DNA of 64,000 nucleotides from an uncultured Actinomycetes bacterium (GCA_963742735.1 CAVUMN010000003.1:416001-480000); one strand, 5' to 3'. Shown: positions 1 to 64,000, numbered from the stretch's first letter. A program made the numbers and translations. The notes: generated by a model not told the origin, from the letters alone.

Positions 1-1366
1 TCCCGGCAGTCGACGCCGATACCCACGCGTACATCGACACCGGGGGCCGCGACACGAAGTTCGGCACCCCGATCGAGGGGGGCGTCGCGCTGCAGGCGCT
101 GAAGCTCGCCGAGTCGCTGCCCGGTCTGGACCTCCGGGGCATCCACGTCCACGTGGGCTCGCAGCTGGTGGGTCCCGAGGCGCACCTGGGCGGGGTGGAC
201 GCCGCGCTCGACCTGCTCGCCGAGGCCCGGGACGCGCTCGGTCGCGAGCTGCCGGTACTGGACGCGGGGGGCGGGTTCGGCGTCCGCTACACCGACGAGA
301 CGCCCCCGGCGGCGGCCGAGTTCGCCGCGGCCATCCACGCCCGTGTGATCGGAGGCGCCGCGGCGCGGAGCCTCGCCGAACCCGCGCTGATCGTCGAGCC
401 CGGCCGGGCGATCGTCGCCAACCCGGTCCTGACGCTGTACCGGGTGGGTGTGATCAAGGACCTGCCCGGCGTGCGAACGTACCTCTCGGTGGACGGCGGC
501 ATGAGCGACAACATCCGGCCGGTGCTGTACGGCTCGCGGTACACGTTCGCCCTGGCCAACCGCCGGGGCGATCAGGCGACGCGCGAGTTCGCGGTCGCCG
601 GGAAGCACTGCGAGAGCGGCGACGTGCTCGCCTACGACGTCCCGCTGCCGGCCGACGCCGCGCGCGGCGACCTGCTCGCCGTCGCGGCCACCGGAGGCTA
701 CGCCTACGCGATGTCGAGCAACTACAACCGGCTCGGCCGGCCGGCGGTGGTGGGGGTCCGCGACGGGCGGGTTCGCCTGCTGCTCCGCCGCGAGGACCTG
801 TCCGACCTGGACCGCCTGGAGGTGGACGAGTCACCGTTGCCCGAGGCGGCCGTGCCCCCGGGCGTGGAGGTCCGTCCGGCGAAGCCCGGCGACGCCAAAG
901 GGTTCCTCGAGTTCTGGAAGGAGATCGTGGCCGAGGGCGAGCTGGTCCGGTCCGAGACCGTCACCCTGGACGTCCGGGAGCAGCGCCGCCGCTACGCGGC
1001 GGGATGGGGCCCCGCCGGGGCGTCGGTCCTCGCCCTGGACGGGGACCGCGTGATCGGGTGTCTGACGCTAGACCGCGAGGTCCACCCGGTCCTTCGCCAC
1101 GTGGCCGAGCTCGGGATGTCCGTCGCGGTCGAGTGGCGGCGCAAGGGCGTGGGCGCGGCCCTGATGTCCGAGGCCTTCCGCTGGGCCCGCGAGTTCGGCG
1201 TGGAGAAGCTGACGCTCGGCGGTCTACACCGACAATCGCCCGGCGATCGGCGCTCTACGCCCGGTTCGGGTTCGTGGTGGAGGGCCGGCTGGCGGGGCAG
1301 TCGAAGAAGACGAGTGGCTACAGCGACGAGATCCTGATGGCCCGGTGGGTGGGGGAGCGGCCGTGA
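1..1366 (+). CDS. lysA: Diaminopimelate decarboxylase (5' end outside window) fused to C-terminal GNAT acetyltransferase; one frameshift near 1220
   Basis: HVGSQ, GGGFG, EPGR, GKHCESGD, GGYAYAMSSNYN motifs; same frame continues into GNAT motif A (WRRKGVGAALM); GNAT end (ALYARFGFVVEG...EILMAR) in the 1004..1366 frame. Confidence 0.9.
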   Translation, partial: PGSRRRYPRVHRHRGPRHEVRHPDRGGRRAAGAEARRVAARSGPPGHPRPRGLAAGGSRGAPGRGGRRARPARRGPGRARSRAAGTGRGGRVRRPLHRRDAPGGGRVRRGHPRPCDRRRRGAEPRRTRADRRARPGDRRQPGPDAVPGGCDQGPARRANVPLGGRRHERQHPAGAVRLAVHVRPGQPPGRSGDARVRGRREALRERRRARLRRPAAGRRRARRPARRRGHRRLRLRDVEQLQPARPAGGGGGPRRAGSPAAPPRGPVRPGPPGGGRVTVARGGRAPGRGGPSGEARRRQRVPRVLEGDRGRGRAGPVRDRHPGRPGAAPPLRGGMGPRRGVGPRPGRGPRDRVSDARPRGPPGPSPRGRARDVRRGRVAAQGRGRGPDVRGLPLGPRVRRGEADARRSTPTIARRSALYARFGFVVEGRLAGQSKKTSGYSDEILMARWVGERP

Positions 1367-2656
1367 ACGAAGGCGTCGTTCGTGTCGGGCTGCTGGGGTG
1401 CGGCCACGTGGGGTCGGCGGCGGCCCGGATCCTGCACGACCACGCCGGCGACATCGAGCGCCGCGTCGGCGCCAGGATCGAGGTGACTCGCGTGGCGGTG
1501 CGCAACCTGGCCCGCGAACGGGACGTCCCCGTGCCGCACGACCGCTTCACCAACGACCCGCACTCGATCGTGCGCGGACCCCGACGTCGACCTGGTGGTG
1601 CGAGGTCATCGGCGGCATCGAGCCGGCCCGCACGCTCATCCTTGAGGCGTTCGCCGCGGGCAAGCACGTCGTCACCGCCAACAAGGAGCTGCTGTCCACG
1701 CTCGGCCGCGAGCTCTTCGACGCCGCCGAGGCCGCCAAGGTCGACCTGTACTTCGAGGCCGCCGTCGGCGGCGGAATCCCCCTGATCCACCCGCTGAAGG
1801 AGTCGCTCGCCGGCGAGCGGATCCGCAAGGTCATCGGCATCGTCAACGGGACGACGAACTACATCCTCACGCGGATGACCGAGGAGGGCGTGTCCTTCTC
1901 CGAGGCCGTCGCCCAGGCCCAGGGCCTGGGGTACGCCGAGCGCGATCCCTCCGCCGACGTCGAGGGCTACGACGCCGCGGCCAAGCTGCGCGATCCTCGC
2001 CTCGATCGCGTTCAACGCCCGCGTCGTCGCCGGCGACGTCTACCGCGAGGGGATCGCCGACGTCGGGGCGCAGGACATCGAGTTCGCCGACCGGCTCGGC
2101 TACGTCGTGAAGCTGCTGGCGATCGCGGAGCTCGAGGACGGAGAGATCGCCGCGCGCGTCCACCCGGCGATGATCCCCAAGGAGCACCCGCTGGCCGCCG
2201 TGCGCGACTCGTTCAACGCCGTGTTCGTGGAGGGCGAGAACGTCGGCGAGCTGATGTTCTACGGGCGGGGGGCCGGCGGCGCGCCGACGGGGACCGCCGT
2301 GGCCGGCGACGTGGTCGACGTCGCCCGCAACCTGGTCAACGGCGGGCGGGGCGTGGGGTGCACCTGCTACGACGAGCGACGCGTCCGGCCGATGGACGAG
2401 ATGCACAGCCAGTACTACCTGCTGCTCGAGGTGGCGGACCGGCCCGGCGTGCTGGCCTCGGTGGCGAGCGCGTTCGCGAACAACCTGCGTCTCGATCAAG
2501 AGCGTGTGGCAGGAGGGGACCGGCGAGGAGGCCCTGCTCGTGATCATCACCCACCGGGGCAACGAGGCGGCCTTCCAGCAGACCGTCCACGACCTCCGCG
2601 AGCTCGACGCGGTGAGCGCGGTACGCAGCCTGATGCGCGTGGAGGGCGTGGAGTGA
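1363..2656 (+). CDS. hom: Homoserine dehydrogenase with C-terminal ACT domain (several frameshifts)
   Basis: VGLLGCGHVG, VVTANK, FEAAVGGGIP, GIVNGTTNYIL, GYAE.DP..DV.G.DAA.K, GRGAGG.PT, ADRPGVL spread over frames 1345/1398/2107; GTGA overlaps at both ends. Confidence 0.92.
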
Positions 2657-3721
2657 GCGCCAGCGCACCGTGGCGGGGGATCATCGCGGAGTACCGGGAG
2701 CGCCTGCCCGTCACCGACGCGACCCCGGTGGTGACCATGCAGGAGGGAGGCACGCCGCTCATCCGCTCGCGCGGCGCTGTCCGAGGAGACCGGGCGGGAG
2801 GTCTACCTGAAGTTCGAGGGCGCCAACCCGACGGGCTCGTTCAAGGACCGGGGGATGACCCTGGCGATCTCCAAGGCCCTCGAGGAGGGCTCGCGGGCGG
2901 TGGTGTGCGCGTCCACCGGCAACACGAGCGCGTCCGCCGCGGCGTACGCGGGACTGGCCGGCGCTGACCTGCGCGGTCCTGGTCCCCAAGGGCCGGATCG
3001 CCCTGGGGAAGATGGCCCAGACCCTGGTCCACGGCGCCCGCGTCCTGGAGGTGGACGGGAACTTCGACGCGTGCCTCGAGGTGCGCGCGGGTCCTGGCCG
3101 ACCGCTACCCGGTCACCCTGGTGAACTCCGTGAACCCGTACCGGCTCGAGGGCCAGAAGACCGCGGCGTTCGAGATCTGCGACGCGCTCGGCCGAGCGCC
3201 CGACCTGCACTTCATCCCGGTCGGCAACGCCGGCAACATCTCGAGCCACTGGATCGGGTACTCCGAGTACGCGAAGGACGGCGACGATCGACGGTCCGCC
3301 CGCGCTGTTCGGGTTCCAGGCCAGCCGGCGCGGCGCCGATCGTCCGGGGAGAGCCGATCGCCAGACCCCTCCGACGATCGCCACCGCGATCCGCATCGGC
3401 AACCCCGCGTCCTGGGACCTGGCGGTCGACGGCCGCCAAGGACTCCGGCGGGGAGATCTCGGCGGTGACCGACCGGGAGATCCTGTCCGCGTACCGGCAG
3501 GTGGCGCGCGAGGGCGTGTTCTGCGAGATGGCGTCCGCGGCGTCCGTGGCCGGGCTGCTGCAGCTCCACGCGCGACGGGAGGCTCCCTCCCGGCGAGGAC
3601 CGTCGTCTGCGTCCTCACGGGCCACGGCCTGAAGGACCCGGACTGGGCGATCGCCGGCGCCGGCAAGCCGCCGGTGCTGCCGCCCGACGCGGACGCCATC
3701 GCCGCCGACCTCGGGCTGTAG
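2653..3721 (+). CDS. thrC: Threonine synthase (several frameshifts)
   Basis: [65 protein letters not shown]; hom-thrC-thrB order. Confidence 0.92.
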
Positions 3722-3725
3722 ACCG

Positions 3726-4605
3726 ATGGGCGACTACCGGGTCAGCGTCCCGGCCACCGTCGCGAACCTCGGGCCGGGGTTCGACTGCTTCGGCATGGCG
3801 GTCGACCTGGCAACGAGGTCCTCGTCGAGGCTGGACGGACCGCCGGGGATCGAGGTCGCGGGGCGAGGGCGCGGGCGAGCTCGCCGACCGACGGCTCCGG
3901 GAACCTGATCTGCCGGACGATGACGTTCCTGGCGCGCGGAGCTGGGGGGCACGTGCCCCGACGCTCCGGCTGGTCTGCGAGAACCGGATCCCCCTCCAGC
4001 GAGGCCTCGGCTCGTCGTCCGCCGCGATCGTCGCCGGGCTGCTCATCGCCGACCGGCTCCTGGACGCGAACCTCGGGACCGGCCGCCTGCTGGAGCTCGC
4101 CGCGGACCTGGAGGGCCACGCCGACAACGTCGCCCCGGCGCTCCTGGGCGGCGTTCGCATCGCGTATCTGCTCCAAGGACGGGCTGGCGGACCGAGGCGC
4201 TCGCACCCGCACGCCGCCCTCCGGCCGGTCCTGCTGATCCCGCTCGAGGAACGGCTTCCGACCGACGACGCCCGCCGGGTCCTTGCCACCCACGTCCCCC
4301 GCGGGGACGCGACCTTCAACTTGTCCCGAGTGGCCCTGCTGGTGGTGGCCCTCACCGAGCGTCCGGAGCTGCTCGTCGATGCCCTCGAGGACCGCCTGCA
4401 CCAACAGGCGCGGCTGCCGCTCGTCCCCGCCTCCCGGGCGGTGTTCGAAGACCTCCGCGAAGCCCGCGTTCCGGTGTGCGTCGCCGGCGCCGGCCCGGCC
4501 CTGCTCGCGTTCGAGTCGGACGACCGGCCGGTGAAGGACATGGGTGCGTCGTGGCGGACGCACCGCGCCACGATCGCCGGCGGGGCGTCGATCCGGGAGG
4601 CGTAA
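3726..4605 (+). CDS. thrB: Homoserine kinase (several frameshifts)
   Basis: VPATVANLGPGFD, GLGSS, EGHADN, EDRLHQ, AGAGP GHMP-kinase motifs. Confidence 0.9.
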
Positions 4606-4610
4606 CTCCC

Positions 4611-4616
4611 TACACT
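4611..4616 (+). promoter_or_regulatory. -10 element (TACACT) of a probable leaderless transcript
   Basis: TANNNT 7 nt before ATG 4624, no SD. Confidence 0.55.
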
Positions 4617-4623
4617 GGCCGCG

Positions 4624-6818
4624 ATGGACGATCCCGTCGCCGATCGCCCTCAGATCCAGGCCTCGCAGGTCGTCGTCGCCGACGTCACCAGCAAGGTCCT
4701 CGCCACCAAGGAGGGCGAGACCTTCCTGTACTGCGACACCGAGGGCAATCTGGACGACCGCAAGGAGCTCGGGCTCGGCCTGTACTACAAGGACACGCGC
4801 TTCCTGTCCCACTTCCGGATGCTGCTCTCGGGGCGGGAGCCCGTCCTGCTCTCCTCGTCGTCCGAGCGCGCCTACATGTCGTACGTGGACCTCACCAACC
4901 CGGACCTGTACGAGGGCGAGGAGGTCGCGGTGCCCCAGCAGACCCTCAACGTCCGCCGGATCCGGACGATCAATGGGCGGCTGTTCGAGCGGATCCGGAT
5001 GAAGAACTACAACCCCTTCCCCGTGCGGGTCACGGTGGAGCTGTCCCTGGGGGCGCGACTTCGCCGACATCTTCGAGGTCCGCGGGCTCAGCCGGCACCG
5101 GCACGGTCGCCACGAGCCGCCGGTGGCCGAGCGGCCGGACCGCGGAGTTCGCATACACGGGGATCGACGGCGTTCGGCTTCGCACGCTGGTCGAGTTCGG
5201 GAGCGAGCCGGAGCACGTCGAGGTTCGCGGCGACGTCGTGCACGCCCGCTTCGTCGTGCATCTGTCCGGCCACCAGACGAAGCTCGTGTCGATGACGGTC
5301 GCGCCGATCGGTGGGCGAGGTCGCCCCGCCGACCATGGACTTCGACGTCGCCGTCCACGACCTCCGCCGGTCCTACGAGGACTGGGAGCGCGAATCCACC
5401 CAGATCACCACCGACAACGAGCTGTTCGACCAGCTCCTCACCCGTGGGCATCCGCGACCTTCGCGCGCTCTACACGGCGATGGACGGCGGCCACATCATC
5501 GCGGCCGGCATCCCCTGGTACGTCACGGTGTTCGGCCGCGACGCCCTGATCGACCGCGCACCAGCTCCTGATGGTGAACCCGCAGCACGCGCGCGAGACC
5601 CTCCGAGATCCTGGCCGACCTGCAGGGAACGAAGGAGGACCCGTGGCGCGACGAGGAGCCCGGGAAGATCCTCCACGAGATCCGCCGGGGCGAGCTGGCC
5701 CGGGCGGGCGCGATCCCGCACACGCCGTACTACGGCGCGGTCGACTCGACGCCCGTGGTTCCTGATCCTGCTGCGCGATGTACTTCCGCTGGACGGGCGA
5801 CCGGGAGTTCGCGAAGGCAATGCTGCCCGGCGGCCGAGGCGGCGCTGCGCTGGATCGACGAGTACGGCGACCGCGACGGCGACGGATTCGTCGAGTACCA
5901 GACGCGCTCGCCGCTGGGGCTGCGCAACCAGGGATGGAAGGACTCGTGCGACTCGGTCGTCCACGCCGACGGGCGGCTGGCGGAGCCCCCGATCGCGCTG
6001 GCCGAGGTGCAGGCCTACGTCTACCTGGCCAAGGCGCGGATGGCCGACGTGTACGAGGCGCTCGGGCGAGCGAGTCCCGCGCGGACCAGCTCCGTGGGGA
6101 GGCCGATGATGCTCCGCGCCCGGTTCAACGAGGCGTTCTGGATGGAGGACGAGCAGTACTTCGCCGAGGCCCTCGACGCCGACAAGCGGCCCGGTCCGCA
6201 CCGTCACCTCGAACCCCGGGCACGCGCCTGTACTGCGACATCATCGACCAGGACAAGGCCGAGCACGTCGCCCGTCGGCTGCTCGCAGCCCGACATGTTC
6301 TCGGGCTGGGGGATCCGGACCATGAGCAAGTCGGCCGCCGCGTACAACCCGATGAGCTATCACAACGGCTCGGTGTGGCCGCACGACAACGCGTTGATCG
6401 CGGCGGGGCTGAAGCGGTACGGGTTCCACGAAAGCCACGACCGCGGCTGGCCACGGCCATCTTCGACGCCGCCATCCACACCGACTACATGCGGCTGCCC
6501 GAGCTGTTCTGCGGGTTCACCCGGCGAACGCCGAACCGGCCGGTCGGCTACCCGGTCGCCTGTTCACCCGCAGGCCTGGGCCGCGGGATCGCCGTTCCTG
6601 CTCCTGCAGGCGATGCTCGGCGTCTCGGCCCGCGCCGCACGAGAACCTGCTCACGGTGAACAAGCCCGCACCTGCCCCCGTGGCTGAACCACGTCGAGCT
6701 GCGCAACCTGCGGGTGGGCGACAGCCGCATCTCGATCGTGTTCCGCCGCGAGGGCGAGGTCACCGGCTTCTCCCTCATCCAGAAGGAGGGCGACGTCCGC
6801 GTGGTGATGGAGGAATAA
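4624..6818 (+). CDS. Amylo-alpha-1,6-glucosidase / glycogen-debranching-type (alpha/alpha)6 glycoside hydrolase (several frameshifts)
   Basis: GLYYKDTRFLS, AAGIPWY.T.FGRD, EEPGKILHE, NQGWKDS, YNPMSYHNGSVWPHDN, RLPELFCG, PQAWAAG. Confidence 0.85.
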
Positions 6819-8379
6819 CCTCCTCCGGGCCGGCCAGGATGACCTCCCGGCCGGCCGCGAGCAGCACGTGCACCCCCCGGCCGCGAAGGTCCTCGATCGC
6901 GGAGGCGTCGAGCTCCTGAGGCGCCGTCCACCGCATGGCCGCCCAGTCCCGGCCGCCGAGGTCGAACGTCCTGCGAACCAGCTCGTCGGTGGCGGCCGCG
7001 GCGAAGGCGGCGGCGGCAACCTGGGTCGCGCTGAGCGCCGCGTCCACCCCGAACGTCGTGCGCACGCGGTCGGCCAGGACGTCGTCGAACACCCGGGCCA
7101 CGGTCCGGATCGACGGGTTCAGTCGCCGGGCCTGCACGCAGGCGCCCAGGTTCGCCAGGTCGTCGTCGGTGCAGGCGAACAGCAGCGAGGCTCGTGCGAT
7201 GCCCGCCCGCTCCAGGTTCTCCAGCAGCCGGACGTCGCCGATCAGGACCGGCGCGCGCTCCGCCACGGGGCCGGCGAAGCGGGCGTGCGGGTCGCGCTCC
7301 AGAACCACGGTGGCCACGCCCATGTCCCTGAGCAGCCGCTCGATCCGATAGCCGACCGTTCCGAGCCCGAGGATGATCGCGTGGCCCCGCATCCGGCGCG
7401 CCCGGCGCCCCATCCGGACGTCGAGCCGATTGGCGGTGGCGATCGACGCCAGCTGCGAGAACACCACGCCGACCAGCGCGGCGCTGATCAGCATCGAGCC
7501 GACCCCGAACACCTTCAGCCAGGCATCCGACTCCTCGAGGCCGGGATCGCCGAACGCCGTCCGCACGGCGGCGTAGAGCGCGTCGATCGGTCCGAGGTCG
7601 AGCGCCGCCGCGAAGACGATGACGTTGGTCAGCAGGATCAGACCGAGTCCGGCGGCGGCGTACGGCAGCAGCGTCCTCGGGCGCGGTCCGCCCCGCTCGC
7701 GTTCGGCCTTCGGTCGGGCGCGAGGCGCCGCCGGCAGGTCGGCGTCGGCGAAGGCCAGGGCCAGGACGTCGCGCAGCGGTCCCCCCACCACAGTCTCCTC
7801 GCCGGCGGGGATCTGCCCCGCGACCTCGGTGACCGGTTCCCACACGCCCGTCCCCAAGTCGCGGGCGACCAGCGCGAGACCCGCGGGGAGGGCCCGGACC
7901 CCCGACGCGCGCAGCCGGACGAGCGAGACGTCCTCGTCGCCGAGGCGCAGCGTGTGGAGGACCTCGTCGGCGAGCGCCGCGGCGACGAACGCCGGCGCGG
8001 CGAGCCGCGACATCGAGTATGCCCGGCGAAGGTTCGCCGCCTGGCCCAGCTGGGTCGTCAGGACGGGGTCGAACGATCGAACCACGAGCGGGACGCCGGG
8101 GGCGAGCGCGGTGGCGGCGAGCGACGCCTCGAGGTTCACCCGGTCGTCCTCGGACAGCGCCAGGATGCAGTCCGCGCTCTCGGCGCCCGCGGCGCGGAGG
8201 GACTCCTCCGGGTCCACCGCCGCGACCGCCACCCGAACGCGCGGGGGCAGCAGCCGCGCGAGGGACTCCGTGCCCTCCTCGGCCACGACGATGACCTCGG
8301 GGTCGCCCTGCTCCATGAGGTTGCGGGCCACCCGCACGGAGAGCCGGCTGAGGCCGAACAGCACGAAGCGGCGGTCCAT
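6775..8379 (-). CDS. TrkA-N/RCK domain potassium channel-like protein (RCK - 2TM pore - RCK)
   Basis: Start MDRRFVLFG at 8379 within ORF 6775..9738; two Rossmann-like RCK domains (ALSEDDRVNL; GLGTVG...TDDDLANL) flanking two TM helices and a degenerate pore (AVRTAFGD). Confidence 0.8.
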   Translation of the reverse strand: MDRRFVLFGLSRLSVRVARNLMEQGDPEVIVVAEEGTESLARLLPPRVRVAVAAVDPEESLRAAGAESADCILALSEDDRVNLEASLAATALAPGVPLVVRSFDPVLTTQLGQAANLRRAYSMSRLAAPAFVAAALADEVLHTLRLGDEDVSLVRLRASGVRALPAGLALVARDLGTGVWEPVTEVAGQIPAGEETVVGGPLRDVLALAFADADLPAAPRARPKAERERGGPRPRTLLPYAAAGLGLILLTNVIVFAAALDLGPIDALYAAVRTAFGDPGLEESDAWLKVFGVGSMLISAALVGVVFSQLASIATANRLDVRMGRRARRMRGHAIILGLGTVGYRIERLLRDMGVATVVLERDPHARFAGPVAERAPVLIGDVRLLENLERAGIARASLLFACTDDDLANLGACVQARRLNPSIRTVARVFDDVLADRVRTTFGVDAALSATQVAAAAFAAAATDELVRRTFDLGGRDWAAMRWTAPQELDASAIEDLRGRGVHVLLAAGREVILAGPEEVIPPSPRGRRPPSG

Positions 8380-9566
8380 CAGAGGCAGGGGCCGGTGTCG
8401 ACCTCGTTGACGTTGCCGCTGGCCTCGTTCACGCGTTCGAGGATGTCGATGGACAGCAGTGCGTAGCCGATGTTGTCGTCGGTTGTGGACGCCGCGAACA
8501 CCACCCCGGCCACCTCGCCGCTCACCAGGACGAACGGGCCTCCCGAGTTCCCGGGGCGGATCCGGGCCTGGAGCTCGTACACCCGCCGGTCGACCTTGCC
8601 CTTCCCGTAGATGTTGCGCGTCTCGGTGTTCCGTACGAGTCGCACCGCCGCGGCGCCCCTGGTCAGCGGCCCGTTCTCCGGGTAGCCGAGGACGGCGCCC
8701 TTGTCGCCACGGTCGACCTCGCGATCCAGCAGCTCCAGGACCGGCCCCGGGTTTTCCTGGACACGGAGGATCGCCACGTCCAGCCCGGCGTCGAACAACA
8801 CCGTGGTCGCCGTGACCTGGCCCTCGACGCCCTGCTCCTGGATGTACGGGTCGTCCACGCCCGCGACCACGTGGGCGTTGGTCACGATCAGCCCGTCGCC
8901 CGCGACGAACCCCGAGCCTTCCTGGATCGCGCCGCAGGCCTCGCCCAGGACCTTGACGGTGCTCCTCTCGGCGCCCTCGGCCGCGCGGGCCACCTCGCCC
9001 TGGGTCGGCCCCTTGACGGGGCCGGCCGGCGCCGGGGGGAGGCCGCTGAACACCTGCGGGAACCCGAACGTGTTCAGGAAGCTCCGGATCTGGGTGAGCA
9101 ACGAGGGCGGCGGCGGCATCAACCGGTCGAGACCTCGGACGACGACCGAGCCCTGGATCTCTCGAGAGACCGCCGGGATGGGGCCGCTGGCGAGGTTCAG
9201 CGCGATCAGCCAGGTCGCCAGGAGCACCGCGACCACCGCAACGAACGACCCGGCGGCCGAGTCGACCTTCGACAGCCGGCTGGCGCGCGCCGCGGCCCAC
9301 ACCTTCCGGCCCACGACGAAGCCGGCCGCGTCGCCGATCCCCGCGATGGCCAGGAACGTCCCGAGGGCCAGGGCCGCCTGCATCGTCTGGCTCTCCGCCA
9401 GGCCCGCGACCTTCGGCGCCAGGAGGGCGCCGAGCAGCAGGCCGGCGATGAGGCCGGTGTACGTGACCAGCTGCAGGGCCGCCCCGCGGCGGAAGCCCCC
9501 GAGGACCGCGAGCACCACGAGGCCGACGATCAGGAGGTCGACGAGGTTGAGCCCCAGGAAGGCCAT
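8379..9566 (-). CDS. marP: MarP-family membrane serine protease (CvpA-like TM domain + trypsin-like domain)
   Basis: N-terminal 4 TM helices; GSGF, TNAHVV, DVAIL, GNSGGP catalytic triad motifs; C-terminal Cys. Confidence 0.85.
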   Translation of the reverse strand: MAFLGLNLVDLLIVGLVVLAVLGGFRRGAALQLVTYTGLIAGLLLGALLAPKVAGLAESQTMQAALALGTFLAIAGIGDAAGFVVGRKVWAAARASRLSKVDSAAGSFVAVVAVLLATWLIALNLASGPIPAVSREIQGSVVVRGLDRLMPPPPSLLTQIRSFLNTFGFPQVFSGLPPAPAGPVKGPTQGEVARAAEGAERSTVKVLGEACGAIQEGSGFVAGDGLIVTNAHVVAGVDDPYIQEQGVEGQVTATTVLFDAGLDVAILRVQENPGPVLELLDREVDRGDKGAVLGYPENGPLTRGAAAVRLVRNTETRNIYGKGKVDRRVYELQARIRPGNSGGPFVLVSGEVAGVVFAASTTDDNIGYALLSIDILERVNEASGNVNEVDTGPCL

Positions 9567-9574
9567 GAGCGGGT

Positions 9575-9600
9575 ATCGTGCCACGCCCCGCGGGTACACT
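9575..9600. promoter_or_regulatory. Back-to-back -10 elements for divergent leaderless genes (marP and the metallophosphoesterase-cpgS-pgk2 operon)
   Basis: TACACT 9595-9600 is 7 nt before GTG 9608; CACGAT on the minus strand (9580-9575) is 8 nt before ATG 9566. Confidence 0.5.
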
Positions 9601-9607
9601 GGAGTGC

Positions 9608-10407
9608 GTGACGACGATCGCGCACATCTCGGACCCCCACGTCGGATCCCCGTACTTCGTGCCCAACCTGATGAACCGGGTGATCGTCGAGATCAACGAG
9701 CTCGAGCCCGACGCCGTCATCTGCACCGGCGACTTCACGACGTTCGGCTATCGCCAGGAGTTCAAGAACTGCGGCGGCGTACGTCGAGCGGATCAAGGCG
9801 CCGGTGTGGTCGGTCCCGGGCAACCACGACGCCCGCAACGTGGGCTACGTGCACTTCGAGGAGCTGATCGGTCCCCGCCACTGGGCCCAGGACGTGGGGA
9901 ACGTGCGGATCGTCGGCGCCGACACCAGCGAGCCGGACCTCGACGAGGGCCAGATCGGGCGCGAGCGGTACCCCTGGCTCGAGGAGCAGTTCGCGGTCCC
10001 CGCCGAGCTCAAGATGCTCGTGATCCATCACCACCTGATCTCGCTCCCCGGCACCGGACGCGAGCGCAACATCGTCGATGACGCCGGCGACCTGCTGGAG
10101 CTGCTCATCACGAACGGCGTGCAGCTCGTCCTGACCGGGCACAAGCACGTCCCGTACGTGTGGCGGCTCGAGGACATGTACATCGCGAACGCCGGGACCT
10201 GTTCCTCGCTGCGGCTGCGCGGACATACCCGGCCCTGCTACAACGTGATGGAGTTCGACGGCGACGAGGTGAAGATCTTGCGGCGGTACCCGTTCGGCGC
10301 GCAGACCCTCGTCGCGCACTGGTCGCTCTCGACCGGCCGAGCAGCACTACCGCGAGCTCGACACGCTGATGCGTCGAGGCACGGAGGCTCCGATCCGCGC
10401 GGACTGA
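9608..10407 (+). CDS. Calcineurin-like metallophosphoesterase, CpdA/Icc-like (frameshifts near 9770 and 10335)
   Basis: HISDPH, TGD, PGNHD, HHH, GHKH metal-binding motifs. Confidence 0.88.
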
Positions 10408-10440
10408 GCCTCACCGGAACGACAGGAAGGGCCCATCTCC

Positions 10441-11786
10441 GTGACCAAGCGTCATCGTGCTCGTCGACGGTGAGCACTACCCACCCGTGACCCGCTGGGG
10501 GATCGAGACGGCCCGTGACCGCGGGCTCGAGCCCGTCGCGGTCCTGCTCGTCGGCGGCCGGGAGAAGCTGCCCGCCGACGGCTCGCTCGACCTGGGGGAC
10601 GTCGCGGTCGAGTCGACGGAGGCGCCGCTGACCGCCCTGCCCGAGGCGATCGACCGGCTGCGCCCCGACGCGGTGCTCGACCTCTCGGACGAGCCGGTGC
10701 TCGGGTACCGCGAGCGGATGGAGCTCGCGTCGATCGCCCTCGCCCGGGGATGTCCCTACCTCGGGGCGGACTTCCGGCTGGACCCGCCCCCGCTCGATCC
10801 GCCCCCGCCGATGCCCACGCTCGCGGTGATCGGGACCGGCAAGCGCACCGGCAAGACCGCGATCGGCGGACACCTGGCGCGACTCGCGAAGGCGGCGGGA
10901 CGTCGTCCCGTGGTGGTGGCCATGGGCCGCGGCGGCCCGCCCGAGCCCGAGGTCGCCGAGGGCTCGCTCGACCTGGAGCGGCTCCGCGAGCTGTCGCGCG
11001 AGGGGCGGCACGCGTCGAGCGACTACCTGGAGGACGCCCTCACGGCCGGGGTGACCACGGTCGGGGCCCGCCGGTGCGCGGGCGGGCTGGCCGGGGCTCC
11101 CTTCGCCTCGAACGTTCCCGAGGCCGTCCGCGAGGCCGAGCGGCTGGGCGCCGGACCCGCTGGTGCTCGAGGGCAGCGGCGCCGCCATCCCGCCGGTGGC
11201 GTGGGACGCCGGGGTTCTGGTCGCCCCCGCGTCGCTGGACCCCGAGTATCTGGGGGATACCTGGGCCCGTACCGACTGTTGCGATCGGACCTGTTGGTCA
11301 TTACAATGGTGTCCGGCCCGGGTTCCGGGCCGGCAAGCCTTTCCGCCCTCGTATCCCACGTCCACCGGGTCCGTTCGGATGCCCGGATCGCCATCAGCGA
11401 CTTCGTACCGACGCCGCTCGGCGACGTGGAGGGAAGTCGAGTGTTCTTCTCAACCACCGCATCCCAGCACGGCGCCGATGCGCAGATCCGTTCCCTGGTG
11501 TCGCGCCACGGCGTGACCGTGGTCGGGTGCAGCCGGACGACTCGCCGATCGGGCGGGACTGGCCGAGGACATCCGCAGCGCGCCGGAGTACGACGTCCTG
11601 CTCACCGAGCTGAAGGCCGCCTCCGTCGACGTGGCCGCGGAACTCGCGGCGGAGCGGGGCGCGGAGGTGGTGTTCGTGGACAACCGGCCCGTGACGGTGC
11701 CGGGGCCCGGCGACGGCGAGGTCGACGATCTGCTGATGCGAGACGCGTTCGCCTGGCGGACGAGCGGGCGAAGGAGCGCAGCGTGA
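10441..11786 (+). CDS. cpgS: Cyclic 2,3-diphosphoglycerate synthetase (several frameshifts)
   Basis: LVDGEHYPPV, DLSDEPV, GTGKRTGKTA, MGRGGP.EPE, HASSDYLEDA, RRC.GGLAG, LEGSG, LTELKAA.VD - signature blocks of archaeal CpgS. Confidence 0.88.
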
Positions 11787-12755
11787 CGGTCAAGACGAAG
11801 AAGCGCCCCACGCACATCGTGATCGCCGATCGCGAGCACGGGCTGCCGTACTCGAAGGGGCTGATGGCCTCGCAGCTCATGGTGACCGGGCTGTCGCCGT
11901 ACCGCTCCTACCAGGTGGCGGAGCGCGTGGAGGAGCGCCTGCTCGAGCGCGGCAAGGCGCGCGGTCACCAGCGCCGAGCTCCAGGCCCTCACCGTCCGGG
12001 TCCTCGAGGAGGTGGCGGGGGACCGCTACGCCAAGAACTTCGTGCGCTGGCAGGAGGTCGCCGCGCTCGACGTGCCGCTCGTGATCCTGATCGGCGGCGC
12101 GACCGGGGTCGGGAAGTCGACCATCGCCACCCAGCTCGCCGCCCGGCTCGGCATCGTCCGCGTCGTGGCCACCGATGCGATCCGCGAGGTGATGCGCTCG
12201 ATGTTCAGCTCGGAGCTGATGCCCACGCTGTACACGTCGTCGTTCGACGCCGGACTCGGCGCTGCGGGAGCCGCCGCCGAAGCCCGCCGACCCCGTCATC
12301 GTCGGGTTCCGCGAGCAGACCACGGCGGTCGCCGTCGGCATCCACGCGCTGATCGAGCGGGCCGCTACCGAGGGCACCAGCCTCATCGTGGAGGGCGCCC
12401 ATCTGGTTCCCGGCTTCGTGGACGTCGCGCCGTGGCAGGAGCGGGTGCTCGCCGTCGAGCTCGTGGTTACCGTCGAGGACGAGGACGTGCACCGCGGCCA
12501 CTTCGCGGCGCGGGCCGCGGACGCGGCCTCGCGCCCGTTCGACCGCTACATGAAGGGCTTCCGCAACATCCGCAGGGTGCAGAAGTACATCAAGAGCCAG
12601 GCGCTCTCCCACGGCGTGCCGGTCGTCCCCAACTACAACTTGGACCAGGCGATCGCCGCGGTCGTCGACCTGGTCATGGAACGCGCCACCGAGCGGGTCG
12701 GCCGAGCGAAAGGCACGGACGACTCGCCGACGGCCGACGAGCCGGAGCGCGATAG
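11783..12755 (+). CDS. pgk2: 2-phosphoglycerate kinase with N-terminal ATP-cone (frameshifts; 3' end uncertain, as sequenced it reads in frame into tal)
   Basis: LPYSKGLMA ATP-cone; PLVILIGGATGVGKSTIA P-loop; TDAIREVMR; EGTSLIVEGAHLVPG; adjacent to cpgS. Confidence 0.88.
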
Positions 12756-12768
12756 GGGGAGGGACCCG

Positions 12769-13438
12769 ATGAGGCTGTTCCTGGACACCGCCAACATCGA
12801 CGAGATCCGCGAGATCAACCGATGGGGCGTCCTGCCGGGCGTGACCACGAACCCGTCGCTCCTGGCACGGGAGATGGGCGACGTCGAGAAAGCGTGGCGT
12901 CTGATCCTCGAGGAGGTCTGCCAGGGCGACGTCTCCCTCGAGACGACCGAGCCCGAGGCCGAGGCGATGTACGAGCAGGGCAAGCACCTGGCCTCGCTGG
13001 GCGCCGAACGCCGTCGTGAAGGTCCCGATGACCCCCGACGGCCTCACGGCCGGCAAGCGGCTCACCGAGCGACGGGCATCCGGATCAACGTGACCCTGGT
13101 GTTCTCCCCGGCGCAGGCGATCCTGGCCGCCGAGATCGGCGCCTACATCGTCTCGCCGTTCCTCGGGCGGCATCGACGACGGCGCCGCGGACGGGATGCA
13201 CGCGCTCAGGCAGATCTGCGACATCTATGATGTGCAGGGCTACGAGACCAACGTCCTGGCCGCCTCCCTGCGCCACCCCATGCACGTCGTGGAGTCCGCG
13301 CTGGCGGGCGCCGACATCGCGACGATGCCGTACGACGTCTTCACCAAGCTGGTGAAGCATCCACTCACCGACAAGGGACTCGCGCAGTTCGAGGCGGACT
13401 GGGAGAAGCTCCAGAAAGACCTGAAGGAAGGAGCCTAG
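12769..13438 (+). CDS. tal: Transaldolase / fructose-6-phosphate aldolase family (frameshifts)
   Basis: [46 protein letters not shown]. Confidence 0.9.
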
Positions 13439-13439
13439 T

Positions 13440-15095
<1,656 letters not shown>

Positions 15096-15106
<11 letters not shown>

Positions 15107-15587
15107 GCTCGTCCAGCCAGCCGCGCACCTGCCCGTGGTGCCGGCTCCAGGCTCGCCACACGCCCTCGGCCCATCGCTCGACCAGCTCGACGTGTCGCTC
15201 GGCCGTCCGGGCCGCCCGCACGTCGAGGACGGTCAGGTCGCCGTTCGGCTCCGGGATCTCGAACCGCGGGTACTCGCGGTGCGCGAAGCGGCCGATCGTC
15301 CGGGTGGCCACGTGCGGGGGCACGCCGCCCTCGAGTTGGAGGCACAGGCTCATCAGGTGCACCGCGACCGACTGATTCTCACGGCGACCGGGCTCGCCGG
15401 GGTGCTGCACCGCGTAGGTGTCGACGCTGCGCTGGGCCAGCACGCCGTAGCCCGGCTCCTGCATCTCGCGGCCGCGGATCTCGCCGAACGCCTCCCAGCA
15501 CCCCCAGTTCGCCGTCATGTAGTCATGGGGGACGGCCGGGCCCGGGTCGGTGATCGCGCCGCATCCTGGGCACGGGCTAGGCTTCAT
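15096..15587 (-). CDS. DUF5946-like protein
   Basis: CPGCGA...GCWEAF...VDTYAVQHPG...SVAVHL pattern. Confidence 0.6.
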
Positions 15588-15615
15588 GGCTCCAAGTCTG
15601 ACCGAGGAGGCGCGC

Positions 15616-15840
15616 GTGGCGGGGTGGGGTGACGACACGGTCTCGGCCGAGGTCCGTGAGCTGCTGTCCGAGGGCTGGGTGCCGGTCAAGGTCCACGAGG
15701 ATCGGGAGACCGCCGGCGGCCCGTACGACGTCGTGACCCTCGAGAAGGACGGCGAGTCCCGAGACTTCACCAGCGATCATCTGCACTTCCACCGCTTCGT
15801 CGAAGGCCTCATGGAGGACTTCGGCCTCTCGTACTCCTAG
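15616..15840 (+). CDS. Small acidic hypothetical protein
   Basis: GAGGAGG SD before GTG 15616; good codon bias; ORF 15550..15840. Confidence 0.6.
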   Translation: MAGWGDDTVSAEVRELLSEGWVPVKVHEDRETAGGPYDVVTLEKDGESRDFTSDHLHFHRFVEGLMEDFGLSYS

Positions 15841-15843
15841 GCG

Positions 15844-16056
15844 ATGGGGGTCGCGATCTGGGCGGTGCTGTTCGCCCTGCTGCTGGGGTACCAGGGGTTC
15901 GCGCTGGTCCGCGACGACGACGACTGGCCGGCGTTCAGCGACGTGATGCGGACGGTGATGTCGAACCCGCTGGGCCGCTGGGTCCTGTTCGCGCTGTGGC
16001 TGTGGTTCGGCTGGCATCTGTTCGTGCGGGGTTGGAAGTTCTTCCTCCGGGGCTGA
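15844..16056 (+). CDS. Small membrane protein (DUF6186-like)
   Basis: Two hydrophobic helices; GRWVLFALWLWFGWHLFVR C-terminus. Confidence 0.6.
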   Translation: MGVAIWAVLFALLLGYQGFALVRDDDDWPAFSDVMRTVMSNPLGRWVLFALWLWFGWHLFVRGWKFFLRG

Positions 16057-16058
16057 GC

Positions 16059-16430
16059 GTGCTCGCCGAGGCCGATCCGCTCGACTGGGGCCGGGTCGTT
16101 CGCCAGGCCATCATCCCGGTGGCAAGCGCCTATGGGGTGTTCCTGGCGATCCTCCTGTCGTATCGGCGCGGAGGCGGGCGGGTGGTGGTGGCCGATCGGC
16201 CCGGGCCCGAGCCGACCCACCGAGACCTGCTCCGGTACTTGCTGCGAACCGCGGGAGGAGGGTTCGCCGTCTTCCTGGTCACCGTTGCGGTGTTCTACCT
16301 GCTGCTCGGCGGCCAGGAGCCGGACCTGCTTCGTGAGGCGCTGCTCGAGGGATCGCTGCTCGCGTTCGGGATCGTCATCCCCGGGTTCCTGCTGATCTCC
16401 TGGCTCCACGACCGTCGGAGCTCGAGGTGA
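16059..16430 (+). CDS. Membrane protein (DUF6256-like)
   Basis: Three TM segments; closely packed with neighbours. Confidence 0.55.
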   Translation: MLAEADPLDWGRVVRQAIIPVASAYGVFLAILLSYRRGGGRVVVADRPGPEPTHRDLLRYLLRTAGGGFAVFLVTVAVFYLLLGGQEPDLLREALLEGSLLAFGIVIPGFLLISWLHDRRSSR

Positions 16431-17269
16431 CCCACGGCTCGCGCCGCGTGGGCGAGATCGAGATCGTCGCCCTGTGCGACGGCGTCACGCAGTCCAGCAA
16501 CCTCATCGACGAGAGCTTCCCCGGGGTGGGGGACTGGGACCTCTATCGACGTTCGTTCCCCGGCTCGTTCACCGAGGACGGCACGCGATGGCGGTTCCAC
16601 GTCCACGCCTTCCTGGTCCGAACGCCCGCCTCGCTGATCCTGGTCGACACGGGGGTTGGGCCGCCCGGAACGCCCTGGCCCAAATGGGCCGGCGACGCAT
16701 GCGGCCGGCTGCCGGCCGAGCTGGCCGAGGCGGGCGTCGCGGCGGACGAGGTGGACACGGTCGTCCTCACGCACGTCCACGACGACCACCTCGGCGGGTT
16801 CATCCGCGCGGACGGGGCGATCGCCTTCGCGAAGGCCCGCCACCTGATGCGGCGCGCCGACTTCGACGTCCTGCACGAGGACCGCGAGGACGAGGTGTAC
16901 CTCGAGGCGGTCGTCCGTCCGCTGCAGGCGTCGGGGCAGCTCGAGTTCGTCGACGACGGGCACACGGTCGTGGACGGAGTGACGCTGCTGGCGACGCCCG
17001 GACATACCCCCGGTCACCAGAGCGTGTTGATCGCCTCGGGCGGCGAGACCGCCCTCGTCGCCGGTGACGTCCTGAACCATCCCGGCCAGGTGGCCGATCG
17101 GTTCCCGAGCGGGAGCGATCACGATCCGGACCGCGCGGCCGAGACCCGGGAACGGATCCTCTCGCGCGTCGAGCGGGAGGGGATCGTCCTCTCGACCGCG
17201 CATCTGACCGAGCCGTTCGGCCGCGTCGAGCTCGACGACCTCCGGCGGGTGTGGCGCCCGGTGGGCTAG
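16427..17269 (+). CDS. Metallo-beta-lactamase fold hydrolase
   Basis: LVDTG, THVHDDH, TPGHTPGH, AGDV motifs. Confidence 0.9.
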   Translation: MTHGSRRVGEIEIVALCDGVTQSSNLIDESFPGVGDWDLYRRSFPGSFTEDGTRWRFHVHAFLVRTPASLILVDTGVGPPGTPWPKWAGDACGRLPAELAEAGVAADEVDTVVLTHVHDDHLGGFIRADGAIAFAKARHLMRRADFDVLHEDREDEVYLEAVVRPLQASGQLEFVDDGHTVVDGVTLLATPGHTPGHQSVLIASGGETALVAGDVLNHPGQVADRFPSGSDHDPDRAAETRERILSRVEREGIVLSTAHLTEPFGRVELDDLRRVWRPVG

Positions 17270-18051
17270 GCGGCCTCGACGGGGGAGACGCGGCGGGCGA
17301 CCAGGCCGTCGCGGATGACCAGGAAGTCGCCGGCGTCGAGCTTGGTCCAGGGTTCGTCGGTGAGCGGCACGCTCGCCACGATCACCGCGCGCTCGTCCGG
17401 CGCGTCCCCGAGCCGGAGCGACAGCCGATAGTCCTGGTCGGCCATCCCGATCTCGCCGAGCGTCTCCGCGCGGTGCTCGACGAAGTGCAGCGTCTTGTGG
17501 CCGTCGTGGTACGCGTAGAGCGTCCGCCCGTCGGAGAGCAGGAAGTTCACCTTGCTCTCGCGCTCGGAGAGCTCCCGGCCGGCGGCCAGAACCTCCTCGG
17601 CGATCGCGTCGTCCTCCGCCCCGGCGCCCAACCTGCCGAGCCGGGTCAGCAGGTGATGGAACGCCCGCTCGGAGTCCGTCTCGCCCTGGGGCCTGAACGA
17701 ACCCACGTCCAGCCGCTCGAGCTCCCGCACCGTTCCGTTGTGGGCGAACACCCACCGCCGCCCGAGAGCATCCCCGGTGAACGGGTGCGTGTTCTGCAAC
17801 GACAGCCGCCCGACCGTCGCCGCCCGGACGTGAACGATGAACAAGTCGGAGGAGGGGGGGTCGTTCTCGAGCCGTGCCGCAAGCTCGCTCTCGTCGGCTC
17901 GGTTCGGCTCCTTCAGCAGGTGGGGGACGCCGTCCTCCCACCACGCGAAGCCCCATCCCTCCCGGTTGCCCACCGCCCGGGGGCGGAACTCGTTGAAGTA
18001 CACACCGAGGCGCGCCGCGGGCGAGACCGAGACCCCGAGGAGCTCACACAT
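17266..18051 (-). CDS. Class II (Ntn) glutamine amidotransferase, YafJ/EgtC-like
   Basis: MCELLG N-terminal Cys; HVRAAT, NTHPF, FAHNG, GETDSE. Confidence 0.88.
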   Translation of the reverse strand: MCELLGVSVSPAARLGVYFNEFRPRAVGNREGWGFAWWEDGVPHLLKEPNRADESELAARLENDPPSSDLFIVHVRAATVGRLSLQNTHPFTGDALGRRWVFAHNGTVRELERLDVGSFRPQGETDSERAFHHLLTRLGRLGAGAEDDAIAEEVLAAGRELSERESKVNFLLSDGRTLYAYHDGHKTLHFVEHRAETLGEIGMADQDYRLSLRLGDAPDERAVIVASVPLTDEPWTKLDAGDFLVIRDGLVARRVSPVEAA

Positions 18052-19577
18052 CCGGCAGCGGGCGCTCGGCCACCGACTCGGCAGCCTCCTGGTCCAGGAT
18101 CGACACGGCGCGCTCGTAGATCTCCCGGGCGTCCTCGGGCGAGTCCCCGACTGCCGTGATGCCGACCGACCCGAGCTCGGACAGGGCGCTCATCATGTGG
18201 AACACCACGCCCGTCTGGCGCGACTGGTCGAAGTGCAGCCCGTGACGCACGACGATGTCGAACAGGTCGTCGGGGGTGAGCCCCCGGTACGCCGGGTTCT
18301 CCACGTGGTCGCTGGCGATGAAGAACTTGCGCTTGCCCGAGGGGGCGGTGAACGTCGCGGTCTCCGCGTCGTACGTGCCGTCGGTGAGGAACTGCAGCGT
18401 CAGGAACGGGTGCGTCGTCCCGCCCTTTCGCAGGTTGATCTCGATCGCGTAGGCCTCCCACTCGCCGGCGTCGTTGCGCACCGTGACGAAGTCCAGGGCG
18501 AACCGGCCGATCACGCCCTCCTTCGCCAGGCGCTTCCCGACCTTCGCCGCCTCCCGCGTGATCGCCGGTGCGTACTCCGTGTTCGCCGGGAAGATGCAGC
18601 CGAGATACGACTGACCGCTCGGCCCGCCCAGCATCTGGTCGTGCGTGGACAGCAGCTCGACGTCGCCGAGCGGGGTGGCCCGCAGCTGGACGCTCGGGCT
18701 CATGAAGTCCCGGCCCTGGATCCGCTCCTCGACCACGCCGCCTCGCTCGGCGAACTTGGCGACGTACGCGTCGTACGACGCGTCCTCGAGCTCGAAGGAC
18801 ATGGCCTCGACGGCCTTGAGGATCGCGTCGCGCTCGCCGTCGCCGCCCGGCTCGGGGACGCTCGAGAGGTCCACCAGGGCGTTGCCCTCGCCGGAGACCC
18901 CCTCGTTCAGCTTCACCATCACCTGGGCGAGGGTGGGCTTCCTCGCGCGCAGCGAGGCGATCGCATCCACGACGTCGTCGATGCTCGCGAGGTTCTCCAC
19001 GCCCACGGGGTGGGAGACGCCCTCCTCCTCGAACACCCGGCGGCAGCCGCTCTTGGTTCCCAGCGGGAAGTGGCGAGGGTCGGCCCCGTACATGGGGATG
19101 CCGAGACGCACGGCGACGTCGCGCTCGAGCTCGGTGGTGTTGTACGGGACCATGTGCGCGCGGGTCGGATCCGGGATCAGCGCGCGGATCTGCTCGAGCA
19201 GCGCCGGGCGCTCCAGGAGCTTGACCGACAACGGCTTGCTCGCGCTGTCCAACGCCGGCGACCGGGAACAGCCGCTGCCGCGCGTGGCTGGGGATGACCC
19301 CCGGGAGGAGGTCCAGGTAGTAGTCGATGACGCTCGGCAGGATCGGCTGCGAGGTCACGTAGATCAGCCGTGCCTTGGGCTGGCGGAGCAGCAGGAGCAG
19401 GAACAGGTAGCGCTCCTCGTAGGGCTGCATGACCAGGTTCGATCCCTCGACGACGTCGAGCGTGATGGAGGGGATCACCACGATCGTCTGGGGGTCCTGG
19501 TTCATCGACTGGATCGAGCGCCAGAGGGGAACCAGCCGCTCCTGAAGCTCTTCGAAGCGGGCCTGGACCGTCGACAT
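18044..19577 (-). CDS. PGM1-related ATP-grasp peptide ligase (one frameshift near 19260)
   Basis: [66 protein letters not shown]. Confidence 0.8.
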
Positions 19578-19667
19578 GGCGTCTCCTCGCATCGGGGGAG
19601 GGCCGATTGTAGCGAAGGGGCCGTCTGGTACCCTTCCCGGGAATACGCCGGCGTTGAAACGAGTGCC

Positions 19668-19871
19668 ATGAAAGACGGAATCCACCCCGAGTACGTGACC
19701 GCCACCGTGCATTGCTCGTGTGGCAACACGTTCATCACGCGCTCCACCAAACCGGAGCTGCGCGTCGAGATCTGCTCGAACTGTCACCCGTTCTACACGG
19801 GCAAGCAGAAGCTGGTCGACACGGGCGGCCGGGTCGAGCGCTTCCAGCGCCGCTACGCGAAGCGGGGCTAG
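19668..19871 (+). CDS. rpmE: 50S ribosomal protein L31 (Zn-binding type)
   Basis: MKDGIHPEY...CSCGN...[13 protein letters not shown]. Confidence 0.97.
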
Positions 19872-19880
19872 TCCCCGCCG

Positions 19881-20855
19881 ATGGCGACCCGCAAGCGCGA
19901 GCACGCGCCCGATCCCGAGCCCGTCTCGTCCGAGGAGCTCGCCCCGACCGCGGCCGAGGCCGCGGCGCATCCTCCGCAGCACTTCTACGGGGGCCAGGCG
20001 GTCCTCGAGGGCGTGATGATGCGCGGCAGGGACCACTGGGCGATCGCCGTGCGCCGCCCCGACAAGTCGATCTTCCTCGACCACTTCACGATCGACTCGA
20101 TCGCCAAGCGCAAGCCGATCTTCGCGAAGTTCGGCCTGCGGGGGATCATCGCTCTCGGGCAGGCCCTGTCGATCGGGGTGAAGGCCCTGACCATCTCCGC
20201 GAACCAGGCCGTCGAGGACGACGAGAAGCTCTCCACCGGCCAGATGGCCCTGTCGATGACGGTGGCCATGTTGATCTTCGTCGGGGTGTTCATCGTCGGC
20301 CCCGCGCTGGCGTTCGGGTTCCTGAAGGGCGCGGTGGGCGCCGGGGTCCTCTCGAACATCCTCGAGGGCGTGCTGCGCGTGCTGCTCTTCCTCGGCTACC
20401 TCGGGCTGATCGGGCGCATGAAGGACATCCGCCGGGTGTTCCAGTACCACGGGGCCGAGCACAAGACGATCGCCGCGTTCGAGCACGACGACCCCCTCGA
20501 GCCGAAGGCCGTCGACACGTACTCCACGTTGCACATCCGCTGCGGCACGAACTTCCTGTTGATCGTGATGGTCCTGACGATCTTCGTGTACTCGCTGATC
20601 CCCACACCCTCGATCTGGTGGCGGGTCGGCTCGCGGATCGTCGGCATCCCGGTCATCGCCGGGCTGGCCTACGAGCTCCTGCGCCTGGGCGCCAAGTACG
20701 AGCACTCGAAGTTCATGCACGCCCTGATGACGCCGGGCCTGTGGCTCCAGAAGATCACCACGAAGCCGCCGAGCGAGGACCAGATCGAGGTCGCCATCGC
20801 CAGCTTCAACGAGGTTCTCAAGGCCGAAGCGGAATCCGAGCAGCCCGCCGCCTGA
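19881..20855 (+). CDS. DUF1385 domain membrane protein
   Basis: GGQAVLEGVMM, FQYHGAEHK, HIRCGTNF; usual position between rpmE and prfA. Confidence 0.88.
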   Translation: MATRKREHAPDPEPVSSEELAPTAAEAAAHPPQHFYGGQAVLEGVMMRGRDHWAIAVRRPDKSIFLDHFTIDSIAKRKPIFAKFGLRGIIALGQALSIGVKALTISANQAVEDDEKLSTGQMALSMTVAMLIFVGVFIVGPALAFGFLKGAVGAGVLSNILEGVLRVLLFLGYLGLIGRMKDIRRVFQYHGAEHKTIAAFEHDDPLEPKAVDTYSTLHIRCGTNFLLIVMVLTIFVYSLIPTPSIWWRVGSRIVGIPVIAGLAYELLRLGAKYEHSKFMHALMTPGLWLQKITTKPPSEDQIEVAIASFNEVLKAEAESEQPAA

Positions 20856-20862
20856 GGGGCGC

Positions 20863-21177
20863 TCAGCCGAACCGGACGTAGAAGCTGCCGCCGCTGGCGA
20901 GCAGGACCACGAAGACCACGATCTCGATCGCGCCGAGGATGATGCCGGCCGTCGCCATCCCCTGCCCGGTTTCGCGGCCACCCGACTTCCGGATCTGATC
21001 CCGGCCGACGAGCCCGAAGATCACGGCGAGGATGGGCGGGATGGCGAACAGCGCGAACAGGAAGACGCCGACCAGACCGAGGACGAGCGACGCGACGGCC
21101 AGGCCGTTGTTCTTGACGTGTTGGTGGTACTGAGCCGGAGGGGTTCCGTCCGGCGGCGGCGGCGGCGTCATCGACAT
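20863..21177 (-). CDS. DUF4190 domain membrane protein
   Basis: Pro-rich N-terminus, NGLAVASLVLG...GQGMATAGIILG. Confidence 0.8.
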   Translation of the reverse strand: MSMTPPPPPDGTPPAQYHQHVKNNGLAVASLVLGLVGVFLFALFAIPPILAVIFGLVGRDQIRKSGGRETGQGMATAGIILGAIEIVVFVVLLASGGSFYVRFG

Positions 21178-21220
21178 CGTCCACGGATGCTAGCGCCGTC
21201 GCTCGCATAATGGAGACGAC

Positions 21221-22318
21221 ATGGACGATGCGATGCGCGCGCGACTGGAGGAGGTCGAGCGCCGCGCGGACGAGCTCTCGGCGAAGCTGTCGGAGCCCGG
21301 CGTGGCGGCGGACACCAACCGCCTCCGCGAGCTCGGCAAGCAGCACGCCGAGCTCGACGCCGTCGTGCGCGCGTTCCGCCAGCACCGGTCGGCCGAGCAG
21401 CAGGCCCAGGAGGGTCTCACCCTGGCGAAGGAGGCCACCGACCCCGAGGAGGCTGCGTTCTACCGCTCCGAGGCCGATCAGGCCCGGGATCGCGCGGCCG
21501 AGCTGGAGTCCGAGCTCGAGGTGCTGCTCCTTCCGAAGGACCCCAACGACGAGCGCAACGTCATCGTCGAGGTCCGGGCCGGCACCGGCGGCGACGAGGC
21601 CGCGTTGTTCGCCGGCGAGCTCCTGGAGATGTACCGGCGCTACGCGGAGCGCAACCGGTGGAAGTCCGAGGTCCTGGCGATGAGCCCCTCGGACATCGGG
21701 GGCATCAAGGAGGCCGTGCTGGCCCTCCGCGGCGAGCGCGCCTTCAGCCGCATGAAGCACGAGGCCGGCGTCCATCGCGTCCAGAGGGTTCCGGTCACGG
21801 AGTCCGGCGGGCGCACGCACACCTCGACCGCGACGGTCGCCGTCCTCCCCGAGGCCGAGGAGACCGATGTCGACATCAAGCGCGAGGACATCGAGATCGA
21901 CGTCTTCCGCTCGAGCGGTCCCGGGGGCCAGTCCGTGAACACCACCGACTCCGCCGTTCGCATCACGCACAAGCCGACCGGCATCGTGGTCAGCGTCCAG
22001 GAGGAGCGCTCCCAGCTGCAGAACAAGGAGAAGGCGATGCGCTACCTGCGCTCGCAGCTCCTCAAGCGCGCGCAGGACGAGGCCCAGCAGAAGGAGGCGG
22101 CGGCGCGCAGCGCTCAGGTCGGCTCCGGGGAGCGCTCGGAGAAGATCCGCACGTACAACTTCCCGCAGAACCGGGTGACCGACCACCGGATCGGCCTGTC
22201 GGTGCACAACATCCCGGAGATCATGGCCGGCGGCATCGACACGTTCATCGAGGCGCTTTCCGCCAAGGAACGCGCCGACCAGCTCGGACGCCGGCCCGAC
22301 GACGACCCGCGGACGTGA
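21221..22318 (+). CDS. prfA: Peptide chain release factor 1
   Basis: GTGGDEA, PVT anticodon, GPGGQ motif. Confidence 0.97.
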
Positions 22319-23154
22319 GGCCCTCCGACGTCGTCACCCGCGCCACGCGCTACCTCGAGGCGCACGGGGTGGAGGGCGCCCGCGAGACGGCCGAGGCGCT
22401 CCTGATGCACCTGCTCGCGGTGGACCGGGTCGAGCTGTACACGCGCGCCGAGGGTCTGGACTCCGCGACCGCGCGGTCGTACGGCCGGGCCCTGTGCCAG
22501 CGGTGCGCCGGGACGCCGCTGCAGCACCTCACCGGGCGCCAGCCCTTTCGCGGGCTCAACCTCGAGGTCCGCCCGGGCGTGTTCGTTCCCCGCCCGGAGA
22601 CCGAGGTCCTGGTCGAGGCGGCGGTCCAGGTCACCACCAACGTGGCCCGCCCGCTGGTGCTCGACGTGGGGACCGGGACCGGCGCCGTCGGACTCGCGAT
22701 CAAGCGGGTCCTGCGCGACGCCCGCCTCCACGCCGTGGACGTCAACCCCGAGGCCGTGGAGCTGGCTCAGCGCAACGCCGACCGTCACCGGATGGTCATC
22801 GACCTCTACGTCGGCGACCTGTTCGGGCCGGTCCCTCCGGGTCTGCGCCGGCAGTTCGACCTGATCGTCAGCAACCCGCCGTACGTGACGGAGGCGGAGT
22901 ACGCCGAGCTGCCCGAGGAGGTCCGTGCCGACCCGTACGAGGCGCTGGTCGGCGGGACCGACGTCCACGCCCGGCTGGCCGACGAGGCCCCCACGTGGCT
23001 GCGGCCGGGGGGATGGCTCGTCGTCGAGATCGGTGCCTCCCAGGCCGAGGACGTGTCCCGGCTGTTCCGGCGAACCCTCGAGGAGGTCCACGCGCTGGAG
23101 GACCTGGCCGGCCGTCCGCGGGTGGTGCTGGGACGGGCCCCGGGGGACGGGTGA
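22315..23154 (+). CDS. prmC: Release factor glutamine methyltransferase
   Basis: PRPETE, DVGTGTG, SNPPY; GTGA overlap with prfA. Confidence 0.95.
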
Positions 23155-23774
23155 CCCTGCTCACGGTCGACCCGCGCGAGGTGGATCCGGACGCGATCGC
23201 GCTGGCCGCCGCGGCCCTGAGCGCCGGGCAGCTCGTCGTGCTCCCGACCGACTCGGTCTATGGGGTGGCCGCGGACCCGTCCCTTCGGGCCGCGGTTGCC
23301 CGGCTGTTCGAGGCCAAGGGCCGGCCTCGTTCGCTCGCGATCCCCGTGCTCGTCTCGAGCCTGACCCACGTGAAGCGGCTGGTCGAGGTCGACGCGCGAG
23401 CCGAACGGGCCATGGGCGCCTTCTGGCCGGGCGCCCTGACCATCGTCCTGCCTCGCAGGCCGGGCGTCGAGTGGGACCTCGGGGAGGCGGAGCGGACCCT
23501 CGCCCTGCGCATGCCCGCCCACCCCGTCGCCCTGGAGCTCCTCACCCAGGCCGGGCCGCTGGCGGTCACCTCGGCGAACCGCTCGGGCGAGCCGACCCCT
23601 CGCACGTGCGAGGAGGTGCGGGCCGTTCTCGGCGACGCGGTGAGCGTCTACCTGGACGCGGGGCCGAGCCCGGGCGATGTCGCCTCGACGGTTCTGGACC
23701 TTTCGGAGGAGGCGGCCCGCGTGCTCCGCGAGGGGTCGATCCCGGCTGCCGAGGTGCTGGACACCCTCGGCTAG
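23151..23774 (+). CDS. tsaC: L-threonylcarbamoyladenylate synthase (Sua5/YrdC)
   Basis: PTDSVYG, KGR, FWPGALT, TSANRSG. Confidence 0.93.
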   Translation: MTLLTVDPREVDPDAIALAAAALSAGQLVVLPTDSVYGVAADPSLRAAVARLFEAKGRPRSLAIPVLVSSLTHVKRLVEVDARAERAMGAFWPGALTIVLPRRPGVEWDLGEAERTLALRMPAHPVALELLTQAGPLAVTSANRSGEPTPRTCEEVRAVLGDAVSVYLDAGPSPGDVASTVLDLSEEAARVLREGSIPAAEVLDTLG

Positions 23775-23783
23775 ACTCGGCCC

Positions 23784-24386
23784 GTGGCCTCGGTCCTGGT
23801 CGTCTGCACCGGAAACATCTGCCGCTCTCCCATCGGGGAGGGCTTCCTGAAGCTGCACCTGAGCCAGCGATTCCCCGGCCAGCACATCGACGTCTCGGGC
23901 GCGGGTGTGATCGCTCGCGACGGCCATCCGGCGACCGAGGAGGCCGTCCAGGCCGCCTGGGAGCGCGAGGTGGACATCTCCAGCCACCGGGCCCGGCGGC
24001 TGCACGCCAACCTCATCGAGCGGGCCGACCTGGTCATCGCCATGGCCGAGGAGCACGCGGAGGAGATCCGCCGGCAGGTGCCCTCGGCGCATCCGAAGAC
24101 GTTCATGCTCAAGGAGCTGGTCCATCTGCTCAGCGACCTCCCGCCCGTCGATGAGCGGGACACGCTCGACGACGAGGCCCTCCGGGCGCGGATCGCCGAG
24201 GCGCACTCCCTGCGCAACCGCAACGCCATCGCCACTGTGGACCTGGACATCTCCGACCCGCTCGGGATGTCGCTCGAGACCTACCGGGCCACCGCGTGGG
24301 AGCTGGACACGCTCATCGCCCAGCTCGTCGAGGGCCTCGCCGGCCGCATGCCGGCTCGCACCTCCTTCTGGGAGGCCGACGAGTGA
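23784..24386 (+). CDS. Low-molecular-weight protein tyrosine/arginine phosphatase
   Basis: CTGNICRS P-loop, DISDP; ywlE-like position. Confidence 0.9.
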   Translation: MASVLVVCTGNICRSPIGEGFLKLHLSQRFPGQHIDVSGAGVIARDGHPATEEAVQAAWEREVDISSHRARRLHANLIERADLVIAMAEEHAEEIRRQVPSAHPKTFMLKELVHLLSDLPPVDERDTLDDEALRARIAEAHSLRNRNAIATVDLDISDPLGMSLETYRATAWELDTLIAQLVEGLAGRMPARTSFWEADE

Positions 24387-24832
24387 ACGTCGCCATCGGA
24401 TCCGACCACGCCGGCTACCGGCTGAAGGAGGACCTCGCCCGGTTCCTGAAGGAGGAGGGCCACCAGGTGACCGACCACGGGACCGACTCGGAGGAGTCGG
24501 TGGACTACCCACCGATCTGCGCCGCGGTCGCCCGCGCCGTCGCCTCGGGCGAGGGTGACCGAGGCGTCGTCCTCGGGGGCTCGGGCCAGGGCGAGCAGAT
24601 CGCGGCGAACAAGGTGCACGGGATCCGGGCCGCCCTGTGCAACGACCTGTATACGGCGCGGATGGCCCGGCAGCACAACGACGCGAACGTGCTGGCCCTC
24701 GGCGCGCGTATCGTGGCGCCGGAGCTTGCGCGCGAGATCGTTCGGGTGTGGCTGGAGACGGAGTTCGAGGGGGGCCGGCACGAGCGGCGGATCGCTCAGA
24801 TCGGCGAGATCGAGGGGGAGGAGTGCCGGTGA
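24383..24832 (+). CDS. rpiB: Ribose-5-phosphate isomerase B
   Basis: GSDHAG, DYP, GGSGQGE, HNDAN, GGRH. Confidence 0.95.
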   Translation: MNVAIGSDHAGYRLKEDLARFLKEEGHQVTDHGTDSEESVDYPPICAAVARAVASGEGDRGVVLGGSGQGEQIAANKVHGIRAALCNDLYTARMARQHNDANVLALGARIVAPELAREIVRVWLETEFEGGRHERRIAQIGEIEGEECR

Positions 24833-26097
24833 GGGAGTGGGCGGCCGACTACGAGCAGCTTCGGGAGACCGATCCGGAGATCTTCGAGGCGATCCAGAAC
24901 GAGCTGAACCGTGAGCGGAGCACGCTCCGGCTGATCGCCTCCGAGAACTACGCCAGCCCCGCGGTGCTCGCGGCGCTGTCCTCGAGCATGAACAACAAGT
25001 ACGCCGAGGGCTATCCCGGCCGCCGCTACTACGGCGGCTGCGAGTTCGTAGACGTCTCCGAGACCCTGGCCATCGAGCGGGCCAAGGAGCTGTTCGGGGC
25101 CGAGCACGTGAACGTCCAGGCCCACGCCGGGGCCCAGGCCAACCTGGCGGTGTACGGCGCGTTCATCGAGCCCCACTCCGAGGACAAGGTGCTCGGCCTG
25201 GTGCTCGCCCACGGCGGGCACCTCACCCACGGCTCGCCGGTCAACGTCTCCGGCAAGTGGTTCGAGTTCATCGGCTACGAGGTCGACCCCGAGACCGAGC
25301 TGATCGACATGGACGAGGTGCGCGCCCTCGCGCAGGAGCATCGCCCGAAGATCATCCTGGCCGGGTTCACCGCGTACCCGCGATCGATCGACTTCGCGGC
25401 GTTCCGGGAGATCTGCGACGAGGTCGGCGCGATCTTCATGGTCGACGCCTCGCATTTCATCGGCCTCGTGGCCGGCGGGGCCTACCCCAGCCCGGTCCCC
25501 CACGCCGACGTGGTGACCTTCACCACCCACAAGACCCTGCGCGGGCCGAGGGGGGCGGTCATCGTGTGCCGCGAGGAGCACGCGAAGGCCATCGACAAGG
25601 CCGTCTTCCCCATGATGCAGGGTGGCCCGATGGAGCACGTCATCGCCGCGAAGGCGGTGTGCTTCAGGGAGGCCATGACCCAGGACTTCCGCGACTACGC
25701 CGAGCGGACCGTTCGCACGGCCCGCGCCCTGGCCCAGGGTCTCCAGGAGGAGGGGATCCGTCCGGTGGCCGGCGGGACCGATTCCCACCTGGTGCTAGCG
25801 GACCTGCGGACCCTGTCGGCAGAGCTCACCGGGGCCCGCGCCGAGGAGGTCTGCGACGAGATCGGGATCGCGATCAACAAGAACGCGATCCCGTTCGACC
25901 CGCTGCCGCCCCTCAAGGCCTCGGGGATCCGCGTGGGCACGCCCGGCCCGGCCACGCTGGGCATGGACGAGCCCGAGATGAAGGAGGTGGCGAGCGTCCT
26001 CGGTGCGGTCCTCCGGGCCCCCGACGACGACGCCGTGAAGGACCGCGCCCGAGGCCGCGTCGCCGAGCTGGTCAAGCGCTTCCCCCTGTACGCGTAG
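24829..26097 (+). CDS. glyA: Serine hydroxymethyltransferase
   Basis: LIASEN, YAEGYPGRRYYGG, GGHLTHG, TTHKTLRGPRG. Confidence 0.97.
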   Translation: MREWAADYEQLRETDPEIFEAIQNELNRERSTLRLIASENYASPAVLAALSSSMNNKYAEGYPGRRYYGGCEFVDVSETLAIERAKELFGAEHVNVQAHAGAQANLAVYGAFIEPHSEDKVLGLVLAHGGHLTHGSPVNVSGKWFEFIGYEVDPETELIDMDEVRALAQEHRPKIILAGFTAYPRSIDFAAFREICDEVGAIFMVDASHFIGLVAGGAYPSPVPHADVVTFTTHKTLRGPRGAVIVCREEHAKAIDKAVFPMMQGGPMEHVIAAKAVCFREAMTQDFRDYAERTVRTARALAQGLQEEGIRPVAGGTDSHLVLADLRTLSAELTGARAEEVCDEIGIAINKNAIPFDPLPPLKASGIRVGTPGPATLGMDEPEMKEVASVLGAVLRAPDDDAVKDRARGRVAELVKRFPLYA

Positions 26098-26107
26098 ACG
26101 GAGGCTG

Positions 26108-27280
26108 ATGCTCCCGTACCTCATGGTGTTCGGGGTTGCCGCTGCGATCGCCGCCGCGACCACCCCGCTGGTTCGCCGCTTCTCCGTCCGGGTGGGAGCG
26201 ATCGACCGGCCGTCGGACCGCAAGGTCCACCCGAAGCCGACCCCGACCCTCGGCGGGATCGCGATCTTCCTCGCGTTCGTCGGCGCGCTTGGCGTCGCCT
26301 ACCTGATCCCGACGTTCCGGGACCACGTCTTCCGCACGACCCTCGAGCCGATCGGCGTGCTCCTGGCCGGCCTGGTGATCCTGGCCGTGGGGGCCTACGA
26401 CGACCTCCGGCCCGCCTCGGTCGCCGCGAAGGTGGCCGGCCAGGTCCTGGCGGCGGGCGTGATGATCCTGGCCGGCATCCAGCTGCTCTTCTTCTACTTC
26501 CCGACGCAGGGCGTGATCGTGCTCGGCCCGGACCTCGGCGTTCCGCTCACGGTGCTGTGGATCCTGGCGATGATCAACGCGGTGAACCTCGTGGACGGGC
26601 TGGACGGGCTCGCCGCCGGCGTCGTGGTCATCGCCAGCGCGGCGTTCTTCGCCTTCACGTTCGCCTCGGAGCAGGCGATCGGGGCCCCACCGTCCGCCGC
26701 GTCGTTGCTCTCGGCCATCGCCGCCGGTGCCGCGCTGGGCTTCCTGCCCCACAACTTCCACCCGGCGAAGATCTTCATGGGCGACTCCGGCAGCATGCTG
26801 CTGGGGGTCATCCTGGCCGGGGCGACCATCTCCGGGGTCGGGAAGAGCGCCGTCGCCCCTGGGGAGACGGAGCTGGCGGCCCTGTCGATCCCCGTGATCG
26901 TGCCCCTGCTCGTCCTGGCGATCCCGTTCCTGGACGTCGTGTTCGCCATCGGACGCCGGGTGCGCCGCGGCCGGCCGGTGACCCACGCGGACAAGGAGCA
27001 CATCCACCACCGGCTGCTCGAGATCGGCCACAGTCATCGCGAGGCCGTGCTCCTCATCTACTTCTGGTCGGCGATCCTGGCGGGAGCCGCCCTGGCGATC
27101 TCGTTCGTGAACAGCCCCGCGGCGGCGATCGCGCTCGTGCTGCTCGCCCTGGTGTTGGTGGCCATCACGCTGGTCCCGCGGATGCGCCGGCCGAACGGCC
27201 GCTCGGTCGGGCTGGGCGGTCCGGGTGGGGAGTCGAAGGGTTCCCGCGGGGCCGCGGCGGTGCACCCTCCGAACTTGTGA
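26108..27280 (+). CDS. MraY/WecA/TagO family polyprenyl-phosphate GlcNAc-1-phosphate transferase
   Basis: RKVH..P.P.LGG, YDD, NLVDGLDGLA, FMGDSG, HIHH. Confidence 0.93.
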   Translation: MLPYLMVFGVAAAIAAATTPLVRRFSVRVGAIDRPSDRKVHPKPTPTLGGIAIFLAFVGALGVAYLIPTFRDHVFRTTLEPIGVLLAGLVILAVGAYDDLRPASVAAKVAGQVLAAGVMILAGIQLLFFYFPTQGVIVLGPDLGVPLTVLWILAMINAVNLVDGLDGLAAGVVVIASAAFFAFTFASEQAIGAPPSAASLLSAIAAGAALGFLPHNFHPAKIFMGDSGSMLLGVILAGATISGVGKSAVAPGETELAALSIPVIVPLLVLAIPFLDVVFAIGRRVRRGRPVTHADKEHIHHRLLEIGHSHREAVLLIYFWSAILAGAALAISFVNSPAAAIALVLLALVLVAITLVPRMRRPNGRSVGLGGPGGESKGSRGAAAVHPPNL

Positions 27281-27292
27281 AAGTTTTCACAA
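27275..27292. promoter_or_regulatory. Rex operator (ROP) upstream of the atp operon
   Basis: TTGTGAA-AGTT-TTCACAA, exact match to TTGTGAA-N4-TTCACAA. Confidence 0.85.
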
Positions 27293-27351
27293 GCTGGTAG
27301 GGTCCGGCCCGGAAATGGCCGCTGACCTGCGAAAACGCGACCCGTCGGGCT

Positions 27352-27381
27352 TTGACACCCCTTCCGAGCGGCGGCTATACT
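27352..27381 (+). promoter_or_regulatory. Housekeeping sigma70-type promoter of the atp operon
   Basis: TTGACA (27352-57), 18 nt spacer, TATACT (27376-81). Confidence 0.8.
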
Positions 27382-27392
27382 CCGCGGGCTCT

Positions 27393-27623
27393 ATGGCGGG
27401 GGACTCGGGCCCGGGCAACTCGATGGGTGGGATGTCCACGGGGCTCACCATCAGCGTGACGCTGCTCTCCGCCGTGCTCGTCTGGGGAGGAGTCGGCTAC
27501 CTGATCGACCGGCTGGTGGGGACACCCAAGATCTTCACGGCCGTCGGCATGCTCGTCGGAGCCGCGAGCGGCATCTATCTCATCTATCTGAAGCATGGAA
27601 AACCACATGACCCGCCAGCCTGA
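27393..27623 (+). CDS. AtpZ/AtpI-family small membrane protein
   Basis: WGGVGYLIDRLVGT...GMLVGAASGIYLIY; first gene of atp operon. Confidence 0.85.
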   Translation: MAGDSGPGNSMGGMSTGLTISVTLLSAVLVWGGVGYLIDRLVGTPKIFTAVGMLVGAASGIYLIYLKHGKPHDPPA

Positions 27624-28029
27624 ACCGGAGCTGCAGCTCGTCCGAACCATCGCGCCCTGGGGCGCCCCGGCCACGGCGGTCGCGTTCGGGCTCGGGTACG
27701 TCCTCGGAGGGGCCGGCGCCGCCTGGTCGGCGGCCATCGGGACCGCGGTCGTGACGCTGAACCTGGTGGCCCACGGGCTGTCCATGGCCCGGGCGGCGCG
27801 GATCTCGCTCGTGGCGGTCTACGCCGCCGGGCTCGGGGGGTTCGTGGTGCGGATGGCGGTCATCGTGGGGCTGATGTTCGCCCTGAACCAGCTCGCGTGG
27901 TTCTCGCCCCTGGCCTTCGGGCTGGCCGTGGTCCCCGCGACGATGACGCTCCTCGTCTTCGAGATGAAGCTCATGGCCTCCGGCGTGGGACGTGAGCTGT
28001 GGCTGCCGCCGGAGTCCGCCACCCGATGA
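27607..28029 (+). CDS. atpI: ATP synthase subunit I
   Basis: 4 TM helices between atpZ and atpB. Confidence 0.75.
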   Translation: MTRQPEPELQLVRTIAPWGAPATAVAFGLGYVLGGAGAAWSAAIGTAVVTLNLVAHGLSMARAARISLVAVYAAGLGGFVVRMAVIVGLMFALNQLAWFSPLAFGLAVVPATMTLLVFEMKLMASGVGRELWLPPESATR

Positions 28030-28823
28030 CGGTCCCGGCGATGCTCGCGCAGTTCCATCCCCCCACCACCAAGGACTTCCTGTTCGACCCGTGGTTCGGG
28101 CCCTGGGAGGTCTTCGGCATCGAGTTCTCGGTCAACTTCATCACGTTCCTGGCGTGCCTTTCGATCCTGATGACCTTGTCGTTCTTCTACTTCGGCCTTC
28201 GCAACGCCAAGGTCGTGCCCGGCAAGTTCCAGACCGTCGTGGAGAGCGGCGTCGAGTTCGTCCGCGAGCAGATCCTGATGTCGATGATCGGGCCCGACGG
28301 CATGCGGTACCTGCCGCTGCTGTGCACGCTGTTCTTCATGATCTTCTTCGGCAACATCCTCTCGGTGATCCCCGCCATCGGGTTTCCGCTGAACAGCCGG
28401 CTGGCGTTCCCGCTGGTTCCGGCGGTCGTCGTGTGGATCCTCTACAACGGCATCGGGATCAAGAAGCACGGCTTCTTCGGCTACTTCAAGATGGTCATGT
28501 TCCCGCCGGGCGCGCCGAAGGTCATGTACGTGCTGCTCGCGCCCATCGAGTTCGTGACCGGCATCGTCATGCGGCCGATCACGCTGACCGTCCGACTCTT
28601 CGCCAACATGGTGGCCGGTCACTTCCTTCTGGCGGTGTTCTTCCTGGGAACCATCGCGCTGTTCCAGGCCGACACGGTGTTCCTGAAGCCGATCGGCGCC
28701 ATCTCGTTCGCGTTCGGGACCCTTCTGCTCGGCTTCGAGATCTTCGTGGCCGGGCTGCAGGCGTTCATCTTCACCATCCTGACCGCCTCCTACATCGGGG
28801 GCGCACTGGCCGAGGAGCACTAA
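28026..28823 (+). CDS. atpB: ATP synthase F0 subunit a
   Basis: RPITLTVRLFANMVAGH, LQAFIFTILT. Confidence 0.96.
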   Translation: MTVPAMLAQFHPPTTKDFLFDPWFGPWEVFGIEFSVNFITFLACLSILMTLSFFYFGLRNAKVVPGKFQTVVESGVEFVREQILMSMIGPDGMRYLPLLCTLFFMIFFGNILSVIPAIGFPLNSRLAFPLVPAVVVWILYNGIGIKKHGFFGYFKMVMFPPGAPKVMYVLLAPIEFVTGIVMRPITLTVRLFANMVAGHFLLAVFFLGTIALFQADTVFLKPIGAISFAFGTLLLGFEIFVAGLQAFIFTILTASYIGGALAEEH

Positions 28824-29105
<282 letters not shown>

Positions 29106-29118
29106 AGGGGTGACCTCG

Positions 29119-29694
29119 ATGATCGGATCGATCACGAGGGCCCTCGTCCTCGCCCAGGAGCACGGCGAGGAGGTCAGCGAGCCCAAGGACCTGTACCCGC
29201 ACGCCGACGAGCTCATCGTCGCGGCGATCGGGTTCACGCTGCTGTTCATCTTCATGTCGAAGTTCGCGATCCCCCGGATCAACACGGTCCTGGAGGAGCG
29301 TCGCAAGCGCATCCAGGGCGAGATGGAGAAGGCGGAGAAGACCCGGACCGAGGCCGACTCGATCCTCGAGCAGTATCGAGAGCAGCTGGCGAACGCCCGG
29401 GAGGAGGCCAACCGCATCATCGAGGAGGCCCGCCAGACCGCCGAGGGCGTCCGAACGGAGCTCACCGAGAAGGCCGAGCGCGACGCGCAGGCCATCGTGG
29501 CACGGGCCCAGGAGGAGATCCGGGCCGAACGGGACCGCGCGTTCCAGGACCTCAAGGCGCAGGTCGGCGAGCTGTCCGTCGAGCTGGCCACGCGCGTGGT
29601 GGGCGAGTCCCTCGACCGCGAACGCCAGCTCCGGCTGGTGGAGCGCTACATCGACGAGCTCGCCGGCCAGGAGGAGCCGGGTGCCGGGTCCTGA
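29119..29694 (+). CDS. atpF: ATP synthase F0 subunit b
   Basis: One TM helix then coiled coil; operon order. Confidence 0.93.
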   Translation: MIGSITRALVLAQEHGEEVSEPKDLYPHADELIVAAIGFTLLFIFMSKFAIPRINTVLEERRKRIQGEMEKAEKTRTEADSILEQYREQLANAREEANRIIEEARQTAEGVRTELTEKAERDAQAIVARAQEEIRAERDRAFQDLKAQVGELSVELATRVVGESLDRERQLRLVERYIDELAGQEEPGAGS

Positions 29695-30223
29695 GGAGCG
29701 CGTTCACGGCTACGCCCAGGCGATCTTTCAGATCGCCGAGGCCGAGGGCGCCCTGGAGACGGTCGAGGACGAGCTGTACACGTTCGGCAAGGCCGTGGAG
29801 CAACAGAACCAGCTCCGCGACGCCCTGACCGACCCGGCCCTGCCGGCCGAGCGGAAGAAGGCCGTGATCCGGGACATCCTCGGCGACCGCGCCAGCAAGC
29901 ACACGGCGTCGATCCTCGGGTTCCTGATCGACCAGGGGCGCACCCGCGAGCTCGCCGGGATCATCGACGAGCTGGCCAGGGTCGCGGCGGAGCGCCGCTC
30001 CCGGGCGGTGGCCGAGGTCCGCAGCGCGATCCCGCTGGACGAGGAGCATCGCCGCAAGCTCACCGAGGCCCTCGAGCGGGCCACGGGCAAGAAGATCGAG
30101 CTGAAGGTGTTGGTGGATCCGTCCGTCGTGGGCGGCCTGGTCGCTCGCGTGGGTGACCAGGTCATCGACGGGACGATCAGGCGCCGGCTGGAGCTGGCGC
30201 GCGACCGATTGAGAAAGGTCTGA
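29681..30223 (+). CDS. atpH: ATP synthase F1 subunit delta
   Basis: [26 protein letters not shown]. Confidence 0.94.
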
Positions 30224-30228
30224 GCGCG

Positions 30229-31953
<1,725 letters not shown>

Positions 31954-31956
31954 CGC

Positions 31957-34600
<2,644 letters not shown>

Positions 34601-34631
34601 GCCGGCTCCCACCGTTGAAGAGCGGAGTCGA

Positions 34632-35738
34632 CTACGGCTGGGTGCTGGTGGCTGGCCGGTTGATGGCCTGCAGATAGCCAACACGCTCCATCTCAGCCGT
34701 CATCCGAAGAACTGTGTCCATGCGACGGAGGGCGTTTGATACCTGGGTCTCTGTTGGGCCTGGCATTAGATCTGAACGAGTGGGATCAGGATGAGCCCAT
34801 TCGTTTCCGAAGTCCTTTACGGTGCCGCCCACCTTTTGCCAGCCTTGTCCGGCAATCAGTGCAAGCTGCTTCATTTCCATGCCGAACATTCCCCAGTCCC
34901 GTCTCGGAAGGTAACGGCGACAGGCTGCCTGCAAAGCCGCTCGAGCCAAGACCATGGCAGCTCGATGGCTGCCCGCATCAAGCGATCCCCATGCCTCATC
35001 CCTATATGCCTCGATGATTGTTTCGGCATACGGCGTTGCGGCGAGAGGCTCACTAACGAACGGCGTCAACAAGATTGTCGCCCGATCCAGCGGTGTGACG
35101 CGCAGACGCTCAACCGAGAGTCCGGCCGATCTGAGGCGACGCTGAAGTAGGCCGATGCTCATGCCCACCCCTCCCCCGAGTGCGGCAAGGATCGTCTGAG
35201 CGTCCTCCGAGAGGCGCACTGCGCGGCGGGCCTGCTTTCGACCAACCACATAGGCCCACTCTCCAATCGGCGGAGTCTCATCGATCGATATCAGCTCCGC
35301 TGCCCTGAGGTGGGTGTGGAGAATCATCAGGGCGGCGAGGAAAGCCTTCTCATCCTTTCTCCGCAGCACTTGAAGTTTGCGGGCGACCCCGGGAATTGGC
35401 TGGAAGGCCTTCGTTGGTCGCTTCTCCTTGGGACGTAGAAGAGCGAGCATCGGATTGTCGGTGCGGAGCCCCGCCTCAACGAGATACCGGCCCAGGTGGC
35501 TCAGCGCGTGATAACGCCGCTGACGGCTGCTGTCGCTGCCGCCAAAACTGTCCACTGCCTGAAACAACTCATTCATGGTCATGGTGGCCAGGGGAACGCG
35601 ATCAGCAAGGGCATGCGCATCTGCCGCATACGCGTCCAACGTCTTCTCTTCCGGATCGAGTTCGTTGCGGAGCCACGCGCGAAAACCCACCACGATCGCT
35701 TCCTCGGGGGAGTCCTTCGAGCGCTTCCGCTTTACCAC
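34632..35738 (-). CDS. Truncated tyrosine recombinase (XerC/D-like) fused to DUF4145/HEPN-like domain; lower-GC insert
   Basis: KTLDAY...SSRQRRYHAL...DNP core-binding domain, LRAAEL and GRK..RAV catalytic-domain motifs, no later H/Y box; C-terminal AAMVLARAALQAA...VKDFGNEWAH. Confidence 0.65.
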   Translation of the reverse strand: MVKRKRSKDSPEEAIVVGFRAWLRNELDPEEKTLDAYAADAHALADRVPLATMTMNELFQAVDSFGGSDSSRQRRYHALSHLGRYLVEAGLRTDNPMLALLRPKEKRPTKAFQPIPGVARKLQVLRRKDEKAFLAALMILHTHLRAAELISIDETPPIGEWAYVVGRKQARRAVRLSEDAQTILAALGGGVGMSIGLLQRRLRSAGLSVERLRVTPLDRATILLTPFVSEPLAATPYAETIIEAYRDEAWGSLDAGSHRAAMVLARAALQAACRRYLPRRDWGMFGMEMKQLALIAGQGWQKVGGTVKDFGNEWAHPDPTRSDLMPGPTETQVSNALRRMDTVLRMTAEMERVGYLQAINRPATSTQP

Positions 35739-35788
35739 GAGTCCATTACCGGGCGGCGCGGTTGGTTGCCCCTCAAAGGCCCCTCGAT

Positions 35789-37234
35789 CTACTCACCGGG
35801 CTTTCCCGAGATCAGCGGGCTCCCCGGGCGGGGCCGCACGAACACGCACCCGCGTTTCGTCTTTGGGTTCCTGCAGGGCTTGCCGTACGCGGACGGGCCG
35901 GCGTCCTGACGCCAGTACAGGATGTGCAACGGAGCCGGCTCGGTGGAGCTCACCGCGATGTGGGCGTAGCCGAAGGCGTCGAGCGAGATCTCGAAGAAGT
36001 CACCGAGCTCCCGGCCCTCGGTGCAGTTGATCCCGAGCGTGCACACGTTGCCTTTCCGCATGACCGGCCCGGCGACGTCCACGAACGCCGGCCTGCCGGA
36101 GAGCATGTTGCGGGACTGCGCGAAGTGGACCCGCCACACGTTCTCGGGCGCGCCCTGGTCCCGCGTCGAGGCCTCCACCCAGGCGAAGTCGACGATGCCA
36201 GCGTCGCCCGCGACCATCGTCGGGAACACGGTGGCCCCGTTCCCCTTGTTGATCTTGAAGGGGGTGCTCCAGTTGGCGCCGTGGTCCCTCGACACCGAGA
36301 CGAACACGCCGTACTGCTCCTCGCCCTTCGGCCCCGGGATGTGGCCCGCAGCCATCGCGTACACGTTGCCCGCGCGGTCCACGGTGAGCCACGGGAAGAT
36401 GTTGCCGAGGACGTGGCCGAACGGTGTCGAGAGGGCGACGTTGTTCGTCCACGTCGCGCCCCCGTCGGCCGACGCCGCGACGATCACCGCGAGCGGATCT
36501 CCGAAGGGACAGGCCCCGGTGTTGTGCACGCACTGGTGGGCGTTGCCCCCGAGGCTCGAGATCCCGTAGGCGAGGTAGACCCGGTTCGGATCGCTCGGGT
36601 CGACGCGGATCGGCCCTGAGAACGTGTTCGGGAACGTGTCCGGGGCGAGTGCCAGCTCGTTGGTCACGATGGCGTGCTGGACGAAGGTCTGGCCGCCGTC
36701 GGTGGACTTGGAGACGATCTCGGCCTCGGCCGTGAGGTCGTGGTAGGCGAGGTAGACCACGTTCGGGTCGGTGGGGTCGGTGGCGAGCCACTGACGGTCC
36801 TCCTCGATGGGCTCCTGCCAAAGGAACTCCCACGTCGCCCCGTCGTCGGTGGACTTGTGGACCGTCGCCCCGAAGGCCTGGAGGTCGGTGAGGTACAGGG
36901 CGCCGTCGGCGCCCTCCTTGATGTCGCAGTCACCGCCCCCGCCGATCGGGGAGGAGACCTCGAAGCTCTCGAACGTCCTCCAGTCCGTGGTGCGGACGAC
37001 GCCCTCGGCCATGTCGCCCAGGCCGAGGGGGCCGCAGAACAGGGCCGTGCCCTTGCTGGTGACGATCGCGGAGGGCTCGGTGAAGTCGGCCGGGACGTGC
37101 TGGGCGGTGAAGGCAAACGGCCGGGCGCGGACGTCGGTCCGCGGTTTGGCGGCGCCGGCCGAGGTGGCGGTCGCCGCCACGAGGACGAGGAGCAGGAAGA
37201 GCGAGATCGTGAAGGTTCGGGTGGGAATGCGCAT
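35789..37234 (-). CDS. Secreted BNR/Asp-box (sialidase-fold) beta-propeller protein
   Basis: Signal peptide; repeated S.DGG.TW / STDDGATW / SRDHGANW Asp boxes. Confidence 0.82.
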
Positions 37235-37320
37235 GGGGGGTGTTTCGACTCCCCCACGTCCGAATCCTGTCCGGCGGGCGCAGCCGATGGCGACGGCCCG
37301 CCCACCCTAGAATCGCTGGC

Positions 37321-38592
37321 ATGGATCGACTCCTCGTCGAGGGCGGCGTTCGGCTGTCCGGGACCGTTCGGGTCTCCGGCGCCAAGAACTCCGCGTTGAA
37401 GCTCATGGCGGCCGCGCTGCTTGCGGAGGGCCGGACGCGGATCGAGCGGGTACCCCGCATCAGCGACTGCCTCACGATGGCGGACGTCCTCGACCGCCTC
37501 GGCGCCGGGGTCTCGTGGGACGAGTCGGGGCTGTGGATCGACGCGTCGGGCACCCTCGGGATGGAGGCGCCCTACGACCTGGTCCGCCGGATGCGCGCGT
37601 CGATCATCGTGCTGGGACCGCTCCTCGCACGCCTGGGGGAGGCCAAGGTCGCCATGCCGGGCGGCTGCAACATCGGGTCGCGCAAGATCGACCTGCACAC
37701 GCGCGGCCTGGAGCGGATGGGCGTCGAGTTCGAGTACGAGCACGGCTTCCTGCTCGCCAAGGCCCGTCCGCTCCGCGGCGCGGTGGTATCCCTCGACTTC
37801 CCGAGCGTGGGGGCCACTGAGAACGTGCTGATGGCCGCCGTCGCCGCCCGGGGGACGACGGTCATCGAGAACGCCGCGCGCGAACCGGAGATCCAGGACC
37901 TCGTCGAGTTCCTGGTGAAGATGGGGGCCCGCATCGAGGGCGCCGGGACAACGACGATCGAGATCGAAGGCGCGACGTCGTTCCAGGCGGTCGAGCACAC
38001 GGTCATCCCCGACCGGGTCGAGGCGGGCACCTTCGCCCTGGCGGCCTGCGCCACGGCCGGGGAGGTGCTCCTCGAGGGGGCCCGGGCGGACCACCTGGAC
38101 CTGTTCCTGTCCAAGCTCTCCGAGATGGGGGCGCACGTGGAAACCGATCCGGCCGGCGTTCGCGTCTCCGCAGCGAGCCGGCCCGAGGCGGTGGACTTCG
38201 TCACGCTTCCGTATCCGGGGTTCCCCACCGATCTGCAGCCCCAGGCGATGGCCCTCCTCGCGTCGGCGCGGGGGACGAGCATCGCCACCGAGAACGTGTT
38301 CGAGAGCCGGTTCATGTTCGTCGACGAGCTGAACCGGATGGGCGCCGACATCCGCACCGAGGGCCATCACGCGGTCATCCGCGGCGTCGAGCGGCTGTCC
38401 GCGGCGCCGGTCCGGGCGCTGGACATCCGCGCGGGGGCGGCGATGCTCATCGCGGCCCTGGGCGCGGACGGGGAGACCGAGATCGCGGACGTGTTCCACA
38501 TCGACCGCGGCTACGAGGGGATCGAGGACAAGCTGGGACGGCTCGGGGCCCGCGTTCGCCGCGAGCCCGCGCTTTCCGCCGCCCGTTCATGA
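37321..38592 (+). CDS. murA: UDP-N-acetylglucosamine 1-carboxyvinyltransferase
   Basis: [31 protein letters not shown]; TAGAAT 7 nt before ATG. Confidence 0.97.
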
Positions 38593-40765
38593 GGCGGGGC
38601 CGGCCGCTGCGCCGGGCGGCCGCCACCCTGGCCCTCGCCGTGCCACTCGTCCCCGTGTTCGCGGCCGCGGCCGCGGCCGCGCCGGACGATCCGCCCGCGC
38701 CGGCTCGTCGCGCGCTGTTGGTCATCCTGGACCGGGTGTCGTTCGAGGAGCTCATGGCCGTCCCCGAGTTCTTCGCGCTGGCCCGGGCCGGGGGCGCGGG
38801 CCTCCTCAGCCAGCGCCACCATCCCGACGACGGCGGGCTGGGGCCGTACCTCACGCTGGGAGCCGGCGCGAAGGCCGCGGTTCCCTCCTCGCGGATCGCT
38901 CCGCTGCCCAAGCGAGGCGGATTCCCCCCGAAACCCTCGCCGGGATACAGGCCGTGAACGACGGCGCCGTCCCCGGGCTCCTCGGGCAGCTGCTGATCGG
39001 CTCGGGGTTCGTCGTGGAGGCGTTCGGCAACGCCGACGATCGGTTCGGCCCCAACGCTCCCGGGTTGCTGGCGGCGATGGACCTCGGCGGCGCGGCCGAC
39101 GGCGAGATCCACGGTCTCGTGCGGCCCCTGCCCGCCTCGCTCGGCGCGTTCCGTACCGACTACGGCCGCCTGGGGTCGCGGCTCCAGGGACGGACCCGCG
39201 ATGGGAGTCCCGTGGCCGACCTGGCGGTGCTCGACCTGGGAGACACGCTGCGCATCGATGAGGAGTCCCGCTACGCCGCGCCCGGGCTGGCGGCCGAACA
39301 GCGGAAGGCGTCCCTGGCGTCGGCCGGGCGCTTCGTGCGCGCCATCGTCTCCGGGGTCGACGCCGAGACGATGGTGGTGCTGGTGGCTCCCTCGCCCTCG
39401 GAGGACATGCGGGACGCCGGAGACGTCGTCACCCCGATCGTGGTGGCCCGCGGTCCGGCCGCGAGCCTGTTTCCTGCGGTCGGCGATCCTCGCGGCCTGA
39501 CCAGTGACTCCACGCGCGTGGAGGGCCTGGTGCTGTCCGAGGACGTCGCACCGACCCTGCTGGAGTTCTTCGCGGTCTCGCAGCCCGACGAGATGACCGG
39601 CGCCGTCATCCGCCCCTCGGGTGAGGCGCCGTTCGCGCTGCACCGGCGGCACCTGGACCATCGACGGATCCGCATCCCGGTCCAGGCGACGATCCCCCTC
39701 GTCGGCCTCGCGGCCACCATCGCCGCCGCGGCGATCGCCATCGTCCGCCGGCGGGTCACCATGCGAGTGCTCGGGATCGCGGGGGCAGTGGCAACCTGCG
39801 CGATGGCGATCCCGCTCGGGCTGCTGGTGGCGGGACTGGCCCCGCGGCTGATCTACGCGCAGGTCCTGCCGATGGCGCTGCTCACGATCATCGGGGTCGG
39901 CCTGGTGGCGTGGACCGTGCGCGGCGACGACCCATCGCGGCCGGTGCGCATCGTTGCGGCCGTGACCGGCGTCGCCTTGATCGTCGACGGGTTCCTCGGA
40001 TGGCCGGCATCGAAGACCTCCCTCGCGGGGGCGACGGTGTTCGAGGGCCGCACCTACGGGGTGCGCAACCTGTGGCTCGGCCCGCTGCTGGCGGGAATGG
40101 TCCTCGTCGGCTCACGCCTTCGGGCCCGCCGGGCGCTGGCACTCGGCATCGCGGTCGCGGCGTTCATCGGTTTCCCCGGCCTGGGCGCGGACGCCGGAGG
40201 CTTCGTCACGATGTTCGCGTCGGCCTGGCTGCTGTACTTCTGGCTGGATCGGGGCGGGGTCGGGTGGCGGGAGGCCGCGATCACGGGAGCGGCCACCACC
40301 GCGGCCGTGGTGCTGCTGTTGATCCTGGACGGCGCGCTCAACCCCACGCCCACCCACGCCGGACGGTTCGCCGAGCGGGTCGCCTCGGACGGGTTCGGAA
40401 CGTTCTTCCGGGTGGCGGTGGAGCGGCTTCGTCTGTCGCTCGCCACGATCAACGCGATCCCGACCGCGTGGCTCATCGTCGTCTGGCACGTCGTGGCGGC
40501 GCGGCTCGCCCCTCGCGTTCGCGGCCCGGTCGGGGACGCGTTCGACCGGGCCCGGGGGTACCGTGAGGCCATGTGGGTGCTCGCGGTCGGCGCGCTCATC
40601 GCCATCGTCGCGAACGACACCGGCATCTCCTCGGCGCAGTCGGCGTGCGCGATCTCGATCGGGGGGTTCGTGGTCCCGGCGCTCGCCCTCAGGGCTCGCC
40701 GGGCGGCGAGGGCACCGGCGCCCCCTCGGGCCCGGCCTCGGCAGCTGACCGGTGTGGGCGCATGA
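38589..40765 (+). CDS. Large membrane protein: signal peptide + alkaline-phosphatase-like extracellular domain + multi-TM domain; split by a frameshift at a C-run near 38925
   Basis: ORFs 38589..38957 and 38954..40765 join into a sensible protein if the attccccccg run has an indel (…[19 protein letters not shown]); DVAPTLL, YG..N, GADAGG, THAGR, NDTG motifs. Confidence 0.65.
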
Positions 40766-41535
40766 CCTCCGAGCTTCCCCCGCCCCCAGTCGACTCCGAG
40801 CTCCCGCCGCCACCCGGCGCGACGGGCTCGTTCCCGCCGCCACCCGGCGAGGAACCCGCCGTCGCGACGTGGCGCGCCCTGGAGGCCATCCCGATCTTCC
40901 TGATCACGATCGTGCTGACGACCCTGTTCACGGTGGTGGGCTCGCAGCTGGTTGCCGGGTCGGGGCTCGAGGTGCTCGCGTCGGCGATCTTCGAGGTGGC
41001 GCTCGCGGCGGGCGTGCTTCTGTGGCTTCGGTGGTTCCACCGGCCCGGCATCGCCGCGCTGGGGCCGCCCCGCCGTCCGCTGCTCGAGGCTGCCCAGGGA
41101 TTGATCGGAGGGGTGGTCACCCGGCTGATCGCCGTGTTCGCGATCGGCCCGATCGTCGTGTTGCTTCTGGAGTGGTTCACGGACGGCCGCACCCGCGTCC
41201 CCGAGCAGGTGCCGACCGACCTGGAGGTCCTTCCCACCGTCCTGCTCGGCCTGGTCGTCGTGGTCGCCGCCCCCATCGGGGAAGAGCTGTTCTTTCGAGG
41301 CTTCCTGTTCCGGGGGCTGCGGGCCCGCCGCGGTTTCTGGGTCTCGGCGCTCGTCTCCTCGGCCGCGTTCGGGCTGGTGCACTACGTCGACGGCTCGTGG
41401 TTCTTCGTCCCGATCATGTTCCTGGTCGGGCTGTGCTTTGCGTACCTCTACGAACGCGAGGGCCGGATCCTGACGCCGATCGTCGCCCACGCGACGTTCA
41501 ACCTGATCGGGATCCTCTTCCTGACGCTGGGCTAG
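40762..41535 (+). CDS. CPBP (Abi/CAAX type II) intramembrane metalloprotease
   Basis: EELFFRG, FGLVH, HATFN motifs. Confidence 0.92.
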   Translation: MTSELPPPPVDSELPPPPGATGSFPPPPGEEPAVATWRALEAIPIFLITIVLTTLFTVVGSQLVAGSGLEVLASAIFEVALAAGVLLWLRWFHRPGIAALGPPRRPLLEAAQGLIGGVVTRLIAVFAIGPIVVLLLEWFTDGRTRVPEQVPTDLEVLPTVLLGLVVVVAAPIGEELFFRGFLFRGLRARRGFWVSALVSSAAFGLVHYVDGSWFFVPIMFLVGLCFAYLYEREGRILTPIVAHATFNLIGILFLTLG

Positions 41536-41598
41536 CGCGCCTGCGTGCGCCGCCCCCGCGTGCTTTACTCCCCTTCGTCGCAATGACAGGAGGTCGAC

Positions 41599-42018
41599 AT
41601 GGCCGAGTTCCCGAGCGAGGACTGGCTCAGCGAGTACGTCAAGCGCATCAACGAGTCCTCGGACTACAAGGAAGCGTCCGCCACCTGGGAGGGCGACGTC
41701 GCGTTCGTGTTCGAGGCCGAACCCGACAACGGCGTCCCCGAGGACATCTGGGCGTGGCTGGACCTGTGGCACGGGGAGTGCCGTCAGGGCAAGCTCGTGC
41801 CCGCCGAGGAGGGGGAGAAGGCGCGGTTCATCATCCGTGCTCCGTACTCCCGGTGGAAGGAAGTCATCCGCAAGGAGCTCGACCCGGTCAAGGGCATGAT
41901 GCAGGGCAAGCTCAAGCTGAAGGGCGACCTGCCGACGATCGTCCGGTACGTCAAGGCCTCGAACGAGCTGGTGAACCTGGCCGGGAGCGTGCCCACCGAG
42001 TTCGTCGACGAGCGATAG
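41599..42018 (+). CDS. SCP2 sterol/lipid-binding domain protein
   Basis: LDPVKGMMQGKLKLKGD; AGGAGG SD. Confidence 0.85.
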   Translation: MAEFPSEDWLSEYVKRINESSDYKEASATWEGDVAFVFEAEPDNGVPEDIWAWLDLWHGECRQGKLVPAEEGEKARFIIRAPYSRWKEVIRKELDPVKGMMQGKLKLKGDLPTIVRYVKASNELVNLAGSVPTEFVDER

Positions 42019-42027
42019 ACCGGCCCC

Positions 42028-43068
42028 GTGCGCGCCGTCGTCTTCCAGGAGGTCGGCACGATCCGGGTCGACGATCTTCCCGAGCCGACCATCGTGGAAC
42101 CCACCGACGCGATCGTTCGGATCTCGGCGGCGGGGATCTGTGGCTCGGACCTCCACATGCTGCACGGCAAGACCCCGCTCTTCGAGGGCGACCAGATCGG
42201 CCACGAGGGGATGGGGACCATCGCCGAGGTCGGGCCGGAGGTCACACGATTCAAGCCTGGTGACCGGGTCGTGATCGCGTTCGACATCGTCGACGGCGAC
42301 TGCTGGTTCTGCCGGCGGGGTCAGTCCGGTCTGTGCGAGAACTTCCGCAACCTCGGCGCCGGGATCTTCGGGGGGAGCCTGGGCGGGACCCAGGCCGAGC
42401 TCGTGCGCGTGCCGGTCGCGGACGTGAACCTGCTGGCGGTGCCCGAGGGTGTGGACGACGAGCACGCCGTGTTCGTCGGGGACATCCTCACCACGGGCGT
42501 CTACGGCTCCGGCATCTCCGGGATCCGGCCGGGCGACGTCGTGGCCGTGGTGGGGGCGGGCCCGGTCGGCTACTTCACCGCGCAGGCCGCGCGCCTGCAC
42601 GATCCGTCCGACGTCCTGGTGCTCGACATGCAGCCCGACCGCCTGGCCCTCATGGAGAAGGTCGGCGCCACCCCCATCAACGTCAAGGAGCGCAACGCCC
42701 AGTCGGCCGTGTCCGAACGCACGGAGGGCCGGGGCGCCGACGTGGTCATCGACGCCGTGGGGCACCTCTCGGCGTTCGAGTCCGCACTGGACGTCGTTCG
42801 CCGGGGTGGGATCCTGACCGTGCTGGGGCAGTACACGAGCGAGTCGGTCGACCTCCAGCTCGGGCTGGTTTACACGCGCGGGATCAACATCGTCATGTCG
42901 GGGCTCTCGCACATCCACTCGTGGTGGGAGCAGGCCATGCAGGCCGTCGTCGACGGGACGATCGATCCGATCCCGCTGATCAGCCATCGCATGAAGATCG
43001 ACGACGCGGTGGAGGGGTACCGCCTGTTCGAGGCGCGCGAGGCCACGAAGGTTCTCCTGGAGCCGTGA
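42028..43068 (+). CDS. Zinc-binding alcohol/formaldehyde dehydrogenase (MDR family)
   Basis: GICGSD, GHE, D..C..C...C structural site, GAGPVG. Confidence 0.92.
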   Translation: MRAVVFQEVGTIRVDDLPEPTIVEPTDAIVRISAAGICGSDLHMLHGKTPLFEGDQIGHEGMGTIAEVGPEVTRFKPGDRVVIAFDIVDGDCWFCRRGQSGLCENFRNLGAGIFGGSLGGTQAELVRVPVADVNLLAVPEGVDDEHAVFVGDILTTGVYGSGISGIRPGDVVAVVGAGPVGYFTAQAARLHDPSDVLVLDMQPDRLALMEKVGATPINVKERNAQSAVSERTEGRGADVVIDAVGHLSAFESALDVVRRGGILTVLGQYTSESVDLQLGLVYTRGINIVMSGLSHIHSWWEQAMQAVVDGTIDPIPLISHRMKIDDAVEGYRLFEAREATKVLLEP

Positions 43069-43084
43069 GGACGACCTCGAGCGC

Positions 43085-43501
43085 ATGACGGCCCGCGTGG
43101 AGTACCTGGACGAGGACCCCGCGGGTCTGGCCTCGATGATCGGCGGGCTCATCGAGGGCAACCTGGCGGCGCACCCCGACCGCGCGAAGCTGCTGAAGCC
43201 CGCCCTGGTGGGGATCATCGCGGACGACGCGGGCGTGGCCGTGACCCTGCGCTTCGCGCCGGGACTGGTCACGGTGGCCACCGGGTTGACCGGAGGCGCC
43301 GCCGACCTCCTGATCCGCACCACGTCGGAAGACCTCATGGCCCTGACCTCCGTTCCCCTGCGCCTGGGGTTGCCCGACGCGTTCACCGGTCCCGGGCGCG
43401 AGGTCATGGGCAAGCTTCTCTCCGGCAAGCTGAAGGTGAAGGGGATGTTCCGCCACCTGCCGGCGCTCACCCGACTCCAGCGGCTGCTCTCCGTCGCGTG
43501 A
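43085..43501 (+). CDS. SCP2-like hypothetical protein
   Basis: LLSGKLKVKG C-terminal SCP2-like motif. Confidence 0.55.
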   Translation: MTARVEYLDEDPAGLASMIGGLIEGNLAAHPDRAKLLKPALVGIIADDAGVAVTLRFAPGLVTVATGLTGGAADLLIRTTSEDLMALTSVPLRLGLPDAFTGPGREVMGKLLSGKLKVKGMFRHLPALTRLQRLLSVA

Positions 43502-44043
43502 GCGAGACCCGGCGTCGAACGTGGCCGGCCTCGGTGGGCCTGGTGGCCCTGATGTTCGCGGTCGCGTTCGGCGGCTACGTCGTCGCCGGCGAACAGGTCG
43601 CGGTCGACGCGGTCGAGATCGTCCCCGGCATCACGGTGCAGCCGGCGCCCGGATGGGAGGTGGCCGCTCGCGAGGCCGGCGAGTTCACGCTGGTCCGGCT
43701 CACCCGGGGCAACGGCAACCTGGACGTCGTGGCCGGCGGGTTCACCGGCGACGCGACGGCGCTCTTCCAGACGTTTCGCACTCAGGTCCTGGAGCCGGAC
43801 GCCCAGCAGCTCCGGGTCTCCGAGCAGACCGAATCCCTCCGGCATCCGTCGGGGCTGGAAGGGGTGCGCGGGTTCTACGTTGGGGTGTTCGGTGACCGCT
43901 CCCAGTCGATCGAGGGAGAGGTCACCGTCTTCGTCACCCCCTCCGGCGTCGGCGTGATCTTCGACGCCTGGGCGGGAGAGGGCGCGCTGAATACCGTCCT
44001 CGACGACGTCCACGCGATGGTCGAGTCGGCGGAGATGGGATGA
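43498..44043 (+). CDS. Membrane-anchored extracytoplasmic hypothetical protein
   Basis: N-terminal TM, P..GW motif, translationally coupled to prsW-like gene. Confidence 0.6.
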   Translation: MSETRRRTWPASVGLVALMFAVAFGGYVVAGEQVAVDAVEIVPGITVQPAPGWEVAAREAGEFTLVRLTRGNGNLDVVAGGFTGDATALFQTFRTQVLEPDAQQLRVSEQTESLRHPSGLEGVRGFYVGVFGDRSQSIEGEVTVFVTPSGVGVIFDAWAGEGALNTVLDDVHAMVESAEMG

Positions 44044-45263
44044 GCGTGCTTCCCGTCCCGCCGCGGCCCGACGTCCGCAGGCCTCGCTGGGGCCATACCA
44101 CGTCGCTGTTCCAGGTTCGCACGTTCGCGTTCTGGGTCTTCGCGTTGCTGGTCGCCGGCGCCGGGCTGATCTCGATCCAGCTCCAGGGCCGGTTCGCGGA
44201 CATCGCGCCGGCGGGATGGGTGCTGTCGTGGGTGCTGCTGCTGCTCTACGCCGTCCCGGTGTTCGCGCTGATCTACGTGTTGGACCTCTACGAGCGCGAG
44301 CCGATCTCCCTGATCCTGGGGGCGCTGCTGTGGGGCGCGTTCGTCGCTCCGATCGCCTCGGGGATCGGCAACGACGGGTGGGGGCTGCTCATCGCGAAGG
44401 TGGGCGGCGGGGAGTTCGCGGGGGAGTGGTCCGCCGCGCTCACCGCGCCGTGGATCGAGGAGATCATGAAGGCCGCCGGCGTCATGTTCCTGGTCCTCAT
44501 CGCCCGGGACGAGTTCGACGACGTGCTCGACGGCTTCGTGTACGGGGCGATGGTCGGCCTCGGGTTCACGGTCGTCGAGGACGTCTTCTATTTCATGAGC
44601 GTGTTCGGAGGACAGCCCGGCGGCGTCCTGGTCGGCTTCTTCCTCCGAGTGGTGGCCAGCGGCCTGTACGGGCACCTGCTCTACTCGGGCCTCACCGGGA
44701 TGGGCATCGCGTACTTCGTCACGCGAAAGGGCGAGGCGGGGTTCGCCCGCCGCTTCGGGGTCGCGGCCGCGCTGTTCGCCGCGGCGATGTTCGCCCACTT
44801 CCTGTGGAACTCGCCCCTGCTCGACTTCTTCCCGGACCAGCCCTGGACCGGCCTCGACTGGGTGCTGATCCCCCTGGCGACGGCCGTGAAGGGCGTGCCG
44901 GTGCTGGCGGGCGTGTACCTCGTGGTGTCGATGGCTCGCCGCCGCGAGGGCCGCTGGCTCGCCGCGGCGCTGGCCGACGAGGTCGGCAAGGGCGGCCTGC
45001 TCCCCGAGGAGCTCCAGACGCTGGCGTCGCCGGTGGCGAAGCGCCGCGCGATCAAGGAGATGCGCACACGCGCGGGCTCCGGCGCCGCGAAGCTGCTCAA
45101 GCGGCTCCACCGCCAGCAGATCAACCTGGCCATGGTGCGAACGCGGGTGGACGGCGACGATCACCCCGACCTGGTCCGGCAGCGGGAGTACTGTGGTTCG
45201 TTGCGTGCGGCGCTGCTGGCGATGCCCGGAGCGGCCCCGGCCCTCGCCGCTCCGGCAAGCTGA
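44040..45263 (+). CDS. PrsW-family intramembrane metalloprotease
   Basis: YEREP, EEIMK, GLGFTVVED, H..Y, HFLWN. Confidence 0.9.
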   Translation: MSVLPVPPRPDVRRPRWGHTTSLFQVRTFAFWVFALLVAGAGLISIQLQGRFADIAPAGWVLSWVLLLLYAVPVFALIYVLDLYEREPISLILGALLWGAFVAPIASGIGNDGWGLLIAKVGGGEFAGEWSAALTAPWIEEIMKAAGVMFLVLIARDEFDDVLDGFVYGAMVGLGFTVVEDVFYFMSVFGGQPGGVLVGFFLRVVASGLYGHLLYSGLTGMGIAYFVTRKGEAGFARRFGVAAALFAAAMFAHFLWNSPLLDFFPDQPWTGLDWVLIPLATAVKGVPVLAGVYLVVSMARRREGRWLAAALADEVGKGGLLPEELQTLASPVAKRRAIKEMRTRAGSGAAKLLKRLHRQQINLAMVRTRVDGDDHPDLVRQREYCGSLRAALLAMPGAAPALAAPAS

Positions 45264-45305
45264 AGGTTCCGAGCCGCTCCGGGAGCCCTCGTCTACGCTA
45301 GCCGG

Positions 45306-46259
45306 GTGGACGTCCCGGCCCTGATCCAGGAGGTGCGCTCCGGCGACCGCCGGGCCATCGCCCGCGCGATCTCGATGGTCGAGGACGACTCCGACGGCCT
45401 GCCCGAGCTCTCGCGCGGCCTGTTCGCCCATACCGGCCGCGCGCACACGGTCGGCCTCACCGGGTCGCCCGGTGTGGGCAAGTCGAGCCTGACCGAGCAG
45501 CTCGTCCGCGCCGCGCGGGGACGAGATCGGGGGGTGGCGGTGCTCGCCATCGACCCGACGTCGCCGTTCACCGGCGGGGCGCTCCTCGGCGACCGCCTGC
45601 GGATGCAGTCGCACGCCACCGACCCCGAGGTGTTCATCCGCTCGATGGCCACCCGTGGTCACCTGGGCGGGATGGCGCTGGCCGCCCCGGAGGCGATCAG
45701 GATCCTCGACGCCGCCGGCAAGGACGTGGTGTTCGTGGAGACGGTTGGGGTGGGCCAGGCCGAAGTCCAGGTCGCCAGCGCCACCGACACGACCCTGGTG
45801 GTGGTCGCGCCGGGGTGGGGCGACGCGGTGCAGGTCAGCAAGGCGGGGATCCTCGAGATCGCCGACGTGTTCGTCGTGAACAAGGCCGATCGCGACGGGG
45901 CCGCGGAGGCCGCACGGGACCTGGAGCAGATGATCGGGATGGGACCCGAGCTCGACTGGACCCCGCCGATCGTTCGGACCTCCGCCGCGAACGGCGAAGG
46001 CATCGACGAGCTGTGGGAGGCGATCGAGGGCCATCGCAAGCACCTCGAGGCCGGCGGCCAGCTGGAGCGCAGGCGCCGGGAACGCTTGGCGGAGGAGCTC
46101 GAGGACATGGTTTCCCTCCGCCTCCGTCGGGAGGTCGCCGGCCTGCTCGAGGGCGAGCTCGGGGGGGTGGCCGACGACGTCGCCGAGCGCCGGATGGATC
46201 CGTACGAGGCGGCCGGTATCCTGTTGGAGCGCGTACGAGGCAGGGAGGCCGGCGCATGA
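45306..46259 (+). CDS. meaB: Acyl-CoA mutase-associated GTPase
   Basis: [38 protein letters not shown]. Confidence 0.95.
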
Positions 46260-47923
46260 CCGAGGGATTCCGTGAGGGCCACGACCGGTGGCGCGAGCAC
46301 TTCCTGAAGACCTCCGAGCGCGACGCCGACTTCGAGACGCTCTCCGGCGAGCCGCTGCAGGCGCTGTACACGCCCGACGACGTCAAGGACCTCGACTACA
46401 CGCGCGATCTGGGCTTCCCCGGCCACTACCCGATGACCCGGGGGCCCTACCACTCGATGTACCGCGGACGGCTGTGGACGATGCGCCAGTTCGCCGGGTT
46501 CGGCAGCGCCCGCGAGACGAACGAGCGCTACAAGTACCTGCTGTCCCAGGGCCAGGGCGGACTGTCGGTGGCCTTCGACATGCCGACGCTGATGGGTCGC
46601 GACTCGGACGACCCGCGGAGCGAGGGCGAGGTCGGCCGCTGCGGAGTGGCCACCGACTCGCTCGCCGACTTCGAGACGCTCTTCGAGGGGATCCCCCTCG
46701 GCGACATCTCGACGTCGATGACGATCTCGGGGCCGGCCACGATCCTGTTCGCGTTCTTCCTGGCCGCGGCGGATCGGCAGGGCGTGCCCTGGAGCGCCCT
46801 GGACGGGACGCTGCAGACGGACATCCTCAAGGAGTACATCGCGCAGAAGGAGTGGATCTTCCCGCCGCGTCCTCACCTGCGGCTGATCGCCGACCTGATC
46901 GAGTTCTGCGCGCAGGAGGTGCCCCAGTTCCACCCGATCAGCGTGAGCGGCTACCACATCCGCGAGGCCGGCTCGACCGCCGCCCAGGAGCTGGCGTTCA
47001 CCCTGGCCGACGGGTTCGCCTACGTGGAGCTGGGGCGGGACCGAGGACTGGACATCGACCACTTCTCGCAGGGGCTCTCGTTCTTCTTCAACGCCCACAT
47101 CGACTTCTTCGAGGAGATCGCGAAGTACCGGGCGGCCCGAAGAATCTGGGCGCGGTGGATGAAGGAGCGCTACGGGGCGGTCGACGAGCGATCATGGCGG
47201 CTGCGGTTCCACACGCAGACGGCGGGCTGCTCGCTGACTGCGCAGCAGCCCGAGAACAACATCGTCCGGACGGCGATCGAGGCGCTGGCCGGCGTCCTCG
47301 GGGGCACCCAGTCGCTGCACACCAACGCGCTGGACGAGGTGCTGGCGCTGCCGACGGAGAAGACCGCCGAGATCGCCCTGCGCACCCAGCAGATCATCGC
47401 GTACGAGACGGGCGTCACGAACGTCATCGACCCCCTCGGCGGCTCGTACTTCGTCGAGGCTCTCACCGGCAAGCTCGAGGACCGGGCCGAGGAGTACTTC
47501 TCGAAGATCGAAGCGTTCGGCAAGGGCTCGATCCTCGAGGGCGTCCTGGTGGGGATCGAGCGAGGCTGGTTCCAGTCCGAGATCGCCGACGCCGCGTTCC
47601 GGGAGCAGATGCTCTACGAGAAGGGACGGCTGGTGAAGGTGGGGGTGAACGAGTTCGTCACCGACCACGACGAGGAGCTCGACGTCCTGAAGATCTCGGC
47701 GGAGACCGAGCCGTATCAGATCGCGTCGGTGCGCGACATGCGGGCCGGCCGCGACGGGGCGAAGGCGGAGGCGGCCATGGCCAACCTGAAGCGCGCCGCC
47801 ACCACCGACGAGAACCTCATCCCGCTGCTCGTGGACTGCGCCCGCGCCTACTGCACCGAGGGAGAGATCGTCGATGCCCTCCGCGAGGTTTTCGGCGAGT
47901 ACACCGAGACCCCTCGCTTCTAG
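46256..47923 (+). CDS. icmA: B12-dependent acyl-CoA mutase large subunit, isobutyryl-CoA mutase type
   Basis: [10 protein letters not shown] (Phe instead of MCM Tyr) and KEYIAQKEW (Gln instead of MCM Arg); no B12-binding domain in the chain. Confidence 0.82.
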
Positions 47924-47934
47924 GCGGCGCCACC

Positions 47935-48441
47935 TTGCCGGCGGTCGTCAGATCCCTCGAGGCGCACGAGTGGACGGCGCTGCGGGACGTGCGGCTTCGG
48001 GCGCTGGCCGACCCGGACGCCGAGATCGCGTTCGGCGAGCCGCTCGAAACCGCGCGGGCGCGACCCGAACAGGACTGGCGAGACCTGGCCGCTCGGGGGG
48101 CGGCGGGGGAGACCGACCGGGTCATCGTGGCGATCGACGACCGCGGGAGCCTCGCCGGGATGACCGCCGCGTTCCTGGAACGGGAGGGAACGAGCGCCCT
48201 CGTGTGGGGGATGTGGGTCGACTCGGAGCATCGGCGCCTCGGCCTGGGTCAGCGACTCCTGGGCTCCCTTGCCGAGTGGGCCGCGACCGTCGGGGCGGAG
48301 CGGCTTCGGCTGCACGTGACCGAGCCGAACCGCGCGGCTCGACGGCTCTACGAATCGGCCGGCTTCACGCCGACCGGCGAGCGGGAGCGTCACCGTCCCA
48401 ACGTGGACTACTGGGCGATCGAGCTCGAGCGCCCGGTCTGA
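47935..48441 (+). CDS. GNAT acetyltransferase
   Basis: MWVDSEHRRLGLG, N.AARRLYESAGF; TTG start inferred. Confidence 0.85.
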   Translation: MPAVVRSLEAHEWTALRDVRLRALADPDAEIAFGEPLETARARPEQDWRDLAARGAAGETDRVIVAIDDRGSLAGMTAAFLEREGTSALVWGMWVDSEHRRLGLGQRLLGSLAEWAATVGAERLRLHVTEPNRAARRLYESAGFTPTGERERHRPNVDYWAIELERPV

Positions 48442-48444
48442 GGC

Positions 48445-48924
48445 TCAGCCGTCTCCGCCCGGCCGCTGCGCCGAGTCGACGAACGTGGACCAGGCCAGAC
48501 CGGTGCCCAGCGCGATCAGCAGGCTGATCAGGATCCCCTCCACCAACAGCGGCGACAGGGTCGTGACGTCGGAGGCATAGTCGGGGGCGGCCCCCACGAC
48601 GGCGATCAGCACGTACAGGACGATGGCCCCGACCCGCAGGACCTGGACGGACGCGGCCGCGCGGAGGCCGGAGATGGATTCGGCGACGCCGGCGCCGCTG
48701 GCCAGCACGAACGAGGCTCGCCACAGGCCGGAGGTCTCGGGCGACACGAGAGCGAGCAGGCTCATCAGGCCGGGGAGCAAGAAGCAGAGGGAGACGCCGG
48801 CCACGGTGCGACGCCACCGCGGATCCGAGAACAGCTCGCTCCCGCGGATCTGCACCGCGACCCACCACAGCCCCAGCAGCGTGAAGCACACCGCCGACGC
48901 GGGTCCGTAGAAGTCCTTGGCCAT
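48445..48924 (-). CDS. Hypothetical membrane protein
   Basis: MAKDFY...CFTLLGLWW; five hydrophobic segments. Confidence 0.65.
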   Translation of the reverse strand: MAKDFYGPASAVCFTLLGLWWVAVQIRGSELFSDPRWRRTVAGVSLCFLLPGLMSLLALVSPETSGLWRASFVLASGAGVAESISGLRAAASVQVLRVGAIVLYVLIAVVGAAPDYASDVTTLSPLLVEGILISLLIALGTGLAWSTFVDSAQRPGGDG

Positions 48925-48980
48925 CGTCCGCCCATCCTCGCCCGATCCGAACGAGGTGTATTGCCTGGCGGGGGAGGCCG

Positions 48981-51074
48981 TCAAACCGGGCGAGGCGATG
49001 CCGCGGGGCGCAGCCGGCGGTCCCGGCGGAGGAGCTGGGCGTTGAACGCGACGATGACCGTGCTCGCGGACATCAGGAGGGCGCCGACGGCCGGGGCCAG
49101 CACGATGCCGAACGGCGCGAGCACTCCGGCCGCCAGCGGGATGGCCACCGCGTTGTAGCCGGCGCCCCACACCAGGTTCTGGACCATCTTGCGGTACGTC
49201 GCTCGCGACAGCTCCAGGACCCGAACGACGTCGCGCGGGTCGCTGCGGATCAGGATGACATCGGCGGTCTCGATCGCCACGTCCGTCCCCGCCCCGATCG
49301 CGATGCCCACGTCGGCCCCAGCCAGCGCCGGGGCGTCGTTCACCCCGTCGCCCACCATCGCCACCCGCCGGCCCTCGCTCTGGAGCTCCGCGATACGTGC
49401 CGCCTTCCGATCCGGAAGGACCTGCGCGAACACCTCGTCCAGATCGAGCTCGGCGCCCACCCACCGGGCGACGTCCTCGCCGTCTCCGGTGATCATCGCC
49501 ACCCGCACGCCCAGGTCCTTGAGCGCTCGGACCGCCTCGCCCGACTCCGGGCGGATCACGTCCGACACCGCGAACGCCGCCGTGACCTTTCCGTCCTCGA
49601 GGAGGTAGACGACGCTCTTTCCCTCCGACGACCACCGCGAGGCCGGCTCGCGAAGCTCGTCGGGGACCTCGGCCCCGAGCGACGTGAGGAGGCTCGGCCC
49701 CCCCACGTGGATCTCGCTCCCGCCGACGCGGGCGCGGACGCCCCTCCCGGCGATCGCCTCGAACGCCTCGGCCCGGGGGGCCTCGACGCGGCGCTCGGCG
49801 GCTCCTCGCAGGATGGCGCGCGCGAGCGCGTGTTCGGAGCTCGCCTCGGCCGCGGCGGCGACCGCCAGGGCCTCGTGCTCCTCGCGGCCCCCGGCGACGG
49901 CGAGTCCGACGAGCCCCATCTCGCCGAGGGTGAGCGTCCCCGTCTTGTCGAACACGACGGTGTCGATCGACCGGGCGGACTCCAGGGCCATCCGGTTCCG
50001 GACCAGGACGCCGCTGCGGGCGGCGAGGCCCGTGGAGATCGAGATGACCAGCGGCACGGCCAGGCCCAGGGCATGGGGGCAGGCGATGACCACGACGGTG
50101 ACCGCCCGCTCCACCACGAACGACACGGTCTCGGTTCCGAGCGCCAGCCACACGGCCAGCGTGATGAGCCCCGCGCCGATCGCGATGTACGCCAGCCACC
50201 CGGCGACGCGGTCGGCCAGGGCCTGCGCGGCGGACTTCGAGGACTGGGCCTCCTCGACCAGGCGCATGATCCCCGCGAGCGCGGTGGCCTCGCCCACGCG
50301 GGTCACGAGGACCCGCAGGGCGCCCTCCTCGTTCACGGTGCCCGCGACCACCTGGCCGCCGGGTCCCACCTTGACCGGCTTCGACTCTCCGGTGAGCATC
50401 GCCTGGTTGAGGTGCGACTCGCCCTCCACGACCTCGCCGTCGGCGGGGATCCGGGCGCCGGGCCGGATCAAGACCAGGTCGTCCTCGGCCAGCTCGGAGA
50501 CGGCCACGTGCTCCGTGCCGCCCTCCCCGATGCGCTCCGCGGTGTCGGGCAGGAGCTTCGCGAGCTCCTGGAGCGCGCTTGACGCGCGGGTGATCGCCCG
50601 CATCTCGATCCAGTGACCCAGCAGCATCACGTCGACCAGCGTGGCGAGCTCCCAGTAGAAGCCCTCGCCCTCCACCCAGAACGTCGTGGCGGTGCTGTAC
50701 GCCCACGCGGCCGTGATGCCCACCGCGACGAGCGTCATCATCCCGGGCTGCCGCGCCCGGATCTCGCCGGCCGCCGACCGGAGGAACACCGTTCCGCCGT
50801 AGACGAAGATCGCGGTGGCGATCGCGAACGGGGCCAGCTTGGGCGCCGGGAGGTCCGGCGGTTCCAGGCCGAGCCACTCCCACAGCATCCGGGCGTAGAG
50901 CAGGACGGGGACGGTCAGCGCGAGCGAGACCCAGAACCGGTTGCGAAACAGGTCGACGGAGTGTCCAGCGTGCCGGTCGTGGTCGCCGTGCCCGCCGTGG
51001 TCGGCGTGATCCGTGGCCCCGTGCCCGCCGTGGTCGGCGTGGTCCGGCTCGTGTCCGGGATGGCAGGGGGGCAT
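48981..51074 (-). CDS. copB: Heavy-metal P1B-type ATPase, CopB-like (P1B-3) copper exporter
   Basis: His-rich N-terminus, TGES, CPH, DKTGT, GDGVND, YN and MSAST. Confidence 0.92.
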   Translation of the reverse strand: MPPCHPGHEPDHADHGGHGATDHADHGGHGDHDRHAGHSVDLFRNRFWVSLALTVPVLLYARMLWEWLGLEPPDLPAPKLAPFAIATAIFVYGGTVFLRSAAGEIRARQPGMMTLVAVGITAAWAYSTATTFWVEGEGFYWELATLVDVMLLGHWIEMRAITRASSALQELAKLLPDTAERIGEGGTEHVAVSELAEDDLVLIRPGARIPADGEVVEGESHLNQAMLTGESKPVKVGPGGQVVAGTVNEEGALRVLVTRVGEATALAGIMRLVEEAQSSKSAAQALADRVAGWLAYIAIGAGLITLAVWLALGTETVSFVVERAVTVVVIACPHALGLAVPLVISISTGLAARSGVLVRNRMALESARSIDTVVFDKTGTLTLGEMGLVGLAVAGGREEHEALAVAAAAEASSEHALARAILRGAAERRVEAPRAEAFEAIAGRGVRARVGGSEIHVGGPSLLTSLGAEVPDELREPASRWSSEGKSVVYLLEDGKVTAAFAVSDVIRPESGEAVRALKDLGVRVAMITGDGEDVARWVGAELDLDEVFAQVLPDRKAARIAELQSEGRRVAMVGDGVNDAPALAGADVGIAIGAGTDVAIETADVILIRSDPRDVVRVLELSRATYRKMVQNLVWGAGYNAVAIPLAAGVLAPFGIVLAPAVGALLMSASTVIVAFNAQLLRRDRRLRPAASPRPV

Positions 51075-51084
51075 AGGACCGTCC

Positions 51085-51369
51085 TCAGGTCGCCCGCATG
51101 AAGCGGTCGACCGCCACCACGAGCTCCTCGACCTTGTCGTCCCCGCCCCCGTCGGCAAGCGACTCGCGGACGCAGTGGCGGATGTGGTCGTTCAGCAGCA
51201 GGAGCCCCACCCGCTCCAGGGCGTTGGTGACGGACGAGATCTGCCCCAGGACGTCCACGCAGTACCGGTCGTCCTCGACCATGTGCTGCAGCCCGCGGAC
51301 CTGTCCCTCGATCCGGCGGAGCCGGGTCAGGACGTCGCCCCGGCGGTCCGCGTATCCCGGCGCGTTCAT
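51085..51369 (-). CDS. csoR: CsoR/RcnR family copper-sensing repressor
   Basis: RLRRIEGQVRG...YCVD...HIRHC. Confidence 0.92.
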   Translation of the reverse strand: MNAPGYADRRGDVLTRLRRIEGQVRGLQHMVEDDRYCVDVLGQISSVTNALERVGLLLLNDHIRHCVRESLADGGGDDKVEELVVAVDRFMRAT

Positions 51370-51381
51370 GACGGGAAGCGT

Positions 51382-51398
51382 ATACCCCCCGGGGGTAT
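51382..51398. promoter_or_regulatory. CsoR operator overlapping the csoR-copB promoter
   Basis: ATACCCCC-C-GGGGGTAT inverted repeat abutting minus-strand -10 TACGCT. Confidence 0.85.
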
Positions 51399-51412
51399 CG
51401 CGCCAACCGTCC

Positions 51413-52147
51413 TCACTCGACGGTGAGCGCGAACCGGGGCACCGACTCCAGCGCCCCGAGCGGCCAGGTCGCTGCGCGGCGGCGCGCGTCCTCGACCTCC
51501 CGCAGCCGGACGACCCGGTAGCGGCGCCACCCCGCGCGCGCGGCCGCCTCAACCAGCGGCTCGACCGCGAGGCCCCCGGCCAGCGGCAGGCTGGCCCGCA
51601 GGTCCGGGGCGTACTCGTCGTGGTGGTCCTTGGGGACCCCTCGGGCCCGCCGGGCCGTCTCGATGGCCGTCCGGCGGAGCCGGTGCAGCCGGCCGCGCCC
51701 GCCCCAGAGGCCCTCGAACAGCACGGCGCGGGGGGCGATCCGCCGCCAGGCCTCCAGCGTCCCCACGGGGTCGGGGACGGTCCAGATCAGGTGCCGTTCC
51801 ATGACGGCGTCGAAGGGGCCTGCCGGAGGGTCGTCTGCCGGCCCGATCATCGCCTCGATCACCAGGTCGCGTTCCCGGGCCTTCGCCTCCAGGCGCGTCA
51901 GCATCCCGGGCGACAGGTCGAGGGCCGTCACTCGGTAGCCAAGCTCGGCGGCGAGCAGGGACATGGCGCCTGTCCCGGCCCCGACGTCCAGGAGCCGGGC
52001 CGGGGGAGGGGGAAGGAGCTCGAGCATCGCCGCCCCCCAGGCCGCGGCTTCGGCCGGATCGGCGACCGCGTGGCCGGGAGAGTGGTCGTAGGTCTCCGCG
52101 TCCGCGTCCCAGAACGCTCGCAGGCGGTCGTGCACGTCCTCGGTCAT
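51413..52147 (-). CDS. Class I SAM-dependent methyltransferase
   Basis: LDVGAGTG, LDLSPGML, FDAV. Confidence 0.88.
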   Translation of the reverse strand: MTEDVHDRLRAFWDADAETYDHSPGHAVADPAEAAAWGAAMLELLPPPPARLLDVGAGTGAMSLLAAELGYRVTALDLSPGMLTRLEAKARERDLVIEAMIGPADDPPAGPFDAVMERHLIWTVPDPVGTLEAWRRIAPRAVLFEGLWGGRGRLHRLRRTAIETARRARGVPKDHHDEYAPDLRASLPLAGGLAVEPLVEAAARAGWRRYRVVRLREVEDARRRAATWPLGALESVPRFALTVE

Positions 52148-52998
52148 CCGCCGAAGAACGCCGGCAGCACGTCCGCGCGGTTGAACAGGAACAGGATGCC
52201 GAGCACCAGACTGAACACGCCCGTGACGACCGCCACCGTCGCGTAGATCGGCCAGTTCTTCGAAGCGTGCAGGAATCCCATCGCCGATCCAAAGGTGATC
52301 ACCGAGTTCGCCACGACCAGTCCCACGATGAACGCCACCAGCACCCAGAGCCCGACCCCCGGGCCGCCCGCCCCGGCGGCGGCCAGGAAGATCAGGACCT
52401 GGGTGGGGGTCTCGGCGCCGACACCGTGGAGCATGCCGACCCCGAACGCCGTGCCCTTCCCGTAGTTCCCGACGTCGTCGTGACCCTCCTTCGGCGCGTG
52501 GTGATGGTGGCCCGGCTGGCCGTGGTGCCCGTGGTGCAGCGCCGAAGGGTCGCCGTCCTCACCGTCCGTGGCGGGCTGGCGACCGCCGCCGACGGCCACC
52601 TTGCTCCGCGTCCACCTGGCCGCGCGACGGACGCCGGCGAACAGCAGCATCCACCGGCTCTTCAGGCGGAAGTCGCGACCGTGCCGGGCAAGGGAGACGA
52701 ACACGTACACGCCCAGGAGGATCAGCGTCACCCCGACGACCCGGCCCATGGCCTCGTCGATGCTTGCCGGCAGGCGGTCGCCGGCGATGATCGCGATCAC
52801 GCCCAGTGCCAGGACGACCAGCGCGTGCCCGAGCACGTACAGGGTCCCGTAGAGCATCGACTCGCGCCGGGTCTCCTGCGAGCTGGTGATGTCCATGATC
52901 GCCGCGAGGTGGTCCCAGTCGATCCCGTGGCGAAACCCAAACAGGAACGCGGAAACGAGCAGCCCGAAGCTGAAGCCTCCGTCCACCATCACGCTCAT
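52144..52998 (-). CDS. NiCoT (HoxN/NixA-like) nickel/cobalt permease
   Basis: GFRHGIDWDHLAAI signature, GHA, His-rich loop, GMLHG. Confidence 0.85.
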   Translation of the reverse strand: MSVMVDGGFSFGLLVSAFLFGFRHGIDWDHLAAIMDITSSQETRRESMLYGTLYVLGHALVVLALGVIAIIAGDRLPASIDEAMGRVVGVTLILLGVYVFVSLARHGRDFRLKSRWMLLFAGVRRAARWTRSKVAVGGGRQPATDGEDGDPSALHHGHHGQPGHHHHAPKEGHDDVGNYGKGTAFGVGMLHGVGAETPTQVLIFLAAAGAGGPGVGLWVLVAFIVGLVVANSVITFGSAMGFLHASKNWPIYATVAVVTGVFSLVLGILFLFNRADVLPAFFGG

Positions 52999-53021
52999 TG
53001 AACGACACCGGTCGGGAGCGG

Positions 53022-53041
53022 TGCAACCCGTTGCATCTGCA
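53022..53041. promoter_or_regulatory. Candidate Nur/Fur operator upstream of NiCoT
   Basis: TGCAAC-CC-GTTGCA palindrome; CCGTTGCATCTGCA shares 13/14 nt with 54024-54037 upstream of the Fur-family gene. Confidence 0.45.
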
Positions 53042-53112
53042 TCTCCTGGCGCGGGGTTGTGCCGGAGCCCGCCGGCGGGGAGACTGCCCGCACCCGGGCT
53101 GGAGGGAGAGCG

Positions 53113-53559
53113 ATGACGAAGGACGAGATGATCGCGGTGTTCGACCGGCACGAGGCCGCCGAGAACGCGCGCGACGCCGAGGCCGCCGCCGCCACCTTCG
53201 TGGAGGACGGGTACCTGGTGATGATCCCGCTGAACGCGCGCTTCGAGGGCCGACAGGGGATCCTGCTCAACTATCTCGGGGTCTTCGGGGCCTTCTCCGA
53301 CTTCGCGTCGGAGCGAACGCTGCTGGTCGCCGGCGAGGACTTCCTCTACGAGGAGGGCCGGATCACGGGGACGTTCGACGGTCCGTTCCTGCACGTGGAG
53401 CCCACCGGCAAGGCGGCGGACTTCCCATTCACGTCCTACATCCCGTTTCGAGACGGGCTGATGCTCGCGGAGCATGTGCTGTTCGACTCGGCGCTGCTCG
53501 CGGAGCAGCTCGGGCTCACGCTGGAGGACGTCGCCTCGCTCCGGGCGGCGCTCGGCTAG
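53113..53559 (+). CDS. SnoaL/ester-cyclase (NTF2-like) protein
   Basis: EPTGK motif; HEAAEN; GGAG SD. Confidence 0.8.
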   Translation: MTKDEMIAVFDRHEAAENARDAEAAAATFVEDGYLVMIPLNARFEGRQGILLNYLGVFGAFSDFASERTLLVAGEDFLYEEGRITGTFDGPFLHVEPTGKAADFPFTSYIPFRDGLMLAEHVLFDSALLAEQLGLTLEDVASLRAALG

Positions 53560-54002
53560 CCGCTTCGGGCGCCGTTCCCGGCGGCGCGGCAGTCCGCGCA
53601 CAGGCCGGAGATGGCGAAGTGCGTCAGGTCCGGGTCGAACCCGTTGTGGCGCTGGATGAGGCGCTTGAACCGGCCGGCTTCCGCCACGGAGAGCTCGTCA
53701 TCGGCGCCGCAGCTCGAGCACATCAGGTGGATGTGCTGCGCCTCGCCGGCACGGTGGTACTCGGCGCCGGTCTCCAGGTGGGCGTGGGAGACCATGCCCA
53801 GCTCCTCGAGCAGGTCGAGGGTCCGGTAGACCGTGGACGCGTTCACGCCGGGCATCCGTTGCTTGACCCGGCGGGCGATCGACTGCGGAGAGATGTGGCC
53901 CTCGGCTCGCATGATCTCGCCGACGATGGCCTGTCGCTGTGGCGTCATGCGCAGCCCGCGGGTTCGGAGCGCGTCGAGGGCCTGCTCGGCGGTGAGGGCC
54001 AC
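53556..54002 (-). CDS. nur: Fur-family regulator, Nur-like
   Basis: LRMTPQR, STVYRTL, VSHAHL, HIHLMC..C, HFAI..LC..C - the His pattern of Streptomyces Nur. Confidence 0.78.
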   Translation of the reverse strand: MALTAEQALDALRTRGLRMTPQRQAIVGEIMRAEGHISPQSIARRVKQRMPGVNASTVYRTLDLLEELGMVSHAHLETGAEYHRAGEAQHIHLMCSSCGADDELSVAEAGRFKRLIQRHNGFDPDLTHFAISGLCADCRAAGNGARSG

Positions 54003-54088
54003 GGCCGGCAGTCTACCGGGCGGCCGTTGCACCTGCAAAAGGCTGCGACAGCGTCGAGGGCGTGCTCGGTGCGAGAATCCGCGCCGTC

Positions 54089-55231
54089 GTGCAGGTGTTC
54101 TCGTTCCATCTGATGCCCTACCCGGGTCTTCCCGAGCGGGTCGACACGCGCCGCGACTCGGCCTGGATCTGGCTCTCGAACAAGCACTACGACCCGGAGC
54201 TCGGCCACGAGCTGTACAACCGCTATCTGGACGAGCTCGAGCTCGCCGAGCCCCTGGGCTTCGACGGCGTCTGCGTGAACGAGCACCACCAGAACGCGTA
54301 CGGCTTGATGCCCTCGCCGAACCTGTTCGCCGCCGCGCTGGCGAGGCGGACCGAGCGGATCAAGATCGCGGTGATCGGCAACGCCCTCCCGCTGTACGAC
54401 CCCCCGACTCGCGTGGCGGAGGAGATGGCGATGCTCGACGTCCTCTCCGGCGGCCGGTTGATCTCCGGGATGGTGGTGGGCGGCGGGCCGGAGTACTACT
54501 CGTTCTCGATCAACCCCACCGAGGCGCGTGGCCGGTTCCGCGAGGCACTCGACCTGATCATCCGGGCGTGGACCGAGGACGGCCCGTTCGAACACGTCGG
54601 GGAGCACTTCCGGCTGCGGTACGTGAACCCGTGGCCGAAGCCCATCCAGAAGCCGCACCCGCCGATCTGGATCCCGGGGATCGGCTCGATCGAGACGATC
54701 GAGCTCGTCGCCGAACGCCGCTACGCGTACATGGGGATCCCGTACTTCCACATCTCCGCCTTCGAGCGGAACTTCGAGCTGTTCCGGCGCACGGCCGAGG
54801 AGCGGTTCGGGTACACGCCCGAGCCCGCGCAGACCGGCTGGCTGGTGCCGGTCTACGTCGGGGAGACCGACGCGAAGGCCCGGGCGGAGTACGAGGAGCA
54901 CCTGTGGTACTTCGCCCGGCGCCTGCTCAAGGGCATCACGATCGTGCCTCCCGGCTACACCAGCGCCAAGTCGTTCTCCAGGATCCTCCAGGCCCGCCGG
55001 AGCTTCCTGACGGAGGTCCCCGACTGGGAGGGGGTCGAGGAGGGCGCGTACGCGATCGTCGGCAGCGCGCAGACGGTCCGGGAGCGCCTGGCCGAGCACA
55101 TCGAGCGGCTGGGGGTGGGCAACCTCCTGGCCCTGCTTCAGCTCGGGTCGCTCCCGGCCGACCTCACCCGCGCGAACATGGAGCGCTTCGCCGCCGACGT
55201 CATGCCCTACCTGCGCAAGGAATTCGCGTGA
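54089..55231 (+). CDS. LLM-class (luciferase-like) flavin-dependent oxidoreductase
   Basis: GFDG...NEHH, MPSPN, AMLDVLSGGRL, P.PIQKPHPPIW. Confidence 0.92.
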   Translation: MQVFSFHLMPYPGLPERVDTRRDSAWIWLSNKHYDPELGHELYNRYLDELELAEPLGFDGVCVNEHHQNAYGLMPSPNLFAAALARRTERIKIAVIGNALPLYDPPTRVAEEMAMLDVLSGGRLISGMVVGGGPEYYSFSINPTEARGRFREALDLIIRAWTEDGPFEHVGEHFRLRYVNPWPKPIQKPHPPIWIPGIGSIETIELVAERRYAYMGIPYFHISAFERNFELFRRTAEERFGYTPEPAQTGWLVPVYVGETDAKARAEYEEHLWYFARRLLKGITIVPPGYTSAKSFSRILQARRSFLTEVPDWEGVEEGAYAIVGSAQTVRERLAEHIERLGVGNLLALLQLGSLPADLTRANMERFAADVMPYLRKEFA

Positions 55232-56037
55232 GCGGGGTCCGAACGATGCTGGAGCTCGCCGACCGCGTGGTCCAGATCGAGCGCGGGGGCGACGGCCCGC
55301 CGGTCGTGTACCTCCACGGCGCACTGGGCGAGGGGTACTGGCTGGAGTTCCATGAGCGGCTGGCGGACGCGGGGTTCGACGTGATCGTCCCCGCGTTCCC
55401 CGGCTACTGGGACTCGAGCCGTCCCGACTGGATCCAGACGGCCGACGACCTGGCGCTGCACACGCTGGACGTCCTGGACGCGCTGGGGCTGGAGCGGGCC
55501 GCCTTGGTCGGGTCGTCGCTCGGCGGCTGGGTGGCCGCCGCGCTGGCCGTCATGCGTCCCGAACGGGTGGCCGGCCTGGTGCTGGTCGGGCCGCTGGGCC
55601 TTCGCCCGGAGGGCCCCGAGTCGCCCGACCTGTTCGCCCTCCAGCCGTTCGAATCGGTCGAGGCCCTGTTCGCGGACCCGGACACCGACTTCGCCCGGCT
55701 GATGGCGTCGATCGACCTGGACGACCCGCCGGACGAGGAGATCGTCCTCCCGTTGCTCCAGACGTTCGAGGCGACCGCCAGGTACGCCTGGCGCCCGTAC
55801 GACCCGAGGCTGGGCGAGCGCCTTCGATTCGCTCGGGTTCCCGCGCTGGTCCTGGCGGGCGCGGAGGACCGGTTCCTCGAGGCGGGCACCCCCGAGCGAT
55901 GGGCGGCCATGCTTCCCGACGCACGGACCGGCCGCGTCGCCGGCGCCGGGCACCTGCCCGTGCTCGAGCGGCCGGAGGCGACGGCGGCCGAGGTGGCCGG
56001 GTTCCTCTCCGGAGGCCATTCCGGGCCGCTGGCCTAA
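55228..56037 (+). CDS. Alpha/beta hydrolase
   Basis: YLHG, PGY, GSSLGG nucleophile elbow, AGH. Confidence 0.9.
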   Translation: MSGVRTMLELADRVVQIERGGDGPPVVYLHGALGEGYWLEFHERLADAGFDVIVPAFPGYWDSSRPDWIQTADDLALHTLDVLDALGLERAALVGSSLGGWVAAALAVMRPERVAGLVLVGPLGLRPEGPESPDLFALQPFESVEALFADPDTDFARLMASIDLDDPPDEEIVLPLLQTFEATARYAWRPYDPRLGERLRFARVPALVLAGAEDRFLEAGTPERWAAMLPDARTGRVAGAGHLPVLERPEATAAEVAGFLSGGHSGPLA

Positions 56038-56049
56038 GATTCCGGCGCC

Positions 56050-58590
56050 ATGTCACAGAGCAACCTGACGCGCGACGAGGCCCGCGGGCGGGCCGGCCTG
56101 TTCTCCGACCTGGCCTACGAGGTCTCGGTCGACCTGGCCGAGGCCGACGAGGAGACCTTCCGTTCGGACACGCGCCTCCAGTTCCGCTGCGCGCAGCCCG
56201 GGGCGTCCTCGTTCGTCGACCTCACGGCTCGTTCGATCGAGTCGGTCCAGCTGAACGGCCGCACGCTCGAGCCCTCGGTGCACGACGGATCCCGGCTGCA
56301 TATCGAGAACCTCGCCACCCAGAACGAGCTGCGGGTGGTCGCCCGCTGCGAGTACCGGCACGACGGCACCGGGATGACCCGGTTCGTCGACCCGGTCGAC
56401 GACGCCGTCTACGTCTACTCCGACCTGGAGCCGATGGACGCCCACAAGGCGTTCGCCTGCTTCGACCAGCCCGACCTCAAGGGAACGTTCGCCTTCACGG
56501 TCCGGGCCCCGGAGGGGTGGACCGTCCTGTCCAACATGTCTCCCGAGGGCGAGCCGGAGGCCACGGACGGCGCGCGCGTGTGGCGGTTCGGGACCACGCC
56601 CGTGATCCCGACCTACATCACCGCGGTCGTCGCCGGACCGATGTTCGCCGCGAAGGGCCGGGCCGGCGACATCGAGCTCGGGGTGTACTGCCGGGCCTCG
56701 CTCGGCCAGCACCTCGACACGGACGAGATTCTGGAGATCACGCGGCAGGGCTTCGAGTTCTTCGAGCGGGCGTTCGACTATCCGTACCCGTTCCAGAAGT
56801 ACGACCAGGTCTTCGTGCCCAACTACATGGCGGGGGCGATGGAGAACGCCGGGTGCGTGACCTTCAACGAGCACTACGTGTTCCGTTCCCGCGAGACCGA
56901 GGTCGTGCACGAGCGCCGAGCCGAGACGATCCTGCACGAGATGGCCCACATGTGGTTCGGGGATCTGGTGACCATGCGGTGGTGGAACGACCTGTGGCTG
57001 AACGAGAGCTTCGCGTCGTACGCCTCGGTCCTGGCGGTCGTCGCCGGGACCCGGTTCCGTGAGGGATGGACGACGTTCGCCGAGACCGAGAAGCACTGGG
57101 CCTACCGCCAGGACCAGCTCCCGACCACCCACCCGATCGTGGCGGAGATCCCCGACGTGGAGTCGGTGCATCTGAACTTCGACGGCATCACGTACGCGAA
57201 GGGTGCCTCGGTCCTCAAGCAGCTGGTCGCCTGGGTGGGGGAGGAGCGGTTCCTGGAGGGAACCCGCGCCTACTTCCGCAAGCACGAGTTCGGCAACGCC
57301 GAGCTCGACGACTTCCTCGGCGCGTTGGAGGAGGCCTCAGGACGGGACCTGCATGCCTGGTCGAAGGAGTGGCTGGAGGCGGCCGGCGTGAACACCCTGC
57401 ACCCGGAGCTCCAGGAGCGCGACGGGCGCCTCGAGTCGGTTCGGATCGTCCAGACGGCACCGGAGGCGTGGCCGACGCTGCGGTCGCACCGGCTGGCGGT
57501 CGGGCTGTACGACCGGCGGAGCGAGGGGCTGGTCCTGCGGCGGCGTGTCGAGCTCGACGTCGTCGGAGGCGAGACCGACATCCCCGAGCTGGCCGGGGAG
57601 GCCGTGCCGGACCTCCTGCTGCTCAACGACGAGGACATGACCTTCGCGAAGGTCCGGCTGGACGAGCGGTCACTGGCCACCCTGGGTGAGGACCTCTCCC
57701 AGCTGCCGGACTCGCTGGCGCGGGCGGTGTGCTGGACCGCGGCCTGGGACATGACCCGCGACGGCGAGCTCCCCGCCCGCGAGTATCTCCGGCTCGTCAT
57801 CCTGCACGCCGAGCGGGAGCCGAAGGTCGGCCTGGTCCAGACCCTGCTCGGCCAGGCCCTGTCCGCGATCCACGCCTACGGCGATCCCGCGAACGCGCCG
57901 GGGGCCCTCCAGGCGCTCGCCGAGGCCGCGCGCGGGGCCCTCGACCGGGCCGAGGCGGGGAGCGACCACCAACTCACCTGGGCGAGGGCGTTCGCGGACG
58001 CGGCTGGGTCGGACGAGCACCTCGCCCTGCTCCAGGCAATCCTCGACGGCTCCTCGTCCTACGACGGCCTCGAGGTCGACACGGAGTTCCGCTGGTACCT
58101 GGTCCGCGCGCTCGCCGGAAAGGGCCGGCTGGACCAGGCCGGCATCGAGGCGGAGCTCGAGCGCGATCCGACCGACGCCGGGCGGCGCCGGGCCGGGGCC
58201 GCGATGGCCGCACGGCCGACCGAGGCGGCCAAGGCCGAGGCGTGGCGGAGCATCCTGGAGGACACCTCGCGTCCGCTCGCCCACCTGGGCGACGTGATGG
58301 CCGGGTTCCAGCAGCTCGGGCAGCTCGACCTGCTCGAGCCCTACGTGGCCCCCTTCTTCGACGCACTGCCGGGCGTCTGGGAGAACCGGGAGCTGCGGTT
58401 CATGCTCGGGTTCGGCCGGTCCATGTATCCGCATCAGGTGGTGTCGGAGGACACGGTGTGGGCCACGGACGCGTACCTGGAGCGCCCCGATGTGCCCGGC
58501 CCGGTACGCAGGATGCTCCTGGAGGGGCGCGACGGGGTCGTTCGCGCGATCCGAGCGCGGGCGGTCGACGCCGCCGCCGGCTCGGGCTAG
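56050..58590 (+). CDS. pepN: Aminopeptidase N (M1)
   Basis: GAMEN, HEMAH.WFG...WLNE, ITYAKG. Confidence 0.96.
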   Translation: MSQSNLTRDEARGRAGLFSDLAYEVSVDLAEADEETFRSDTRLQFRCAQPGASSFVDLTARSIESVQLNGRTLEPSVHDGSRLHIENLATQNELRVVARCEYRHDGTGMTRFVDPVDDAVYVYSDLEPMDAHKAFACFDQPDLKGTFAFTVRAPEGWTVLSNMSPEGEPEATDGARVWRFGTTPVIPTYITAVVAGPMFAAKGRAGDIELGVYCRASLGQHLDTDEILEITRQGFEFFERAFDYPYPFQKYDQVFVPNYMAGAMENAGCVTFNEHYVFRSRETEVVHERRAETILHEMAHMWFGDLVTMRWWNDLWLNESFASYASVLAVVAGTRFREGWTTFAETEKHWAYRQDQLPTTHPIVAEIPDVESVHLNFDGITYAKGASVLKQLVAWVGEERFLEGTRAYFRKHEFGNAELDDFLGALEEASGRDLHAWSKEWLEAAGVNTLHPELQERDGRLESVRIVQTAPEAWPTLRSHRLAVGLYDRRSEGLVLRRRVELDVVGGETDIPELAGEAVPDLLLLNDEDMTFAKVRLDERSLATLGEDLSQLPDSLARAVCWTAAWDMTRDGELPAREYLRLVILHAEREPKVGLVQTLLGQALSAIHAYGDPANAPGALQALAEAARGALDRAEAGSDHQLTWARAFADAAGSDEHLALLQAILDGSSSYDGLEVDTEFRWYLVRALAGKGRLDQAGIEAELERDPTDAGRRRAGAAMAARPTEAAKAEAWRSILEDTSRPLAHLGDVMAGFQQLGQLDLLEPYVAPFFDALPGVWENRELRFMLGFGRSMYPHQVVSEDTVWATDAYLERPDVPGPVRRMLLEGRDGVVRAIRARAVDAAAGSG

Positions 58591-59294
58591 AGGCCGGCCA
58601 GGCGCCGGAGCGCCTCGACCTTCATCAGCACGTACCGCCGGCCCTCGCGGCGGACGATCCGGCGCCGGGCGAGATCCGACAGGATGCGGGTCACGTTCTC
58701 GCGGCTGCCCCCCGACAGGCTTGCCAGGTCGGCGTGGGTGACCTCGGACGGAACCATCGCGCCGTCCTCCGGGAGCTCGTCGAAGCTCGGGCTCACCAGG
58801 CCGAGAAGGCGTTTCGCGACCCGGCCTTTGAGGTCGAGGAACAGCAGGTCTTCGACGAGGGCGTCGTGGGCCTGCACCTGGCGGCTCAGCGCACGGAGCA
58901 GCGCCCGCGACGCCGACGGGTTCGACTCGAGGAAGGCGATGAACACCTCGGGCTCGACGGACCACGTGCGGCTGTCGTCGACGGCGAGCGCCGTGGCCGT
59001 TCGGGGCTGCTCTCCGAGTGACGAGAGCTCCCCGAAGAACTGCGGCTGGTCGATGGTCGTGTGGAGCTGGCGATGCCCGCTCGCGGACAGCGAGGAGATC
59101 TCGATCCGACCCTCGTCGAGGAAGAACACGGGGCCGGGAGGGTCGCCCTGGTGAAACAGATACGTCCCGCGCCGGTACTGGTGGACCACCCCGGCCGCGG
59201 CTAGGTCTGCCGCCGCGGCCTGGGGGAGACCGGCAAGGAGCGGCTGCTCGGACATGCGCCGTCCCAGCTGGCGCGCGGAGGTCGGTGGAGCCAT
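58587..59294 (-). CDS. Crp/Fnr-family regulator with intact cNMP pocket and CRP-type recognition helix
   Basis: LFHQGD, FFGELS...PRTAT, HTH SRENVTR; TAGGCT -10 7 nt before ATG 59294. Confidence 0.92.
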   Translation of the reverse strand: MAPPTSARQLGRRMSEQPLLAGLPQAAAADLAAAGVVHQYRRGTYLFHQGDPPGPVFFLDEGRIEISSLSASGHRQLHTTIDQPQFFGELSSLGEQPRTATALAVDDSRTWSVEPEVFIAFLESNPSASRALLRALSRQVQAHDALVEDLLFLDLKGRVAKRLLGLVSPSFDELPEDGAMVPSEVTHADLASLSGGSRENVTRILSDLARRRIVRREGRRYVLMKVEALRRLAGL

Positions 59295-59329
59295 GCGCGC
59301 GAGCCTAGCGAAGGAGAAGCCGAGACGCG

Positions 59330-59357
59330 AAGGAGCCCGGCTCGCGCCGGGCTCCTT
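59330..59357 (-). terminator. GC-rich hairpin after the repeat-peptide gene
   Basis: AAGGAGCCCGGC-TCGC-GCCGGGCTCCTT, perfect 12-bp stem 24 nt past the stop; weak U-tract. Confidence 0.75.
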
Positions 59358-59381
59358 GCATTGATGTGTGGAGCTTTGGTG

Positions 59382-59657
59382 TTAGGCCTTGCTCGCCCGG
59401 GTCGCCCGGGTCGCGCGCGTCGCGCGAGTCGCCCGCGTGGCGCGGGTCGCACGCGTCGCCCGCACCGCCTTGGTGGCGCGCACCGCCTTCGTGGCACGCA
59501 CGGCCTTGGTGGCCCGCACCGCCTTCGTCGCCCGCACGGCCTTGGTGGCCCGCACCGCCTTGTTCGCCCGAACCGCCTTGGCCTGGGAGGCCTTGTGGGT
59601 CGTGCTGCCGGTCGTGGCCTTGGCCCCCGGCGCCTTCGGCTGGATCTTCTTCTCCAT
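59382..59657 (-). CDS. 91-aa basic tripeptide-repeat peptide (26-aa leader-like N-terminus + KAVRAN-(KAVRAT)6-(RAT)6-RASKA); candidate precursor peptide
   Basis: GGAGGAGG SD, ATG start, TAA stop, downstream hairpin; repeats vary at synonymous codon positions while the peptide is conserved. Confidence 0.8.
   Translation of the reverse strand: MEKKIQPKAPGAKATTGSTTHKASQAKAVRANKAVRATKAVRATKAVRATKAVRATKAVRATKAVRATRATRATRATRATRATRATRASKA
59385..59579 (-). repeat. Degenerate 9/18-bp coding tandem repeat
   Basis: Units such as gcccgcaccgccttggtg and gtcgcccgg on the + strand. Confidence 0.9.
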
Positions 59658-59726
59658 CGTCTGTCACCTCCTCCGTGATGTGGATTCTCTCTACGCGAAT
59701 GCTCCGCCCGACGCCAAGGTTCGCGC

Positions 59727-59766
59727 TGTGTCGCGCGTCACCGTTCGGAGTGTGTTGCTCGTCACC
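59727..59766. promoter_or_regulatory. Two tandem CRP-like boxes upstream of the repeat peptide
   Basis: TGTGT-CGCGCG-TCACC (59727-42) and TGTGT-TGCTCG-TCACC (59751-66), each 8/10 to TGTGA-N6-TCACA with identical deviations. Confidence 0.72.
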
Positions 59767-59778
59767 TTCGCCGGAGGG

Positions 59779-59988
59779 TCAGTCGAGCTCGGGGAGGTCC
59801 AGCGGGTCCGGGCGCGGCGAGCAGGCGCCGCAGAACAAGGCGTCCTCGACGACGAGCGCCTTGCGGACGTTGCCGCTGCGGAACAGCTCCAGGATGTAGG
59901 GATGCTCCTGGGCATGGTCCTCGCACACGCCCCGGCCGCAGAATCGGCAGGAGCCCACGGCGGTCCTTCGACAGTGCCAGCAGTCCAC
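59779..59988 (-). CDS. Small Cys/His-rich zinc-finger protein (B-box/DUF2180-like)
   Basis: CWHC...CRFCGRGVCEDH...FCGAC; GAGGAG SD. Confidence 0.75.
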   Translation of the reverse strand: MDCWHCRRTAVGSCRFCGRGVCEDHAQEHPYILELFRSGNVRKALVVEDALFCGACSPRPDPLDLPELD

Positions 59989-60001
59989 GCGCTCTCCTCG
60001 C

Positions 60002-62158
60002 TCAGTGTTCCCAGGATCGGTTGGGTGAACTATGCGGGTTCAGGGTCCCCCGGCGAAATGCCCGCGCGACCAGCTTCCGAAACGCCCGCCGCTCGAGCCT
60101 GAAGGCGCGAACGGGGGTCTTGGCTCTGATGGTGGCGGTGCGGGGGACGTCGAGCAGCAGCGCCACCTCGCCGAAGTAGTCGCCCGGGCCCAGGGTGGCG
60201 ACCACCTTACGGTTCTGCACCACCTCGAGCCGGCCCGAGGCGATCGCGTAGAACGCGTCGCCGACCGCGCCCTGGCGCATCACCACCGTCCCCGGCGGGA
60301 AGCTCTCCCAGGAACCCTCCTGCCGGAGCGACGCGAGCTGGTCGGGCTCCAGGTGGGCGAACGCCGGGAGCCCCCGGAGCTCCGCCGCCTCCTGCAGTGT
60401 GGGCGCGAACTCCGGGATGTTGATCATGTCGGCGAGCAGGCGCTCGAAGGAGCTCTTGTCCACCTCGAAGACCTCGGACTCCTCCACCGCCACGACCGAG
60501 GCCGTTCGCGGCGCCGACGCCAGGAGCCCGAGCTCGCCGAACGAGTCGCCACGGCTCTGCAGCCGGATCGTTCGCCGTTCGCCGGTCTCGGGATCCTCCT
60601 CGACGATGGCGAACGTTCCCTTGCGCACCACGTAGAAGGCCTCGGCCCGCTCGCCCTGACGGATCACGGGGCGCCCCCGGGGCACGCGGCGAAGCCCGAC
60701 GCGGCCGGCGACGTCGTTCAGGACGTCCACCGGGACGTCGTCGAAGACCGGAAGCGCGTCGATCAGCTGCGCGGCCTCGACCCTCCAGTCGCGCTCGACC
60801 CGGAACCGGAGCCGCTTGAGCAGCCGCTTGATCCCGCGCACGGCCGCGCGGACCACGGCCACGCCCGCCCGGATGAGGGGGCCGCCGACGAACAGCGCGA
60901 GCGCCAGAAGCACGAGCCGTCCGGTGAGCCCACCCCGCCACAGGCCGCGGACGAGACCGCCGAACACCGACTCCCAGAAGAAGTAGGCCGCGTAGAACGA
61001 CAGGACGGTCACGGCGAACCCGACGATCCCGTAGATGGCGAGACCCCACTCTCGACGGGTGAGGCCCTGGCGCTTCCACAGCCGCCGCGGGAGCTCGTGC
61101 CGGACGAACGCCAGCGACCGGGGTCGCAGGTCGGGGATCTGGATCCCGTCCGCCAGGATCCAGTAGCCGTCCAGCTCCAGCAGGGGAAGGCTGTTGATGA
61201 ACACGTTGAGGTAGGCCAGGACGGTGAACTTGTAGAGGAGCGGGGTGATCGCCGCCTCAGGCATCGCCCAGACCAGGGCGGAGAAGGTCCCCGCGACGAT
61301 CAGCCCGGCGTACGGGCCGGCGGCCGACTGCACGATCCGCTCGCGCTGCTCGAGCATCAGCCCGTCCGACGATTCGATGAAGAACGCCGGCGAGCCGAAG
61401 AAGATGAAGAAGCCGGCCGCTTTCACCCGGCGCCCGTAGTGCACCAGGACCAGGGCGTGGCCGAGCTCGTGGATGAAGATGTGCAGCATCTGCAGCCCGA
61501 GCAGGATCAGCGCTCCCAGGGCGATCGACTCGGCGCCGATCGTGAACTGCCCCGACTGCACGTTGTCCAGGAAGGCCATCAGCCCGACCATTACCACGAG
61601 CAGCGAGACGACCTGGGCGCGGACGGTGAAGAGCTGGCGGAACCCGTGCTCGTAGAGCCACCGGACGAAGCGGTCGGCGGTCTTCCACTCAAGCCGCAGG
61701 GTGGTGACGAACTCTCGCGCCCGCGCGCCCAGCGCCGTTCGAGGATGCAGGGCCTTGTCCAGGGCGCCCTCGGCGTCGAGGTAGGTGGTGTCGAGGAAGC
61801 CGCCGACGTGCAGCTGGTACACGAGATCGGCCACGCCGGAGAGCTCCAGCTCGCCGGACTCCTGGAACCGTTCCACGACGAGCTCACGAACGGTGCGGGT
61901 GCCGTCCATCAGCGGGAGCAGGTCCGCCTCGTTCCAGTCGAGCCGGTAATGCAGGAGCTCGCGAGGGTTGGCGATCATCGCGTAGTTGTCGCCGAGCCGG
62001 ACCTCGAACCGCCGGATCTCGATGTCGTCCATGAGACGCGGGCGAAACTCACCGAGGTCGGTCAGCTCATGGAGCCGGTCCCACACCCCGACGTGGTGAC
62101 GGGAGCGGCGATGGAGACCATCGGAAACGCTCGCCCAGACGTCGAGCGCCTCCGGCAT
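60002..62158 (-). CDS. PqqD/RRE-like domain + M50 intramembrane zinc peptidase + two cyclic-nucleotide-binding domains
   Basis: [15 protein letters not shown] winged helix; [19 protein letters not shown]; FGELGLL..PRTASV and FGEVALL..PRTATI; TGATG overlap with the upstream gene. Confidence 0.85.
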
Positions 62159-63033
62159 CAGCCGGTTCGGCCCCCGGAACGCCCGCGGGCGGAGGCCTTC
62201 TTCGCGGGAGCCTTCTTGGCCGGAGCCTTCTTGGCCGGGGCCTTCTTGGCCGGGGCCTTCTTGGCCGGGGCCTTCTTCGCGGGAGCCTTCTTGGCCGGGG
62301 CCTTCTTGGCGGGGGCCTTCCTGGCGGGAGCCACCTTGGCCGGAGCCACCTTGGCGGGAGCCACCTTGGCGGGCGCGATCACGGCGTCGGGCCCCGGCTT
62401 GACGTCCATCCGGTCTCGCACCGCTCCGTACACCGAGGCGGTCTTCGGCTTGCGCTTTGCGGAGGTGGTCGCGCCGATGACCCCCCCGGCGAACAGCGCC
62501 ACGGCCGCGGCGAGCAGGACGGAGGTCCACGTGATGGACGACCGCTCCGCGGCGGGGGATCCCAGCTCGATCGGCCCGGCCCGCGAGGGGCCCTCGCCGA
62601 GGGCCTGGGCGACCAGCCGTGAACCGGGCGGCGGATCGGTGAGGAAGCGGATCGGGATCGTCAGCCGAAGCTCCTTGCCCTTGCTACGGATCTCGACGTC
62701 GGCGGGCGTGAGGCCGAAGAAGGCCCCGCGCAACTCGTCCTCGTCCAGGAACGACGTGGTGACGGCCCCGCGGATGCCGACCGAGAAGAGCGCCGGCTCG
62801 ATCTCGAGGGTCTCGACGATGACGCCGTTGGTCTTCAGGGACAGCTCGATCCGCTGGATCCTTCGGAAGCCGCGAGCGTGGGTGAGTCGGAGCTGAGCCA
62901 CGACCCGCTCGCCGTTGGCGAGCTCGCCGTCGATCTCGCCGCTGATCTTCAGTGCGTCCGTCTGAGCCTCGGCAGCCCCCGCGGACAGGAGGAGGCCACC
63001 GACGAGGAACGCGGACATCCAGGCACGACGCAC
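62158..63033 (-). CDS. Membrane-anchored protein: signal peptide, beta-rich extracellular domain, TM helix, cytoplasmic (PAKKA)n tail
   Basis: AEA signal cleavage site; [24 protein letters not shown]; TAGACT 7 nt before GTG 63033. Confidence 0.78.
62194..62374 (-). repeat. 15-bp coding repeat encoding (APAKV)3-APARK-(APAKK)8
   Basis: ggccggggccttctt-type units on the + strand. Confidence 0.9.
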
Positions 63034-63075
63034 ACCCGGGAGTCTACCGAGGGAGCCGCCGAGGGGTGAAACTCG

Positions 63076-64000
63076 TCAGAGACCGGGGATCAGGGCGATG
63101 CCGCTCACGTCCACCAGCCGAACCGCCCACACGTTGCGTTTCGGAGGGAAGCCGACCGCATCGAACGTCAGCCGATGCGGGCCCGAGCCGAGAGCCTGCA
63201 CGGGCAGGACGAAGGTCTGTGGCAGGCCCCAACGGCCGGCGGCGCTGGGGGCGAGGTGTCCGACCGGGGTCCCGTCGAGCTCGATGAGGACCTCCCCTGC
63301 CGACACATCGAAGCCTCGAGCGGTGATCGTCACCAGGCCCTCCGACGCGGGCAGCCGGTAGCTGACCCGGTCGGCGAACGTCGTCTCGTAGCCGGGGACG
63401 AAGCCGTGCGCGGCCCGATCCGTGACCGGGCGCGGCCCCGGGACCAGGGAGACGCGACGCACTCCCCACTGCGGCCAGGGAGGGTTCGCCGAGCGGGTGG
63501 TGAACGCGATCGTGTTCCGGGCGTGATCGAGGATCCCTGCCGGCAGCGGAAGGGTCCGTCGCGTGGTCCACGTCACGGGCCCGCGGGCGAGCGTCGCCAC
63601 CCGCTTCCAGTTGACCAGGACGGACACCGCACCCTCTTCGATCGCGAAGAGCTCGTAGTCGAGGTCCCACGCGCCGGCGCGGCGCCCGACGTGGAAGACG
63701 ACCTCTCGGGGGTGCGAGGTGTCGCCCGCCGGGAGGTTGCCGTACGCGTCGAACCGCGTGCCGAGCGTGAGTGGCGACGGGACGCTCTGCGCGGGTGTGG
63801 GGGCGACGTCGGCCAGCGCGTTCCAGTCGGCCCGGTCCGAGGTGCCGACGTCGTACATGCTCGCCCCGAGGACGCCGAACTCGCGCGCGGCGTGGACGAA
63901 CCCGCGCATCCCGGCCGGCCCCACGGCGTCGGCGATGCCCCCGATCGGGTGGATCGGCATCGTCCGGCGACCGGTCCGCGCCCGGATGCCCTCGATCGAG
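63076..64000 (-). CDS. C-terminal part of a probable secreted protein (glycoside-hydrolase-like barrel end + beta-sandwich domains); 5' end outside window
   Basis: Frame open to the window edge; PIHPIGG...FV.AA...GASMYD followed by beta-rich domains. Confidence 0.55.
   Translation of the reverse strand, partial: SIEGIRARTGRRTMPIHPIGGIADAVGPAGMRGFVHAAREFGVLGASMYDVGTSDRADWNALADVAPTPAQSVPSPLTLGTRFDAYGNLPAGDTSHPREVVFHVGRRAGAWDLDYELFAIEEGAVSVLVNWKRVATLARGPVTWTTRRTLPLPAGILDHARNTIAFTTRSANPPWPQWGVRRVSLVPGPRPVTDRAAHGFVPGYETTFADRVSYRLPASEGLVTITARGFDVSAGEVLIELDGTPVGHLAPSAAGRWGLPQTFVLPVQALGSGPHRLTFDAVGFPPKRNVWAVRLVDVSGIALIPGL

What the first reader, a model, noticed from the sequence alone, without database searches (positions are those of the whole stretch)
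9608..10407. Metallophosphoesterase heading the cpgS-pgk2 operon: candidate cDPG hydrolase
A CpdA/Icc-like phosphodiesterase with all metal ligands is the first gene of the apparent operon, 33 nt before cpgS, under a leaderless promoter. cDPG hydrolase and 2,3-DPG phosphatase activities have been described biochemically in methanogens, but to my knowledge their genes are not assigned. This fold cleaves cyclic phosphodiesters and pyrophosphate bonds, so it fits either step and would complete a synthesis/turnover cycle that feeds phosphoglycerate back to central metabolism.
Basis: inference. Interest (0 to 1): 0.74.

Follow-up and report, generated by a model that had tools for sequence, protein, structure and literature searches.

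The report
Phosphoesterase gene heading a cDPG operon
A metal-dependent phosphoesterase gene sits directly in front of the two genes that make the stress solute cyclic 2,3-diphosphoglycerate in many Actinomycetota, which makes it the best gene candidate so far for the enzyme that breaks that solute down.

Summary
The gene is real at 9608-10407 (+) and has every dimetal ligand motif (DxH, GD, GNHD, HHH, GHxH). As assembled it is read in three frames, because of two 1-nt insertions. The whole region carries such insertions, and short-read contigs of close relatives lack the one at 9770, so I read them as assembly errors.

It is the first gene of MPE-cpgS-2PGK-tal-rho, 33 nt before cpgS. A conserved -10-like TAGACT/TACACT hexamer lies 6-10 nt before its start codon.

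The link to cpgS is strong within Actinomycetota:
- 35 of 38 cpgS-positive relatives have the gene directly upstream.
- 103 of 111 scorable loci (GC 38-72%) have it there too.
- In a 401-genome phylum sample, 224 genomes have both genes and 170 have neither.
- All 41 cpgS-adjacent copies placed on a tree form one clade, which I call "clade A". It was found in no cpgS-negative genome.

The distribution does not follow class III cyclases, which argues against a cAMP phosphodiesterase role.

Archaeal relatives lie outside clade A. In 7 of 7 archaeal loci examined they are not next to cpgS.

Function is inferred, not shown. Most likely (about 0.45) it hydrolyses the cyclic pyrophosphate of cDPG. 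The closest solved folds are Rv0805 and GpdQ, at 20-24% identity.

The parts
9595..9600 (+). -10-like hexamer TACACT, 7 nt before the start codon (candidate leaderless or near-leaderless promoter)
   Evidence: Sequence read. A TANNNT hexamer lies in the same 6-position window in 76 of 104 loci. The sigma-70 consensus scan did not list it.
9608..9769 (+). MPE gene, piece 1 (54 codons): GTG start, DxH (SDPH) and GD motifs
   Evidence: tblastn of the intact homologue P0004, 88% identity.
9770..9770 (+). One extra base, causing a +1 frame change; probable assembly error
   Evidence: The base is 'left out' in all 5 contigs of 3 runs that cover it.
9771..10334 (+). MPE gene, piece 2 (188 codons): GNHD, SEPD, HHH, PGTGRER, DAGD and GHKH motifs
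10335..10335 (+). Approximate place of the second extra base (+1 frame change)
   Evidence: Not covered by laid contigs.
10336..10407 (+). MPE gene, piece 3 (23 codons and TGA stop): the clade-typical tail ..QHYRELDTLM..
10441..11786 (+). cpgS (cyclic 2,3-diphosphoglycerate synthetase), with several 1-nt frame changes
   Evidence: E 2.9e-49 to solved cDPGS 9sxb/8oru. The intact orthologue L003 aligns end to end with 8oru, E 2.2e-90. Frames.
11783..12768 (+). 2-phosphoglycerate kinase (ATP-cone plus P-loop kinase), with frame changes. As assembled there is no stop before tal.
   Evidence: NCBIfam PRK04220/PRK12337 hits on the pieces. ATP-cone found in the intact orthologue. Coordinates.
12769..13438 (+). 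Transaldolase/Fsa-type gene, followed by rho. This is the conserved downstream block.
   Evidence: PF00923. The order tal-rho-rpmE-prfA is seen in relatives.
8379..9566 (-). Divergent upstream gene: CvpA plus trypsin-like protease
   Evidence: PF02674 and PF13365. Present upstream in 46 of 120 loci.

Best explanation
The gene encodes a soluble two-metal phosphoesterase of about 265 aa. It belongs to a distinct clade ('clade A') that serves the cDPG pathway of Actinomycetota.

**Proposed mechanism (inferred).**
- The seven ligands (D, H of DxH; D of GD; N of GNHD; H of HHH; H, H of GHxH) hold two metal ions.
- These ions activate water to attack one phosphorus of the cyclic pyrophosphate of cDPG. 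This opens the ring to 2,3-DPG.
- Conserved arginines would bind the trianionic substrate: R91, R133, R166/R168 and R217/R219, plus the clade-A-specific R39, R64 and R240.

**Proposed role (inferred).** The gene is co-transcribed with cpgS and 2PGK from a promoter placed for a leaderless mRNA. It would give the cell a synthesis and breakdown pair for a phosphate, carbon and charge store. This is the same logic as the E. coli ppk-ppx operon (recalled, not tested here).

**Shown:** the fold, the motifs, the operon position, the co-occurrence and the clade structure.
**Inferred:** the substrate, the reaction and the physiological role.
For: 1. **Position.** It is the first gene, 33 nt before cpgS, with no terminator-like site in 9300-15300.
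2. **Relatives.** In 41 genomes of the order, 38 have cpgS and 35 of those have this gene directly upstream on the same strand.
3. **Loci.** Of 120 loci, 111 have at least 900 nt upstream of cpgS. In 102 of these the gene is within my window, plus L121 where the BLAST ends overlap. The median gap is about 60 nt, GC is 0.38-0.72 and cpgS identity falls as low as 41-50%.
4. **Phylum sample of 401 genomes at E<=1e-10.** MPE is in 228, cpgS in 227, both in 224 and neither in 170. On inspection, G295, G222 and G306 are contig-end artefacts. G149 and G340 carry the other clade. G177 is a weak generic hit. Only G058 has cpgS without any MPE.
5. **Tree.** All 41 cpgS-adjacent copies fall in one clade of 63 rows, SH-aLRT 88.
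6. **Conservation.** The gene is better conserved than cpgS. In the Aquicultor loci it is 62-63% identical against 44% for cpgS.
7. **Family f19.** 2PGK lies about 0.9 Mb away, yet the MPE stays beside cpgS.
8. **cpgS looks functional.** It aligns end to end with M. fervidus cDPGS. The GTGKRxGKT, GGTEK, HAASD and TELKAAAVDV stretches, which hold the published ligand residues, are kept.
9. **Not linked to cyclases.** By family, given as MPE / cpgS / PF00211: f21 27/28, 28/28, 0/28; f33 10/10, 10/10, 0/10; f19 31/31, 31/31, 6/31; f31 16/16, 16/16, 2/16. Conversely f14 is 0/21, 0/21, 21/21.
10. **Clade-specific residues.** Clade A conserves extra arginines R39, R64 and R240.
Against: - No assay, no transcript data and no metabolite data exist. 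cDPG has never been shown in these bacteria in the papers I could search.
- The nearest solved relatives are phosphodiesterases: Rv0805 (cNMP) and GpdQ.
- The sister clade sits beside cNMP-binding-domain genes in 3 of 3 loci, so the ancestral activity may be on cyclic nucleotides.
- This genome has 44 class III cyclase-domain matches and no better Icc-like gene.
- Co-expressing a hydrolase with its synthetases risks a futile cycle.
- cpgS-positive lineages manage without clade A. These are f9 (25/26 with cpgS; clade A not adjacent in the 2 f9 loci examined), part of f16, f66, f25 and genus g22.
- f19 keeps a second clade-A copy away from cpgS.
- Synteny and co-occurrence among kin are not independent events.
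- The methanogen hydrolase is reported as membrane-bound (PMC1224877), and archaeal relatives show no link to cpgS.
Confidence: 0.45

Rival explanations
1. It is a 2,3-DPG phosphatase, or acts on another phosphorylated intermediate of the same pathway. It would return 2- or 3-phosphoglycerate to central metabolism, or remove excess 2,3-DPG, rather than open the cDPG ring.
For: It draws on the same operon, co-occurrence and clade evidence as the main reading. Phosphomonoesterases also exist in this superfamily; purple acid phosphatases are among the fold matches.
Against: The closest relatives by sequence and fold are diesterases, not monoesterases. In f19 the gene stays with cpgS while the 2,3-DPG-forming kinase is about 0.9 Mb away.
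Confidence: 0.17
2. It is an ordinary class III cyclic-nucleotide phosphodiesterase (CpdA/Icc/Rv0805-like). Its place before cpgS would then be inherited gene order without a shared pathway.
For: - Source annotations call relatives CpdA/Icc.
- It has the same motif set, and its best folds are Rv0805 and GpdQ.
- The sister clade lies beside cNMP-binding-domain genes in 3 of 3 loci.
- This genome has 44 cyclase-domain and 16 cNMP-binding-domain matches, and the gene is its best CpdA-model hit.
Against: - It scores 38 bits against the CpdA model's curated cut-off of 225.
- It is kept in families where no class III cyclase was found (f21 0/28, f33 0/10, f13 0/4, f23 0/3, f26 0/3, f30 0/3). It is missing where cyclases are universal (f14 21/21, f27 10/10).
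- Three small, 99-100% complete genomes with the verified pair (G045, G140, G265) have no PF00211 match. G140 and G265 also have no cNMP-binding domain.
- Other cyclase classes were not searched.
Confidence: 0.13
3. It is a broad phosphodiesterase or pyrophosphatase with some other substrate. Examples are a glycerophosphodiester as for GpdQ, or a nucleotide-sugar or dinucleotide pyrophosphate. It would be kept near cpgS for regulatory or historical reasons.
For: GpdQ is the best profile match (E 8.2e-22). No curated NCBIfam model claims the protein.
Against: This does not explain why clade A was found only in cpgS-positive genomes, nor why the tight spacing persists across GC 0.38-0.72.
Confidence: 0.2
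4. In this organism the gene is a pseudogene, inactivated by two frameshifts.
For: There are two frame changes in the assembled sequence.
Against: - Essential neighbours such as rho are broken in the same way.
- All 5 contigs of relatives that cover 9770 lack the extra base, and the same holds at the cpgS and 2PGK frame changes.
- There are no in-frame stops or other decay within the three pieces, and identity to an intact homologue is 87-90%.
Confidence: 0.05

Closest known systems
Rv0805 of Mycobacterium tuberculosis (class III cyclic-nucleotide phosphodiesterase; PDB 2hy1, 3ib7)
   Same: Both have the dimetal MPE fold and the motif set D-x-H / G-D / G-N-H-D / H / G-H-x-H. It is the best Foldseek match (E 7.4e-17, TM 0.64/0.78), with profile E 1.3e-19.
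   Different: Identity is only 21-24%. Clade A has its own conserved blocks ([18 protein letters not shown], an invariant W after GHKHVP) and a C-terminal tail. Its genomic link is to cpgS, and its distribution is independent of class III cyclases.
GpdQ of Enterobacter aerogenes (glycerophosphodiesterase; PDB 2zo9, 2dxl, 3d03)
   Same: It is the best sequence-profile match (E 8.2e-22). Both share the fold and act on small anionic phosphoesters built on a three-carbon backbone.
   Different: Identity is 20-21%. No glycerophosphodiester uptake genes were seen beside the gene in the loci read. Substrate is untested.
CpdA/Icc of E. coli (NCBIfam PRK11148)
   Same: Both share the superfamily and the ligand motifs. 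Public annotations give this name to relatives.
   Different: The score is 38 bits against a curated cut-off of 225, so by that model it is not a member.
cDPG hydrolase activity of Methanothermobacter thermautotrophicus (Sastry et al. 1992; the gene is unassigned in the papers I could search)
   Same: It is the proposed reaction: cDPG to 2,3-DPG as the breakdown arm of the cDPG cycle.
   Different: That activity is described as membrane-bound and inhibited by K+ and phosphate (PMC1224877, passage read; the original paper is not held). This protein is soluble by its model. Its clade was not found in archaea among the sequences examined.
ppk-ppx operon of E. coli (polyphosphate kinase with exopolyphosphatase); recalled, not tested here
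   Same: Both place the synthetase and the hydrolase of a phosphate store in one operon.
   Different: The protein families and the compound are unrelated. This is an analogy of logic only.

Membership tests
Metallophosphoesterase superfamily (Pfam PF00149 / PF12850) | Score over Pfam's gathering threshold | tested here: met
   Window pieces score 27.9 and 36.9 bits (cut-off 21.5). The intact homologue P0004 scores 72 bits.
Metallophosphoesterase superfamily (Pfam PF00149 / PF12850) | Conserved metal-ligand motifs DxH, GD, GNH[DE], H and GHxH | tested here: met
   They are invariant in a 36-sequence alignment (S23 D24 H26, G56 D57, G86 N87 H88 D89, H155-157, H193 H195). All are present in the window's pieces.
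Metallophosphoesterase superfamily (Pfam PF00149 / PF12850) | Two-sheet beta sandwich fold flanked by helices | tested here: met
   AlphaFold2 model of P0004 has pLDDT 92.9. 434 PDB matches at E<=0.001; those listed are MPE-fold proteins.
CpdA/Icc 3',5'-cyclic-AMP phosphodiesterase (NCBIfam PRK11148, equivalog) | Score over the curated cut-off (225 bits) | tested here: not met
   38.1 bits for P0004. 23.3 bits for the window's piece in the genome scan.
CpdA/Icc 3',5'-cyclic-AMP phosphodiesterase (NCBIfam PRK11148, equivalog) | Occurs together with cyclic-nucleotide synthesis | tested here: not met
   Class III cyclase domain was found in 0/28 of f21, 0/10 of f33, 6/31 of f19 and 2/16 of f31, although MPE is in 27/28, 10/10, 31/31 and 16/16. 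Other cyclase classes were not searched.
CpdA/Icc 3',5'-cyclic-AMP phosphodiesterase (NCBIfam PRK11148, equivalog) | Hydrolyses cAMP | not testable with these tools
   This needs an enzyme assay.
cDPG hydrolase (biochemical activity, no sequence family) | Hydrolyses cDPG to 2,3-DPG | not testable with these tools
   This needs an enzyme assay. cDPG is not among the ligands offered for modelling.
cDPG hydrolase (biochemical activity, no sequence family) | Found in organisms that can make cDPG (cpgS present) | tested here: met
   In the 401-genome sample, 224 genomes have both genes. Clade A was found in none of the cpgS-negative genomes.
cDPG hydrolase (biochemical activity, no sequence family) | Membrane-bound, as reported for the methanogen activity | tested here: not met
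   No helix longer than 14 residues appears in the model, and the protein starts directly with strand 1. Peripheral binding cannot be excluded. No dedicated membrane-helix predictor was run.
cDPG hydrolase (biochemical activity, no sequence family) | Orthologue present and linked to cpgS in cDPG-producing archaea | tested here: inconclusive
   Archaeal relatives (Methanobacterium, Methanobrevibacter and others) lie outside clade A. 7 of 7 Methanobacterium-type metagenome loci lack cpgS and 2PGK in their flanks. Genomes of Methanothermus, Methanopyrus and Methanothermobacter could not be reached.

The most novel reading that the evidence does not exclude
A complete cDPG cycle is an old, vertically kept trait of a large part of the Actinomycetota, including mesophilic soil lineages. 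The cycle consists of 2PGK, cDPG synthetase and a dedicated soluble cDPG hydrolase encoded by this clade-A gene. There, cDPG would serve as a mobilisable phosphate, carbon and charge store rather than a thermoprotectant. On this reading the gene is the long-missing hydrolase, evolved from a cyclic-nucleotide phosphodiesterase ancestor.
Probability: 0.35. Interest if true: 0.78.

Novelty: new variant of a known kind. Interest (0 to 1): 0.62.

Why it matters
**An orphan enzyme.** cDPG breakdown was described biochemically in 1992 (recalled). In the papers I could search, no gene is assigned to it:
- 20 papers hold the terms and 17 were listed.
- the phrase 'cDPG hydrolase' is in 0 papers.
- five wordings found 5 papers, none with a gene.
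- Searches also found nothing.

A named candidate with intact orthologues makes the question directly testable with one protein and one substrate.

**cDPG outside archaea.** A 2023 abstract states that cDPG occurs exclusively in hyperthermophilic archaeal methanogens (PMC10690619, abstract read). Here, an apparently functional cpgS-2PGK operon is in 227 of 401 sampled Actinomycetota genomes. If these bacteria make cDPG, its biology (role, regulation, turnover) is much wider than thought.

**Production strains.** cDPG is being developed as a commercial extremolyte (PMC12136491, abstract read). A hydrolase gene would matter for production strains and for assays.

Tried and rejected
- **RNA evidence.** The look-up of sequencing runs listed no RNA holder, so nothing can be said on expression.
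- **Original hydrolase paper.** PubMed 1550819 is not held. Its content is known to me only through the review PMC1224877.
- **ESM Atlas.** It returned only this protein's own family: Actinomycetota clusters with PF00149/PF12850.
- **Reaching archaeal cpgS genomes.**
  - The single genome-contig scan returned 80 best loci, all named Actinomycetota, Ca. Aquicultor, or plain 'bacterium'/'unidentified bacterium' MAGs.
  - Control genomes of family searches carry no handles.
  - The metagenome scan with the Methanobacterium-type protein gave 7 loci without cpgS or 2PGK.
  - A protein search with that archaeal protein listed only Methanobacterium or Methanobacteriaceae names among the few named hits.
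- **Apparent MPE-cpgS 'fusion' proteins** (for example P0130). By eye these are gene calls running through a frameshift. I rejected them as Rosetta-stone evidence.
- **TrkA_N channel-like gene at 6778-8379 (-).** I considered it as a K+ link. It is absent from all 120 related loci, so I rejected it.
- **Displacement by another hydrolase.** I looked for one upstream of cpgS in the 8 loci that lack the gene. By reading ORFs I saw only thrB, secA/prfB-type, SppA-like or the CvpA-protease gene. I ran no Pfam search on these.
- **sigma-70 consensus scan.** It found nothing at the gene's start.

Full report
**1. The observation**

The stretch 9608-10407 (+) encodes a metallophosphoesterase (MPE). 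The assembled sequence gives it in three frames:
- 9608-9769: GTG start, then ..IAHISDPHVG.. and ..CTGDFT..
- 9771-10334: ..VPGNHDARN.., ..HHH.., ..PGTGRERN.., ..DAGD.. and ..GHKHVP..
- 10336-10404, followed by TGA at 10405-10407.

Pfam PF00149 hits the first two pieces above its threshold. The intact homologue P0004 is 87-90% identical to the three pieces, and it maps them one after another with one extra base at each join.

They therefore silently include both frame changes.

**2. The frame changes are most likely assembly errors**

- Three-frame reading of 10400-13300 shows that cpgS, 2PGK, the transaldolase gene and rho also jump frames repeatedly.
- I laid contigs of four public runs labelled soil metagenome on the window. 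These contigs are 90-99% alike, so they are relatives. The base at 9770 is 'left out' in all 5 contigs (3 runs) that cover it.
- Single-base differences of the same kind sit at 10450, 11151/11153, 11538, 11958, 12250, 12699 and further on.
- The second MPE site, near 10335, is not covered.
- The genome has 5 contigs and 88.9% completeness.
- Intact orthologues of 262-280 aa are abundant: one search found 6508 proteins at E<=1e-5, and the 120 listed are 71-99% identical.

I therefore treat the gene as functional in the organism. I leave 0.05 for a true pseudogene.

**3. What kind of protein**

- A 36-sequence alignment has all seven dimetal ligands invariant: D24, H26, D57, N87, H155/156, H193 and H195 in P0004 numbering.
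- It also has family-specific invariant or near-invariant blocks: SEPD, G129, G132, P162, G165, DAGD and W200.
- The AlphaFold2 model of P0004 is confident, with pLDDT 92.9 and pTM 0.90.
- The best structural matches are Rv0805 (E 7.4e-17) and GpdQ (E 4.9e-16), at 20-24% identity.
- A sequence profile gives the same pair: GpdQ 8.2e-22 and Rv0805 1.3e-19.
- No curated NCBIfam model claims the protein. CpdA gives 38 bits against a cut-off of 225.
- The whole family is compact. Only 201 clusters at 50% identity reach E<=1e-30 in a library of 1.84 billion representatives.

**4. Operon and promoter**

- The next gene starts 33 nt downstream (GTG 10441). It is a cDPG synthetase: E 2.9e-49 to the solved enzymes.
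- An intact orthologue aligns end to end with the Methanothermus fervidus enzyme (E 2.2e-90).
- That orthologue keeps the stretches that carry the published ligand residues: K145, R146, K149 and T150 in GTGKRxGKT; E45 and K46 in GGTEK; D208 in HAASD; E404 and K406 in TELKAAAVDV. The residues come from section 8 of PMC10690619, which I read. The alignment is, and I mapped it by eye.
- 2-phosphoglycerate kinase follows from 11783, then a transaldolase-type gene and rho.
- No terminator-like site lies in 9300-15300.
- Upstream, a CvpA/trypsin-like gene diverges. The intergenic space is at most 41 nt.
- TACACT at 9595-9600 lies 7 nt before the GTG. In related loci a TAGACT/TACACT hexamer sits 6-10 nt before the start codon, and a TANNNT begins in a 6-position window in 76 of 104 loci. 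That set contains some genomes twice and one unpublished genome.
- This placement fits a leaderless or nearly leaderless mRNA. It is an inference from sequence only.

**5. Link to cpgS across genomes**

*Order level (41 genomes, 5 of them unpublished).*
- cpgS is in 38 and the MPE in 37.
- By the printed coordinates, 35 of the 38 cpgS-positive genomes have the MPE directly upstream on the same strand.
- G026 and G034 have cpgS only, G007 has only a 51% copy elsewhere, and G027 has neither.

*Loci.* I pooled 80 loci found with a cpgS alignment and 40 that I picked to span families.
- 111 of these 120 have at least 900 nt upstream of cpgS.
- 102 of the 111 have the MPE there by my window, and L121 does too, with overlapping BLAST ends.
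- The eight exceptions are L062, L087, L093, L094, L098, L109, L110 and L120.
- At least one pair of loci is the same genome (L092 = L097).
- GC ranges from 0.38 to 0.72, and cpgS identity falls to 41-50%.

*Phylum sample (401 genomes drawn by the tool, 13 unpublished, E<=1e-10).*
- MPE is in 228, cpgS in 227, both in 224, MPE only in 4, cpgS only in 3 and neither in 170. I compared the lists by hand.
- Following up the seven discordant genomes:
  - G295 has cpgS split over two contig ends.
  - G222 and G306 have cpgS at a contig end.
  - G149 and G340 carry a copy of the other clade.
  - G177 is a weak generic hit.
  - G058 truly has cpgS without an MPE.

Kin are not independent, and adjacent genes are lost together through assembly gaps. 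These counts therefore show a tight association, not many independent events.

**6. Clades**

A quick maximum-likelihood tree of 128 rows gives three groupings:
- All 41 cpgS-adjacent copies fall in one clade of 63 rows (SH-aLRT 88). The other 22 rows are database representatives of unknown context.
- A sister clade of 16 rows (SH-aLRT 89) holds the non-adjacent copies.
- Everything archaeal lies outside both.

*The sister clade.* Three of its copies lie head to head with a small cNMP-binding-domain gene (PF00027, E 2.5e-20 to 3.6e-22), in 3 of 3 loci.

*The archaeal and other outside groups*:
- Methanobacterium (40% identity).
- Methanobrevibacter (42%).
- Altiarchaeales, Micrarchaeia and Wukongarchaeota.
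- A group of about 500-aa tandem-domain proteins named Methanomicrobia or Thermococci archaeon.
- A WOR-3 bacterium.

*Other points.*
- Seven metagenome loci of the Methanobacterium type show no cpgS or 2PGK in flanks of 1 to 10 kb.
- Family f19 carries a recent second copy of clade A (72-76% identical to its cpgS-adjacent copy). It lies elsewhere, beside a conserved gene that by recall looks like the SAM hydroxide adenosyltransferase family. No Pfam search was run on that neighbour.
- In five f19 genomes the 2PGK gene scores over the NCBIfam cut-off. Where I have both sets of coordinates (G051), it lies about 0.9 Mb from the MPE-cpgS pair. When the operon split, the MPE stayed with cpgS.

**7. 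Testing the cyclic-nucleotide rival**

This genome is rich in cNMP signalling. It has 44 PF00211 matches (42 over the cut-off) and 16 PF00027 matches. The MPE is its best hit to the CpdA model. That favours the rival. Across the same 401 genomes, however, the MPE follows cpgS and not the cyclases:

| Family | MPE | cpgS | PF00211 |
|---|---|---|---|
| f21 | 27/28 | 28/28 | 0/28 |
| f33 | 10/10 | 10/10 | 0/10 |
| f19 | 31/31 | 31/31 | 6/31 |
| f31 | 16/16 | 16/16 | 2/16 |
| f13 | 3/4 | 3/4 | 0/4 |
| f14 | 0/21 | 0/21 | 21/21 |
| f27 | 0/10 | 0/10 | 10/10 |

I also checked five small genomes that are 98-100% complete. Four of them have no PF00211 match and three have no PF00027 match. The adjacent pair is verified in four of the five.

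Only class III cyclases were searched.

**8. Most likely mechanism**

- The chemistry fits the superfamily. A metal-bridged hydroxide attacks phosphorus, and the leaving group is a phosphate monoester. This is the same type of bond that other members cleave in pyrophosphate diesters (recalled: LpxH, ADP-ribose pyrophosphatase-Mn, ApaH).
- Conserved arginines ring the motif loops (R91, R133, R166, R168, R217, R219). Clade A adds R39, R64 and R240. This suits a polyanionic substrate but proves nothing.
- cDPG in Methanothermobacter is described as a major carbon- and phosphorus-containing solute and a counter-ion for K+ (PMC4302986, passages read). It is also described as a possible carbon and phosphate store with regulated degradation (PMC1224877).
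- A store whose synthetase and hydrolase share an operon is a familiar design.

I put 0.45 on cDPG ring opening and 0.17 on 2,3-DPG or another pathway ester. Together that is about 0.6 for a role in cDPG turnover.

**9. Limits**

- There are no enzymatic, transcript or metabolite data.
- Archaeal cDPG producers could not be examined.
- The supplementary files of the cited papers were not opened.
- The tree is a quick search with SH-aLRT support only.
- Several counts include unpublished genomes.

Noticed in passing
window 9600-15100: Every gene read here (MPE, cpgS, 2PGK, tal, rho) is interrupted by single-base insertions, roughly one per few hundred bases. Contigs of close relatives lack the extra bases where they cover them. 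The assembly seems to carry systematic 1-nt insertion errors.
   Followed up: partly
window 10441-12768; phylum sample: An apparently functional cpgS-2PGK pair is in 227 of 401 sampled genomes of the phylum (records named Actinomycetota, Ca. Aquicultor). A 2023 abstract states that cDPG occurs exclusively in hyperthermophilic archaeal methanogens. My searches found no paper that reports the pathway in Actinobacteria.
   Followed up: partly
L133:1414-2436, L134:1111-2175, L135:1414-2301: A sister clade of the MPE (47-50% identical) lies head to head with a small cNMP-binding-domain gene in 3 of 3 loci. It is a candidate true cyclic-nucleotide phosphodiesterase.
   Followed up: partly
proteins P0128, P0131, P0133, P0135, P0138 and 19 more: These are about 500-aa proteins with two tandem MPE domains. 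The first domain has full ligand motifs and the second has degenerate ones. Named members are Methanomicrobia or Thermococci archaeon MAGs. On the tree they form one group of 24 representatives.
   Followed up: no
G000 genome; window 58920-60691 (-): The genome has 44 class III nucleotide-cyclase domain matches and 16 cNMP-binding domain matches in 3.08 Mb. Three of the cNMP-binding domains lie inside the window.
   Followed up: no
window 6778-8379 (-): This is a gene with two TrkA_N (RCK) domains and a hydrophobic middle part (potassium-channel-like), two genes upstream of the operon. It is not found in any of 120 related loci.
   Followed up: yes
window 12748-12795: As assembled there is no stop codon between the end of 2PGK and the ATG of the transaldolase-type gene (..[13 protein letters not shown]..). 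Laid contigs show several 1-nt differences at 12699-12752, so the 2PGK tail is probably misread.
   Followed up: partly
L153-L157 (family f19): There is a recent second copy of the cpgS-linked MPE clade, 72-76% identical to the adjacent copy. In 4 of 5 loci it sits beside a conserved gene that by recall resembles the SAM hydroxide adenosyltransferase (DUF62) family. L153 also holds a third copy, of the sister clade, 2 kb away.
   Followed up: partly
L142-L145: The Methanobacterium-type MPE matches are split into two or three BLAST pieces in four of the seven metagenome loci. This may reflect frameshifts or decay in those contigs.
   Followed up: no
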